Shown here one piece after another: positions 1 to 64,000 of a stretch of 64,000 nt of DNA. Source of the stretch: Euprymna scolopes (taxonomy: Eukaryota). Within the stretch, counting starts at the first letter, position 1, and the number at the start of each line of letters is the position of its first letter. The position numbers and the translations under genes are program-made. The notes under the pieces were generated by a model. The model ran no database searches and was not told the origin of the DNA. It saw only the letters and a program-made list of their open reading frames with translations. The stretch lies in assembly GCA_053919585.1 (NCBI GenBank), contig CM132792.1, one strand, 5' to 3'.

Positions 1-2980
1 ATTATATTTTCACCCCAAACAAGGCACAATGCCACTTTGTTGTAGGAGGCTACAATCAAAGACATAAGTTGCAGAGATACTATGTAGGGAGTTGAGCAGC
101 AAGATGTCGGTCCACATTACACTTGAACTTCTGCATATCAGTACAGTTGAGAACACAGAAACCCGGAAGGGAATTCCAAAGTCTACCACTACTGAGGAAG
201 AAACTATTACAGAGAAGGTTTTCTTACATTTAGGGATCTCTACTGTGAAGGGGGGACTTTGCTGCTTTTCGGGTTTGTCGGGGGTATTAATTTCAAGGGG
301 TAGCGGAGCATCCACCATTAAAATACTTGTAAAACAAGCCGAAGGATGCAACATTTCGTTGATGGACAGAGGTTGAAGCTTATATGGCAGTTCAGAACCT
401 ATAAGGTTTGCGACTCTCTTTTGAACTTTGTCCAGGTGTGAGTGACTAGTAGCAGGTGCACCAGCCCAAATGTGACAACTACACTCCATATATGGACGAA
501 TGGCGGCCTTGTAGAGGTATAGGATACTTTGAGGCATAAGTAACTTTCTAGCAGGTAGGGAGAGCCCACCTTCTTCGCAGTAGTCTTGCCAATGCTTTCG
601 ATATATCTGTTCCAATAATTGTTCCCTGTGAACGTTAAGTCAAGTAATGTATCTTTAACCATAGCTATTGATGCCTGAGAAGGTTTCTTATAATTATTAA
701 TGGAAACGAGCTTAGTCTTAGCAGCATTGAACGTTACCATGAATTTTTGTCCCCATTCAACTACAGACTGGACTCTGGGTTTTCCGCCATTGCCTTGAAT
801 ATGTGTTCATTCCTTTTCCTCTTGTGCCTGTTATAGAGCGTGATGTTTTAAGCAGATATACCCATCTCAGACACAATTTTATCAGAGGTAATTTATGAGT
901 ATCAGGAATAATAAAGGTTCAAGGATCGATCCATGGGGTACATCCGCATTTATATAATATTTTTAGACTTACAACCATCGAGGACAACCTGGATTCTTCT
1001 CTTGTTTAAGAAGAATTTAATTATGTCGAGTATTCGTCCAGTAATGCCATATGATCTGATTTTCATGAAGATCATCGTGCCATACCCTGTCAAAAATCTT
1101 ATATATATATTTAGGGCTATTGCCTTCTCCTCCCCTACCTTATCCAGTGCATGGTATATACGGTCAGAGATTACAGTTAGAATATCTGCAGTCGAACAGG
1201 CTTGCCTAAATCCATATTGATGGTCAGACAAAAGTTTAGCAAATGTAAGGTGGTGGACTAGAGCTTGATTAATTATGGACTCAAATATTTTGGCGAAAAG
1301 AGGAAGGAGGCTAATGGGGCGATAATTTAATGGGTGAATTCTTTCGCCAAAATTCTTGTAAACTGGTAACACAAAAGCAGTTCTTTACCAATCAGTAAAA
1401 CATGATTCGTTAAGGCACTTGAAGATTTTGAGAGAACTGGAGCAACCTCAGCGGAGCATTTTTTTTAATAGTAAAGCCGGGTTGAGATCAGATCCACATG
1501 CTTTTAAGGTGTCTATGTGTTTTATGATGTCATGAACTTGAGAAGGGGTTATTTTCAGATCATCTAGTGTGGTTTCTGTCTGCAAAGGAAAATCAGGGAG
1601 GGAGTACTTTGCTGGGTTCAAAGTAGAGTTTGAGGCAAACTGACGGGCAAGAATGCTAGCTTTTCTGGGTTGCCATGCAAACAATCTCGTGATTGTTGGA
1701 TAGTGGGAGAATTGATGATTGCCTATTATTTACTACACTGTTGTAGATTTTCCAGAAATTTACGAGTTCCTAATTTCTGCGCTTCAATGCGTTTTCTGGT
1801 GGTTTCAATATATTCGCTCTTAGCTGTCGCTACTTCTTTCTTACAATTACTTCTACCTTCCATAAACTTTTGTCTGTTTTTACTGGACTTATGCTGGATA
1901 AATCCTCGGTATGCATGATGCCTCTGAGTAATGGCAGCTGCGCAAATAGAAGTAAACCATTAGGGAGAGTTGGGTTTGCTATAGAACTTCCGTATGGGAA
2001 CATGTGCTTCTGCTGTTGCTTAAACCATCCAGTGGTCTCATTTGCGCAGTGTTCCTAAAAAAGAGAAAAGATATTATCCCAAGGGGTATCTCTGATGTGA
2101 TCTCTAATTGCATTCCAGTCAGTCGTATTGTATTACCTTGCCGTTTTGAACAATGGCTCTTCAACTTGGGGTCGAAAGTTTAGAGTGATGTCTCTCATTA
2201 TCAGCATGCACAGCATTCCCAAGTGAGCAATGGACATTTATTACACAATCCTCAAGAACTGTTGTCAGAAATAGATTCAGAGGTGAGGCTTGTTGGTACT
2301 GACGATCTGGTAGACGGGTCGGAAATATTACTGTCTGTGTCGGAGAATGAGATATAGAAAAGTTATGGATGATGCTACCAACTAAGTCTGTGTAGTTATA
2401 GAAGCCAAGCCAATTATTGTGGTGGGCGTTAAAGTCATCAAATACATGTATTTGGGCGCTAGTGTCAAGGGAGAGTGCTACATCTATGCTGTCAGAGACA
2501 TGATTGATTAGAGTACAGTCCTGGGTCGAGGGAGAGCAATAAAGAAAATATAGGCACTAACGCTATGTTGTAAAGTTAGTTTAATGCACATGAAGACCTG
2601 GTAATCTGATTCTACTTTAGATTCTCTAGTCATGGGGAGAGTCTTACGAATAAAGATCCAAGTCCGTCTATGTGTCTTTCAGAAAGTGGAAGATAACCAG
2701 ACATGTTAAAGATGTTAGAGAGGATGGAGGAGAGAAAGTTAGTTTCACTAAATGCATCCGAGGAGTGTACTAGGAGAAATGATTTAACATCATCCAAGTT
2801 AGTTCTAAGTCCACGGATATTTGTAAATACAAGCATGAAGTGGGGGGGGGCGAATCTTTGTTCGAGTGTGTGTCTAGTTTGATCGTTATTTTAGATTGAG
2901 TTGTCATTGCATTTTATTTCATAGTTTCAGTTTAGGGTGAGAGCTGCTAGACAAAGTGGATGTGCATAGCTACTTCTGTA
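1..2980 (-). mobile_element. CR1-group (Daphne/BMC1-like) non-LTR retrotransposon, near full length, degenerate (APE + RT)
   Basis: Broken minus-strand frames give the APE start FTNIRGLRTN..SETN (2836), NYRPISLLPLFAKIFE / DHQYGFRQ (950-1372) and YKAAIRPYMECSCHIWAGA (10-615). The 3' UTR GTGGCATTGTGCCTTGTTTGGGGTG matches the copy ending at 43.56 kb. Confidence 0.92.
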
Positions 2981-3022
2981 TTTATGTTATATTGTTGAGG
3001 TGTATATATATATATATATATA

Positions 3023-3352
3023 TACATTTGCAATTTGCCTTTACATAAACAGTAATTTGTTACTACACAGTCATGAGCATGTTTAGGTCTTCTAGTATTT
3101 AGTAACTAGTGACCTCTTCAGGCAACAATGCTTATTTTCAAAAGTGGAATTATTAAAGAATTATTACCTGAAGAGGTCTCTAGTTACTAAATACTAGAAT
3201 ACCTAAACATGCTCATGACTGTGTAGCAACAAATTACTGCTTATGTAAAGACAATTGAAAATGTAACTTGCTCTCCTCCGTATTGAGCACTCTTGTATTA
3301 ACCTCGTTATATTTCACTGGTTACTCTACCTTTGAAAAACAGCAACCTCAAA
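3023..3352 (+). mobile_element. Penelope-like fold-back remnant with degenerate hammerhead motif
   Basis: Inverted arms of about 100 bp (3023-3125 / 3162-3265) plus a unique tail. CTGAAGA-GGTC..stem..ACC-TAAAC at 3168-3208. TA-rich flanks. Confidence 0.6.
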
Positions 3353-3384
3353 TTATATATATTTATTGGGTGTCTACATCCGTG

Positions 3385-4195
3385 TGTTACATGATAAGGG
3401 CTGTCCCCTTTTCATGTAAGTATAAAAATAGAGAGTTTAGTTAAAATGAAAATGAAATAGCAATAGACGAAATTCGAATCTCGTAATTTAGGTTTAGAAA
3501 TAGATTACGTGTGAGAATTTTAAAATGTAAAACAAACGTTTGTTTAGAATAGAGATAAAATATTTCAAGAAAAGAATGTGAACTGTCAAGTTTGTTATGA
3601 AATTTTAAATTGAAAGAATGCAGCTTATAAGATAATGTTTTTAACATATTGGAAAAATAGGTTACTGAGTATAGGTTAAAATTCCTTTTGTAGAAAACGG
3701 AAAAGTTTTGGACACGCATGTCCAGAACACGTGAAAGAAGGCACATGTTTTAACATATGTATGACGTGACGGAAAATAAAAAGTTCTAGGGATAGAGAAA
3801 AACTTTAGTTAGAAGAGACAGTCAGTGAGAAACTCAGAGAGAGTCCTAACGTCTAGAAGCGAGACGATCACTTTGAAACTAAAATGTGAAGCTTTGAATT
3901 CTTGATGATGGAAATCACGGCCGGTCGTGTGAAGAATAAACTCAACTGTATTTTGTAGAACGTCGTCTTGTGTTTGTGATTCCTACAAAAAGGTAAATTG
4001 TATTGTCATAATATGTCTGTGTTATAAAATGTCGTGACATACACATCTCATTTCTACACAATGTCTAAGCAGTGAACACTGTGTCCTCACTCCAAGAGCT
4101 TCTTCCTCTTCTTCTTCCATAAACACAATTAAGGAATGAACATTTAATATATAGGAATCGTTATAAACGAACAATCTCTCTGTCTCTTACAACAA

Positions 4196-4264
<69 letters not shown>

Positions 4265-4342
4265 CTTTCAACATTCCTCTTAAACACTCTCTTCTAAGAC
4301 TGCGCGTATAATAAGACTCTCTCAATGAACCCCTATATAACA
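3385..4342. mobile_element. TGTTA...TAACA element (solo-LTR-like or Ginger-like non-autonomous) with 4-bp TSD
   Basis: CGTG|TGTTAC ... ATAACA|CGTG, with TSD at 3381-3384 and 4343-4346. AATAAA near 3935 and an internal (CT)n tract. Confidence 0.75.
4199..4260. repeat. (CT)n microsatellite
   Basis: Direct reading. Similar tracts lie near 14.43, 34.91, 45.47 and 45.73 kb; (TA)n near 21.2, 21.7, 45.25, 48.95, 49.85 and 63.33 kb; (AAT)n near 44.55 and 46.15 kb. Confidence 0.98.
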
Positions 4343-4394
4343 CGTGTATCGTCTAGTGGTATGAAATGTACTTCTAATGAATGTGTACCGAATT

Positions 4395-4724
4395 ACCGAT
4401 TCCGTACTAAATTCCCGATTCCCATACAGTTACCGATTCCGAGTCTTTATAGATCTCTAATTATTTTACTATAAGATTGTTATTTCCCCCGATTTTCGTA
4501 AAAAAGATATTTATATAATTTACTGGTAATTGAAAATCAATAAATATTTATTATTTTATCATTATTACAAGCAATGAAAATGTTGGTTTTTAAAAAGAAT
4601 TAACTAAAAAAACAATTAAAAGAATCGTTTTGGTATCGGAAAATAGGAATCAATTTTTCCGATTACGATACTCTCAAATCTGATTTTTCCGATTCCCGAT
4701 TCCGTTTAATCGTCCCAACACTAG
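4395..4724 (-). mobile_element. Non-autonomous DNA transposon end with CCGATTC subterminal repeats (hAT-like terminus TAGTGTTGGGACGATT)
   Basis: Reverse-complement match to 21293-21693; weaker copy at about 60730-60868. Confidence 0.6.
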
Positions 4725-6071
4725 TATGTATATTTAACTTCAATTCATGACGGGACAAGAATATACATAAATACCTTTACAATATAAAGGACTAATAACA
4801 CTTATTTGGGTTCAACATCCGGCCAATCAGAAATATATCTGGTTCATCTTTGGTCTTGTTTGACGGAAAGCTGCAATGGAAAGTCTTCCCAAAATGTGAC
4901 AGAGTCTCGGATTTCATTTTCGGTAACATTTTACTCGAGTGTTTTCCCCTTTTGGAAAGTCGCCATTTCTGATCCCCTCTTCTTGGAGCCATGACGATCT
5001 GAAGATCGTCCCTTTCCCTCTCTCGACTCTAAACAAGCAAAGACAGTTACATTTTTTTTTTTTTACAAATAAACCGCGCCGGAGACTTCTTGAATCAGTG
5101 CTTATCGCAAATTTAAGCACTGTTAAACAACGTTGAGGTTTCTATAATATAGCGCCATTTATAATTAAACTTCTATTAAAATAACATAATTTAATTGTAG
5201 ATATAGGTTAACCCTCTCACACCATAGAAACACCTCCTATTAATACATATCTCAATCAATAAGTTACATTAGAAAAACACACTAATTTCTTTTTTTGTTA
5301 CACACCTATATTTGAATTTGAACAGACATATTTTTCCCAAAAAGAATATTAACTGCGTTCATATTATTTAAAAACATATTAATATATGACGTTATTAAAA
5401 AATCTCCCTATCTTTAACAACCCAAGCTCCCCTCATTTTTTTAATGTTCAACGTCTTTTTTCCGTTTCCAAAATAGAACAGCGTCACACTTTGCACTTGA
5501 AAAAACTTTTCGAATATTTGTACTGGTGTTTTTGTTTTCTTAATCTCATTCATCCAGAGGAAGTCTCGAAATAAAGACGACACGTTGGTGAATACATAAC
5601 ACAGTTTGTTCCTTTTCATTTATTTATAAATATATTTAAATGCTTTCAGATACAAACTCAATTTATGCGCGATGATATCAATAGGATAACAGAAAAGCTT
5701 GAGTATTACGGCACTTGGGTTGTCGTCAAGGGTTTCTTATCTTTCATTGTTTTCTCGCGGTTCAACAAGTATGTGTCTATCGATGATAGATTTGCCAAAT
5801 AATGTATTTCCATTTAAAATAGAAAACAACTTACTCTTATTTTTCGAAGTGGGGAGCAAACATATATTTAATTTTTATATACTGAAATCATGAAATTTAG
5901 ATTTTTATATTTGCAAATCACACAAAACCTTAATATTTGACTTTCAATTAAAATATCCCATTGTTTACGTCAATTTAAAAAATTAACATCAAATCGAGAA
6001 GGCAATTGTTATTTAAATGTAACTTTAGAACATTAATGCAACACAAATACAATAGAAACACAATGAACTAT

Positions 6072-7088
6072 CTAATATTTAGTAGCATAACCGTTCTGAA
6101 ATTTGACAGTCTGCAATCTTTTGGAGATTCCTTGAATAAGTCTGAAGCGATACTCCAGTGATGTAGCATCTTATTTCTCTTTAATTTTTATCCAAATTTC
6201 TTCCAAATTTGAAATTGTATCATTGCGTAACTGTTACTTGATGTAATGCAATACGCTTTCGATAGAATTGAGGTCTGGAGATTGTGCAGGCCAATCCAAA
6301 CACGGAATATCATGCTCTTCAATGAACCTCTTGACATTGCCAGCTGTGTGGATGAGAGCATTATCCTGCATTAAAATGGGATTACAATCTAAATTCCGAC
6401 CAAAGTAGGGTACAAAATGCTTAGTCAACATATTAATGTGCTTGGTCGAATTAATTCGACCTTGCAAGCAACCTATGGGCCCTAGACCATTGGTACTAAT
6501 ACCGCTTTACACCAAAACTGAACCTCCACTATCTTGCAGCGTTGAAACTGAGCATCTAGGATTAAATACTTTGTCCTTCCTTCGACAGACATACTGCCTA
6601 CCATCACTGTCTAGCTTATTGAACTTGTTTTCGTTGCAAAACAAATCACTTTCGACCAATATGAAGAGTTATGATCTTGATTGCATCTGACGAAGTCCCG
6701 ACTGCTCTTTCTGTTCTTTACAGAAATCATTAGCTTGCGTCTTGCAACACAGCCTTGCAAATTAAAATCCTTCAATCTGTTCTTAACTGTAGAAAGAGGG
6801 CATCTTTTAACAAGATTACACTGTTTTCGGATTTTAAGAGCCGTTTCAAATCTGTGTCTTAGGCTGCGGATCTTGATAGTATTGTCTCCCATGTAAGAAT
6901 TAATTCTAGGATGACCAGATTTAGAAGCATCACTAACACTGCCGGTGTTTTAGGTGCTTTTCCACAGTTATTCGTACCGTTTGCTCATCACATTTCAATC
7001 TATGGTCGATTTATCGATCGAATAAACTAGAAAGGTTGAGATTAATGAGCTCCTGACGATCACTAAGAGAAAGTCAAGGTATATGGAC
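6072..7088 (-). pseudogene. Tc1-family (DD34E) transposase pseudogene
   Basis: STVKNRLKDFNLQGCVARRK, WSKVI, QDNALIH..WPAQSPDLNSIE and C-terminal GYATKY*. Frameshifts and stops present; the first catalytic D appears mutated. Confidence 0.9.
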
Positions 7089-7452
7089 TAAATGTTACGT
7101 TGTATAACTTAAAACAACAGCAATTACGATTAGAGATGTTTTGTTGCTTAAAAGGTGAGTACTTTAATCTGGTTTTAAGCTCATTTGTTGCTTCTCGATT
7201 TTAAGGAGGTTTTTATGAACCCTAGTATACTGCAATTAAAAATCAAATATGAACAGGTAAAAATATAAAAGAATAAAAGGCGAATCAAATTAGGCATAGG
7301 TTGTTTAAACAGTTGCAGTTAAGTTTGTTTAAATTTACTGTTTTTGAAAAAATTGCAAGTGCGGAATTTTTTTTTTTTTGGCGCCACAATATGAACACAA
7401 ATTTTGTTGAACAACACATAATTTTTCTGCTTAATCTTTTATAATTAATTAT

Positions 7453-7836
7453 CGTGTGTGCCAGTGTTTGTAGGTGTGTGTTAAGCAACAAAAAAATGTT
7501 GTAATAGGCAGGCAGGCGTGAACCCGTGACGCGAAGGTGTAAAAAAAGGTGTGTGTAGGGTGTTGGTTGAGCAAAAAAAAAAGGAGAAATTGCGAGCGCA
7601 AAAAAAGAAGTGGTAGTAGACAGGCAGGCTCAAACCCGTACCGCAAGGTGGAAAAGGGCGTAAAAAAGAAATCGTGACGTCTTTGCTGTTGTGCCCATCG
7701 CCAAACCGGAAGTGACGTAGGTTTAAATTAAGGCTAGGCAATCGAAAAGAGGCGATGACTTTAAAAAATATCAGTGAAAAAAACGAGCCCTTCCTGTAGA
7801 AAAGTGCCCAGTTGAGGGTGAAGGAATTAATGTTTT
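7453..7836 (-). mobile_element. Non-autonomous Helitron-like fragment
   Basis: Colinear with 47030-47300 and 60130-60270 (GGAAGTGACGTAGGTTTAAATTAAGGCTAG, GAAAAGTGCCCAGTT). Confidence 0.7.
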
Positions 7837-8164
7837 ATGTAAAGCAGATGAATTCTGTATTATTCAGTGACGTTCGTTTTAATAAAAAATGTGTTGCATA
7901 ATTACACTCAAACAATATATTTTACTAATGGGGACACTGCTTATCAATGCCTAAGAGCAATTCGAGGATAATGGCTAATGAGTGTCGGGTAAATTGTGAG
8001 ACAAAACCGTGGTAATCGGTACTGAGGTAACTTGGGTAAGGTTTAATTATTTAAGAGGATGGCTGAACAAAATCTTATTTACATTAGATTTTAAAACGAC
8101 CACGTTATAGTTAGCTGGAAGGCAGTCTTATTTTTGTTTCACAGACATACTTTTTCAAAAATGA

Positions 8165-8490
8165 AAATTTTCTGCTATGATTCTGATTATTTGTCCGCAA
8201 GAACCCGTGGCGCAGTGGATAGTGTACTTAGTTAAATTCATTTGTAAAAGTGGCACCTTTTGGAAGTTGAAGGTCTTGATGCGAGCGACCCAAAATACAA
8301 TTGCTAATTACTTTGGACTTCTATCCTTTTATGTCCAGAGTTAGACCAAAGGATGTTTGGTTTCGACAAGACACACCTGAAGGAGATCGGTAGTTACATC
8401 GACTGAAACGTTGTGCAAATTACACTCAAAATGGGGACAGTCATTCGAAGAATCCGAATAATACGAATGAACTAAGCTTATAAAATTTTT
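8165..8490 (+). mobile_element. tRNA-headed, hammerhead-tailed SINE-like element (diverged subfamily)
   Basis: Head CCCGTGGCGCAGTGGATAG at 8204. CACAC-CTGAAGG..GAAACGTTGTG at 8372-8415. Tail resembles the 17.3 and 40.7 kb copies. No clear TSD. Confidence 0.6.
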
Positions 8491-8637
8491 GTTTAGTTCT
8501 AGGCACTGGAAATTATGGACACCTGCGACTAGACGAGTTTTTGTTGCAAATGTTTTGCAGTCGAATACTTGCCATGAAAATAACAGAGATAAACTCGCAG
8601 CGTCTCTTCTGTAGAAATAGAGAAAGTAGGGAGGCGA

Positions 8638-8840
8638 NNNNNNNNNNNNNNNNNNNNNNNNNNNNNNNNNNNNNNNNNNNNNNNNNNNNNNNNNNNNNNN
8701 NNNNNNNNNNNNNNNNNNNNNNNNNNNNNNNNNNNNNNNNNNNNNNNNNNNNNNNNNNNNNNNNNNNNNNNNNNNNNNNNNNNNNNNNNNNNNNNNNNNN
8801 NNNNNNNNNNNNNNNNNNNNNNNNNNNNNNNNNNNNNNNN
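8638..8840. other. Assembly gap (others at 20902-21170, 23978-24105, 24182-24376, 53376-53505)
   Basis: Runs of N. Confidence 1.
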
Positions 8841-9834
8841 GATTATAAATGTTGTATCTATTTTATCCGTTAATTGCTCTTTTGAAATTACAAAAATATT
8901 AGAAAAGAGTAGATTAAGTTATATATTTTTTTCCAAATCTTTTTATTCTTCCATTATTATTTAAGCTTTCCGGTTCAACCTTATAATAGATGGGTCGAAC
9001 TGTAATCACATATAAGCACATATAAACACCTGTCAAAAGAGAGAGATACGAATAGCTGAACAATCTTCCTCGGCGTTGAACGTGGAATAGAAAATTTGAA
9101 GGATATAAGCGTGAACAAAATTAGTTTTGATCACGCGTAGGGATGAGAACATCACAGAGTCTATAGAGTATAGCATTACTCATCTTACAAGGAATGCATG
9201 CACAAGAGGGTGCTTCGATCTTTGTTTATATCCGACTTTGTCAAGTGGCACTAAGATTGGCAACTATAAAAGCCGAAACACAAAAAGATTTTCTCTTCTT
9301 TTTTTTTGCCTCACTTCACACATTGCACGATGGATCGATTCTGATGACTTGGATCTCTGAAACATTTCTGCTTTACTTGCGCGTACGTTCTTGATATGTG
9401 AAATACAGTCCTACAATTTTTTCACGCACACATGCACATCTTATCTTAAAGACTCTTCTTGATTCATTCGGGTGTTTTACGCAAAAGATTTTACTGTAAG
9501 CAAACCTATCTCAGCTGTGTAAAGTTAATATTTGACTTTTAAATTCCCTCGTCTTGCAACGCATGAGGCAGCTGAATGATGCCATCCAAAATAAACATGT
9601 TATTTTAAATATTATACCATCTAAAGTATTTTAGTATTTTAAATATATCGTCTTTGTTTTGTTCTTTGTTTTATGTTTTGCTTGTTTGATCAAAAATATG
9701 ATAGACGGTGTTTAAGTGTCCACATAGACAAAGAATATTATGATTCGTTATGTTATGTATTAAATTCTTATTTAACTTGGTTCTATTGTTTACGTGGATA
9801 GTATTAATAAACAAGTGATTAGTATGTAATATTT

Positions 9835-12695
9835 TTTACTCGGGAGGTTACTCTAGGATAAGAGTAAAGTGTTAGGTAGAAAGGGAGACAAGAAGAGTTA
9901 TTATGAAACTTAGCTAGGGCTAGATTGTCTAAGAGGACGGCACAATAGGAATTTATTCCCATTAGATTTGAAGATGACCATATTATAGTCAGACGGAAAA
10001 TAGGCGGACGGTATTGCGTTTCACAGGCGGACAGTTCTAAAAAAGAAACTCTTCTCGTGGAATTTTCATTTAGTCTTATGCACAGATGGGGAGTGAGTTA
10101 AGGAGTTGGCGATTGTTGCAGCTATGCGAGTGTTTGTTGCAAACATTTTACGGGGAAGAACCATAGATTAAAGATAGGTCGAGCACCTGTCATAAAATTA
10201 ACGATAAAGCACGGACAGTTTCGCAACATCTCTTCGGTGCGAAAGTGAAAACAGAATGGTGAACAGGTCATTGCCACTAAATTTCGAAGATGGTTTTGTA
10301 TTCTGTCAAGGCAGGAAAGGGTGCTCTTAGGAACTCCACCCCAAATGTTGTAACAGGACTCCAGTTTAGGACTATTTGACTCATGCATAAGTAGAGGATT
10401 GTGTCGGTGATAAGATACTTCCTGGGGCATCTTTCTAGAGCATTATTCTAGTAATTTTAACAACGGATCAGATGTGAATCTTCCATTTCCAGTCGGGGGT
10501 AAAGGTTAGTCCAAGGAGTTCATCGAATAAGGGTTAGGGTTAGGGTTAGGTTTCTTCAAGGCGAGATCCGTTTATTTCAGCTGGGCCAAGTAGGGATTTG
10601 AGTATTGGTGGTGAAAATATAGAAGTTTGGTTTTGGATGCATTAAAGATAACTAGACATTTTTTCGCACCCGATCTGGTCGTAGGAGAGAGAATCAAAAA
10701 GATCCTGATCTTTTTCAACCTTTGAAGTGTTGCCATAGATGGTAGTATCCTCTGGATAAATGTCGCTGAATTACTGAGAAATGTAATTTGGGAGATCGTT
10801 GATAAAAATTGGTACGAAAGTTGGGCCCAGAATGGATCCATGAGACACTCTAGTGTAGCCTCGGATTTCTGCCTACCAACGAGTACTTTAATAAACCTTT
10901 CCGATAGAAAGGATTTTATAGTTAAGAGGACATGTCCAGCTATTCCGTAGCTGGAAATCTTATAAAATAAACCTTTGAGCCACATCCTATTAAATGGCTT
11001 AGATATGTCAAAAGCTATTGCTCTAGAACGAAGCCCTTGTAAGTAGATTCACTGATCCTCTGTGTTATTATCGTCAGCACATCAGCAGTTGATCGCTCAG
11101 AACGGAAACTCTACTGCGTGTCGCTGAATAGGTTGTTTTTGTTGAGGTGATTGACAACTTTGCTATTTATCACGGACTCAAGCAACTTGCTCCTGACGCA
11201 CGGAGCCTGATTGATCTGTACTGAGATGCAGAAGACCGCTCCCCGATATTTTTTAAACACTGGGCAGACAACTGAGGTTTTCAAAAAGTATTGGGAAGCA
11301 TATTTCTTTAAGGCAAAGTTTGAACAACTTTGTCAGTGTTAGAGCTAGTTCAGATTGCAATATTTTGAGCACAATGATTGGAATGTTTGCAGGGTCATTT
11401 GTTTTGATAGAATCAATGTTTTTGTTAAGTTCGGAGACTTACTGCACAGTTATATGGATATCGCTAAGAGTATTGTCAGTCTTGGGATGAAATTCAAGTG
11501 GTAGGCGCCCGTTAGGGTAGGGTTTGATGCCAAGTTCTAAGTGAAAAGTAAAGCCGTATCGGATGGTGAAGTAATCACCTCCGATTCGTTAATAATGGTT
11601 GAGATGGATGTTACGTATCTGTTCAGAGCCCTGTTTATTATGCGATAAAACTCGTGGGAACTTAGCCTCTGGTCAGCTATATTAGTCCTAACAGTTAAGG
11701 CAAAACAGTCTCTCTTATTTTCAATAACCTTTCGGCAGTGATTGGAAGAAATTCTGTATGCGGCTGTAGTGTCTCAACACGTTTCGTTTAAAGCAACTAA
11801 ATAGTGATTTCTATGTACAATTGCAGCAGTGCATTCAGGTGTGAATCACGATTGGCTATTTGGTTTAATGTAAAAAGAATTTAGAGGTGTCAATAGTTAT
11901 CTAATCTGTCAAGTCGGATGCTGCAGAAGTTTCATCCTTTTTAAACATGGCCAATGGGGGTATATTTGATATGAACATGCGGAACACAATGCCGTAAAAA
12001 AGGACACCTGGGGACTCTAAGTTTTAATCCTTATTTAAATAACTGAGTGATCGGAAGATCCCAGCGGAGACGTTACGGGGGATGAACACAGTTGAAGGCA
12101 GGTGGTTAGAAAACTACCTATAAGGCTTGCAAAACGGTCATCAGAATCTGGAACGCGAGTGGGCTCGTCCACCATCCAGGTTAGGAAAAATAATAACTGA
12201 ACGATATTTCATAATCTGTCTTATTTGAGTGAACAACTCATTCGCATATGTGAATGTTGGCTAAGGAATAGGATGTGGTTAATCTTGTGGTCGATACTCT
12301 CAAAGATTGTGATACCATCGTTGTGGGGGGGGAGTATAAAGCAAATAAGAAAACAGTACTGTGACTCGGAAGCACATATAGAGTAGTTTTAGGTCTTCTT
12401 TGGTGATGGGCTTGCCGCAAGAGAAGTCATCCTTAATATAAGGACATATTCCATGTCTGTGTCGGTGATGAGGTTCAGGTTTAGAAATTAAGGTAGAATA
12501 ACCTTGGATCGAAAATTCATCAAAGCAGGAAGTTGTGCCAATGCCAGTTTCGCAAAGAAACGGTAGGTTAGATTTAGTCTGCTGCAATTGGATTTCAAGC
12601 TCTGTAAGGTTGGAACGTAGACCGCTGATGTTGGAGAAAGAGATCTGGAAAAATAAATAAAATAATGGATCATTTTCGTTGCCATTTTCAATCAT
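9835..12695 (-). mobile_element. Second CR1-group LINE family, near full length, degenerate
   Basis: APE FSNISGLRSN..LCETG (12300-12695), ISSYGIAG..IKSFLSERFIKV, FNASKTKLL and PKLESCYNIWGG..LDRIQ. Poly(A)-like end near 9835. Confidence 0.88.
10529..10551 (+). repeat. Short interstitial (TTAGGG)n tract inside the LINE ORF
   Basis: AAGGGTTAGGGTTAGGGTTAGGT. Confidence 0.8.
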
Positions 12696-13094
12696 TTAAT
12701 ACACGATTATTATAACCCCGCCTTATATTTCGCCAAATAAATACCCATATGAACAGAAAAAGGTAACTAAAAAGAACTGTAATGATCAGTGACATTTTTG
12801 CGTTTTCTCACATCGGACGAAAATGGAGTTGAATCAGCAAGATCGCGCTATGAAACGGGTGTTACTCTAGTTATAATTAATTCGCGTTTTTATGCTTTTC
12901 TTTGGTGAAATATAAGTTCTCAAGCATATTGGCATCTGCACTTTATAGAAGTCCTTATATTGACTTATATTTGATGAAAAACATAAAACATATTACAGTT
13001 ATACCATACATACATTACAGCCCAATTTTAGGGGTCAAATGAGTTATTAGTTAATAGCGAAAAACAGGTTGCCGAAGGATTAGCATAATCCAGT

Positions 13095-14208
13095 TTATAA
13101 AACTTACTATGTATGGCTGTCTCTCTCCATATTTTCAAACTCTATCCCTTCCGAAACTATAAGTCGCAGAACGATTGATTGGATTTTTATGGACCGTTCT
13201 TATATGCGTCTTTATCCGGTTAAAATAGTTTTTAAGGGATAAAAAAGGGGGGGGGTAAAATTGAAAAAAATCGTTATACATTTCGTACATACATTTTATT
13301 ATTTTATTTATTTTGTTTTAATCTGTTTATATGCGTGTCACGTTGGTACAGTAGTAACGTCAAGAGCTTTGAATGCTACAGTTTTGTTTTCAGTTTCGAT
13401 TCTAACCGATGGCAACAAAAAACTATGTTTTTTTTTGTTTTTTTTAATTTTGAAGTCACAACTCTATAATAATATATACGAAATCTGGACAAATTAAAAT
13501 AACATATTTAAGCGTATTTAACGACCGGTCAAAATTGGGCAACCACCCTCCTGGTAGTCTAATATATATAAGGCACTATTTCTGTATGTCTGTCTGTCTG
13601 CCTGTCTGTTTCCATATTTTCAAACTTTATCGCTACCATAACTAAAAATCACAGAGCGGCGCTAGAAGCCTCAAATGATTTAATATTCATGGAGCGTTTT
13701 TTATGGGTATTTAGCTAGATAAAATAGTTTTTAAGGGGTCAAAAATGGGTAAAAATTGAAAAAATCGTTATACATTTTGTACATTCATCTTAAATTATTT
13801 TTAATCAGTTCATATGCGGTCCACGTTGGTACAGTAGTAACGTCACGAACTTTGAATGCTACAGTTTTGCTTTCGGTTTCGATTCTAGCTGATGGCACCC
13901 AAATACTTTTTTACTTTTGAAATCACGACTCTATAATAATTAGGGCTAGGACAACAGTATATTCTTTTTATTGTTTTAACTCTTAAGTATGTATCCGTTG
14001 ATATCTTATATGCTTTTATATAGAGTGATGTGGTTCTCGGTTGATTAACTGTGTCTAACTGTGTCGGATATATACTCGAAAGTCAACCCAATGAAAATAA
14101 TATGCCATTGTCATAACCCTAATAATAATATATACAAAAATCTGGACAAATTAAAATATCATATTAAGCGTATTTTACAACCAAGCAATGCCGACCCCCC
14201 CCCAGTAG
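13095..14208 (+). mobile_element. Two head-to-tail non-autonomous Helitron-like units (13095-13557, 13558-14208)
   Basis: Unit 2 starts TCTAATATATATAA followed by (CTGT)n. Both units end in a GC-rich tract plus GTAG and are colinear with each other. The 3' part is shared with the 44.7, 52.0 and 63.5 kb elements. Confidence 0.7.
13941..14121. mobile_element. hAT-type MITE with 8-bp TSD
   Basis: TIRs TAGGGCTAGGACAA / TTGTCATAACCCTA and TSD ATAATAAT. The paralogous Helitron unit shows the empty site with a single ATAATAAT near 13465. Confidence 0.9.
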
Positions 14209-14413
14209 TCTCTAATATACAAAGTAGCCTGGATTGACGGTGTAATACTATGAATGTCTTTAGTTACGAAGAGAGTTATGAAATAACTCATAAAAAATAA
14301 GAAAATGTTGTTGGTAGTAAATGATCCAGTACAATAGTTAGAAATGATTCACAAATGCACATAAAGGCGACCAGAAATTGGATAGTTAGCCAGCTGGATA
14401 TGGCCGAGAGAGA

Positions 14414-14469
<56 letters not shown>

Positions 14470-14574
14470 CTGAGCGTGCTTAGATAAAAGACCGGACATA
14501 GGATTTCCGATTTTTTATCAATAACTTTAGAAGTGAGTGAATTTATGGGCAGTTTTTAATTTGAGGTAATGTAA

Positions 14575-15780
14575 CGTTACCCAACACGTTGTAGCCTCAG
14601 TTACAAAGTAGACAAAGAATTAAAAAGAACTTCAACTGGCTTTTTTTGTTGTACAACGACATTTATTTTTTCTTTCTCCCACCACACGTGACTTCTCGTT
14701 ACAGTTGTGACGTCTCTCGCGTGGTTTTCTTCTCGAACGTCGTCCAGGTCTCTAAGGTTATCGTTTTTCAAACGTGTTCTCTCCTTTTCATAGTCTTATT
14801 TTTCCTTACTGTGACGTCATTTCGCTCAGGGCTCGGTATGTCCGCGCTATGTTACAACAGTAGAGACAGTTGACGAAGGTTAACGGCTTGGAGATCTTTA
14901 AATAGATCGGAAAGATTCGGGTCGATGTCGAAGGCAAGCAGATGAGGAGATAACTTAATCAACCGACGGATGTCTCGACAACGTTTGGAAGTTGTTTATC
15001 TTACACAAACTCAAACCACAACTAGTTTATACACGACGAACGAAGTTTTTTTTTTATTTTGTATGTGCTGTTATATTTTACCTTTATGTTAGAGAATGGA
15101 TCAAGAGAGAAAGAGAGAGGGGGAGGTGTGTAAAATTATATTGAGACACGTTGACCGGAAGTCAGGATCAGCTGATCGGATTGCGTGTGAGTCACGTGAT
15201 CAGGTTAGCTGAATCGTGGAGATTTGGTTTAGACTTAGAAGAGGGCGGACGGCTTCACCTTGTCTCCTCCCCTTCACTGTCACTTTCCATCCTCTGCGAG
15301 ATATCTGGAAAGTGAAATAAACTATAAAACTAATTCTTTGTCTTTGAGTGATTGAATCTTCGTCCAAAACAGGTACCAGGTCTCCCCTCCAAGACGAGAT
15401 GTTTCCAGATGGACCAACGTCCAAGATGCAGAAGGTATGTTGAAAAATACATGTACTACCCACACACACACAACGGCATATGAACATACCATTTAATAGA
15501 CTGGACCACTAGACGATCACATAACATTAATTCTGATTAGACGATCACACGCACACACGATCCCCTTTATTAGAGATAACAACACAACATTTATTCTTGT
15601 AAACAAATGCCCCATCGGCAATCGCTGATATGAGAAACAACAGCACAGCTAGAAGAATAAGAAGAAGCAAAGACGAAGAAGAAGGAAAGCACGACAAACA
15701 GCTTTGAGGTTAGTGATTGTCAAAAGGGGAACAAACATGGACGACTACGTTAACAAAGACAATAAACAATGTAAACATCT
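14575..15780. mobile_element. Cluster of nested LTR-like fragments
   Basis: CpG- and AG-rich blocks with convergent AATAAA/TTTATT signals and TG..CA-like ends. Boundaries unresolved. Confidence 0.4.
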
Positions 15781-15893
15781 ATTATGTTTCACTATTCGTC
15801 CATTTTGATGAATTTTGCTTATGAATTTGAGAAAATAGACTGCGTGTTCTAATAATTATAACAAAATTCGAAGTGATGTCCAGTTGCATTTTT

Positions 15894-16658
15894 AGTACTT
15901 CTGCAGTTTAAAGCCCGTTTTTTCCGTGAATATCACTCGGCAACACCCGGCGGAAGACGGAAACCGTCAGAGTATACCGAGGGAACGAAAGTTAATAAAA
16001 TAAAAACCGAACCAAAAGAAAGAAAATAAAACAATCTATCGTAATAATTTAATAAATTTTACTGTTTTATATTTTTTTTATGGCAACTTTTTTTTCTGTT
16101 TTTTTTTTGGGGGGGGGGTAATAAAAGTGTTGTTTCTTTGAATTAGTGAACAAATATATTTTTGTTTTATTTTGTTTTGTGTATGGAAAGTAATTTGGGT
16201 ATTTTTTTTACGACCTGACCCAGCGTAGTATAAACACCTCCAACCTCCCCCGATGTTGAGAACGCCTTTCGAGGTTAGGGGGGTTTATTCCGAAAACCGT
16301 TTTTATGCGGAGGTTGGGGATGTTTATTATGAAAGCCGTTCTTAACATGGAAGGTTGAGGGTGTTTATTTCGAAAGCCGTTCTTAACATGGAGAGGTTGG
16401 GAGGTTTATACTGGAATTATTAATTTTTCCTTTCTTGTCACGAGACTTGTTGCTTAAAGATACGCAATGATACTCCGTCATTTTCCCTTTTATTCCTTTT
16501 AAGCTCTTTCCTTTCTTTTTTTTTTTTCCTTCTAATTTTAACCGGTTGCTCGCTTGCGTCTCTTTTTGCTAAGCGGTATAATCCGGCTGTTTCCGTCGTT
16601 CGCCGGACGTTGCCGAACGAGACTCACAGAAAAGCGGACTTTACACTGCACAAATACT
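15894..16658. mobile_element. Inverted-repeat (fold-back) element with a nested inverted/tandem repeat core
   Basis: 15894-15979 is the diverged reverse complement of 16574-16658. The inner 16227-16412 has TIR-like AGTATAAAC/GTTTATACT ends and about 40-bp tandem units. Confidence 0.65.
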
Positions 16659-17303
16659 GCACTTTTTGCTGAACAATAACACAAGCAAATTGCAGTTATA
16701 ACATAATTCAGGTAATACGAATAGAAGATGATCGTTGAGAACTTGCCTAAATGATAAGCATGATCTTTCTAATGTAAAAAGTGGAAAACAGAGAAACAAA
16801 GATACAAAATTAACACCATCATCTTAGAGGCAGATGCACCGAAAGATGTTTATATGATTAATGATTGCAGCTTCTTAAAAGAATTGAAAGAAGAGTGCTA
16901 TTATCTCTTTTGAACATAAAGCCTTTCAGAATCATTCATGAAATTAGAGGTAAGTAATCACGAAGAAATCTTTTTCTCGTTTCTTTTTAGTGTATATGTT
17001 AGTAAAAAATAAACGATGAATAATGAGAAATGTTTTTTAGAAAATGCACCTACTCAATTTACATGTTTCAGAATATACATAATTAGCGGGACCAGCGGAA
17101 ATTCCACGGTGCTTTCTACGCCGATCATGATAAATTATGTTAATAATAATATTCTTTTGAGAATGAATGCCTGCCAGGATCAATACTATCAAAAATAACT
17201 CTTTCTACTTTGGTAAAACTATTTTTTCATTCAGGTTGATGGCTGAAGAAGTGTTTGTTTGCATGGGATTTGAACATATTGTAGTGGGAAACAGTATCAT
17301 GGT

Positions 17304-17689
17304 CAATTTATTTATTGCGGACTATTATCCTCATCTATATTAGTTATTTCACGACGCGCCTCGTAGCGCAATGGATAGAGATGTTAAATCTACGGTTCCA
17401 GGTGAGAATTGTCTGAAGATAGCGGCTTCAATCCTACCCAAAGCCGATCAGAGGCTTACTTGGCCAAATTGTGGTGAGACGACAACAACTATGGATGGCA
17501 GTAATTGCTGAGAATGCAGTTAGGAGATTCGGAGTTCCTATCCCGTCGCGGTTACCACCTGACGAAGGCCAGAGGAATAGTTGGCCCAAACGTCGTGAAA
17601 CAACAATAAAGATGAGGATAATAGTCCGCAATAAATAAATTAATAAATAATACTCATCTCAATAATGAATTCCAATTAAAAACTATATA
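17304..17689 (+). mobile_element. tRNA-headed SINE-like element with Penelope-type hammerhead tail and inverted 5' tail copy
   Basis: TSD AGTATCATGGT (17293-17303 / 17690-17700). Inverted arm 17305-17356; head TCGTAGCGCAATGGATAGAG; CTGACGA-AGGCCA..TGGCC-CAAACGTC at 17559-17594. Confidence 0.85.
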
Positions 17690-18051
17690 AGTATCATGGT
17701 AGTTTATTCCTTAGATGGACGCTATAAGACATCACATTTGTTTCTCGGGGTTTCGCTTGGTCTTTTGTAGAGAGAGAGAGAGAGAAAGAGAGAGAGGGGG
17801 GTCTTTTTTGAGGTTGTAGCCTGGCGAATGTTTGCTGTGACTGTTTTACGGGAGACGAGAGATTGAAGCTCAGTCGTACATATAATGAATATAAGGATAC
17901 AGTAGAGAAAGGTTACTAGCATCTGCTCTACATGAGAGGTGTATAGGGAAGTGAAGAGATGAACCCCGGTAGATTGCGATATCGGTTTAGAACTCTGTCG
18001 GGGTAAGAAATAATGTTCCAAATAGAACCTCATCAGATATGGTGCACTCCA

Positions 18052-18292
18052 TTCATATACGGCACAATCAAGTTGACACACATATCTTGCCAGATCATCG
18101 AAGTTAAGCAACGTTGAGCCTGGCCAGTACCAGATGGGTGACCATTTTGGAAGTCGAAGCGCTGTATGGACCGTGAGGTAAAATACCAGGTTGGAAAACT
18201 TGCGCGTTCTATTCTTCTCTCGAGGGTAGATGGGCCTCTCTTAAGCCGTGGTAGGCAACAAATCTAGTGATGGCATCACAATAAAAAAAAAA
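18052..18292 (+). mobile_element. 5S rRNA-derived SINE (SINE3-like) or 5S pseudogene with tail
   Basis: GATCATCGAAGTTAAGCAACGTTGAGCCTGG (box A region) and GATGGGTGACC (box C), closing helix ending GCTGTATGGA at 18170. About 110 bp of unrelated body follows, ending in poly(A). Confidence 0.75.
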
Positions 18293-19289
18293 GTACCCTT
18301 GATAGCCCTGACGGAGCATCAAGTATTCAGCTACGGACAAGATTTGAATTACTCTACAAACTCGTGTTGTAAGTTCAATCTCGGCTGCGGCCGCATGTTA
18401 CGTTTTACCATTTATGACGGATTTACCTCTTATAAAGGTAGAAGATTGCGTCAGGAGTAAGGTACTTCCAAGAAAAATAAAATTATCATACCATTTTTCT
18501 AGCAACTAAAAAATTTGATGTAAGTTTTCCACTTCAGATTTCAAGTAAAATCAGTTGCAGGAGATTATCAAGGAAATAGTTCATTAATGTGAGAACTATT
18601 CGTTTCAACTGGTGATAAATGACCATCCTAGCTTGTTTTTCTGGAAAATAACAAGCCACTTTCCCCTATATAGTGCTCCAAGAGTGAAGAGGAGAAAAAG
18701 AATAGAAACACCTTTGCCATAGGCTCTCTTCGAAGTGCTACCATAGATATTAATTTCAGCTGGATAGATATCAACAGATGATCTCAGTATATGATTTCAA
18801 AGATCATATATGTTGATCAGAAAGAGGGCAGTGTCCAGAATTAATTTCGTTACGCCGGCGTGTATATTATCAGTCTAACAATCATTTTAATAGACATGTC
18901 GGAGAACGATGATCAATCATACCAGTTATTATAGGTGCCATAGGGCGTATGAAGAAGAACATGAACCTAACTAATATTCCTGGTAAACCAAGTGGCAAAC
19001 TCTAGACAAAACATTTTTATATCGTCGGCTCTCACTTGTGTCCGAGTATCGGGTTCTGTCGTCTTTCTGCTATCCTTTTCATTAATGTTTATGTGTGATA
19101 TGACTTTGTATGTATAAAGAGCTATTGCCCTAGAAACGATGTCCACGTTAATAAATTCACTGACCTGTATGATATCAAAGTGAGCACATCAGCTGAATAT
19201 CTTGCGGGGCGAAATCCATATTATTTGTTTTTAAGTAAATTGTTTCTGTGTAGATGGTTAATAACTAATGGTTTTTACATATTCGAGCA

Positions 19290-20340
19290 ACTTACTCATG
19301 ACGCTCAGGGTACTGGCCGATCTGTACTGAGGTGCAGAGGATCGATCTCCTGTATTTTTTCATATTGAGCATTCTAGCGAAGTCTTTCAATGTGAATGTA
19401 AGCGTTTCTTGATTAAGCAACGACTGAAAATTTTGCAAGGATAGGAACTATTTATGGTTGCATTTTCTTGAGTATGGTTGCATTTTCTTTAATTTTGCAA
19501 GGATAAGAACTATTTATAGTTGCATTTTCATGACTGGAATGTTGTCAGTACCAATTGCCTTGTTTGTAGCAATTGCTTTGTTTGTAGCAATTGCTTTGTT
19601 TGTAGCAATTGCTTTGTTTGTAACAATTGCTTTGTGATAAATTTGGCAAGTTATTTAGATGTTGCTTAGAGTACTATTAGTCATTAGCGAAGGTGGATTC
19701 TGGGGCTAATTGGTCCTAATCACAAATGGAATTTGTTGAGAAGTCTTTTGCGAGAATTTCAGCTTTATCAGATGCTAAGATCTTTACCACATAGGAAGTC
19801 ATCACTGATGTATACACGTATCTTATGATCAGAGCTAAGACAACAGCATATTATTTTCATTGTTTTTACTCTCGAGTATATATCAGACACAATTAATCAA
19901 CCTAGGATCACGTCACTCTACATAAAAAACATATAAGATATCAATGGATATATACCTGAGAAACAAGGAAAAGAAAATTCTTTTGTCATAGCCCTAGTTA
20001 TGACTATGGCGGTGTAGGGGATTAATTCTTGAGATCATATTCAAGTGATGACGGTGCTAGTTTAACACAAAAATAGGTACGGTTTAGCCTCCTGCAAATA
20101 GATTTCAACTTCTGGAAGGTTAGAATGTAGGCGTCTAATATTAGAGAGAAAAACCTGGTAGAAAGGATATACGTTAGAATTCGTAATTCTAAGTTTTCAT
20201 TTATGTTTTGTCTTATAAGTTTTCTATGATTGCATTGGAAGTTAAGCAAGGGCGTTAGGAGCAGAACACACACAGAATGAGTAAGAAAAAGATAATTTCT
20301 GTAGACCACTGAAAAATGAAAATCCGGGGAACCTATGGTC
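19290..20340 (-). mobile_element. Degenerate CR1-group LINE fragment
   Basis: KAIGTDNIPV-like and PILAK-like remnants. Contains an 18-bp tandem repeat (CAATTGCTTTGTTTGTAG, about 4.7 copies) and a MITE insertion. Confidence 0.55.
19830..19996. mobile_element. hAT-type MITE, same family as 13941-14121 in opposite orientation
   Basis: CAGAGCTAAGACAA..TTGTCATAGCCCTA with imperfect 8-bp TSD CTTATGAT/GTTATGAC. Confidence 0.8.
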
Positions 20341-20434
20341 TTTGTCTAGCTACCCTCTCCAGCCAGAGCTTGACAGTAGTGAATAGCAACCCAAAGTAGC
20401 TATTATAATGGTTTAGTAAAAACGTAATATTGAT

Positions 20435-20666
20435 GCAATACATCGACAAACTGATAACATTCAAAACGTAAAGGATAAATAATGAATATTTCTTTCATTT
20501 ATCGTTATTTGGTATACTATTATAATATTACATAAAAAAGTCTTTTATGAATGGAAATGTCTGAGTGAGATCTAAAGGGCCGGAGGTAACATCAGATGTG
20601 AACTCAACGAAAACATGTGACTTCAGAGCTGAGATAATTTTACGTCTTCCTGGCGTGATTTAAGTT
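20435..20666 (+). repeat. Dispersed repeat of about 230 bp, copy 1 (copy 2 at 27737-27972)
   Basis: GCAATACA.CGACAAACTGATAACATTCAAAACG...CCTGGCGTGATTTAAGTT occurs at both loci. Confidence 0.85.
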
Positions 20667-20831
20667 GTTATGTATCGAGCAGCATCACTGGGAGGGGCTA
20701 GGGTTCACAATGTAACAAGATATAGAGAGACCAGCTATCTGTCTACATCTCTCCGCCATTCTTTTCTTTCTTCTTTCTTTCTTTTATTCATTCGCTTTTT
20801 CTCTGTATATATATATATGTATATATATATG

Positions 20832-21213
20832 CAGGGTGTCCACAAAGTCTGGTTACATTATGTAGTTAGACTTTGTGGAAGTATCCTGTAGATTATATAG
20901 CNNNNNNNNNNNNNNNNNNNNNNNNNNNNNNNNNNNNNNNNNNNNNNNNNNNNNNNNNNNNNNNNNNNNNNNNNNNNNNNNNNNNNNNNNNNNNNNNNNN
21001 NNNNNNNNNNNNNNNNNNNNNNNNNNNNNNNNNNNNNNNNNNNNNNNNNNNNNNNNNNNNNNNNNNNNNNNNNNNNNNNNNNNNNNNNNNNNNNNNNNNN
21101 NNNNNNNNNNNNNNNNNNNNNNNNNNNNNNNNNNNNNNNNNNNNNNNNNNNNNNNNNNNNNNNNNNNNNNGGCTGCATAATCTACAGGATGCTTCCACAA
21201 AGTCTGGCTGCTA
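20832..21213. repeat. Mariner-TIR-like fold-back with about 35-bp units spanning an assembly gap
   Basis: Starts CAGGGTGTCCACAAAGTC. AGACTTTGTGGAAG.ATCCTGTAGATTAT appears in inverted orientation on either side of the N-run. Confidence 0.55.
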
Positions 21214-21218
21214 TACCC

Positions 21219-21292
<74 letters not shown>

Positions 21293-21691
21293 CTGTTGGG
21301 ACGATTAATTGGAATCAGAATCGAGAATCGGAAAAATCGGAAGATTTGGGGCTATCGGAATCGGTATCAGAATCGGAAAAATTGATGCCTACTTTTTATT
21401 CCAAAACGATTCTTTTGTTTTTGTTTTTTATTTGATTTTGTTTGAAGTAAAGTCTTCTATTGCTGGTAATAATGATAAAATACTAAATATTTGTTGACTT
21501 TAATCCATCAGTGAAGCTAAAATCGATATATCATCTCACACAAGTGTCTTTTAACGTTTAGGAAAATATCTGCCTATTTAACATGTGTTTTTACGAAACT
21601 CGGGGAAAATAACAATTAGAAATTTATAAAGAATCGGAGTCGATAATAGTATTGGAATCGGGAATTTAGCAAGAAATCGGTAATTATATCG

Positions 21692-21693
<2 letters not shown>
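21293..21693 (+). mobile_element. GAATCG-repeat non-autonomous element (family of 4395-4724)
   Basis: TGTTGGGACGATTAATTGGAATC.. followed by repeated GAATCGG; flanked by (TA)n. Confidence 0.65.
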
Positions 21694-21762
<69 letters not shown>

Positions 21763-21765
<3 letters not shown>

Positions 21766-23977
21766 TGAAACTCCTTTAATTTGAACTTTCTCTAAAGTTC
21801 GCCTCTCTCTCATTTGGACTTCTTCTAAACCTGGACTTTCTCTAAACTTGAACTGTCTCGTCATTGAAATTGTATTAGCATATTTGATGCGGAGTTGCAG
21901 TAAAACTGTTTACATGGTTTAGTTAGATATTGCGCAGAAATGTTAATATTAATACTATGTAATTAATGTAGATTAGCTATCGATAATTAATTTACACTAA
22001 CTGTAAAAAAATTTACAGATTTCTATATTTAAAATAGTGTAAAACAACCCATCACAATGGCTTGCAACTGTAAAAGAAAACAAGTGACACTGACTTTACT
22101 CGAAAAACGTCAAATTATAGAAAAATAAGATGCTGGAGTTGAAAATAGCGTTATATTGAGAGATTATAAGATTGGAAAAAGTACACTGTTTTACATCAAA
22201 AAGAAAAAGGAGGAAATATTGAAGGTTGCTCCTTTCTCTCCAAATAAAAGACACGTACAAAAAAATGACTATTCGCAGACCAAAGCAAGTTGAATTCGAT
22301 CGAATATTGCATGAGTGGTTTGTAGCAAAACGGAATGAAGGTTTAGCAATATCTGGGCCCATCTTAATTTCTAAAGCAAAATCTCTTAAGGAAGAGTTGA
22401 ATATCGCAGAAGATATGAAATTCAGTAATGGCTGGCTTAGGAGCTTTAGAGTAGACATGGTATAAGACAATTAACAATGTCAGGCAAACAACGGTCTGCT
22501 GATACACACGCATCATCAAATTATTGTGACAAATTCAAGACGATAATTGCCGATTATAGTTTAACACCAGAGGATGTTTACAACGCTGATGAAAGTGGCG
22601 TAAATTGGAAGTGCTTACCTCCAAAAACATTAGCCGGATCCGAGGAGCAGAAAATAAAAGGATACAAATTAAATAAAGAAAGACTAACAGTGATGGTATG
22701 CGCTAATGCTTCTGGAACTCATAAACTTAAGCTTCTTGTCATCGGCAAATCAAAGAGTCCCCGAGCACTGAAAGGAGTTTCGCCTTTGCCAGTATCCTAT
22801 TATTCTTCACGAAATGGATGGATGACTCAACAGTTGTTTAAAAAATGGCTTTTGCAAGAATTTGTGCCAGTTGTCCAGAGGCGTTTTCTTGAATTAGGTA
22901 AACCTGATTCAAACTGCTTGCTTCTATTGGACAATTGTAGAGCACATCCTCCTGAGTCAGAACTAGTGTCATCTTACTGGAATATTTTTGTGTGCTACTT
23001 ACCAACTAATGTGACTTCTTTCATCCAACCTATGGATCAAGGGATTATTTGGAACTTAAAATGTTTCTACAGAAATGATTTCATGATGAATATGATAAAT
23101 AGTACAGTGAGTATAAGCGATTTTCAGCGCCATTCTACTATCAAAGATGCCATATTTTCTCTCGCAAGTGCATGGAATCAAGTTCGAGCAAGCACATTAA
23201 CAGATCATGGTGTAAATTATGCCCAGTGACAAAGGCTTCTGAACTGAAAGAATCAAAGAATACATCTGGTCTAGAAAAAATTCATGAAACCAAACGGTTA
23301 CCGACTAACCACGCTGTTCTTAAATCACAATGCAAATGATGTTGAAATGTGGGTGCAACAAGATGGGGAAAATACTGATCAATATCCTGAAGGCAGTAAT
23401 GGTGATGAAAATAGCTCCCATTCTCTTGACCCTAATGTAAATAACCAAGAGCACTCTGATGAAGCAATATCATGGGATGATGCAGAAAAGCCTATGGAGA
23501 CGGCTATAAAATTTCTAGAAAAAAGTCCTTACTTTAGTGGCAACTATGTTTTGCAAGCAATGTCACTCCGAAGAGATATAATCATAAAGAAGCTACAGAA
23601 CCAAGAAATTGTAGATTTTCGTGATCGCTTACGGAATACAATGGCAGCACCCGAGAGCTCAATCTATGAAAATAGAAACTGCAATGAGACTCATTCAATG
23701 AATAACTAAAAAAAAACTGTAGTAGATGATAACTTAGGTAATAAATACCTAACAAGATTTAATTTATTTTCAATGTTTTTGTTCCTGGTAATAATATTTA
23801 ACAATTCTTACTTGCAATATATCGTAAACTCAACTTAATATATACTTGGAGTATCATATAGCAATGAATTTCATTTACTATTTCTTAATTCTTAGAAAAT
23901 TAAAGTTAACTGCAGCACATTTTTTTATCACGAAACTTGTACAGCATCCTATAATTTGAACGAAGCGGATATTCAAA
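21763..23977 (+). mobile_element. pogo/Tigger DNA transposon
   Basis: TA|CAGTGAAACTCCTTTAAT terminus with repeated TTGAACTTTCTCTAA subterminal motifs. The right end probably lies in the gap. Confidence 0.85.
22057..23709 (+). pseudogene. Tigger/Jerky-like transposase (psq HTH, CENP-B HTH, DDE_1), disrupted
   Basis: KRKQVTLTLLEK..GKSTL, EWFVAKRNEGLAISGPIL..FSNGWL, VYNADESG, LLLLDNCRAH and IQPMDQGII. One early stop and frameshifts near 22.2, 22.45 and 23.2 kb. Confidence 0.92.
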
Positions 23978-24749
23978 NNNNNNNNNNNNNNNNNNNNNNN
24001 NNNNNNNNNNNNNNNNNNNNNNNNNNNNNNNNNNNNNNNNNNNNNNNNNNNNNNNNNNNNNNNNNNNNNNNNNNNNNNNNNNNNNNNNNNNNNNNNNNNN
24101 NNNNNCTGAACAGAATGAACCCATCAACAGTCGATCGAAAACCTTAAATTTAAACAGCGGGCTATAATGTTTAATATATGCNNNNNNNNNNNNNNNNNNN
24201 NNNNNNNNNNNNNNNNNNNNNNNNNNNNNNNNNNNNNNNNNNNNNNNNNNNNNNNNNNNNNNNNNNNNNNNNNNNNNNNNNNNNNNNNNNNNNNNNNNNN
24301 NNNNNNNNNNNNNNNNNNNNNNNNNNNNNNNNNNNNNNNNNNNNNNNNNNNNNNNNNNNNNNNNNNNNNNNNNNNNAGTTTACCAATCATTATGAATCAG
24401 AAATTGTTCAGATATTATTTTTACGATATATTAAACCGAAAAGTATGAAAAATGAACGTCATTGTCTTTTTAAGTTGACGTTTCTTGCAAAAGAAAATCG
24501 GATATGGATGTGAGTGAAGGTAAATGATAAATCATTTTCTGCCTGCCGCGATAATAATAGACAACAAAGTGATTAAAAAATCGAATGTTTTCTCTCTTAG
24601 TCTAATAATTCCAGGATCCTCATACGTCATGACAACAAAAAAATGTGAATGACTTCTATATTCAAACGACTAAGAGAACAGGTACGCAGCAGGAAGCACA
24701 TATCATTTCTGAAGTTAAGAACGTGGCAATACATTGACAGTTCTTACTG

Positions 24750-25123
24750 CTATATATTCACGTGAAACTATACTGGCAAAGCATGAGAGGAACCTTGATG
24801 CCTTTGAAATAAAATGTTTAAGATCTAATCGTGAAATTAATTTTGGAGATAGACGAAGAATACGGACCCAGCATACAGCTTAGTGTTAACAGATCCACGA
24901 ACGACATTGTTTTTAAGAGATTAACATGGTTCAGATATATTTACTGAATATCAAGATAATTTAATTGAAAACATAACAGAAGGATCATGAATGAGTTGAG
25001 TTAGCCAGATGAAAAAAGTTGCGATTGGGTTGTCGATTCTTCTAGTTGAATTGTTAGACCATGACAAGTGCCGAAATCTTGTTGTCAAGCATGTGACGAA
25101 GTATGCGCATAAGTAAAGTAAGT
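24750..25123 (+). mobile_element. Degenerate RTE LINE 3' fragment
   Basis: LDAFEIKCLR..KRLTWF remnants; ends TAAGTAAAGTAAG. Confidence 0.6.
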
Positions 25124-25962
25124 TCAGTTATCTTTTATAGTATTTATGTAAGGTTTTATTCAAGTAAACATTAAAAATTAAAACGTTTTACCGGTCACTG
25201 TACTTTTTATTGGTCACTGCTTATTGTGAGATAATATCTCACCTAAATTCTGCTCTTGGCAGAATGAAAGAAAGCAAACAGGAATCACAACAGGCTCACC
25301 TTTAAACCTCAACGTAAATTTTATTAAAGTAAAAAGATCCAAATTACAAAAAATGTGCCCTCTTTAGCCCTCTGCCGAAACAGAGCTGGTAACACCCGTA
25401 AGGGTAATAGTTCTTGGTTTATCTTCGCGTTTGCAGGATTCAAGGCTTCACGCTGTTCGAAGAATAGTTGCAATAAGTCGATGAGTTAAGTGATGCCTTC
25501 CAAGGATGAATGCTGCAAATCCGGTAATCATCATGGAGTTCACTGTAAAAAAACCGTCCGAATGGTGGACAAAGTCAGGTCAAAATGTAGACCTTAAATT
25601 CGTCTCGGAGATACATTATACTAGTAATGAGGAAAGTCAATCAATGGTAGAGCACAACAGTGGACAAAGAATACAATATTTCGCCGAACGTAAGGGCATT
25701 GGTGTTTGCAAATTATAATAACATTTCCGCCAACGTTAGGGCATTAATACGTCTACATGAGACAAGGGGGTTTGAGGCTACATGCCTCGAGTGAGTTTTC
25801 TTACGTCCATTCGACCTGTTGTCCTTGTGAAAACTGGGGCAACCTGAGACATAAAAATAGCGTCAAAAATACGGCTCGGCAGTTAGTAACAACAATCAAT
25901 CTGATAGGTCCAAACAAAATCGTGGGTAGTCAAACCGACCGATGTTTATGTAATGTACTGGG

Positions 25963-26992
25963 TGTTATTTTTGAAGTACCAAATATGTAAGTATGTTTCG
26001 TTGTTCTTGTTTAGATGACGACTTATATATTTGTTGTTGTTCATGTTTGTAAGAGTCTTAGAGTGATAGAGACAGTCTTAGGAGTGTTCATGTGTTGAGT
26101 GTTCATATGTCTTAGGATGTTCATGTTGTAGGATAGCATATTGGAGATATAAACAGGGTATATATAAAGAGAGAGACAGTTCTGTTTTTTTATATAATAG
26201 ACAGGGTATATGTTACTACGAGAGCACCCCTGTAATTCAACTAGAAGAGATTTTTGAATATCTTGATAGATAGACTGAGAGATAGTTTGACATTTACGTT
26301 TGACAGTTGTACATATAATATAAACACGTTACCTTTCTCGTTGTAATGCTGAACACAGACAGACGGCAGTTATAAAAAACATGATGATCATTTATTCTTC
26401 GACCGGTCGGAAATGATTCTGTATTTCAGGGATTCAAAGTTGTTACATGGATATTTCTAAACCCTCCCGCTTCCAGAGGGAGCCTTGACTCTAACCGAGA
26501 ATCGGTCTGAACCTCTCTGCTCCTCTGATCTGACTGATCTAATTCCCTTCTCTGGCTTCTCCTAACTAACTTCGAACTATTTCCTATATTGAGAAATCAC
26601 ACGTATGTCTGCTCAACGTGCCTACAACTCACGTTTTTAAGTATGTATTGTTATTCACATGTTTCTTACAAAGCTGACCCTCTAACCTAATTTTCGTAAC
26701 TCACTTCACAAATAACATTTTCCATTGTCCGTTTTTAAATTCCCTATTCTAATTTTCATTTTTATGACAGAAACAAAATTCATCATTACATTCCTTTTTC
26801 AATAAACAGATATCTAACTATTTTGTGTGAGCTAAACAATGGCAATTCCACATTCCTTATTTTCAATAACATTCTGTATTTATTTTAACTTATGATTGGA
26901 ATTCTCAATTCCAAATCTAGCTTCGCAAGTTCGAATCCTTGACTATCCTATTTCATATTTACTCACAAGAACAGGCCTCTGTTCTTGTAACA
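25963..26992. mobile_element. TGTTA...TAACA element related to 3385-4342 (opposite orientation)
   Basis: The minus strand shares CTTTGAAT.C.TGA, TCT.GAAGCG and CCGGTCG..GAAGAATAAA with 3850-3940. The plus half has TATATAAA near 26161 and AATAAA near 26319. No TSD seen. Confidence 0.6.
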
Positions 26993-28883
26993 CAATGCGG
27001 AGCTTGCTTATTTCTGCAGAATTAGTTACATTATTAAGGCCAAAATCCAACTCGAGGATGAGAGTTTTGTTTAGTGTTTCATGAAATAACAACTATTTCA
27101 ATTTCATCCGAAATGATTAAATTAAATAATAAATGTATTTATATATAATTTTGATGAACTTTTTACTATAGATTTTAACGCTTAACGAACATTTTAAAAA
27201 TAACAAAACATTTGCTAGTCATATATCGATTACATTTCAAGTATTGAATTTCAAAAATAAAATATTTATATTTTTCTACTAATTTTTGTAATTTATGTGA
27301 GTGCTTTTTAATCTAATTAAGTAAACGTAAAATAATTAAATCTATTTAAAAAAAATAATGTTTTATTTAAATTTTAATAGCTCTTATTATATATGTAATA
27401 CATTTGTGGGTCTTATTCAAAAAGACATAATTTAAAATAAATGGACCTATATAATTTAGTCCTCACAGATATATTAGTCGACAAACAACTGGTCATCTCT
27501 CTTAAATATTTGTTGACGTCTAGCTTTTAAAATTGTCGTAGTGATGATGAAGCAGTTGTAGACATGTTATTTTTTCTTCTTACTTAGTTGAAATAATCAA
27601 GTTTTTAAAAACAAATAACTCCTTTAATTACTCTGAGATTTAATTTACTTTTTGCTGTAATTAACGGCGATTGCATCAAGAGTAACTGTATCCTTTTTTT
27701 AACGACGGTGAGTAGGGGACGACTTGGAATATTAAAGCAATACACCGACAAACTGATAACATTCAAAACGTAAAGGATGAATATTTTTTTTCATTTATCG
27801 TTATTTGGCATGAGTGAATATACTATTATAATATTACGTAATAAAAGTGTTTTATGAATGGAAATGTTTGAGTGAGACCTAACGGTCAAAAGTGACATCA
27901 GAAGTGAACTCAATGAAAACGTGTGACTTCAGAGCGGAGACAAATCTACGTTTTCCTGGCGTGATTTAAGTTAAGATGTCTATTACTATTTCCCAGGAGA
28001 CGACCTTTCTAACTTTACTGTACCACACTTCGTTTCATTATCTAATATCTAACAGTATATTCCTATTTGTAAACTGTGAACTTTCTAAATGGAATTTTCT
28101 ATCCTCTGCTTGATTTTAACCGACTCTGGAAAATACCGTAATTAAGATTATTTTCACAGAGTCGCATCACAATATTGTTCCCCGGATAATCTTCATTACC
28201 TTCTATTCTGTTTGTAGCATTATTTTTTTTTCTAATCTCCATAATGCTTTCATGAAAAATAAATTTACTAATCACATTACTCGCGATAAAATGCTATATT
28301 GTTTAGTGTTTCTTATAGATAGCATAGGAGAGCGGCTAACCATTTTTTTTTCAACACCATTTTACGGGCTTTGTCAAGATCATTCATTTTTAATATTGTT
28401 ATTGACATTTCTCCAATAATCAACGAAACAGTCTCACTTTTTATGCATGGGGAAAGTTAAACGTAGTAATCTTTATTATGAAAGCGGTACGCATAGGAGT
28501 GTATAAGTATAATAAATATATAGTTATATTCATCTGGATATAATACATGTATAGTTATCTTCATCTGGATGTATGTAGAGACTGTTATGCATATGAAGGT
28601 CTGTATGTGTGTAATATATGTGTATATGCGTATGTTAATATTGACGTTTATAGTTCTGTATAGATGTTTAAGTGAGACTATTTGATGTGTATACTTGTAT
28701 GTAGATTTGTATATTTTTCTTTTCATTTTCTTATCTTTCTGTTTTTAGACACTGTTTTATTTTCTCTTTCTCATCTCTGTTTAAGCAAGCATCAGTAGGG
28801 ACACTGATTTTAACTAGGGTTGCGTCTTTTTCCGTTTTGTCGCTTATCATTATGTCATGCTTAACAGTTTCGTTTTATAAATA

Positions 28884-29100
28884 CAGTAGCGTCCAAAACT
28901 AACGGACAAAATTTTAAAACCTAATATTTATTAGAAATAACAACTGTGAAAAGCGGAAATTTTTATAACTAGTAGTCGTTATCATCCATAATAACATACT
29001 AAAATTTGAATCATTTGCAAAGGATAGAAAAAGAATTATAACCATTATTTATTTATTTTCAAAATAGGAACATCCAAAAGTAAGGGTCAAAATTGAGAAA
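28884..29100 (+). mobile_element. Tc1-like terminal repeat with inner direct repeat (IR/DR type)
   Basis: TA|CAGTAGCGTCCAAAACTAACGGACAAAA, repeated as CATCCAAAAGTAAGGGTCAAAA near 29071. Confidence 0.5.
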
Positions 29101-29159
29101 AACAATGTAAACAGTAGGCTATATTCATATTTTTTTATTTCCTCTAAAGAATAAATCTT

Positions 29160-30668
29160 ACTTAGTCATTTGTAAACGTTGCATCAGCCGGCACCATGGC
29201 GAAACGCCAAAATCTTTTCCTTGGTTTGTGCTGTGATCTTTTACCTCCATCTATCTCGCCATAAAACAGCTGTATAGGAAGTCTTTTGTCCTCCAATCCT
29301 AACCAAGTGTCCAGTCCAGCGCATCTGATTTTGAATTATTTTCATTTCGTTACTGTTACTATTTGATCACTCAAAAACCACAGTGTCAGATGCTAGAGTC
29401 CTCCAGTTAATATTAATTTTTCTTCGAATACAACTTTGGTGAAACCTTTCCAATAACTTGAGATGCCTTCTATATGTTTTCCAGGTCTCTGACCCATATA
29501 TCAATATAGTGATAATGCATGCTTCGTAAACACTTAGCTTTGTTTTTGAAGAGATTCCCCGATCAGACCATACACGCTTCTCCAAATTGCCAAAAGCAGA
29601 ACTGGCTTTGGCTATTCTGTGATTTATCTCAGCATCAAGCATACAATCCTTACTCAGCGTACTACCCAGATAAACAAAATTGTCCGTGACCTTTAACTTC
29701 TTACCATCAATCAAGATGTTTGGTTTAACATATAGCATTCCTATAGGAGGGGAATACATAACATGTTTTCTTGAGGCTGATAGTAAGTCCGAAAGCTTTG
29801 CAAGCTTCTGATAACGTGTCCATAATCATCTGTGTGTCTGTTTCTGAGTGTGAAACAAGGTCTGCATCATTTGCATATACAAGTTCAAGAACAAAGTTCT
29901 GAAAAGTTTTTGCCTTTGCGTTGAGACGTCTTAAAAAGTTTACTTGATGTGCGAAACCAAAACTTCACCCCAATGTCACAATTGTTAAAAGCATGCACCA
30001 GCATCACAGCAAAATATATGGAAAATAATGTAGGAGCAAGTATGTCACCTTGTTTCACACCGTTTTCAACTGAAATTGGATCAGACAGAGATACATTAAA
30101 GTTCACCTGGGCTTGCATATTATGGTGTAACTGCTGAAGCAACTCAACAAAACTAGTAGGACAGCCTAGCTTCCTAAGAACCTTCCAGAGTGCTAAGCGA
30201 TTAATGGTATCAAAAGCTTTCGTCAGATCAACAAAAACTTGATACAAAGGCACTTGCTGCTCCATACATTAGCTGTCTCGCAGAGAATAACATACCCATT
30301 GTTCCGCGGCCAGATCTAAAACCACATTGATTTTCTGAGATGATAGTGGGACAAATCCATTTCAGCAATCGATTTAACAAAATCTTTGCTAAAACCTTTC
30401 CCACTGCTTCAAGCAAGCTAATGCCTCTATAATCACTACACTCAGATTTTGAACCCTTTCCTTTAAAAATTGGTATTATATTGCATCAATCCAATCTTGA
30501 GGGATATCATTACCATGCCAAATAGCGAGGATGAGTTTATGGACTGCGTTGATAATGCTACCGCCCCCAAATAGCAGTAACTCAACAAATATACCATCAA
30601 GTCCGGGTGTTTTTTCCCTTATTAAGCTCTGTTAATGTGATTTTGGTCTCATCAATTCTGGGAGGGCT
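29160..30668 (-). mobile_element. RTE-clade LINE, 3' segment (RT domain)
   Basis: SPPRIDE..KTPGLDG, QCGFRSGRGT, FVDLTKAFD, GVKQGDILAPTLFSIYF, YAND (YADD site), FVYLGSTLS and IYGSETW. Tail CTAAGTAAG. Confidence 0.93.
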
Positions 30669-32550
30669 CCCATAAGCCATAGTGAAGATATAAAACCTGC
30701 GGCTGAAACAGTTACCAGTTATCTTGCACTTGCTTGTCATTGGACTCTGATTGTGTGCTCAGAGAATGACATTTGTGTCGTACAAGCATTTATCATTGAG
30801 ATCATTTTGTACAGATATCTCTTCTTTCCAAGTCCTGTGGCAATTAGAGGCGAGGCGATGTGTACGGATTTAACAAGTTGGAAGTATGTAGTTACAAATC
30901 TGCACACAGGCGGCTTGAGGCTTATCTTAACACCCTATTATTTTGAGGAACAGGAAATAGTTTCGGTGGGGCTTTTTGCAACCGAGCAGCCCTTTTTAGG
31001 AACAGCGCTGCTCATCCAGATCATGGGAGAAGTCTAGAAAAGGTGACCTAAAAATCGTCTGTTCCTGTTCTCAGCTGGTCAGTTACCTGCGGCTGTCGGT
31101 TGTTTATTTGTTTATTTATGCAGGGGTAATAAAAGAAAAAACAATGTGAAAAGAAAACCAAATTGAATATTGCTACCTAGAACGTAAGGACACTTCTCGA
31201 TATAAAAGAATCGGTGAATCTAGAGCGAAGAACAGCTATTGTTGCCAGAGAATTAGCTAGATACAACGTGGATATTGCTGCTGTATCTGAAACCCGTTTT
31301 AGTGATGAAGATCAACTTACTGAAAAGGGTGCAGGATATACGCTTTTCTGGAAAGGCAAACCCAAGGGAGTGAAAAGAGAAGGATGAGTTGGTTTTGCTA
31401 TCAAGACAAAGATCCCATCTCAGTTAGAACAACCTTGTGATATTACTGATCGAATTATGTTACTAAGAGTACCTTTACCTAGTGATCGTTACGTGTCAGT
31501 TATCTCAGTATATGCCCCTACTTTGGATAGTAGGCAGGATGTCAAGGTGGGGTTTTATCAGGATTTAGGGAACTGTATCAAAGTGCTACCAAAAGCAGCT
31601 AAGATTCTGTTGCTTGGAGATTTTGATGCACGGGTTGGAAGTGATCATGACACCTAGGGTGTCTTAGGAAAATATGGCCTTGGTAAGGCAAATGATAATG
31701 GGATTCTTCTTTTGCAGCTCTGCACTGAACATAATCTTGCAATATGTAAAAACAACTACCAACAAAAACCCATTCACAAGGTAACTTGGATACATCCTAG
31801 ATCAAAACATGGTCATATTCCTGATTATGTTATCATGCGCAAGCGTGGTCTTCAGGATATGTGTAGGGTAAGAGTTATGTGGGGTGCAGACTGTGATACT
31901 GGCCACAATCTTGTGCGTGCTGAACTTAAGTTGTGTATAAGAAAAAAGGTCAGAGCAATTGGAGCAAAAGTGCCTAAACGCATTGATGTCTCAAGACTAA
32001 AAAATACGTAGGTTTGTAAAGCTCTTAGGATCTCATTTCCTGATATATCATTTGATGGAACTTGGGAACGGTTCAAATCACAAATATATAGCAAAGGATC
32101 TGAAATTTTGGCTTTAAGAAATCCAAGGATAGGGATTGGTTTGATGAAAATGATTCTACGATCACCAGTCACGAGAGATGGCTGTGTTCTAATGGAGCAG
32201 CTAAATTAAATTCAGAGAAAGTGTATAAAGAAGCAAAATTAAACGTACAACGTGAGACATGCAGATTGAAGAACAAGTGGTGGGCCAATCTGTCAGCAGA
32301 CATCCAGACAGAGTATGACCGCAAAAATTTAAAAGATATGTACTACAAGATTAGACAAGTTTTTGGATCACAGTCTCCAAAATTGGTACCTGTGAAATCC
32401 AAAGATGGCACTGCTCTTTTCAACAATGTGGTGGGGATCATGGAACGGTGGACAGAACATTTTCGGGATCTTTTTGATAATCCGTCTGAAGTAAACGATA
32501 TAGTCATTGATAGTCTCCCTTAAAAGGAGGTCGTTGATGAAATGATATGT
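30669..32550 (+). mobile_element. RTE-clade LINE, inverted 5' segment (5' UTR + APE endonuclease)
   Basis: NIAT*NVRTLLD, LARYNVDIAAVSETR, SVYAPT, LLGDFDARVG, TWIHPRSKHGH and RWTEHF..DSLP*KEVVDEMIC. Confidence 0.92.
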
Positions 32551-32578
32551 TCACACATATCATTTAGAAATAGAAGGG

Positions 32579-32930
32579 TTTTTTTTACATGAGGGTCACC
32601 ACTTATCAAGGCCCGGAAGCCACTCTGGGATAAGGGTTATTGCGTATACAGTAATCAATGGGATAGTATCGTAGTAATCGTCAGCATCGTCTTACTTAAG
32701 AGGGCGGTTTGTCAAAAATTTGTTTATGTTGGACTTGAAGACATCTAAGTTGTAGTCAGGTGGGAAACAGTCAATCAGAAGAGAGTTCCACAGTCGTGTA
32801 CTTCTAAGAAAGAAGCTCTGCTCATGGAATCTACGCTTGGATGTAGGCACAGATAAAGAATGATGAAAATTAATGACTGGTTTCAGCCAGGCGTGTGTTT
32901 TTCGTGAAAGATTGGCGATTTTACTTCCAT
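32579..32930 (-). mobile_element. 5'-truncated CR1-group LINE 3' end with poly(A)
   Basis: SFFLRSTRLWNSLLIDCFPPDYNLDVFKSNINK, then a 3' UTR and A-tract. Confidence 0.85.
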
Positions 32931-32951
32931 TTTTATGTAAGCTACCAAAAA

Positions 32952-33005
32952 TGCCCTGACCGGGAATTGAAACCGAAACCTTCAGGTCTTCAGTCTCGTG
33001 TGCTA
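32952..33005 (-). pseudogene. tRNA-Phe(GAA) 3' fragment
   Basis: AGACTGAAGACCTGAAGGTTTCGGTTTCAATTCCCGGTCAGGGCA followed by TTTTT. The 5' acceptor strand and D arm are missing. Confidence 0.7.
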
Positions 33006-33554
33006 TTTAGAATTTCTTCGAAATATATCCGAAAACATTAGCTTAACAAAATAATTATAACTTTGACACGAAGTCATTAATGCATACATTTCAAAATATA
33101 TCTATAAATATATATAGTGCGTCGGTATATAGTTTTTAATTAAATAATGTTTAAATATTATGTAATTCTAGAATGATCCTTATATTATTAGTTGATCTAT
33201 CAGACTAGAAAAACTATACTCACTCCAGTCACATATTTTCTAGTCTGCATTACTAATAGAAGTATTAGTATTGTTTTGCTTCAAATATTTTCTCATATCA
33301 GAATATTCCGTAGCGACTGGAAGCGTCATAAAATAAGATAGGTTCAGTTATTTTGTTTATAAATCCTTTTCGTGATATTTAATGACGAATGCAGTGAAAG
33401 CTTTTTATGATATAAGTCCTATATGTTTTTAAATATGCATGCACGCTATTTGATTTGCTTGATTTGTTTTACGGCATATCAGGCATTTTTGGGGTTATTT
33501 AATGCACTGTAAAAAAAAAATTTCTGTTTCATGTTGAAATATTTTGGACGAACT

Positions 33555-34186
33555 AATGGGGTAGCTATTTATTTGGTGTCCACCACACCAAAATGTGGCA
33601 CAAGGCCGGAAGGTGAAAATAGGAAAGCTCCCCTAAAGGAGGAGCACTCTTGCCTCATCCAAAATTGCCTGGGCACCCTCGTCGGCATTCCCCGGTCGGG
33701 CTGAGTGTCAAGTGACGAATCCTTGATGAGTACTACTACCCTGTCTCCCTGCAGCTGAAGCCGCTAGGAGACACATCCCATCCTAACGACAAAGAATGGG
33801 GTAGTTATTTAATTGCCGCCCACATCGGCAATATTTCGCACAAGGCCTGGAAAGTGAGAACCCCGCAGGCTCCTCTAAAGGAGGGGCACTCCTGCAATTT
33901 TAAAAATTGCCTGATTAACCCCGTCGGCATTCCCCGGTCGGGGCGCCTCAGGCAGCAAACAATAAACTTGCCCCACCGGAAAGCCCGGTGGCAAGGCCTG
34001 GGAGGGTGGACCTCCTAGGTATTACCCAGGCGGTGTACCTCAGTCCAACAGGTGCTGGGCCGGTTCCCAGCCCCTCACCTGTTGGACTGAGTGTCAAGTG
34101 ATGAATCCTTGACCTGTACTACCCTGTCTCCCTGCAGCCGAAGCCGCTAGGAGACACATCCCATCCTAACGACAAAGAATGGGGTA
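33555..34186 (-). mobile_element. Tandem dimer of a GC-rich, highly structured short retroposon
   Basis: Units of 240 and 383 bp delimited by AATGGGGTA at 33555, 33795 and 34178; multiple hairpins. Confidence 0.7.
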
Positions 34187-34900
34187 TGATCCCACACAAT
34201 CGGACGATTCTATTTATAAACGATGCTGGTAGGAACTGACGAATCGAATTAATTCACGTTCTGCTACCAGCCAATCAGAAACCAGAATTGCTTCATAAAT
34301 ATTAAACCTTTTCTGGAGCAATTTCACATGTTTTTTCCCGTCTCGACACGGTAAGAATATTTTGCTCTGTGGAACTGTCTACTGCAAACCAGTCACCTCT
34401 CAAAACTTGTTTAGAACAACGAACCATCTGAAACGTTTCTGAAACTAAACATGGCTTACACTTCTAGATTTCAGTTTTTTTTATATCTTCAAATATTTAT
34501 TCTCTGGTGTTTGGTTTATTTTATCGTGTTGTAAATTCGCTGCTGGAATGCGACACTGTTGCGTGCTGGGAGTTGTATTAAAACCTTTTTCCTTTCATTT
34601 AGACGAAATGACGCGAGATATAAGAAAAAGCGCTACAATTCATCAGGTCCAAAAGGGTCTCGTTCACAACAGCACGGGATCGGTTCGTATCGGATCAAAA
34701 TCCGATGTAGAGAAATTACACCCGTGTGTTATGCAAAAAGCTTTAAAAGTAACTCAAATCTTCTGTTATTCTTATATCTATATTTAGATAATCGTTTCAA
34801 AAACTTACCTGAACATTATTGTACGTTCACCTTGTTATGATAATTTAAATCGCGATTCTTCAAGATTCGTACCCTTCTTTTCTCAGTCTAGAAGGACACT

Positions 34901-34974
<74 letters not shown>

Positions 34975-36149
34975 GACATTAACACAATGGATGATGCATC
35001 GCCCGCCAAGAACCTTAATTGAATTTTTCAGCTTTCTGCGATAAGAGAAATCGTTAAACTACAAAACCTACAATTTGCCACAATTGACGGATGAACTACA
35101 AGTGGTCCGGAAGCCCGCTTAAACTCGCAAATATGGAACTTGAACCGTACGACATTCAAGGTGAGTATTCTGGTTTGCGAATTTCGAATTTTCAAGATTC
35201 TTTTTCTTGTGTGGAATAATCTCCACGGTAGAGAAAAAGTATTTGGGGATTTTGCAAAAATAATTGAGAGTTGTAAAGAAAAAAATGAATAACATTATTT
35301 TTTAGTGCATTTTAGGTCAACAGCACTCATAAGATGAAACGGTTGCTATTTTTGTAAATACGCAATGAACTATTCAATGACTTGAATTCAGATTTTTTTC
35401 GCTGATTTTTACCGCAGTTTTGGATTTCTGATAAAATCAGAGAAAACTTCTCGTTACTGATAATGTAAGCTGAAATCAAGTTTCCGAATCTTTATAAATA
35501 ATCAATCATTCGGATAGAGTGTATATCGGAAGACTTTCATTTTAAGAATAAACAACGTGAATAATTTAGGTTGATTTTGCCGTATGGCTGGCTGTATCCG
35601 CTGTTGTCATCTTGAAGAACGTAAATGCATTGCCATATGGTTTCCGATATTTCTGATGAGTTGATATTAAATTTGATATCAAAAGAAATTGAATATTTAT
35701 CAATGTAAGTTAAAAATATTACGGGTATTTTCCAACGCCATAAAAATGATACATTTCATTCATAAGAAGGATGGTTTACCTTCAGAACATAAGTAGTAGT
35801 CGAAGTAGGTGAAACACTAGGTATAATTATTATATGCACCTTCCTGAAGGGGAAGACATTAGTCAAGTACCAAGATTAGAAGAGATTCGATTAATCTTAG
35901 AGTAAGATAGAAGGAGTCTACTTAACTACTACTTTTGACAACCGGTGTTTATCAAAAAAAAAATTATTTTAGGTCAGACGGGTGTTTTAGCAATATTTTT
36001 TTTTTATTATTAAGAGATATGAAGATGCAAACTGGTTTTTATAATTAGAATTGTTCTATTGAAAGTAATCAAATCGAACTTGGTTTATAAATGGGATGTT
36101 TTGTAGTTTGAAAATATTTTGGTACTGTTACAGCTTTTGAACTGTTTTT

Positions 36150-36312
36150 AACTCTAATCTTAACCTGTCCCTAAACTAAAGCTAGCCTAACCCTAAACTA
36201 ACCATGCCGTAACCTTAAACTAACCTTAAAGTAATTTTAAACTAACCATTATCAAACTAAATCTAGCCTAACCTTAAACTAACCTTAAAGTAATTTTAAA
36301 CTAACCATTACC
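36150..36312. repeat. Degenerate CCTAA/CTAAAC-rich tandem repeat
   Basis: TAACCCTAAACTAACC-type units with an internal duplication of about 60 bp. Confidence 0.65.
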
Positions 36313-37154
36313 AATGATTGAGTTTTAGTTCAACAAGTCGGTTTCGTTCAGTAAAATTCTTAAGAAGTACCATAGTTTTTAAATAGTTTATTTGGAAAAT
36401 ATTTTTCAAATAGTTTATTTACTATGTTATAGAGGGTTAACAGCCTTACAGAAACGTTAAAAAAAACAAAGGGGCTATTGATGAGAATACTTAAATTAAA
36501 AATTCTGCAAAAAATGCAGCTTAATCTAAGCAGCTTAAAATAATGAGAGGATGATTTTTATATAAACATTTTCGCCAATTTCCGATTTAAAAAGCGGAAG
36601 CGATTGCCAAGTAGAATCTTTCTCTTTGCCAAACAGTAGTATTTTAAGACTCTAAGGTTTTGTTTGATACGCATTGAAGGAAAAAGGTTGTACCGAATTT
36701 GCAGATTGGTTAGATGTGACACCTGCTCACTTCCCTGCAACTATCAAATAATAAATCCCTTGCGCCCATCGCTTATGGCCCGATATAATATCTCTAGTGT
36801 AGCTTGGTGTCATTCCTCTGAAAAAAAAATGATAACAAATCATCTCAGATAATTGGGCTGACCTTTTCTAAGTTTCGTTAATTAATCAAAATGTTCGATT
36901 CTATGTAATTTAGAAAATTATTTATTATAAAGACATGGTTCCATTTCCGTTTTTTTTTGGGGGGGGGTTGCTGCAAACCATATACTAGGTGGCCAATTGT
37001 GTACAAATCCCAATGAGAGATACGAGCTTTCTATCATGTCTGAAAGTTCAATGAGCGAATCATGTTCTTTATCGATTCGAGTTATGACAACATGACGATT
37101 GCCAGCACCTTCAAAATGCAAATCGGAACAGTTCAATGACTGAAGACACAGCTC

Positions 37155-37753
37155 AACATAGTTTCCGGTCACGGTTATGGTCTTTGGTATGGTTTCAAGT
37201 GAGGGCCACATCATACCACCTCACATCTTCGAAGTCGGCTTGAAAGTCAATACCAAAGTGTACCTGGATGTAGTGAAGAGTATGGTGAGCCCCTGATGCA
37301 ATCAAGTGGCCGCTGGCAGACCCTGGGTTCGGCAGCAGGACTCGGCGCCGGCCCACAAATCTAAAGAGACCCAGGTTTGGCTTCAGAAGGATTACTACGA
37401 CTTTGTTCCCGTTCTCTCACTGCCCCTCTCCCCCGATATGAACACGCTAGACTACTTCGTTTGGTTATACGTCGGGAACATCACTGACATGACCTCCCAC
37501 AACACGAAAGTAAGTCTGATCTCCGCCATCCGCCGAGTATTTGCCGAGCTCTCGCGGGCGCTTGTGGTAGAGGCATGCTCCCAGTTCCGGATCAGTATCG
37601 AGGCGGTGAATCAGTCTAAAAGCGGCTACATTGAATAGATATCAGCTCTACAACATAATCAAGTTAACCGGATTGAATTTTTCCATAAAAGTTTTGAAAT
37701 AAAGTTGTAGTGTTGTTTTCTTTAGGTTGAAAAATTTATCGTTCCACCCTGTA
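37155..37753 (+). pseudogene. maT (DD37D-like) mariner-group transposase 3' part with right TIR
   Basis: VMVFGMVSSEG..KVNTKVY, QQDSAPAH..SPDMNTLDYFVW; terminus CACCCTG|TA. Confidence 0.88.
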
Positions 37754-39399
37754 AAATAAAAAAAAACCAGACCAGCAATATTTTTTTCATTTAAGAAATA
37801 AGAACATATACTTCTTTGAACCATGTAGTTCAAGTATCAAGTTTCTCTCAGTCGGATTTTGCTCCGATATGAATCGACACGTGCTGTTGTGAACAAGTTT
37901 TTTGTTTTGTTTTACCTGACATTATTATGATACAAGGAGGCCTGGATTGTCATGAAATTCCAATATGGTAATATATGTTTGCCGGGAAGAGACATTTGCT
38001 TCGTCATGCGGACGACTCCAGGCACTGCCGGTTTTAACAAATGGTATTCCAGAAAACAATAAAGCATACCTCAGTCTGTTGGATTTCTCTTTATTCGTTG
38101 TTGCCCATCTCTGGTCGTAACGACATCAGTTTCTTAGAGGAGGAGTTTCTTGGTTTTTCAACGAGCTCCCGTCTGTAATTCTCTGGTAAATCAAATGGAG
38201 ACCTACCTCTTTTGTGGGGCTGTCCCCGACTTCTTGGTGTTGTTTTTTTTTCTGGCTGGAATGGCTGCTGGCACGAACGTGCTCGGTGATGAACAATGAC
38301 ACGCAACACATTTTATTTTATATAAAAGAACCTTCCAGTGGGGAGGTGGGATCTTTCTGCCACAATGCACAGTAATTATCCACATCGCAAGCAGTCCCCC
38401 ACCCCCAGAATAATCATTTTTCTTGTACACTCCCCATTCCGGGTTTGACAGGCTAGAGATCCTGTTAAGATAACCCAGGAGTTCTTTCACTACCAGCATT
38501 ATTCAATCGTTATTACCTAGAATTTAGCTCGGTCATAGAATTACAGCTGGAATTACGCTACTTCAGCAACCAGTCTACTTTGGTTTTAGTTTATTTTAGT
38601 TCATCTTCCATGAATCTTTATCAATTAGGCCGGAGTTACGTGATTTCTTCACGGACTTAGATGATCATACCGACCAGAACTTGAATGCCTACTAGACAGT
38701 ATCCTCGAGTGTCTAAGGTCTCTCTGTACGAGGTTTGTCAGAACAACCTGGAATGAGGATACTTTTCCCTAGAAGTAAACCCTGACCAAATATTCGAAAT
38801 CACATAGTAATGTAAGATCTCCTCACTGTGGCTAACTTACATTTGTTTTACGAGGAATGGTGCACTTTCCCCAAGTGGTGTTACCTTAAGCAGCAGCACG
38901 AAGCTGGATACTCCACCAGACTAGATGGAAAAAACGAAAAACGAAAGATATACAACATATTAAAATTAATTGGGAGGAGGAGATTTATGATCTCAATATT
39001 AAAGTTAATTGGGAGGAGGAGATTTATGATCTCAATTTCTTTACTAACTCAGAATTTGAGGGATAAAGAACTTTAATGGAACATTCAAATATCTATGTAT
39101 ATCATATGGAGTTCAAGTGTTAGTTTCAAATAATGGGCCCCTTGACTTTTGAGAACTTCGACTCAAGTAAAATAAAACAAAAAAATGGAAACGCAAGAAA
39201 CAATCACAGAGCGGCCAACATAAAGCACCAACCGCAAAGTATTTCATAAATATTAAGTTTTTATTTTCGCAATTGTCGAATATCCTTAATTACTTCGAGT
39301 AACATTGCGTGGTTTTAATTATTAAAAGAAAGGCACTCAGATTTAATCAAATAAAATATCGCCAAGTATTATTCCACATCAAAACAATTTCTCATAAAG

Positions 39400-39740
39400 T
39401 TATTAAAATCAGGAACGTCCAAGCATTACGTCAACAAACAATTTTTCCTTAAAAATTAAAAGTTTCGCACACTTCGTAAATGTTTTTCTTTAAAACAACC
39501 AACAATTCGGAAGCCGTCCAATCATCACTCCGTAAATAGCTCTTTTTTTCTTTAATTTATCGATTTATAAAAATTTTGAAACACCTCATGTATTATATTC
39601 GTAAATAATTTTTCCTTATAAATTATTAAAAATTCGGAAGCTGTTCAATCATTATTCCATTAATAATTCTCAAATATTCAGGAAACCGTCTAAGCATTAC
39701 TCCATAAGTATTTTTCCCCCTTTAAAAATTCAGAAAACCA
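39400..39740 (+). repeat. Degenerate tandem repeat (AAATTCGGAAGCCGTCCAATCATTACTCC core)
   Basis: About 5 diverged units visible. Confidence 0.6.
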
Positions 39741-40151
39741 AGTTTAATCGTGTACATTCACCTTTCGGTTGTAACTCGTTATAAGATTTCACTGAACTAA
39801 TACTGGCAGCCATGGGAACCGATCTATATAAGCACTAGAATAAATAAAAAGAGAAAGAGGGCGCAACAGGTAGAGAAGGAGAAAGTAAGGTTTTCAATAA
39901 AACCTCCAACCACCACTTCATGAAAACTGTTACACTTGCCCACCACTAACGGCAGCACTCGACCCTACACTCCTTCACCTACAGCCCCCTTTGTGGGATC
40001 GGCTCCCATTGTTTAAAAAAAATGATTAACATATTATTATTATATGGCAACGCACAATTGCGACTGAAACTTAACTTCTTCAGCTAATAAGTATTTTCTT
40101 TTAATTTCACATCTATTTAAATTTTTCATTTAAATCAATAAAATCAATAAA

Positions 40152-40312
40152 GTGGCCGCTGGCAGACCCTGGGTTCGGCAGCAGGACTCGGCGCCGGCCC
40201 ACAAATCTAAAGAGACCCAGGTTTGGCTTCAGAAGGATTACTACGCCTTTGTTCCCGTTCTCTCACTGCCCCTCCCCGCCACGACCTGAACCCGCTAGAC
40301 TACTTCGTTTTG
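40152..40312 (+). repeat. Second copy of the maT fragment at 37306-37465
   Basis: Near-identical over the first ~115 bp. Confidence 0.9.
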
Positions 40313-40591
40313 TCATTTTACAGCTTTTGAACTAAACTGTTTTTTACTCCATCTTCTTTTTTTCTTTTTGTTTCAACAAAGTTTTCCATAAGTAAGCAAT
40401 ATAGTACTGTGGTGTGAAAGAATAGAGAAGGGAAGAAACACAAAGCTATAGTATATTTTTTATTCTAAATGCAACAATCACAAAAATATTTTTCCTTTTC
40501 TTTTTTACACCTCAAAAAGCTGGCATCAGAATTTCAGAACTAACATTCCTTTAATTAACATTTCTGAATTTGTTTTTGTTTTTTGTTTTTT

Positions 40592-40667
40592 CGGCTTGAT
40601 CACCGATATGAAATACATTTTATTTGTAAAAACAAATAAAATGTATTTCATATCGGTGATCAAGCCG
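40592..40667. repeat. Perfect 35-bp-arm hairpin
   Basis: CGGCTTGATCACCGATATGAAATACATTTTATTTG-TAAAAA-reverse complement. Confidence 0.95.
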
Positions 40668-40673
40668 TTTCCT

Positions 40674-41144
40674 TAATTTTTATTTTTATTTCGGACTATT
40701 AGTCTCATCTTTATTAGTTGTTGTTTTTGAATCTTTTTATTGGTTCACAACGTTTCGGCCAACTTCCTCTGGCCTTCGTTAGGTCCCGTGGCGCAGTTGA
40801 TAGAGACGTTGAATCTCTACGGTTCCAGATGAACATTGTCTGAAGATAGCGGTTTCAATCCCACCCAAAGCGTGCCAGAGGTAATTGGTCAAAAATGTGG
40901 TGAGACGACAACAACTACGGATGGCAGTGATGGCTGAGAATACAGTTAGGAGATTCGAAGTTCCTAACCGTCGCGGTTACCACCTGACGAAGGCCAGAGG
41001 AAGTTGGCCGAAACGTTGTGAACCAATAAAAAGATCCAAAAACAACAACTAATAAAGATGAGACTAATAGTCCGAAATAAAAATAAAAATTAACATATAA
41101 TGCTCATCTCAAAAAATGAATTCCAATTAAGGAATAATATATAT
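40674..41144 (+). mobile_element. Young tRNA-headed SINE-like element with Penelope-type hammerhead tail and inverted 5' tail copy
   Basis: TSD AAGCCGTTTCCT (40662-40673 / 41145-41156). Inverted arms 40674-40784 / 40982-41092 with 2 mismatches by eye. A-box-like TGGCGCAGTTGA at 40789 and B-box-like GGTTTCAATCCC at 40851. Confidence 0.9.
40980..41021 (+). ncRNA. Minimal type-I hammerhead ribozyme (Penelope-type)
   Basis: CAC-CUGACGA-A-GGCCA..UGGCC-GAAA-CG-UU^GUG. Core intact, palindromic AACGUU at stem III, predicted cleavage after 41017. Confidence 0.8.
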
Positions 41145-42189
41145 AAGCCGTTTCCTCTTTATTTTTTCAACTAGTAGGGTTATTCGGCAATACCCTGGGA
41201 TTGTCACATAAACGAAAAGCTCTAATTCAGCTTACATTCGCTTTCTCTATAACAATTTCCGACCATCATAGCTGGTTGAGTCACAACATCACGTGCACTC
41301 AGTTTTTGCACTTTTTCTTAAATCTAGTTGAAACAACCGTAACGTTGAACACATTTTTCTAATGGCGTCGTAACAATGAAACAATTTTGCTGGTAACGAG
41401 ATAATTACCTTTCTTTTGTAAGCCTCCCGCCTTAGGTCAGCAGATGTGGCCTCTGACCCTATTGAAACTACAATGGCCGATGATCGTTTTCTTCCGGGAG
41501 TACTTAACAGGATTCTTCAACGCCGCAGGCTTCGTGTCGATTTCCGTTGAAAATCAATTAGCTTCTTATGCAAGCCGAAAAGAAAACAAACTCAGGGGAT
41601 TCTAGTCTACTAAAGTTAATTCACGAACATTACAAGTGTTTACATATTTTCAGTTCGATTACACCAGAAAACAGTCCAAAATCTTATTATTCGTTCTCCA
41701 CGATGGCGACCATGATGGAGAGGGGGAGGAGTGGCGTTTCTTAGGTGCGTGTGTTTCTCTCGAGATTCGGCTTCGATCTGATAATTTCGGCCCGGGCATT
41801 CGCTTATATTCCAAGGGTAAAGGTTGGTTGGGGAAATCCGCTCGACCAATCAGGATTCAACACGTTACTCGGGGAATTCCCGAATCCTTTGCGTGTGTGC
41901 AGCTCTGCAAGGCTTGCAAATCTGGGATCAGAACTCAAATTTATTCACACGCTCAGAAGGTTAACACTTTGACCTCTCGCACTCAGAAAGCCAGACATCC
42001 TGAGCACGGGTTCGTCAGGCCAAGAACGAATGTATGATTTCATTCTCACTTTAATCTGACATTTCTTGTCACTTTTCTCAAACAATAAAATATATAAAAT
42101 AAAATACGCATCAAGTGCGCTTGAAAGCCAAATCATAACGTAATATACGGAAAATAAACAAATATTTTACTTGTTTGAAATTTATCACT

Positions 42190-43582
42190 GGAAAACTGCT
42201 TCTGTGGTACCAGTTTTCAATAATTTTTTACGAATGAACTGACCCACTAAATTATCGCCCCATTAGCCTCCTCCCACTTTTCGCCAAAATATTTGAGTCC
42301 ATAATTAACCAAGCTCCAGTCCATCACTTTACAGATGCTAAACTTCTGACCGAACAAAAATATGAATTTAGGCAGGCCCGTTCCACAGCAGATATCCTAA
42401 CTGTAATCTCTGAACGTATTACCATTCACTGGACAAAGCAGTGGAGGGTAGAGCGGTAGCTCTAGATATATCTAAGGCTTTTGACAGGGTATGGCATGAA
42501 GGTCTCCTCAGGCAAATCAGATCATACGGTATCACTGGTAGAATACTGCACATAATTAAATCCTTCTTAGATAAGAGAAAAATCCAGGTTGTCCTTGATG
42601 GTCGTACTTAAATGATATAAATGCGTGAGTGCCTCAGAGGTCTATACTTGGACCTTTATTATTCCTAATATTTATAAATGACCTCCCCGAGAAAATTGCC
42701 TCTGAGATGGGTATATATGCTGATGACACCACGCTCTATAACAGGCACGACAGGAAAACAAATGAACACATATCTAAGGAAATGGCAGAAACACTAGAGA
42801 ATTATTTCCAATCTGTAATGAAATGGGGACAAAAATGGAAGGTCACATCCAATGCTGCTAAGACTAAACTTGTTTCCTTCAATAACTACAAGAAACCTTC
42901 TCTACCACCAATAGCAATGGCCAAAGATTCATTATCCGAAAGAACTCCTCGGCCTCACGTTCTCAGGAAACATGAGTTGGAACAATTACATTGAGGGCAT
43001 TGCCAGAACCGCTGCGAAGAATGTAGGCTTTCTCTACCGTGCTAGAAAGCTACTAACGCCCGAAAGTATCCTGTACCTCTATAAGGCCACCATTCGCCCA
43101 TATATGGAGTATTGTTGTCATATTTGGGCTGGTGCATCTGCTACTAGTCTCTTGCTCCCAGACAAGGTCCAAAAGAGAGTCTCCAGCCTGATAGGTCCTA
43201 AACTGCCATCTAAGCTTCAGCCTCTGTCCTACCGACGAAGTGTTGCATCCCTTTGCCTGTTCTACAAGTATTTTAATGGTGAATGCTCTGACGAACTGCA
43301 AGCACTTGTACCCCCATGACGTAAATACCCTCGACAAACCCGACAAGCAGCTAAATCCCACCCCTACACAGTAGAGATCCCTAGATGTAAGAGAGCTTTC
43401 TACTCTAGTAGTTTCTTCCCCAGAACCATGTACTGACATGTAGAAGTTCAAGTGTAACGTGAACTGACATCTTGCTGCCCAACTCCCTACATAGTACCCC
43501 AGTAGCTTATGTCCCTGATAGTAGCCCCCTACACCAAAGTGGCAATGTGCCTTGTTTGGGGTGAAAATGTAATAAAAAAAAA
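42190..43582 (+). mobile_element. 5'-truncated CR1-group LINE, same family as 1-2980
   Basis: LDISKAFDRVWH, PQRSILGPLLFLIFINDL, YADD and YKATIRPYMEYCCHIWAGA. Ends GGGGTGAAAATGTAATAAAAAAAA. Confidence 0.95.
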
Positions 43583-44514
43583 GTACATTAAAAATGCAAA
43601 ATTGAATGTTTCCAACGTTTGACTGTGAAGCAGAAGCGTGAACATTATTCTGAAGATCCACATACCGGAGCGACATCAAATCATGGCAAACAAATGTGGA
43701 AGGAAACGAACAGAAGAAGTAAACTAAATGCATTGCAAGTCTAAATTTACTCTCATCAGATACCCAACAACTTGTTTGGACACAAATATACATATTCGCT
43801 GGTTTACTTTCGCAGACTCCTGATTTGTACCCATGTCTGGATAAAGAACTTTTCTCATTCTTGTTTTTGTTCTTGTTTGCTGCTTTTCTTGCTCTTGTTT
43901 TTCTTCTTCTTTGGTGTAAGTAGAACAGTCCGTTCTAAAGATACCGGCTTCCTGATTTAAATGCACCAAACCTTGACGTTTTCCTTTTCCCTTAGCAAAA
44001 CTTGTGTTCTACAAAGCCATAAACAAAATATTTTTCTCTACAAAAAAAAAGCTAAACACCATGGATAAATATTTAAAGATATAAACACCTTTAAGCATAA
44101 AACTTTTTTTCCATAATTACTGTATTGAACATTAAATAACCTGGAAAGGGTTGATATGTCGTAAGATAAAACAATCACACCAAACACCCTGAATAAATAT
44201 TTGAAAATATAAGCAATGTATAAAACTTTTTTTTTCCAAAATTACCGTATTCAGCGTTAAATAAGCTGAAAATGGTAAATATGCCGCAAAACAAAACAAC
44301 GAAACAACCAATATCTTCTTTTACTACATGTAGTTCTACTTCTTCCTCTTCTTCTTCTTTTTCTTCTTCTTCTTCTTCTTCTTACTATTATCATTATTGT
44401 TCATATCAATAAAAAATTTAAATATTAATATTATTATTGTTATTATTGTTATTATTAATAATATTAATATTAATACTGTTTAATAACAGTATTTGTTATT
44501 GTTATTGTTGTTGC

Positions 44515-44595
<81 letters not shown>

Positions 44596-44596
<1 letters not shown>

Positions 44597-45146
44597 TAGC
44601 GGGGCCTGTGGAAATTCCACGGTGGACTCTTTCATGTGTAATATATTGATGTTGGCATTTTTGTGGATGTTCAGCGTAAATGGAGACGTTCTGAAATTAT
44701 TGTAGTTCTTTTGTTAAAACTGCAAAAGTATATATCTAAGCTAGCAGGGACGCCCGGCATAGACTGGTCGTAAAATATGCTTAAATATGATATTTTAATT
44801 CATGCAGATTTCGTATATATTACTATAAGAGTCAATTTTCGATCCATCATTATATATTATAAACCTGTGATGTCAAAAATAAAAATATACCCATATGGCT
44901 TGGGTGCATCAGCTTGAATCGAAACCGAAACCAAAACTTATGAAGAAAAAAAGAATGTATTTATATATAACTTGAGTTCTTACAGCTATAATCGAAACCG
45001 AAACCAAAACTGATGAAGAATTCTTGGTAAAATTATTTATTACAAGAAATGGAAAGGCATAACAATTAAACAACAGGCACTCGGGAGAAAAAAAAAATAA
45101 ATGTGATACAGAAAATAACACACACGCTATCGTATTATAATATAGA
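44596..45146 (-). mobile_element. Non-autonomous Helitron with two successive 3' termini
   Basis: 5' TC at 45146. GC-rich subterminal motif plus CTAG at 44741, and hairpin plus CTAG at 44596. Confidence 0.75.
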
Positions 45147-45243
45147 GTAAAATATTTTATGTACCAACACAGTTTTTCATGAAACTAATTCAGTTAAAAC
45201 AATGTTGTAATAAAAATGATTTATTTAGAAAAAGGAACAGTCG

Positions 45244-45310
<67 letters not shown>

Positions 45311-45419
45311 GAGAGAGAGAGAGAGTTAATGTTTTTATGCACAAACAGGTTTCGTTTCGCTAATAATGTGTCGTTTTTTGGTTTGTAAGGTCAAGGATTT
45401 TCATGAAAGTTGAGGTTTC

Positions 45420-45463
45420 ATAACGTTGTAATAGGAGAAATAATATATTAATGAAAACATCAG

Positions 45464-45536
<73 letters not shown>

Positions 45537-45723
45537 AAACAAATGTAAAAAAATAAACAGTGAAAAAAAAAACAAATAACTGCTCAATTTTTTGTCCCCA
45601 TCGGCCGAGAGATTTGTTATTGATTTTACGTTATTCCGTAATAAAAAAGCAATAACAAATCTCTCGGCCGGCGGGGACAAAAAATCGTAGTAGGAGTAAT
45701 AATATATTAACGAAAACATCAGC

Positions 45724-45804
<81 letters not shown>

Positions 45805-45880
45805 TAAACAAATGAAAAACAATGAAAAAATAATAATAATTGCTCAATGTTTTGTCCCTGACGACCGAAAGATGTGTCAG
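45420..45880. repeat. Tandemly duplicated (CT)n-containing unit with an internal inverted repeat (45588-45683)
   Basis: GAAAACATCAGCC(CT)n..AATAAACAAATG..TGCTCAAT occurs twice. Confidence 0.75.
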
Positions 45881-46140
45881 AGTTTTTTTTATTACGGAAT
45901 AACTTAAAATCAATGATTTCTTAACAACTTTTGAAAGATAACACCCTAAATTTTATAGAATTAAAAATAGATATAGCCGTGAGAATACGATAATCGATTA
46001 GAACCTAGAGCGTTCGTAAATGTATTCCGAAATTAAATGTCTGTTCCAGAATAAAATTTCAACTAATCAAATCTGTCGGAAAGCGTGACACACAAAAGAA
46101 CACACACGCTATTGCATTAATATATAGATACTACTACTAC

Positions 46141-46181
<41 letters not shown>

Positions 46182-46353
46182 TCCCCCTTCTTAATATTTC
46201 TTAATATTTAATGAGCTTCTAATAACTCATTTCCCCCACCTACCGCCAAATTGTATTAAGAGTGTTTGCCGCCTCGTTAAAATAGACTCGTGCTATGACA
46301 ACCATGTACAGATTGATCAATAATTTTCACTCTTCACCTGATGTCCAAATATC

Positions 46354-46560
46354 CTATCGCTGGCTCGTTAATTCTGTTATTAATGCAATGAACAGCCTTC
46401 CCAGCAGAGCAGCGTGTAAGCTCAATATTTGAAGGGTCAATAATATAGATTTCCAGATAATTCCATTGCATATTTCGGCTTGACCATAACCACGCGTGTT
46501 ATAAGTTGTTGTGTGACTGCTAGCAATACCATTCATTTAAATGAACAATTCACGAAAATG
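46354..46560 (-). pseudogene. Gypsy-type integrase core fragment
   Basis: GIASSHTTTYNTRGYGQAEICNGIIWKSILL resembles the TTxYNPxGNGQxERxN motif. Confidence 0.7.
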
Positions 46561-47008
46561 TGTCTCTAGCATGAGTTGGTGTTTTTTGAACGATAAACGA
46601 TATTACAGTAATAGCAAAATTTTCGGATAACCATCTTGCAATTTTCTCATTCATTTTAGTTTCCCTTATGAGGAATTTACGGGAAAGAAAGCTCATGAGA
46701 CTTTAGAAATTTTTTGTCGATAAATAATTATTTGGTAAGAACAGATGTCTCATATATGAATGTATGTACGTCAGTGTACCAAAATGTCAGAATAATTCGT
46801 TGCATTACAACAAACCAGAAACAAAGTGATTGCATTTACCAATTATATTTAGTGTGTGACGGGTTTTAGTAGTTTTTGTCAAATACATACGGTGTAATAA
46901 GGGATAAAACTTATACCGGAAGTTGAGTATGGAGCTATGACATATCCCTTTCATGTTACATAAAAATGTTAAAATCTCATTATTTACAACGTTCCTTTTA
47001 TTGTTACA

Positions 47009-47474
47009 CTAGCACTAGCCTAGGTGCCCAGCGTTGCCCGGGTGTTTGGAGGTGTGTGTTGAGCAAAAATAAAAGTGATAGTAGGCAGGCAGGCTCGAAC
47101 TCGTGCCGCGAAGGAGTAAAAAAAACGTGAAAAAACATGACGTCTTTGCTGTTGCGGCCATCGCAAAACGGGAAGTGACGTAGGTTTAAATTAAGGCTAG
47201 TCAATCGAAAAGTGAGGATGACTTTCGAAAATATCGGTGAAAAAAGCGACCCCTCCTTATAGAAAAGTGCCCAGTTTAGGGTGAAATAATTAATGTTTTT
47301 AGCTAATTTTTCGATATTTGTCGTCCAAAGGGTCGAGCTTCAAAACGATAGCGATCTCGTGAAAATCTGTTGCCTCTGTCGAAAGATTTAGGCATACATA
47401 CATACATACATACATACATACATACATACAGACAGACAGACAGACAGACAGACAGGTGAGATTAATATTATGGA
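47009..47474 (-). mobile_element. Non-autonomous Helitron with (CTGT)n/(ATGT)n near its 5' end
   Basis: 5' TC start; 3' CCCGGGCAACGCTGGG hairpin plus CTAG. Confidence 0.8.
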
Positions 47475-48942
47475 TTAAAATCTTTTATTGCATTTTTTTT
47501 CTCTCATAATAACCTTGAAAAGCAAAAATCGAAGGTGCTTTTGTAGAATATACATTCAAATACTTTTAGTATTTAAGAAAATTCCCAGTCTTGGCGCACC
47601 CGCTCGCGAACTGAAATACCTTTTCTTTGCTATTGTTTTGCGATTTTTTTTTTTTTTTTTTTTTTTTGCTGTATTCTTTCTTGGTATCCCAGAAAAGAAT
47701 AACATTTTTAATTATTTCATTCATTTCTTCCCAGTTTTTCTTTTTGTGCAGGGAAAGATAACTGCAAATATAGTACTGGGCTTGATAAATTGTAATTAAA
47801 TTATTTTTCGGTAATTTTCTTAGGGGATATCTGTTGGCAACTGGGTTTAGGGTAAGATAGCGATTTACTTAATGTTAGTCAGTGGTAGAAATCCAGTATC
47901 TTTTGTGGCGGGGGACGGAGGGCGAGAAATTCAAATTACTCATATTTATGAAATATTAGAAAAAGAAAAAGATTTTATTGAGACAAAAATTTATATTCAT
48001 AACAATTTATTAAACAAAAACAATAAGTTCATTTTCTGTCTTCGGTATGAAGCCTGAATCGTTTTGAGAGAGAATGGTCATACAGTTCTGTGTTTTGTAC
48101 TTACCTTCGCTAGACACTCACCAAAATACTGTATTCGATCTGTGGATTTATCCTACTTTTAAAACAGTCTCATAGGAAAAATTAAAAACACAAAAAGAAA
48201 AAAGTAATGTGCAAAACCAAATGATAATGATGAAGGTTATAATTCCCACTCCAATCCTCTGTAAAGTGTTAGGATGCTCATTGTTTTCTAGGTAATCTGA
48301 AAGGAAACGTTAGTCTCTAAAAATTAGTGAGAAGTAAGTAGATGTCAAAAATAAACAAATCGGGTGGAATATTTGAATACGGGTACAAATCAGGAATCTG
48401 CAAAAGTAAACTAGCGAAAGGATCGTGTTTTTCATAAAAAAAATTCTTCTATAATTTATCATCTGCATTTCTCGGCTCCATCCGAGAATTTGCCTCCTAA
48501 ACTCGAGAATTAACGTTAAATTCTTTGATGTCTTTGATTCTACACAAGTACCAAATTCACCAAAAAAAAATACAATCTCTACCGACCAATCGTCAAAGGA
48601 AACCATGACATAATATAATTATTGTTAACATTTAAAAAATACATTTAGATTAAACTCGAGCATATTAAAACGGATGGCTCTAATCCAAAATTATTGTTTC
48701 AATTAAAATGGTACTCTGTTCTCAACCTTGTGCCATACATATACAACCAAGAAAAATGATTATCGCAACGACAGGAGGTGTTTATTGGGCTTAATCTTGT
48801 AAAGTTCAAGGTTATAGATAGGAAGAAAACCGTCAACAGGAAGAGAATTCCACAATTCTTACTTTTGTAGCTCTGCTGGGTTTACCATCACCGATTATGA
48901 GCATTATTTACATTAATATATTAAAGTACCTCATAATAAGGG

Positions 48943-49014
<72 letters not shown>

Positions 49015-49020
<6 letters not shown>

Positions 49021-49835
49021 AAGAAGTGAACCATATTTGGATGTTATAAAATAAATAAGTCGATTAAAAAAGCACGAAATGTAATAAAACCCGAAACGCT
49101 TTTCGTCAGAGAGACTTTTCAAGGATATACGTCTGAAAGAAGGAAAACAAAGGTTTTTTCTGTTTTTCTTTTTTTTTTTTTATAATTGTTGTAATAGTAA
49201 GCGAAAGGGGGTAGAAATGAAAAAAAAACTTAGATGGAACGTGTCCCCTCAAATAGTACCAACTGTGCACAAAGTAGGAGCGAAAACTGATGGCAAGCGC
49301 CTCGAGAACAGACAGGTGAAAGTAAGTGCGTCCTCTGTGCAAAACAGAAAAACACTCCGAAGAGAATGTAGAACCACAGTCCCTTTTTATCTAATAAGTG
49401 TTGTCCAATAGCCGATTCTACTAATTGAGAACCCCTGGAAATAGGCTGTTGATCCCGCTGAAACGAGGTACATGCTTGGTGATTCTAACGTGAAGACGCT
49501 GGATCGTCTTGTCTATATAGACGGCACCACACCGACATTGCAATTTGTAAACAATATTGCTTGACTGTGAGGTAGGCAAGACGTCCTTACGAAAAGAGGG
49601 AAATGCGCACTTCGTAAAAAAGCAATTCGGGGTGATTTCGCCTACTATTACAACAATTATACAAAAACAAAAAAACTTTCTTTTCCTTCTTTCAGACGTA
49701 TATCCTTGAAAAGTCTGTCTGACGAAAAGTGCTTCGGGTTTTATTACATTTCGTGATTTTTTTTTTTATCGGCTTATTTTATAACATCCGAATATTGTTC
49801 ACTTCTTTCTCATCATTTTAAAATTTTACTATTCT
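49015..49835 (+). mobile_element. Penelope-like non-autonomous insertion with about 190-bp inverted arms and a variant hammerhead
   Basis: Arms 49015-49206 / 49636-49813 around a 430-bp spacer; inserted in (TA)n. Confidence 0.75.
49703..49738 (+). ncRNA. Hammerhead ribozyme variant with U3-A8 core (mirror copy on minus strand at 49090-49125)
   Basis: UCC-UUGAAAA-GUC-UGUCU-GAC-GAAA-AGUGCU-UC^GGG. Confidence 0.65.
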
Positions 49836-49836
49836 A

Positions 49837-49893
<57 letters not shown>

Positions 49894-49899
<6 letters not shown>

Positions 49900-50290
49900 A
49901 GAAAAATGCGAGCATGAAAATTAATATGGTTAAGCTTAAACACGGAAAAGAAAAGGACTAGTTGTTAAAACTGGAAAAGAAAAGGACAAGATATTCTAGT
50001 AAAAAAATATAATAAATTTATAACTTAAGATATTGCAGTATAAAGAATTGATTATATAATGTTATAAATTGAATTTTTTAAAAGTTCTTAATGCTGCAAT
50101 ATTTTAAGTTATACATTTATTATAATTTTACTAGAATATCTTGTCCTTTTCTTTTCCAGTTTTAACAACTAGTCCTTTACTTTTCCATATTTAAGCTTAA
50201 CCATATTACTTTTCATGCTCGCATTTTTCTATTGTAATTCATGATTTCTCTAGATTTCCAGTAAATTCACTTGTTCTTTGATTAATTTCA
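49894..50290 (+). repeat. Fold-back with about 153-bp arms plus a one-sided tail
   Basis: 49894-50047 is the reverse complement of 50084-50236 with few mismatches. Confidence 0.9.
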
Positions 50291-50291
50291 G

Positions 50292-51712
50292 TCTCATGGC
50301 TGTTGTGCAGAAGAACAAACAGAAAGTGCGACCCGTTATGGATTACCGGGAGCTAAATAAGTATGTCGGCGTTCATACAGCCAACGCGGATGCTTGCTTA
50401 CAAAAATTGAGGGAATGGTGACAACAGGGATCAAACGTTGCAGTGTTGGATCTACGCCGAGCCCATTTGTAAGTATATGTTGACAAATCTCTGTGGTTGT
50501 TCCGAACAGTAGAGATCAACGGACAACGATATTGTCTCGCCCGCCTCGGATTTGAGCTTAACGTTACCCCTTTAATAATGTGGGCCATTGTCAATACCGT
50601 CCTCAGCCAGGATGAGACTATAAACACGGCTACATCTTCGCATATTGATGACATTTTTGTGAATGAAAGTATGTGTTCTACGGCCCGTGTCAAGGAACAT
50701 TTGGAGAAGTTTGATCTGGAAAGCAAGACCCCAGAACAGCTGAAACTGGGTTCACGCGTATTAGGATTACATATCCACGAGGAGCACGGAAAATTGTTAT
50801 GGCGACGTGGAAGTGACCTTCCAGCAGTGCCCGATAAACTTACTCGCTGAATTATATTTTCAGTGTGTGGGAAACTGACTGGTCATTTCCTGGCGTGTGG
50901 CTGGTTACGCGACGCCATAGTGTTTGTAAAACGAAGAACAAATATGGATGGGATGATGAAGTGTGAGACCCTATTCTAGCACGGAAGATCGAAGCCATTA
51001 TTTTAGAGCAGCCCAGGACGATCCAGTAAAAGGTGATTGGTGTGTCTGTGGAGAAGATGTTACAGTGTGGGTGGACGCTAGTTCCATTGTTACAGGCATG
51101 GTTGTGGAAAGCAATGGTTCCGTGGCAGAGGACGCAAGCTGGCTCCGAGAAGTGCATGAAGACAAACACATAAATTTAGCTGAGCTTGATGCTGTGCTGT
51201 GAGGCGTCAACCTTACATTACAGTGGAAAGCCAAAACCATACATCTACGAACGGATTCTGCCTGTGTATATCGGTGCATATGACACCTTGTCCGGACAGA
51301 CGAGAGTGCACACCAAAGCAGCCTCGGAAATGTTAATTAGGCGTCGCCTGTCCACGATCCGAGATTTGGCCTCTGAACATGCACTAACAATCGATGTAGG
51401 ACTCATTAAGTATCACGATAAGAGCTGACCAACTTACTCGAGTACCACAGCGGACAGCGCAGCGGTGGTTAAATGAGATCCGTAAAGCAACAAAACCCAG
51501 AGAACTTGTGTGTGCTGTGGCCACTAAACATGAACACGTGTCTCATATACAGACAATTCATCGGTCTAATGGACATCCCGGTGTGAAAAAGACATGATAC
51601 TTTGTTAAGTTAGTAAATCCAGTAATAACTGAAACTTAAGTGCGGTCGGTGATTGGGGATTGTAAAAATGCCAGTCATAGATTCAGCCCTGGTGCATTGG
51701 AAGCCAGGTAGC
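50292..51712 (+). pseudogene. LTR-retrotransposon pol fragment (RT, RNase H, integrase zinc finger), degenerate
   Basis: KVRPVMDYRELN, LDLRRAHL, HIDDIFV, WVDASS..HINLAELDAV and H..GHPGVK..C..C. Several stops and frameshifts. Confidence 0.88.
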
Positions 51713-51729
51713 ATAAATGGGGACGCTCT

Positions 51730-51930
51730 GATATTATTGTACCTATTTACTATGCCTCCCCACGGGACAGAGTTAGACACCAGGGTCGTTTTTTAACGTG
51801 GAGAAAAGGTACAAAAATAAAAATTGTCTCAGTCGTGAAGGATTTTTCCTCCACCGAAAGAGAACAAGAAAATGAAGTGCAGCATCTGAAGAACAGATAC
51901 TACACTTTGATCTTGACCAAAAGGCCAAGG
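51730..51930 (-). mobile_element. SINE-like 3' fragment (second copy at about 58030-58215)
   Basis: Both copies share GGACAGAGTTAGACA..TCG.TTTTTAA.GTG, TTC.CACCGA and GAACAGATACTA. Confidence 0.5.
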
Positions 51931-51949
51931 CTAAAAGCATTTATCTAAT

Positions 51950-52667
51950 CTAGCAGCGACACCCGGCATAGCCAGGACGTAAAATACGCTTACGTATGAT
52001 ATTTTAATTCTTGCAGATTTCGTATATATTATTACAGAGTTAATGTTCTATCGATTTTTTAATTATAAAGTTGCAATTTCAAAAATAAAAAATATATGCA
52101 TATGACTTGGGTGCATCAGTTTTAATCGAAACCGAAACCAAAACTTATGAAAATTATATATATATATATATAACTTGAGTTCCTTCAGCTATAATCGAAA
52201 CCGAAACCAAAACTTATGAAAAATTCTTGATAAAGTTATTTATATAAAAAAAAATATAGATTACTGGAGTGCTATAATCGAAAGCAAAACCAAAAATTAT
52301 GAAGAATTCTTGATAAAATTATTTTTAAAAAGCAGATTACTGTAGTACAATCAGCTATAATCGAAATCAAAACCAAAAGTTATGAAGAATTTTTTATATT
52401 ATTAGTTATAAAAAATATATTACTTAAGTGTCATAAGCTATAATCCAAACCGAAACCAAAATTTAAGAAGAATTCTTGGTAAAATTATTTGTAAAATAAT
52501 AAATGATTTGAGTGCCATCAACTATAATCGAAACCGAGACCAACACTTTTGAAGAATTCTTAGTAAAATTATTTTATTACAAGAAATGGAGATCCATAAC
52601 TATTAAACGACTTGGATGCAAGCGTGACACAGAAAATAAATAAAGAACACACACGCTATTGTATTTA
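51950..52667 (-). mobile_element. Non-autonomous Helitron with internal 70-84 bp tandem array (6 units)
   Basis: CTAG at 51950; repeated TAATCGAAACCGAAACCAAAACTTATGAAG. Confidence 0.8.
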
Positions 52668-53659
52668 TCTATCTATACTCCTATAAATTCGTTTTTCTTT
52701 TGTATGTATTGATATTCATATTAAAAAAAAACCCTTTTCTATTTAGTTAAAAAAAAAATACAATTGTCTTATATATGAGTTGTGGAATTGCATTCACTAG
52801 CAAAAGATCTAGCTAATTTGCATATTCTTTTAAACATTCATTTTAATTAATTCCCTATTAGTTGCTTCCGTTTTCATCTTTAGTTAACTATTACGTGCAA
52901 TTATATTCATGCAGATATTCTACATGATTTATACTTGTATAATATTTGTGTAAAAAGTGTATAGTAAACACAAAATTGTTTCCATATATATTTATGTATT
53001 CGTATATATTTTTGTTTAACAAAATTTGCCTACCAAACTCCTCCTAGAGTTTTTGGTCTACAGGCATGAAACTGTTAAATATAAGGTATTTGAATCCATG
53101 CAAAACTTTATATTTGGGTTTTAGCCCGGAAAAATCGGCGAAAAAGTGTGAAAATTAAAAAAAAATGAAATTTGCCAGGTGAAGGTCGAACGTCGGCATT
53201 ACGAATGCATAATGTAGTAGCTACTGGTTCATGTTTTAATTTTTAGCCTTGCAGTAAACATGTTTTCATAGCCCGGTCATTGACGGCAGAGGTAAAATAA
53301 ATCGTGAGCTGAACGTTTTGGTTTCGATTCTCGGTGGTGACGCATGAGTCATTTTTTATTCTTTTAAAATCATTANNNNNNNNNNNNNNNNNNNNNNNNN
53401 NNNNNNNNNNNNNNNNNNNNNNNNNNNNNNNNNNNNNNNNNNNNNNNNNNNNNNNNNNNNNNNNNNNNNNNNNNNNNNNNNNNNNNNNNNNNNNNNNNNN
53501 NNNNNGTCTTTTCTCTCTGGTAGTCTTATTATACTATTATTATATAGACTATTTACAGAAAGGCATTACTTTACATATTCACACTTTTTAATATATACAT
53601 ATGCACATGACCTTATGAACAGTACATAGGGCCCGAGTAAAGCCGGGTGGAACTGCTAG
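52668..53659 (+). mobile_element. Non-autonomous Helitron (different family)
   Basis: TCTAT start; ends CCCGAGTAAAGCCGGG hairpin plus CTAG|T; contains an N gap. Confidence 0.65.
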
Positions 53660-54295
53660 TATATAGATAATAATAAGAGAAAACGTTCTTTTAGTTTAAA
53701 AAAACGAATTCAAAAGGTTTTGCTAGTCTTGAGAAAGTTTTGATTTCACGGATTGAAAGACATGCTCTCAGTGGAACCGCTGATTCCTTCTGAGACTCGA
53801 TCGCATCTAAACTAAACGAATATTCAAGTGGGAGACAGCTGAATGCATTATTTCACGTAATTGAATAGAAAGCCAAAAGAAAGGCGCATTTCTTTCTTCG
53901 TGAAGCAAAAGGATGAAGAAAGAAATTTCGATGGCAAAATTTGATGCATATTTTAAATCCAGGAAAGTGAAGAACTGTCCAAAAAACTATAATACCAAGT
54001 CTCATATTAAATTGAGAACATTAGAACTTACCAGAACATTTTTTGGAGTAAAATTGCTAATGCCTGATCAAACTTTTAATGCAATAAAGGTTGTAGCTTT
54101 TAAATAAAATTGCAAGTAAAAAATTTTCAAGAAAAACTTTATGAAGAAAACAGAATACTAACAGAAATATTATAAAATGACATGACTTCTTTTATAAGGT
54201 TGTGCACTAGTTCTTCCATGCTCACTGACTGACATATAATTTTCTCTATTACAAGAAAATAACCGAGTCTTTTATCGACATGTAAATTGTTGGCT

Positions 54296-54678
54296 ATTGG
54301 ATAATGACGTCTCATCCTTTCCTTCTCTTCTTTTCCAATACTGTTCTTTTCCAGTACTATTTAAACTGAAGAAATAACAGCAGAAGTTTGTCATGGATGC
54401 TCCCTTTTTTTGTTCTACAGCTTACAGCTGTCAGTGACGTCATATTCTAACACATAGTGCTAACTCTATTTTTTTAATTCTTATGGAAATCCTCACTCAT
54501 CTGCTTAATTCACAGGATCAACTATGTTTGGAAAATTATATTTTTAGCAGTAATAAATATTGGTATTTATTTCCTCTGGTGAAGAGCAACGCTAGTGTGA
54601 TTGTTTGGTCTCACAATTACCCATCAGACTCTAGGGCGTAATAATTTTAACTGGCCCTTTTAAGGACACTTGAAGACA
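54296..54678 (+). repeat. Local duplication; second, internally deleted copy at 56056-56261
   Basis: Both copies have ATTGGATAATGAC.TCTCATCCTT and TTAATTCAC...GGACACTTGAAGACA. Confidence 0.88.
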
Positions 54679-56879
54679 TACTATTCTCAAAAAAAACTTT
54701 GTGTATGCTATGTAAATATATTTACATATATTGTTGTTCATAAAAGAGCTTTATTTCCCTTTCATTGGCAATGTGAATATTATCTCCTATAGGTTCAAAG
54801 GATTTAAAGAATTACATTTACAAGCATGTGTATTGAAAAGGGCAATATGAAAAGTACTGACAAGTCTATTCATATATTTGTTTACGTCAGCATTAACAAC
54901 CAAAAGTAAAGAATTAAGAGAATAGTTAAGAAATACTCAAAGGATTAAAAGGAAAAAAAGTGTTGCTTTGTTCGTATTTGTGTGGATTTTTTGTAAGTTA
55001 GTCTGTGAAACTATGTCTAAGTTCTTGCTATATTTTAGTAGTCAATGACTGTGAGCTATGTTGTTTACAAGATGTCTGAAGGCAATGGTTTATAATCAGA
55101 AATTTTTTGTCTACAAAAAGTATGTGTATGATGTGAATGACAAGGGTTCGTGTGACAAGTTGAGTCTCTTATTTGTGAAGGCATTTGGTTATTCACTGAT
55201 ATAATTATTATGAGCTAGTGTCTAGCTCCTGCAGTACACTCTTTCTGATTGGTTGAAGTTTGATCAGGGCAACCAATTGTAGTTCAGTATTTTGATAGAA
55301 TAGCCGATAAGTATTAAGTATTTCAATCAAATAAACATTGAATATTTCAGAGATCGTTTCTCTGGTATTGTTGTTGTCTTTTGAAAGAGGGGTTCCGATA
55401 GATATATCTGATTATTGATTACATTCATAATACCATTTGCAAAAGCATTAGAGACTGTTAAAGGGTATGGAATGACAGAAGCAGAACTGCAAACACAGAA
55501 AAACTGAGATAAATAATTGGCATATTTAACATCAAAGATTGGGGGGGGGGTTAACTTTATCCAAAAAAGATAAAAGCCATAATGAAACTAGAAAGCTGTT
55601 GCTTAGGTCCCTGCAAAAAATAGTTGGTCTATTCTATTGCTCTAAAACGTACCTGATACTTGGTAGTATCACTACCACAAGTGTGGCAGTTCCACTCAAA
55701 GTAGTCGTTCTTGCCATGACAGAAAATCAACTTCACAATCAAGCGTGGATGACCTCTTCACTTCTTTACAGCTTCTTTCTCATGGAAATGACTTTGCGTG
55801 TCTTCCTCCACTCATTCTTTTCATGATGAGGGCACTGAAAAACATTCACAGGATGAATTCAACTTCTTTCCTTTCTCTTTTATGTATTTAAACTAAAGTT
55901 TTCATGAAAATATTTCTTTCTTAGAACCTCTCTACTGCAGAACATATTGCCACAAAAATGCTTCCTGGCAGAATACAAGATGGTCGCCTTCAAGTTCAAC
56001 AGCACCTGATACTTGCCGAATAGTCTTCGTAAGTAATCAAATCCGACTCACAAGAATTGGATAATGACATCTCATCCTTGGAAAATTATATTTAATTCAC
56101 AAGATCAACCATGTTTGGAAAATTATATCTTTAGCAGTAATAAATATGGGTATTAATTTCCTCTGGTGAAGAGCAACGCTAGTGTGATTGTTTGGTCTCA
56201 CTCACATCAGACTCTAAGGCATAATAATTTTGACTGACCCTTTTAAGGACACTTGAAGACAAAACATGCCTGAAACTATCAATCATTACACCCGGCATCG
56301 AAATACAATTGACTTATGCTTTAACATGTCTAATCAATTATCATAAATTCTGACACAAAGAGAAAGGTTAAGCTCTGACCTCAGGATTATATTTTAGGTA
56401 TAAACGCTTATCATCCAAGAAAGTAATTAATTAAAACAGATCTTGCTTTTTTTAGACCAGTACAGAAGCAGATTTTGTGGAACATAATATCTCTAAGCTC
56501 AAATGCTTGGCGATTTTCTAGATGAGTGATAATTTGAATTATTTCGATTATTTCTACTATTAGTGTCACCTTAATATCGGCGGAGGTAACATCCAACCAT
56601 CTTCAAGTGCATCTTTTCAAACTTGAGAATCTTTATGACAAAGTCATGAACCGATACAGAATTTCAAACTGAACTCTTTACCTACTCCACAAAAGTATAT
56701 TATTCCAGTTCTGTCAGCCATGACTGAGTATAAATGTTGATTAACTATGTTATTTTTAGAGCAGTTTAAAGAAGTTAGAGATTACACTGGCCAAAGCTTA
56801 TGAAAATAAAAACGAAATTTAGAATGATAGTCTGAAATATCTAAATAATACAGACTCAAGTGGTTTATATTTTGTGATG

Positions 56880-57830
56880 ATTGTATTTGAGAATTCTAAT
56901 CAAACTCTCTCCGTGTGATCTGTTAGCTAACATATATCGGCCAAACTACATACCAGCTTACATCGCAGCCACAAGTCAACCTGTCATACTAAGATGTGTC
57001 TTCAGAATTTATCTGATCAAAGAGTACTTTCCACAGTTGAGTTTCACAGGAAAGTGTGTTATTCTCAACTCTTTTCAACTAAAATTACATTGATATCGCT
57101 ATCTAGAACTAACTGCAAGTAGCAGCTGAGTATAGACCTGGCTTGTGGTGATGATATACTGTTGGATCAACTGGAGGCAAGACATAGGTATGCATATCAA
57201 CACATCAAAGATTAAAATTCTCTCTTCTGTGATCTAGCTTTGGAGATATTTGTTTCTAAATTCTGTTGTTTTGGATAACATGGAATTATTCATGCAGCTT
57301 GGATTTACCATTCTTCTGTGTGGACAAGAGAGTCTAAAAATCGATCATATAGTTGGGTCACTGGTTATGGCTTTATGCTCTCCAACAATCCTTGTGAAGG
57401 TATCGAGAGATTTTACTATAAAATGGTTATAAGATATCGCCAATAACAGTGATCAATTGACGGATGTTGGAAGTTTTTAATATTTTTCATTGCTTGTATG
57501 ATGTCATATTTCAACTGCTGTCCTTTGCCAATACCTCACTCTGAAATTTCTGCTATGCATATTGTTGTAGCAGCCTCTAGTTTGGGTATTCAGCTCATGA
57601 GACAGAGTGGAGAATTAATGCAAGACTTAATTCTCTGTCTAGATTGCACAAAAGTATCAGAAGTTGTGAACCTGGGTAGACAACCATTAAAAAATTTGGT
57701 TAAGATCTCAGGTTCTTGACAGTGAAATAACAATTCCATGAGAACTTACTCATAACCACTGTGCAGGGTCACTATCATTCAGGATATGATGCAGGTTAGG
57801 GGAGAAGCCAGTGTAACCTGAGCAAGTTGA
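56880..57830 (+). mobile_element. Highly degenerate RTE-like RT remnant
   Basis: IGMHINTSKIKIL and LNSVVLDNMELFMQLGFTI resemble RTE GLxINxxKTK and LExVxxFxYLGSxI. Confidence 0.45.
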
Positions 57831-59947
57831 ACATCATTGCAAAAGAGCAGAAAAAAATCCAACCAATATTTGTTTAAAAAAAAAAGAGTTTGAGATCATC
57901 CACTGTAAAACATTTTTAGTAATGTAAAACAAAATTGATTGCTGTGAAGCAGTAAATTGGAAAAAATAATTTTAATTTTGGAATTCATGAAGTTTAAATT
58001 GATTGCTGCTACTATTCATTATTGTTTCAGTTAACTTAGCTCCTCATGAGGACAGAGTTAGACATAAGATCGGTTTTTAATGTGATAAAAATCTCTGGAT
58101 TGGATGAGAATAAAAACTTCTTTAGGTCAGTTTAGAAGAATTTCTTCTTCACCGAGGACAGAAAAGCTTAAGTATAGTATGGAACAGATACTATATTTTG
58201 CTCTTAGCCCAAAAATCAATCAAAAACTTGACATATGTTTTATTCAATCCAATAGACTAGCATAGGAAGGAGATTACGGAAACTGAGACAAAGCAAACAA
58301 GTAATCGTTTATTGGAGAAAATGAAATTGGTAGCTAGGCTACAAAATGTTAAATATATATAAATGAAAGTTCACACTGTGTAGTGTTACTGAATTAGGTT
58401 ATCATTGCTACTCAAACTAAAAATCCTTACTTTATAAATAGATTTTTTTTTCAATTAATATTCTCTGTACTGTCACTGAAAACATTCAGTTTTACTGTAA
58501 CTCAATGTTCAATGTATTTATAAGCATCATTATTCGGTTGATAACCAGTTTCCTAAAACAGCAACTGTCCAAACTTGGAAAGTCCTTCATTATCTTTCTT
58601 AGGACGCTGACTTCAAAAAAAAAAAATATCTGCCACTCAGTTTATTTTTTTACTCTGCTTTCTCAAAATGCAATTTTCAATCATAAATTAGTTACAATTA
58701 CTTTCTTGATTGCCTAAAAATAAAATCTATGCCTCAAATAATCAAGACTTATTTAATCCCATTAATCATCCTTAACCATCTAATGAGGTTCTCTACTTTT
58801 TAACTAGCTATTATCACATCTCATTAAATCTGATCCTTGAATGCCCTTGATAATCTGTGGCCTTCGACCTTGATAATCTGTAAGATTCAACAAAAAAAAT
58901 AATTTTCTAAAACAATATTTGTCCAAAGAATTCAGCCTTGGAAATTTTCTCATCACTTATTTTTTTCAATATACTGACTTTGCAAAAGAATTATATGCCC
59001 ACCAATTTGTTTATTTTTTTTTTTAATAATCAACTTCCTTAAAAAACAGCTACTTAATTTCAATCCTAAATGATTTATGACTTTTAACAAATCTATTCTT
59101 ATTGATCACTTTATCTTTTCTTCAAGCCATAAATTTTGTGACAATTCTTATGCAAATATAGATACTTCCTTATTTCTTAGCTATTTCTGAAGTTGTTAAA
59201 GGCATATTTCAACTTCACCCTTCAACTCCTTAACTCTGCCAATCAATATCACTAAATATAAATTTAGGATTAGCACTGTTTATCTTCTATAAATATGTAA
59301 GAGTTAATCCCCTTTTGTTGTGTAGTCTGTATTAAACCCCTAACAGGGCATTCATTTTCAGCACTTCCTTTTATAGTATTAATTAATGAGACTTAACCTC
59401 AATTACATCGCATGAATAAAACTAATTGACCTTTTTGTTCATTTTTTTTTAAATTAAAATGGTAAAAATTCAGTTTCAAATTTTGTAACAATAGTTTTTT
59501 TAGCAATCAAATGATAAATATTTCCTAAATTTCAGTGTTTTGGGGGTATTTCAAGAGATTTTAGGGGACACAAGTTATGAACAAAATCACTCATTTGATA
59601 ATTCAAATATTTAAGATTTGCATTAAATTTGATCCATGGTTATTAGACACCAATTAAACAAGATTCTCTAAATTTTACTTCTTTAAGACCCCATAAGTTT
59701 TAATTTTAGACATTTTTTAGAATCAAAATTATGTAATGGACTTTAATAAAAGTTGAAATAAGGATTCTAAACATGAGATTTTGTAGCATTATATATTGAT
59801 TTTAATATGTGTTAGGGGTCAAAGAATGTGCAAAAACTTTCTGTTTGGGGGGAAAAAATTATCTCTTTTAGGATGTATATTCATTATAAAACATGAGCAT
59901 TTGATTAAATTTTTAATAGTAATTAACATTTGAATCCCCTTTTTTTA

Positions 59948-60097
59948 GGTTTTGGGTTTGAGCACAAATAGAGCAGAATATGTTCTAGAATACTCACAGA
60001 ATGATTGGAAAATGTACACATTTCATAATCAGGATTGTGGAATCGATAGTTCAAACAATGCTTTCACTCCTACTTAAAAAAATCTTCCATTAGTAAT
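59948..60097 (+). repeat. Dispersed repeat of about 150 bp (second copy 61757-61904)
   Basis: CAAATAGAGCAG..TGTTCTAGAATACT..AAAATGTACACATTT occurs at both loci. Confidence 0.85.
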
Positions 60098-60113
60098 CTA
60101 TTATATAATAAAA

Positions 60114-60423
60114 CTAGCCTGGATGCTCAGCATTTCCCGGGTGTTTGGAGGTGAATGTTAAAAAAAAAAAAGTGGTAGTAGGCAGGAGGGGATGACTTTC
60201 GAAAATATCGGCAAAAAAAGCGAACCCTCTTTGTAGAAAAGTGTCCAGTTGAGGGTGAAGGAATTATTATTTTGGGCCAATTTTTTGTTATTTGTCATCC
60301 GAAGGGTCAAGCTTCAAAATTATACCGATCTTGTGAAAATCCATTGTCTCTGTCAAAAGTTTTAGGCAGATATACCAACATACATATGTTTAAACAGACA
60401 GGTGAGATTTATATTATAAATGA
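60114..60423 (-). mobile_element. Internally deleted Helitron copy (family of 47009-47474)
   Basis: Colinear ends; several CpG-to-TpG/CpA differences relative to the 47 kb copy. Confidence 0.75.
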
Positions 60424-62992
60424 TTGCAGAAATTTCCTTCTGGACCAAAATACTGCAGGTTTTCAACAACATATGCCACATAGAAATTTATTATGTCTGC
60501 ATTATTAGCCACTATCTAATGTAACTTTAGAATGCCATTTTAGACACATTTGAAGAATTTAGCTATAGAGTCAGGGGCGGGGGCGAATTACCTTAAATAC
60601 CCATATAATATGTACATATATTTTCTGAAACATTAAAATACACTTGTGGGTGAAAAAATCCATATAATTTAGTTTCACTGGTAGTTCAAAACACATAAAA
60701 ATTTATTATTGTTTTATTAATAGTAACAGCAATGGAAAATAAAGTTTTAAACAAAGATATAAATGAAACTAAAGAATCGTTTTTGTCATCAGAAAATTGG
60801 CACAAAGTTTTCTAATACCCCTAAACATTATTTTTTTGGTTCTCAATTCTGATTAATTGTCCCAACATTCTGAGTGAATGTTGCTCAAGTAATGATAGGA
60901 GACAGATCCAATTAGTTTGAGTTGGTGCATCACTTGGGAGAGTACATGTTCCTTTATGCGGATATAACTTAGACTTAACTAATTCCCTGTTGTTTTTATG
61001 CAATGTTCCATGGAACCACTCTAGATCAGTAAGACCACCGTCACGAATACATAATTCCCAAGTTGAAAGTGAAAGGGTTGTTGATTGCTCACCCAGTCCA
61101 AGGAATTGTCAGATTATGTATGAGAAAGCTATGAGAATATATAAAAGAAAAATGTTACTTTGTACAATTCCTGTTCTGTGAGGAATGAATATTAGACTTG
61201 GTGGACACATATGTGCCTAGGGCAAACTAGGCACATCATCCTGAGCTGTCACCCTTATATTGTTTTAGATTAAGGAATTTTAAAATGGTAGAATTATAGA
61301 AAACAAATCTGGAGGGTTCCTGCAGAATATATTTGGGATGTTAAGAAATTTTTTAATTGTAGAATTATGGGAAACGTTTTTGGAGAGCTCCTGCACACCA
61401 GACAATCTCTTTTGGCTCTTTCCAGGTCCACAATGCAAAGAACTGATTCAAAAATAAATGGGAAATAAATAAGAGATCAATTTAAGAAGAGTTATGTAAA
61501 TTTCATATCAAGTAAAAGACTCATGTCACAAGTATTTATTGTATCAATGGCTTTATTGAGTTATGATTGTTTCATGTTAGGAAAACATCAAATCTAGTTG
61601 TAGGATTAATAGTCATAAATTACATAGGAGATAAAAATGTATTTGTTTTGCAATACTGTTTACAGTTTAAATAAGAAAAAATATAAATATGAAACAATAA
61701 AAAAAAGTACATACAAATAACATTTGAATCGTCTTCTATTTTTTTTTTTTTTTTAGTTTTTTGGATTTCAGTACAAATAGAGCAGGATCTGTTCTAGAAT
61801 ACTAGCAGAATGATTAGAAAATGTACACATTTTATAATCAGGATCGTGGAGGCAATAGTTCAAACAATGGTTTGACTCCTACTTGAAAAATCCTCTATTA
61901 GTAATAATTTAGGTGCTTCTATAATATAACAAAAAATATTGAATTTCAAGTAAAACAAATGGTTTCTACATAATTGTCATGTTGCAAATAGTAATTTATT
62001 AAAAAATTATGGAAAATGATAAGGTAGAAAAATAATTAGTCATAAAAAAAGACATTTGTAAAATCGAACGATTTGGTTTTAAAATCTACCGATTTGAATT
62101 GGAGAGTTAACAGGGGAGGTAATTAATTTTTAAATTTTACACAAATTCAATCAGTTATTTTTTTCATAAAAAAATTAAAACTTCAAACAGAAGAAGTTAT
62201 TTTTTAAAAATTCACAAATTATGCATATATGTTATGTTTATTTTTGTTTTCTGAATAAATTCTGTCCGCTACACATTGTTTCAACTGAGTTATATTCCTT
62301 TTTCCTTACATTCTGTGGCCCAATACATCCGACCCAGCATGTAACCTGATCAGAACTGTTTTTCATGAATAATTATTTTCCTACCTCATCATTTTCTGTC
62401 ATTTTTGGATAGGTTAATATTTGCGGCATAACAATTACGTAGGTACCATTTGTTTAACTCAGCATTCAGTATTTTTTTCATTATTATAATATAGAAACAT
62501 CATAATCTATATTAAGTTAGATATGTATATATATTTGTTTCCATGCACTGAATTAATCCTAAAATTAATCATTATAAATTTTGGAAAACAGCTGCTAGGC
62601 ATACAAGTGGGTAATGTTGGTTATATTTAGTTTAGGTTTAGGCAAGAGGGCAATGTAAAGGTGAACACCCTTCATGAAAATTCAAATACCTCTGAGTTGT
62701 ATGCAATAATAAAAAAAATTAAAGTTTTAGAAAACTTAAAATAAAGGTATTAGATATCAATTAATAAATGTTCTTTAAATTTTAATTTCTTTAGGGAAGT
62801 TTAAAAGGTTTTAGAGGACATAATATGGCACAATCTCCTTTTTTAAAATAAACATATTTCTGATTTGCATTAAATTTGATCAATAGACACTGAATACGAA
62901 TTAAGCAGGATTCCATGAATTTCAATTTCTTTTCAAAACCTTTTAAGCTTTAAGCCTTAAATTATAGACAATTGCTAAAATCAAAATCATAA

Positions 62993-63316
62993 TCTATTAA
63001 TATGATAGCATGTGTGTGTTATTTTTTGTGTCACATTTACATCCAGGTCGTTTAATTTCTATGTACTTCCATTTATTGTAATAAATAATTTTACCAAGAA
63101 TTCATCATAAGTTTTGGTTTCGGTTTCGATTATAGCTAATGGCACTCCAATAATCTATTTTTTTTTTTTAAATAATTTTATCAAGAATTCTTCAGAAGTC
63201 TTGGTTTCAGTTTCGATTTTAGCTGATAGCACCTTAATAATCTATTTTTTTTATAAATAATTTTATCAAAAATTCTCCATAAATTTTGGTTTCGGTTTTG
63301 ATTATAGCTGAAGGAA

Positions 63317-63362
<46 letters not shown>

Positions 63363-63693
63363 TCAATTTGGGATTCGGTTTCAATTCAAGCTAATGAACC
63401 GAAGACATGTTTTATTTTTGAAATCGCAACTTTATAATATATAAAAAATCAATAGAAGATTAACTCTATAATAATAATATATACGAAATCTGCAAGAATT
63501 AAAATATCATATTTAAGCATATTTTATAACCTGGCGACGCCAGGCATCTCTGCTAGCTTGGATAAATACTTTTGCAGTTTTAACAAAACAGCTACAATAA
63601 TATCAGAGCATCTCTATTTACACTGAATATCTACAGAATGCCAACATTACATATGAATTCGTCCCACTGTGGAATTTCCACAGGTCTCTATAG
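62993..63693 (+). mobile_element. Non-autonomous Helitron with tandem array and two 3' termini
   Basis: TCTATTAATATGATAGC start; CTAG at 63553; second hairpin CTGTGGAATTTCCACAG plus ATAG at about 63690. Confidence 0.78.
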
Positions 63694-64000
63694 TTCGAAA
63701 TTAAAATGATTGTGATTAAAATTAGAATAAAGATTCTAACTATAAGGTTTAGCAGCATTAAATGTTGGTTTTAATTTTCATAAGGGGTCATAAAAGTGGA
63801 GCGAAAAATGTTTTCTTATGGCAAATTCAGTTTACTCTTCCTAAGACAGGTATTCTTCTAGTTTACTTTATATGATTTATATTATTTGAATTGTGATGAG
63901 AACGAGGCTTGTGAATTCAGTGCTGTTTAATAGAAATAAAATCCAAAGAATGCAATGAAAAAAATTTGACACATGATGAAAAAAATAACAGAATCATTGT

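What the first reader, a model, noticed from the sequence alone, without database searches (positions are those of the whole stretch)
40662..41156. Candidate Penelope-mobilised SINE: tRNA-like Pol III head, minimal hammerhead tail, inverted tail copy, 12-bp TSD
Seen: a 471-bp insertion between AAGCCGTTTCCT repeats. It is arranged as [inverted copy of 111 bp of the 3' tail][CCCGTGGCGCAGTTGATAGAG..GGTTTCAATCCC head][non-coding body][CUGACGA..GAAACGUU hammerhead + AT-rich tail]. Known: partial inverted pseudo-LTRs and minimal type-I hammerheads with a palindromic stem III are hallmarks of Penelope-like elements, whereas classical SINEs borrow LINE tails. Schistosome Sm-alpha is a precedent for a tRNA-related SINE with a hammerhead. 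Inference: this is a Pol III-transcribed non-autonomous retroposon that uses Penelope RT/GIY-YIG machinery. I do not recognise this partnership as well described.
Basis: partly seen in the sequence, partly recalled or inferred. Interest (0 to 1): 0.88.

Follow-up and report, generated by a model that had tools for sequence, protein, structure and literature searches.

The report
Penelope-dependent hammerhead repeat with tRNA module
This is one young copy of a very abundant non-coding mobile repeat in a large mollusc genome; it carries a piece of an arginine tRNA gene and a minimal hammerhead motif, and it was inserted in the manner of Penelope-like retrotransposons, so it is a real and tidy example of a kind that is already described.

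Summary
A 471-bp insert (40674-41144) lies between perfect 12-bp duplications. It has a 112-nt inverted copy of its own tail, a tRNA-like block, a hammerhead motif and an AT-rich tail.

It belongs to a young family (96-99% identity) with thousands of copies in a 5.9-Gb genome. The head derives from the genome's own tRNA-Arg(ACG). The hammerhead has every sequence feature of the minimal hammerhead of animal Penelope-like elements (PLEs).

The insertion signature matches an intact, abundant PLE of the same genome:
- duplications of 9-15 bp;
- inverted plus more-than-unit tandem copies inside one duplication pair;
- strictly head-to-head polarity (18 divergent pairs against 0 convergent; the PLE shows 21 against 0);
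- a tail ending in (AT)n.

That PLE carries the same hammerhead architecture and the same (AT)n end.

The strict SINE reading is only partly supported. About 60% of heads have a 90-nt leader upstream, and tandem arrays of about 457 bp exist. Short copies begin 2-4 nt before box A, at the foot of a stable hairpin. No PLE sharing the tail sequence was found. Pol III transcription and self-cleavage remain untested.

HHR elements riding on PLEs and tRNA-headed HHR SINEs (Sm-alpha) are published. Earlier agents of this scan reached the same class for sister families on other DNA of this genome.

The parts
40662..40673 (.). left target-site duplication AAGCCGTTTCCT
   Evidence: It is identical to 41145-41156. 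Other copies have different duplications of 9-15 bp.
40674..40784 (-). inverted partial copy of the element's own tail and the 3' part of the hammerhead (unit positions about 292-404)
   Evidence: It is 98% complementary to 40982-41093. Independent insertions carry inverted copies of other lengths, and all of them start at unit 400-409.
40785..40866 (+). tRNA-Arg(ACG)-derived module, with a box A-like site at 40789-40799 and a box B-like site at 40851-40861
   Evidence: Alignment to the genome's own tRNA-Arg genes (L055, L056) scores 44.5. Shuffles give 21.4 +/- 3.9, and 0 of 1000 reach the observed score. No cloverleaf is found by ARAGORN or Rfam.
40861..40894 (+). degenerate internal duplicate of the hammerhead region
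   Evidence: It is 71% identical to 40980-41013, at a spacing of 119 nt (family D2). It is kept in older relatives.
40895..40974 (+). non-coding body
   Evidence: The unit has no ATG ORF above 28 aa. The body is conserved in relatives of 70-91% identity.
40975..41024 (+). minimal type-I hammerhead motif: helix I GGTTACCAC / GTGAACC; CTGACGA; unpaired A at 40991; helix II GGCCA / TGGCC; GAAA; palindromic CG; predicted scissile bond between 41017 and 41018
   Evidence: The sequence is. The defining features are those listed in PMC4209133. 24 intact copies are present in the DNA held, and the genome has 3,729 matches at up to 2 mismatches. Rfam gives only 14.7 bits.
41025..41144 (+). A-rich tail with a terminal hairpin (ATTCC 41120-41124 pairing with GGAAT 41131-41135) and an (AT)n end (41136-41144)
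   Evidence: All copies share this fixed 3' end. The (AT)n run is variable and is extended by up to 50 nt in other copies.
41145..41156 (.). right target-site duplication
17293..17700 (+). older relative of the same superfamily (about 80% identity), with an 11-bp duplication AGTATCATGGT, a shorter inverted tail, and a hammerhead core with G12 changed to C

Best explanation
The insert is a copy of a non-coding, non-autonomous retroelement. It is copied and inserted by the reverse transcriptase and GIY-YIG endonuclease of Penelope-like elements (PLEs).

The full unit is 454 bp. It consists of a 90-nt leader ending in a cUUCGg hairpin, a block derived from tRNA-Arg(ACG) that keeps box A- and box B-like sites, a body holding a decayed hammerhead duplicate, a PLE-type minimal hammerhead, and an A-rich tail that ends in a small hairpin and (AT)n.

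Inferred mechanism: reverse transcription starts at the (AU)n end on a nicked target. It often runs over more than one unit, because the template comes from tandem copies or a circle. A second, inverted copy is made at the other nick. One event therefore leaves [inverted partial copy][direct copy] between duplications of 9-15 bp.

The window copy is the short form. Its direct copy stops at the foot of the leader hairpin, and it has a 112-nt inverted tail piece.

Shown here: the anatomy, the copy numbers, the tRNA-Arg origin, and the shared insertion signature and motif architecture with an intact PLE of the same genome. Inferred only: which polymerase makes the RNA, whether the hammerhead cleaves, and which PLE family supplies the enzymes.
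For: - Family: many loci at 96-99% identity, with different flanks and a fixed 3' end.
- Counts at up to 2 mismatches: head 8,724; leader-head junction 5,266; hammerhead 3,729.
- One duplication pair of 9-15 bp encloses [inverted copy][partial direct copy](AT)n[full unit] in L009, L010, L017, L022, L026, L028 and L030 (for L030 the full 11-bp duplication comes). It encloses [inverted copy][direct copy from unit ~95] in L001-L003, L005, L013 and L024.
- The junctions of L001-L005 all differ, so these are independent events.
- Polarity on contig C1: 18 divergent, 0 convergent and 13 tandem neighbour pairs (spacing 431-465 bp) for the element's hammerhead. The PLE motif gives 21 divergent and 0 convergent pairs.
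- PLEs in this genome: 15,395 GIY-YIG candidates. [quoted passage not shown]
- That PLE's tail carries TTGAAGA-A-GCCCG..CGGGC-GAAACGTT and ends in (AT)n. It shares with this element the extra A after position 9, G10.1-C11.1 and GAAACGUU. Helix II and the proximal part of helix I differ by compensatory changes.
- The unit is non-coding.
- It is present in poly(A) RNA libraries of molluscs, and sense reads outnumber antisense reads 3-5 fold.
Against: - blastn found no tail sequence shared with any of the 22 PLE loci sampled. The leader shows no significant similarity to the PLE 5' end.
- The partner PLE is therefore inferred from motif architecture and insertion signature only.
- Rfam does not recognise the hammerhead above noise.
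- 5' ends near the hammerhead lie from 10 nt before to 4 nt after the predicted scissile bond, not on it. They therefore give no proof of cleavage.
Confidence: 0.8

Rival explanations
1. One reading: a classical head-first SINE. Pol III starts at the tRNA-derived head by way of boxes A and B. The head-to-tail RNA of about 360 nt is the template, and PLE enzymes copy it.
For: - The head derives from tRNA-Arg. Box A matches the tRNA's at 9 of 11 positions and box B at 9 of 11.
- Of 15 copies whose direct part begins within unit 1-101, 13 begin at unit 94-101.
- Older relatives have the head directly at the junction, with no leader.
- In RNA runs the leader has 5-30% of the depth of the head and body, and sense reads dominate.
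- A T6 run lies 18 nt past the insert, at 41162-41167.
Against: - The 5' ends lie only 2-4 nt upstream of box A and inside the tRNA-like acceptor. tRNA-type promoters start 10 nt or more upstream of box A (established knowledge).
- These ends sit exactly at the 3' foot of the GCCC-TTCG-GGGC hairpin, as expected for a reverse-transcriptase stop.
- About 60% of heads carry the 90-nt leader, and arrays of about 457 bp exist.
- No cloverleaf is detected.
- The lack of TTTT on the sense strand is not significant (P = 0.39).
- The head is not more conserved than the body.
- The RNA depth profile is confounded by oligo-dT priming on the A-rich tail, and no defined read starts were seen.
Confidence: 0.3
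2. A retrozyme life cycle. Tandem units are transcribed into multimers, paired hammerheads cut them to 454-nt monomers, a tRNA ligase circularises them, and the PLE reverse transcriptase copies the circle by rolling, which gives more-than-unit inserts.
For: - Head-to-tail arrays with a period of 455-460 bp reach at least 4 units.
- Direct copies of 1.05-1.5 units lie inside one duplication pair.
- 3 of 9 partial direct copies start at unit 318-331, near the predicted scissile bond at 327/328.
- The model itself is published in PMC7229834 and PMC4209133.
Against: - The starts do not fall on the scissile bond. The PLE's own full copies also start 3-7 nt upstream of it.
- Minimal hammerheads cleave poorly in vitro (PMC4209133).
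- Transcripts of tandem genomic copies would give the same products without any circle.
- The one read-laying run showed no clear tail-to-leader back-joints. The tail was skipped as a repeat.
Confidence: 0.25
3. The hammerhead motif is not a working ribozyme here. It is an inherited PLE tail structure that serves, if anything, as a recognition or pause element for the reverse transcriptase.
For: - The dominant, clearly successful PLE has U at position 3 opposite G8 in its consensus: about 30 of the roughly 31 copies of the motif in the held PLE DNA, and 6,404 genome matches. This is expected to weaken catalysis.
- Junctions cluster around helix II rather than at the scissile bond.
- The hammerhead is not more conserved than the body between families.
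- PLE clades lacking hammerheads proliferate well (PMC8557442).
Against: - The element keeps the canonical C3-G8 and all core bases in most young copies: 24 intact copies against a few variants.
- Helices I and II differ from the PLE's by compensatory changes.
Confidence: 0.35
4. An ordinary LINE-mobilised tRNA SINE, or a satellite amplified at the DNA level.
For: It has a tRNA-derived block, a high copy number and an A-rich tail.
Against: - There is no poly(A) end.
- It has inverted and tandem composites with strict polarity, identical to the PLE's.
- Flanks are unique and each insertion has its own duplication.
- The only flank-sharing copies, L019, L020 and L027, are one segmental duplication.
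Confidence: 0.04

Closest known systems
Minimal hammerheads of metazoan Penelope-like elements (Cervera and De la Pena 2014, PMC4209133)
   Same: It has the CUGANGA and GAAA boxes, an unpaired base between positions 9 and 10.1, G10.1-C11.1, a palindromic 15.2-16.2 pair with no loop 3, a short interrupted helix I and a longer helix II. It lies near the 3' end, occurs as opposite-strand pairs 100-700 bp apart, and has thousands of dispersed copies.
   Different: Here the motif sits in a 454-bp non-coding unit with a tRNA-derived block, not in the flanking repeat of an ORF-bearing PLE.
Sm-alpha / Sj-alpha of schistosomes (tRNA-derived SINE-like elements with a hammerhead; PMC2770079 and references there)
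   Same: A tRNA-derived block is combined with a hammerhead in a short, very abundant non-coding retroposon that is also found in tandem.
   Different: Sm-alpha carries a canonical type-I hammerhead and a tRNA-Gln-like head. This family has the PLE-type minimal motif, a tRNA-Arg head, a 90-nt leader in most copies, and clear PLE-style inverted/tandem inserts.
Animal non-LTR retrozymes (PMC7229834; bioRxiv 10.64898/2026.07.22.740005)
   Same: It is non-coding, forms tandem units of a few hundred bp that each carry a type-I hammerhead, has low GC and duplications longer than 4 bp, and is proposed to depend on PLEs.
   Different: The described retrozymes carry canonical hammerheads, and no tRNA-derived promoter block is reported for them. 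Circular RNA is not shown here.
Non-autonomous Chlamys PLEs such as MRC1 (PMC8557442)
   Same: They have pseudo-LTRs and multicopy head-to-tail inserts made by PLE machinery.
   Different: Those share 3' sequence with an autonomous family. No such shared tail was found here.

Membership tests
PLE-type minimal hammerhead (PMC4209133) | Core boxes CUGANGA and GAAA, with C3-G8 | tested here: met
   CTGACGA lies at 40984-40990 and GAAA at 41010-41013. 24 intact copies are present in the DNA held.
PLE-type minimal hammerhead (PMC4209133) | [quoted passage not shown] | tested here: met
   The unpaired base is A40991. G40992 pairs with C41009.
PLE-type minimal hammerhead (PMC4209133) | A palindromic 15.2-16.2 pair without loop 3, so that helix III forms only in a dimer | tested here: met
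   A-C-G-T at 41013-41016 is followed by T17.
PLE-type minimal hammerhead (PMC4209133) | Recognition by curated hammerhead covariance models | tested here: not met
   There is no hit at E <= 10 in 1.2 kb. On 81 nt the only hit is Hammerhead_3 at 14.7 bits, E = 0.62, against a gathering score of 48.5. Minimal motifs lack the helix III hairpin that these models expect.
PLE-type minimal hammerhead (PMC4209133) | Self-cleavage | not testable with these tools
   Junctions near the motif are not on the scissile bond.
Non-autonomous element mobilised by PLEs | Complex inserts: an inverted 5' partial copy and/or a partial tandem copy (pseudo-LTR) within one variable-length duplication | tested here: met
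   Duplications are 9-15 bp.
Non-autonomous element mobilised by PLEs | The same insertion polarity as autonomous PLEs of the same genome | tested here: met
   Divergent against convergent pairs are 18:0 for the element and 21:0 for the PLE.
Non-autonomous element mobilised by PLEs | 3' sequence shared with an autonomous PLE family | tested here: not met
   blastn at word size 7 against 22 PLE loci gives no hit except an embedded copy of the element. Only the hammerhead architecture and the (AT)n end are shared. The sample was not exhaustive.
Non-autonomous element mobilised by PLEs | Active autonomous PLEs present in the genome | tested here: met
   There are 15,395 GIY-YIG candidates and many open ORFs of 804-808 aa with RVT_1 and GIY-YIG domains. 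Copies are 97-99% identical.
tRNA-derived SINE (Pol III) | A tRNA-derived region with A and B boxes | tested here: met
   Alignment to the genome's own tRNA-Arg(ACG) gives z of about 5.9, and 0 of 1000 shuffles reach the observed score. However, no tRNA fold is found.
tRNA-derived SINE (Pol III) | The head forms the 5' end of copies, at or just upstream of tRNA position +1 | tested here: not met
   5,266 of 8,724 heads are preceded by the leader. Leaderless copies start at tRNA position +4 to +6.
tRNA-derived SINE (Pol III) | Transcription by Pol III | not testable with these tools
   RNA libraries hold the element with a sense bias, but no defined starts were seen.
tRNA-derived SINE (Pol III) | A tail shared with a LINE, or a poly(A) end | tested here: not met
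   The tail ends in (AT)n after a hairpin. LINE tails were not searched.
Animal non-LTR retrozyme (PMC7229834) | Tandem units that each carry a type-I hammerhead | tested here: met
   Arrays have a period of 455-460 bp and reach at least 4 units, often mirrored.
Animal non-LTR retrozyme (PMC7229834) | A circular RNA of unit length | not tested
   The single read-laying run skipped the tail as a repeat and gave no clear back-joint.

The most novel reading that the evidence does not exclude
A Pol III-driven retrozyme. The tRNA-Arg-derived block would be the long-sought promoter of an animal retrozyme. It would transcribe through the arrays, whose units happen to contain no TTTT. Paired minimal hammerheads would cut unit-length RNA, and PLE enzymes would copy it. 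This would tie Pol III, a ribozyme and PLE machinery together in one 454-nt parasite, and would make the family a tractable model for how PLE-dependent elements are expressed.
Probability: 0.2. Interest if true: 0.6.

Novelty: new member of a known kind. Interest (0 to 1): 0.4.

Why it matters
The element gives a clean, young, high-copy example outside vertebrates and flatworms of a hammerhead-bearing parasite of Penelope-like elements, with its likely helper intact in the same genome. The copies preserve the junctions of individual insertion events: the inverted copy always starts about 50 nt short of the 3' end, and breakpoints fall at two hairpins. This makes the family useful for working out how PLE reverse transcription builds its odd tandem/inverted inserts. 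It could also test whether a tRNA-derived Pol III promoter drives a retrozyme-like element. It does not reveal a new class.

Tried and rejected
1. The 471-bp composite (inverted tail plus head-to-tail) as a unit that is itself copied. Rejected: L001-L005 have different junctions.
2. The leader as a remnant of the PLE 5' end and first codons (an apparent ATGGAAG / TGATCGC match). Rejected: the local alignment score is 9.0, against shuffles of 9.5 +/- 1.6.
3. Absence of TTTT on the sense strand as a Pol III signature. Not significant: P = 0.39.
4. Unusual RNA structure of the unit. It is only modest: z = -2.56 for the sense strand and -2.18 for the antisense strand.
5. Selective conservation of the head or the hammerhead between families. 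Not seen: all segments are 50-91% identical, and only the tail is faster.
6. A type-III reading of the hammerhead, with cleavage after GTC at 40972. It rests on a 14.7-bit hit and a 4-bp helix I with a mismatch, and the PLE's motif does not support it.
7. The flanking duplication of about 60 bp in L012 as a giant target-site duplication. It is only about 87% identical, while the element is 98% identical to its family, so it is probably a pre-existing repeat.
8. A tail-only search to find an ORF-linked tail. It gave only copies of the element, and no more loci could be cut out.
9. 5' ends as proof of self-cleavage. They lie from 10 nt before to 4 nt after the scissile bond.

Full report
OBSERVATION. 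AAGCCGTTTCCT stands at 40662-40673 and again at 41145-41156, around a 471-bp insert. The first 111 nt of the insert (40674-40784) are the reverse complement of 40982-41093, at 98%. The rest reads as follows:
- CCCGTGGCGCAGTTGATAGAG from 40785;
- GGTTTCAATCC at 40851-40861;
- a non-coding body;
- CTGACGA at 40984-40990;
- a GGCCA/TGGCC stem;
- GAAACGTT at 41010-41017;
- an A-rich tail ending in a small hairpin (41120-41135) and ATATAT.

ARAGORN finds no tRNA. Rfam finds no tRNA and no hammerhead at E <= 10 in 1.2 kb. On 81 nt alone Rfam gives only a 14.7-bit Hammerhead_3 match, E = 0.62.

A REAL, YOUNG, ABUNDANT FAMILY. The genome has 5.9 Gb in 925 contigs. RNA runs labelled as mollusc hold the element. 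The insert recurs at 96-99% identity at many loci, with unrelated flanks and a fixed 3' end. Whole-genome pattern counts at up to 2 mismatches are:
- 8,724 for 36 nt of the head;
- 5,266 for the junction of the head with an upstream leader;
- 3,729 for the hammerhead.

The head count exceeds the hammerhead count, so several sister families share the head. The window holds an older relative at 17293-17700, with an 11-bp duplication and about 80% identity. It also holds a third family at 8165-8490 with the same head and hammerhead ends but another body.

THE HEAD IS tRNA-Arg-DERIVED BUT USUALLY NOT TERMINAL. The genome's own tRNA-Arg(ACG) genes (L055, L056) align to the head from tRNA position 1 to the T loop. 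About 23 nt are inserted after the anticodon. The score is 44.5, shuffles give 21.4 +/- 3.9, and none of 1000 reaches the observed score. The older family is closer to the tRNA in box A.

Longer copies carry 90 nt more upstream of the head. This leader ends in a GCCC-TTCG-GGGC hairpin and is preceded by (AT)n and a further partial copy. About 60% of heads have this leader. Head-to-tail arrays with a period of 455-460 bp and up to at least four units occur, often as mirrored double arrays. The full unit is therefore 454 bp (L017:1417-1870) and is non-coding.

Copies without the leader, including the window copy, begin at unit 94-101. That is 2-4 nt before box A and exactly at the 3' foot of the hairpin. 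Thirteen of the 15 copies whose direct part begins within unit 1-101 begin there. This is too close to box A for a tRNA-type Pol III start. It is where a reverse transcriptase running 3' to 5' would meet the hairpin. A Pol III origin for some transcripts is not excluded.

THE INSERTION SIGNATURE IS THAT OF PENELOPE-LIKE ELEMENTS. In unit coordinates, single events bounded by one duplication of 9-15 bp (mode 11-12) take one of two forms:
- [inverted copy from about 404 down to X][direct copy from Y to 454](AT)n[1-454];
- [inverted copy][direct copy from about 95 to 454].

The junctions of L001-L005 all differ, so similar-looking copies are independent events. L002 and L003 use a CCTTCG microhomology between the inverted hammerhead and the leader hairpin.

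On contig C1, perfect hammerhead matches form 18 divergent neighbour pairs within 1.2 kb, no convergent pair, and 13 tandem pairs at 431-465 bp.

The genome is full of PLEs, with 15,395 GIY-YIG candidates. [quoted passage not shown] It shows the same inverted and partial-tandem arrangement. Its tail motif gives 6,404 matches, with 21 divergent and 0 convergent pairs on C1.

THE HAMMERHEAD. The motif meets every sequence criterion that Cervera and De la Pena list for the minimal hammerhead of animal PLEs:
- the two core boxes;
- an unpaired base between positions 9 and 10.1 (A40991);
- G10.1-C11.1;
- a palindromic 15.2-16.2 pair with no loop 3, so that helix III can form only between two copies;
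- a short interrupted helix I (GGTT-AC-CAC with GTG-AACC);
- a 5-6 bp helix II.

The dominant PLE carries TTGAAGA-A-GCCCG..CGGGC-GAAACGTT about 70 nt before its (AT)n end. The architecture is the same: the same extra A and the same GAAACGUU. Helix II and proximal helix I (CAC/GTG here, CTC/GAG in the PLE) differ by compensatory changes. The PLE has U rather than C at position 3.

I found no evidence of cleavage. Some partial direct copies start at unit 318-331, and PLE copies that follow an inverted copy start 3-7 nt before the predicted scissile bond. None starts on the bond. Pausing at the helix II hairpin explains these starts as well as cleavage does.

THE PARTNER. No tail sequence is shared with any of the 22 PLE loci I could fetch. 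The apparent likeness of the leader to the PLE 5' end is not significant. The partnership therefore rests on the shared insertion signature, the shared hammerhead architecture, a short hairpin before the end, and the (AT)n terminus. It does not rest on a shared tail.

EXPRESSION. Poly(A) and oligo-dT RNA libraries hold the element. In raw single-cell 3' reads, sense reads outnumber antisense reads 3-5 fold. The leader has 5-30% of the depth of the head and body in the RNA runs, and no place where molecules begin or end stands out. Oligo-dT priming on the A-rich tail could produce both biases, so these data do not decide the polymerase.

COMPARISON AND NOVELTY. Four precedents are published:
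- minimal hammerheads in PLEs, also as dispersed single motifs and opposite-strand pairs (PMC4209133);
- non-autonomous PLEs (PMC8557442);
- animal retrozymes proposed to ride on PLEs (PMC7229834; bioRxiv 10.64898/2026.07.22.740005);
- tRNA-derived SINE-like elements with hammerheads in schistosomes (PMC2770079).

Earlier agents of this scan judged sister families on other pieces of this genome to be new members of the same class, and my tests agree. What is particular here is the combination, in a mollusc, of a tRNA-Arg block with the PLE-type minimal motif, together with very legible insertion junctions.

VERDICT. The element is a new member of a known kind. The scan found this class before on other DNA of this genome.

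Noticed in passing
window 40592-40667: A perfect 36-bp palindrome with a 4-nt loop abuts the insertion and overlaps the left duplication by 6 nt. It gives spurious miRNA-precursor hits in Rfam. About a dozen weak relatives (82-95% over 40-50 nt) exist elsewhere in the genome. It is a small foldback family that is not part of the element.
   Followed up: partly
L046:5410-5534 and L043-L052: The dominant intact PLE (ORF of 804-808 aa) has U at hammerhead position 3, opposite G8, in its consensus (about 30 copies of the motif in the held PLE DNA, and 6,404 genome matches). One copy shows the U3-A8 variant. Where a full copy follows an inverted copy, it starts 3-7 nt before the predicted scissile bond. 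In tandem copies the 71 nt after the bond run straight into the ORF region with no (AT)n between them.
   Followed up: partly
L001-L005, L009, L010, L013, L017, L022, L024, L026, L028, L030 (left ends of the inserts): In at least 14 independent insertions the inverted partial copy starts at unit position 400-409 (TAATTTTTATT...). That is about 50 nt short of the element's 3' end, and it lies directly against the duplication. The PLE's own inverted copies start at its very end. I have no explanation for this.
   Followed up: partly
window 40861-40894 versus 40980-41013: A decayed second copy of the hammerhead region lies directly after the tRNA-derived block, 119 nt upstream of the intact one. 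It is kept in older relatives. This hints that the ancestor was a short tandem hammerhead repeat into which a tRNA-Arg copy was joined.
   Followed up: partly
L012:1430-1500 and 1860-1925: An imperfect duplication of about 60 bp (about 87% identity) flanks one copy. It is too diverged to be a duplication made by this young insertion, so it is probably a pre-existing repeat.
   Followed up: no
L019, L020, L027 (contig C46): Three copies have identical flanks over at least 200 bp. This is one insertion carried in a segmental triplication, not three separate events.
   Followed up: no
L008, L011, L014, L016, L024 (3' ends): The terminal (AT)n run varies from about 4 to about 27 repeats between copies. 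In L011 there is no TA-rich target upstream, so the run may be extended during reverse transcription rather than inherited from the target.
   Followed up: no
L053:1500-1575, L054 (reverse strand, about 1440-1530): These tRNA-Arg(ACG)-like sequences are not called by ARAGORN. They are either decayed tRNA genes or heads of further families.
   Followed up: no
window 49015-49835 and 8165-8490: Two other hammerhead-bearing elements lie in the same window. One has long inverted arms between (TA)n runs. The other has the same head and hammerhead ends as this family but a different body and a changed core (CTGAAGG).
   Followed up: partly
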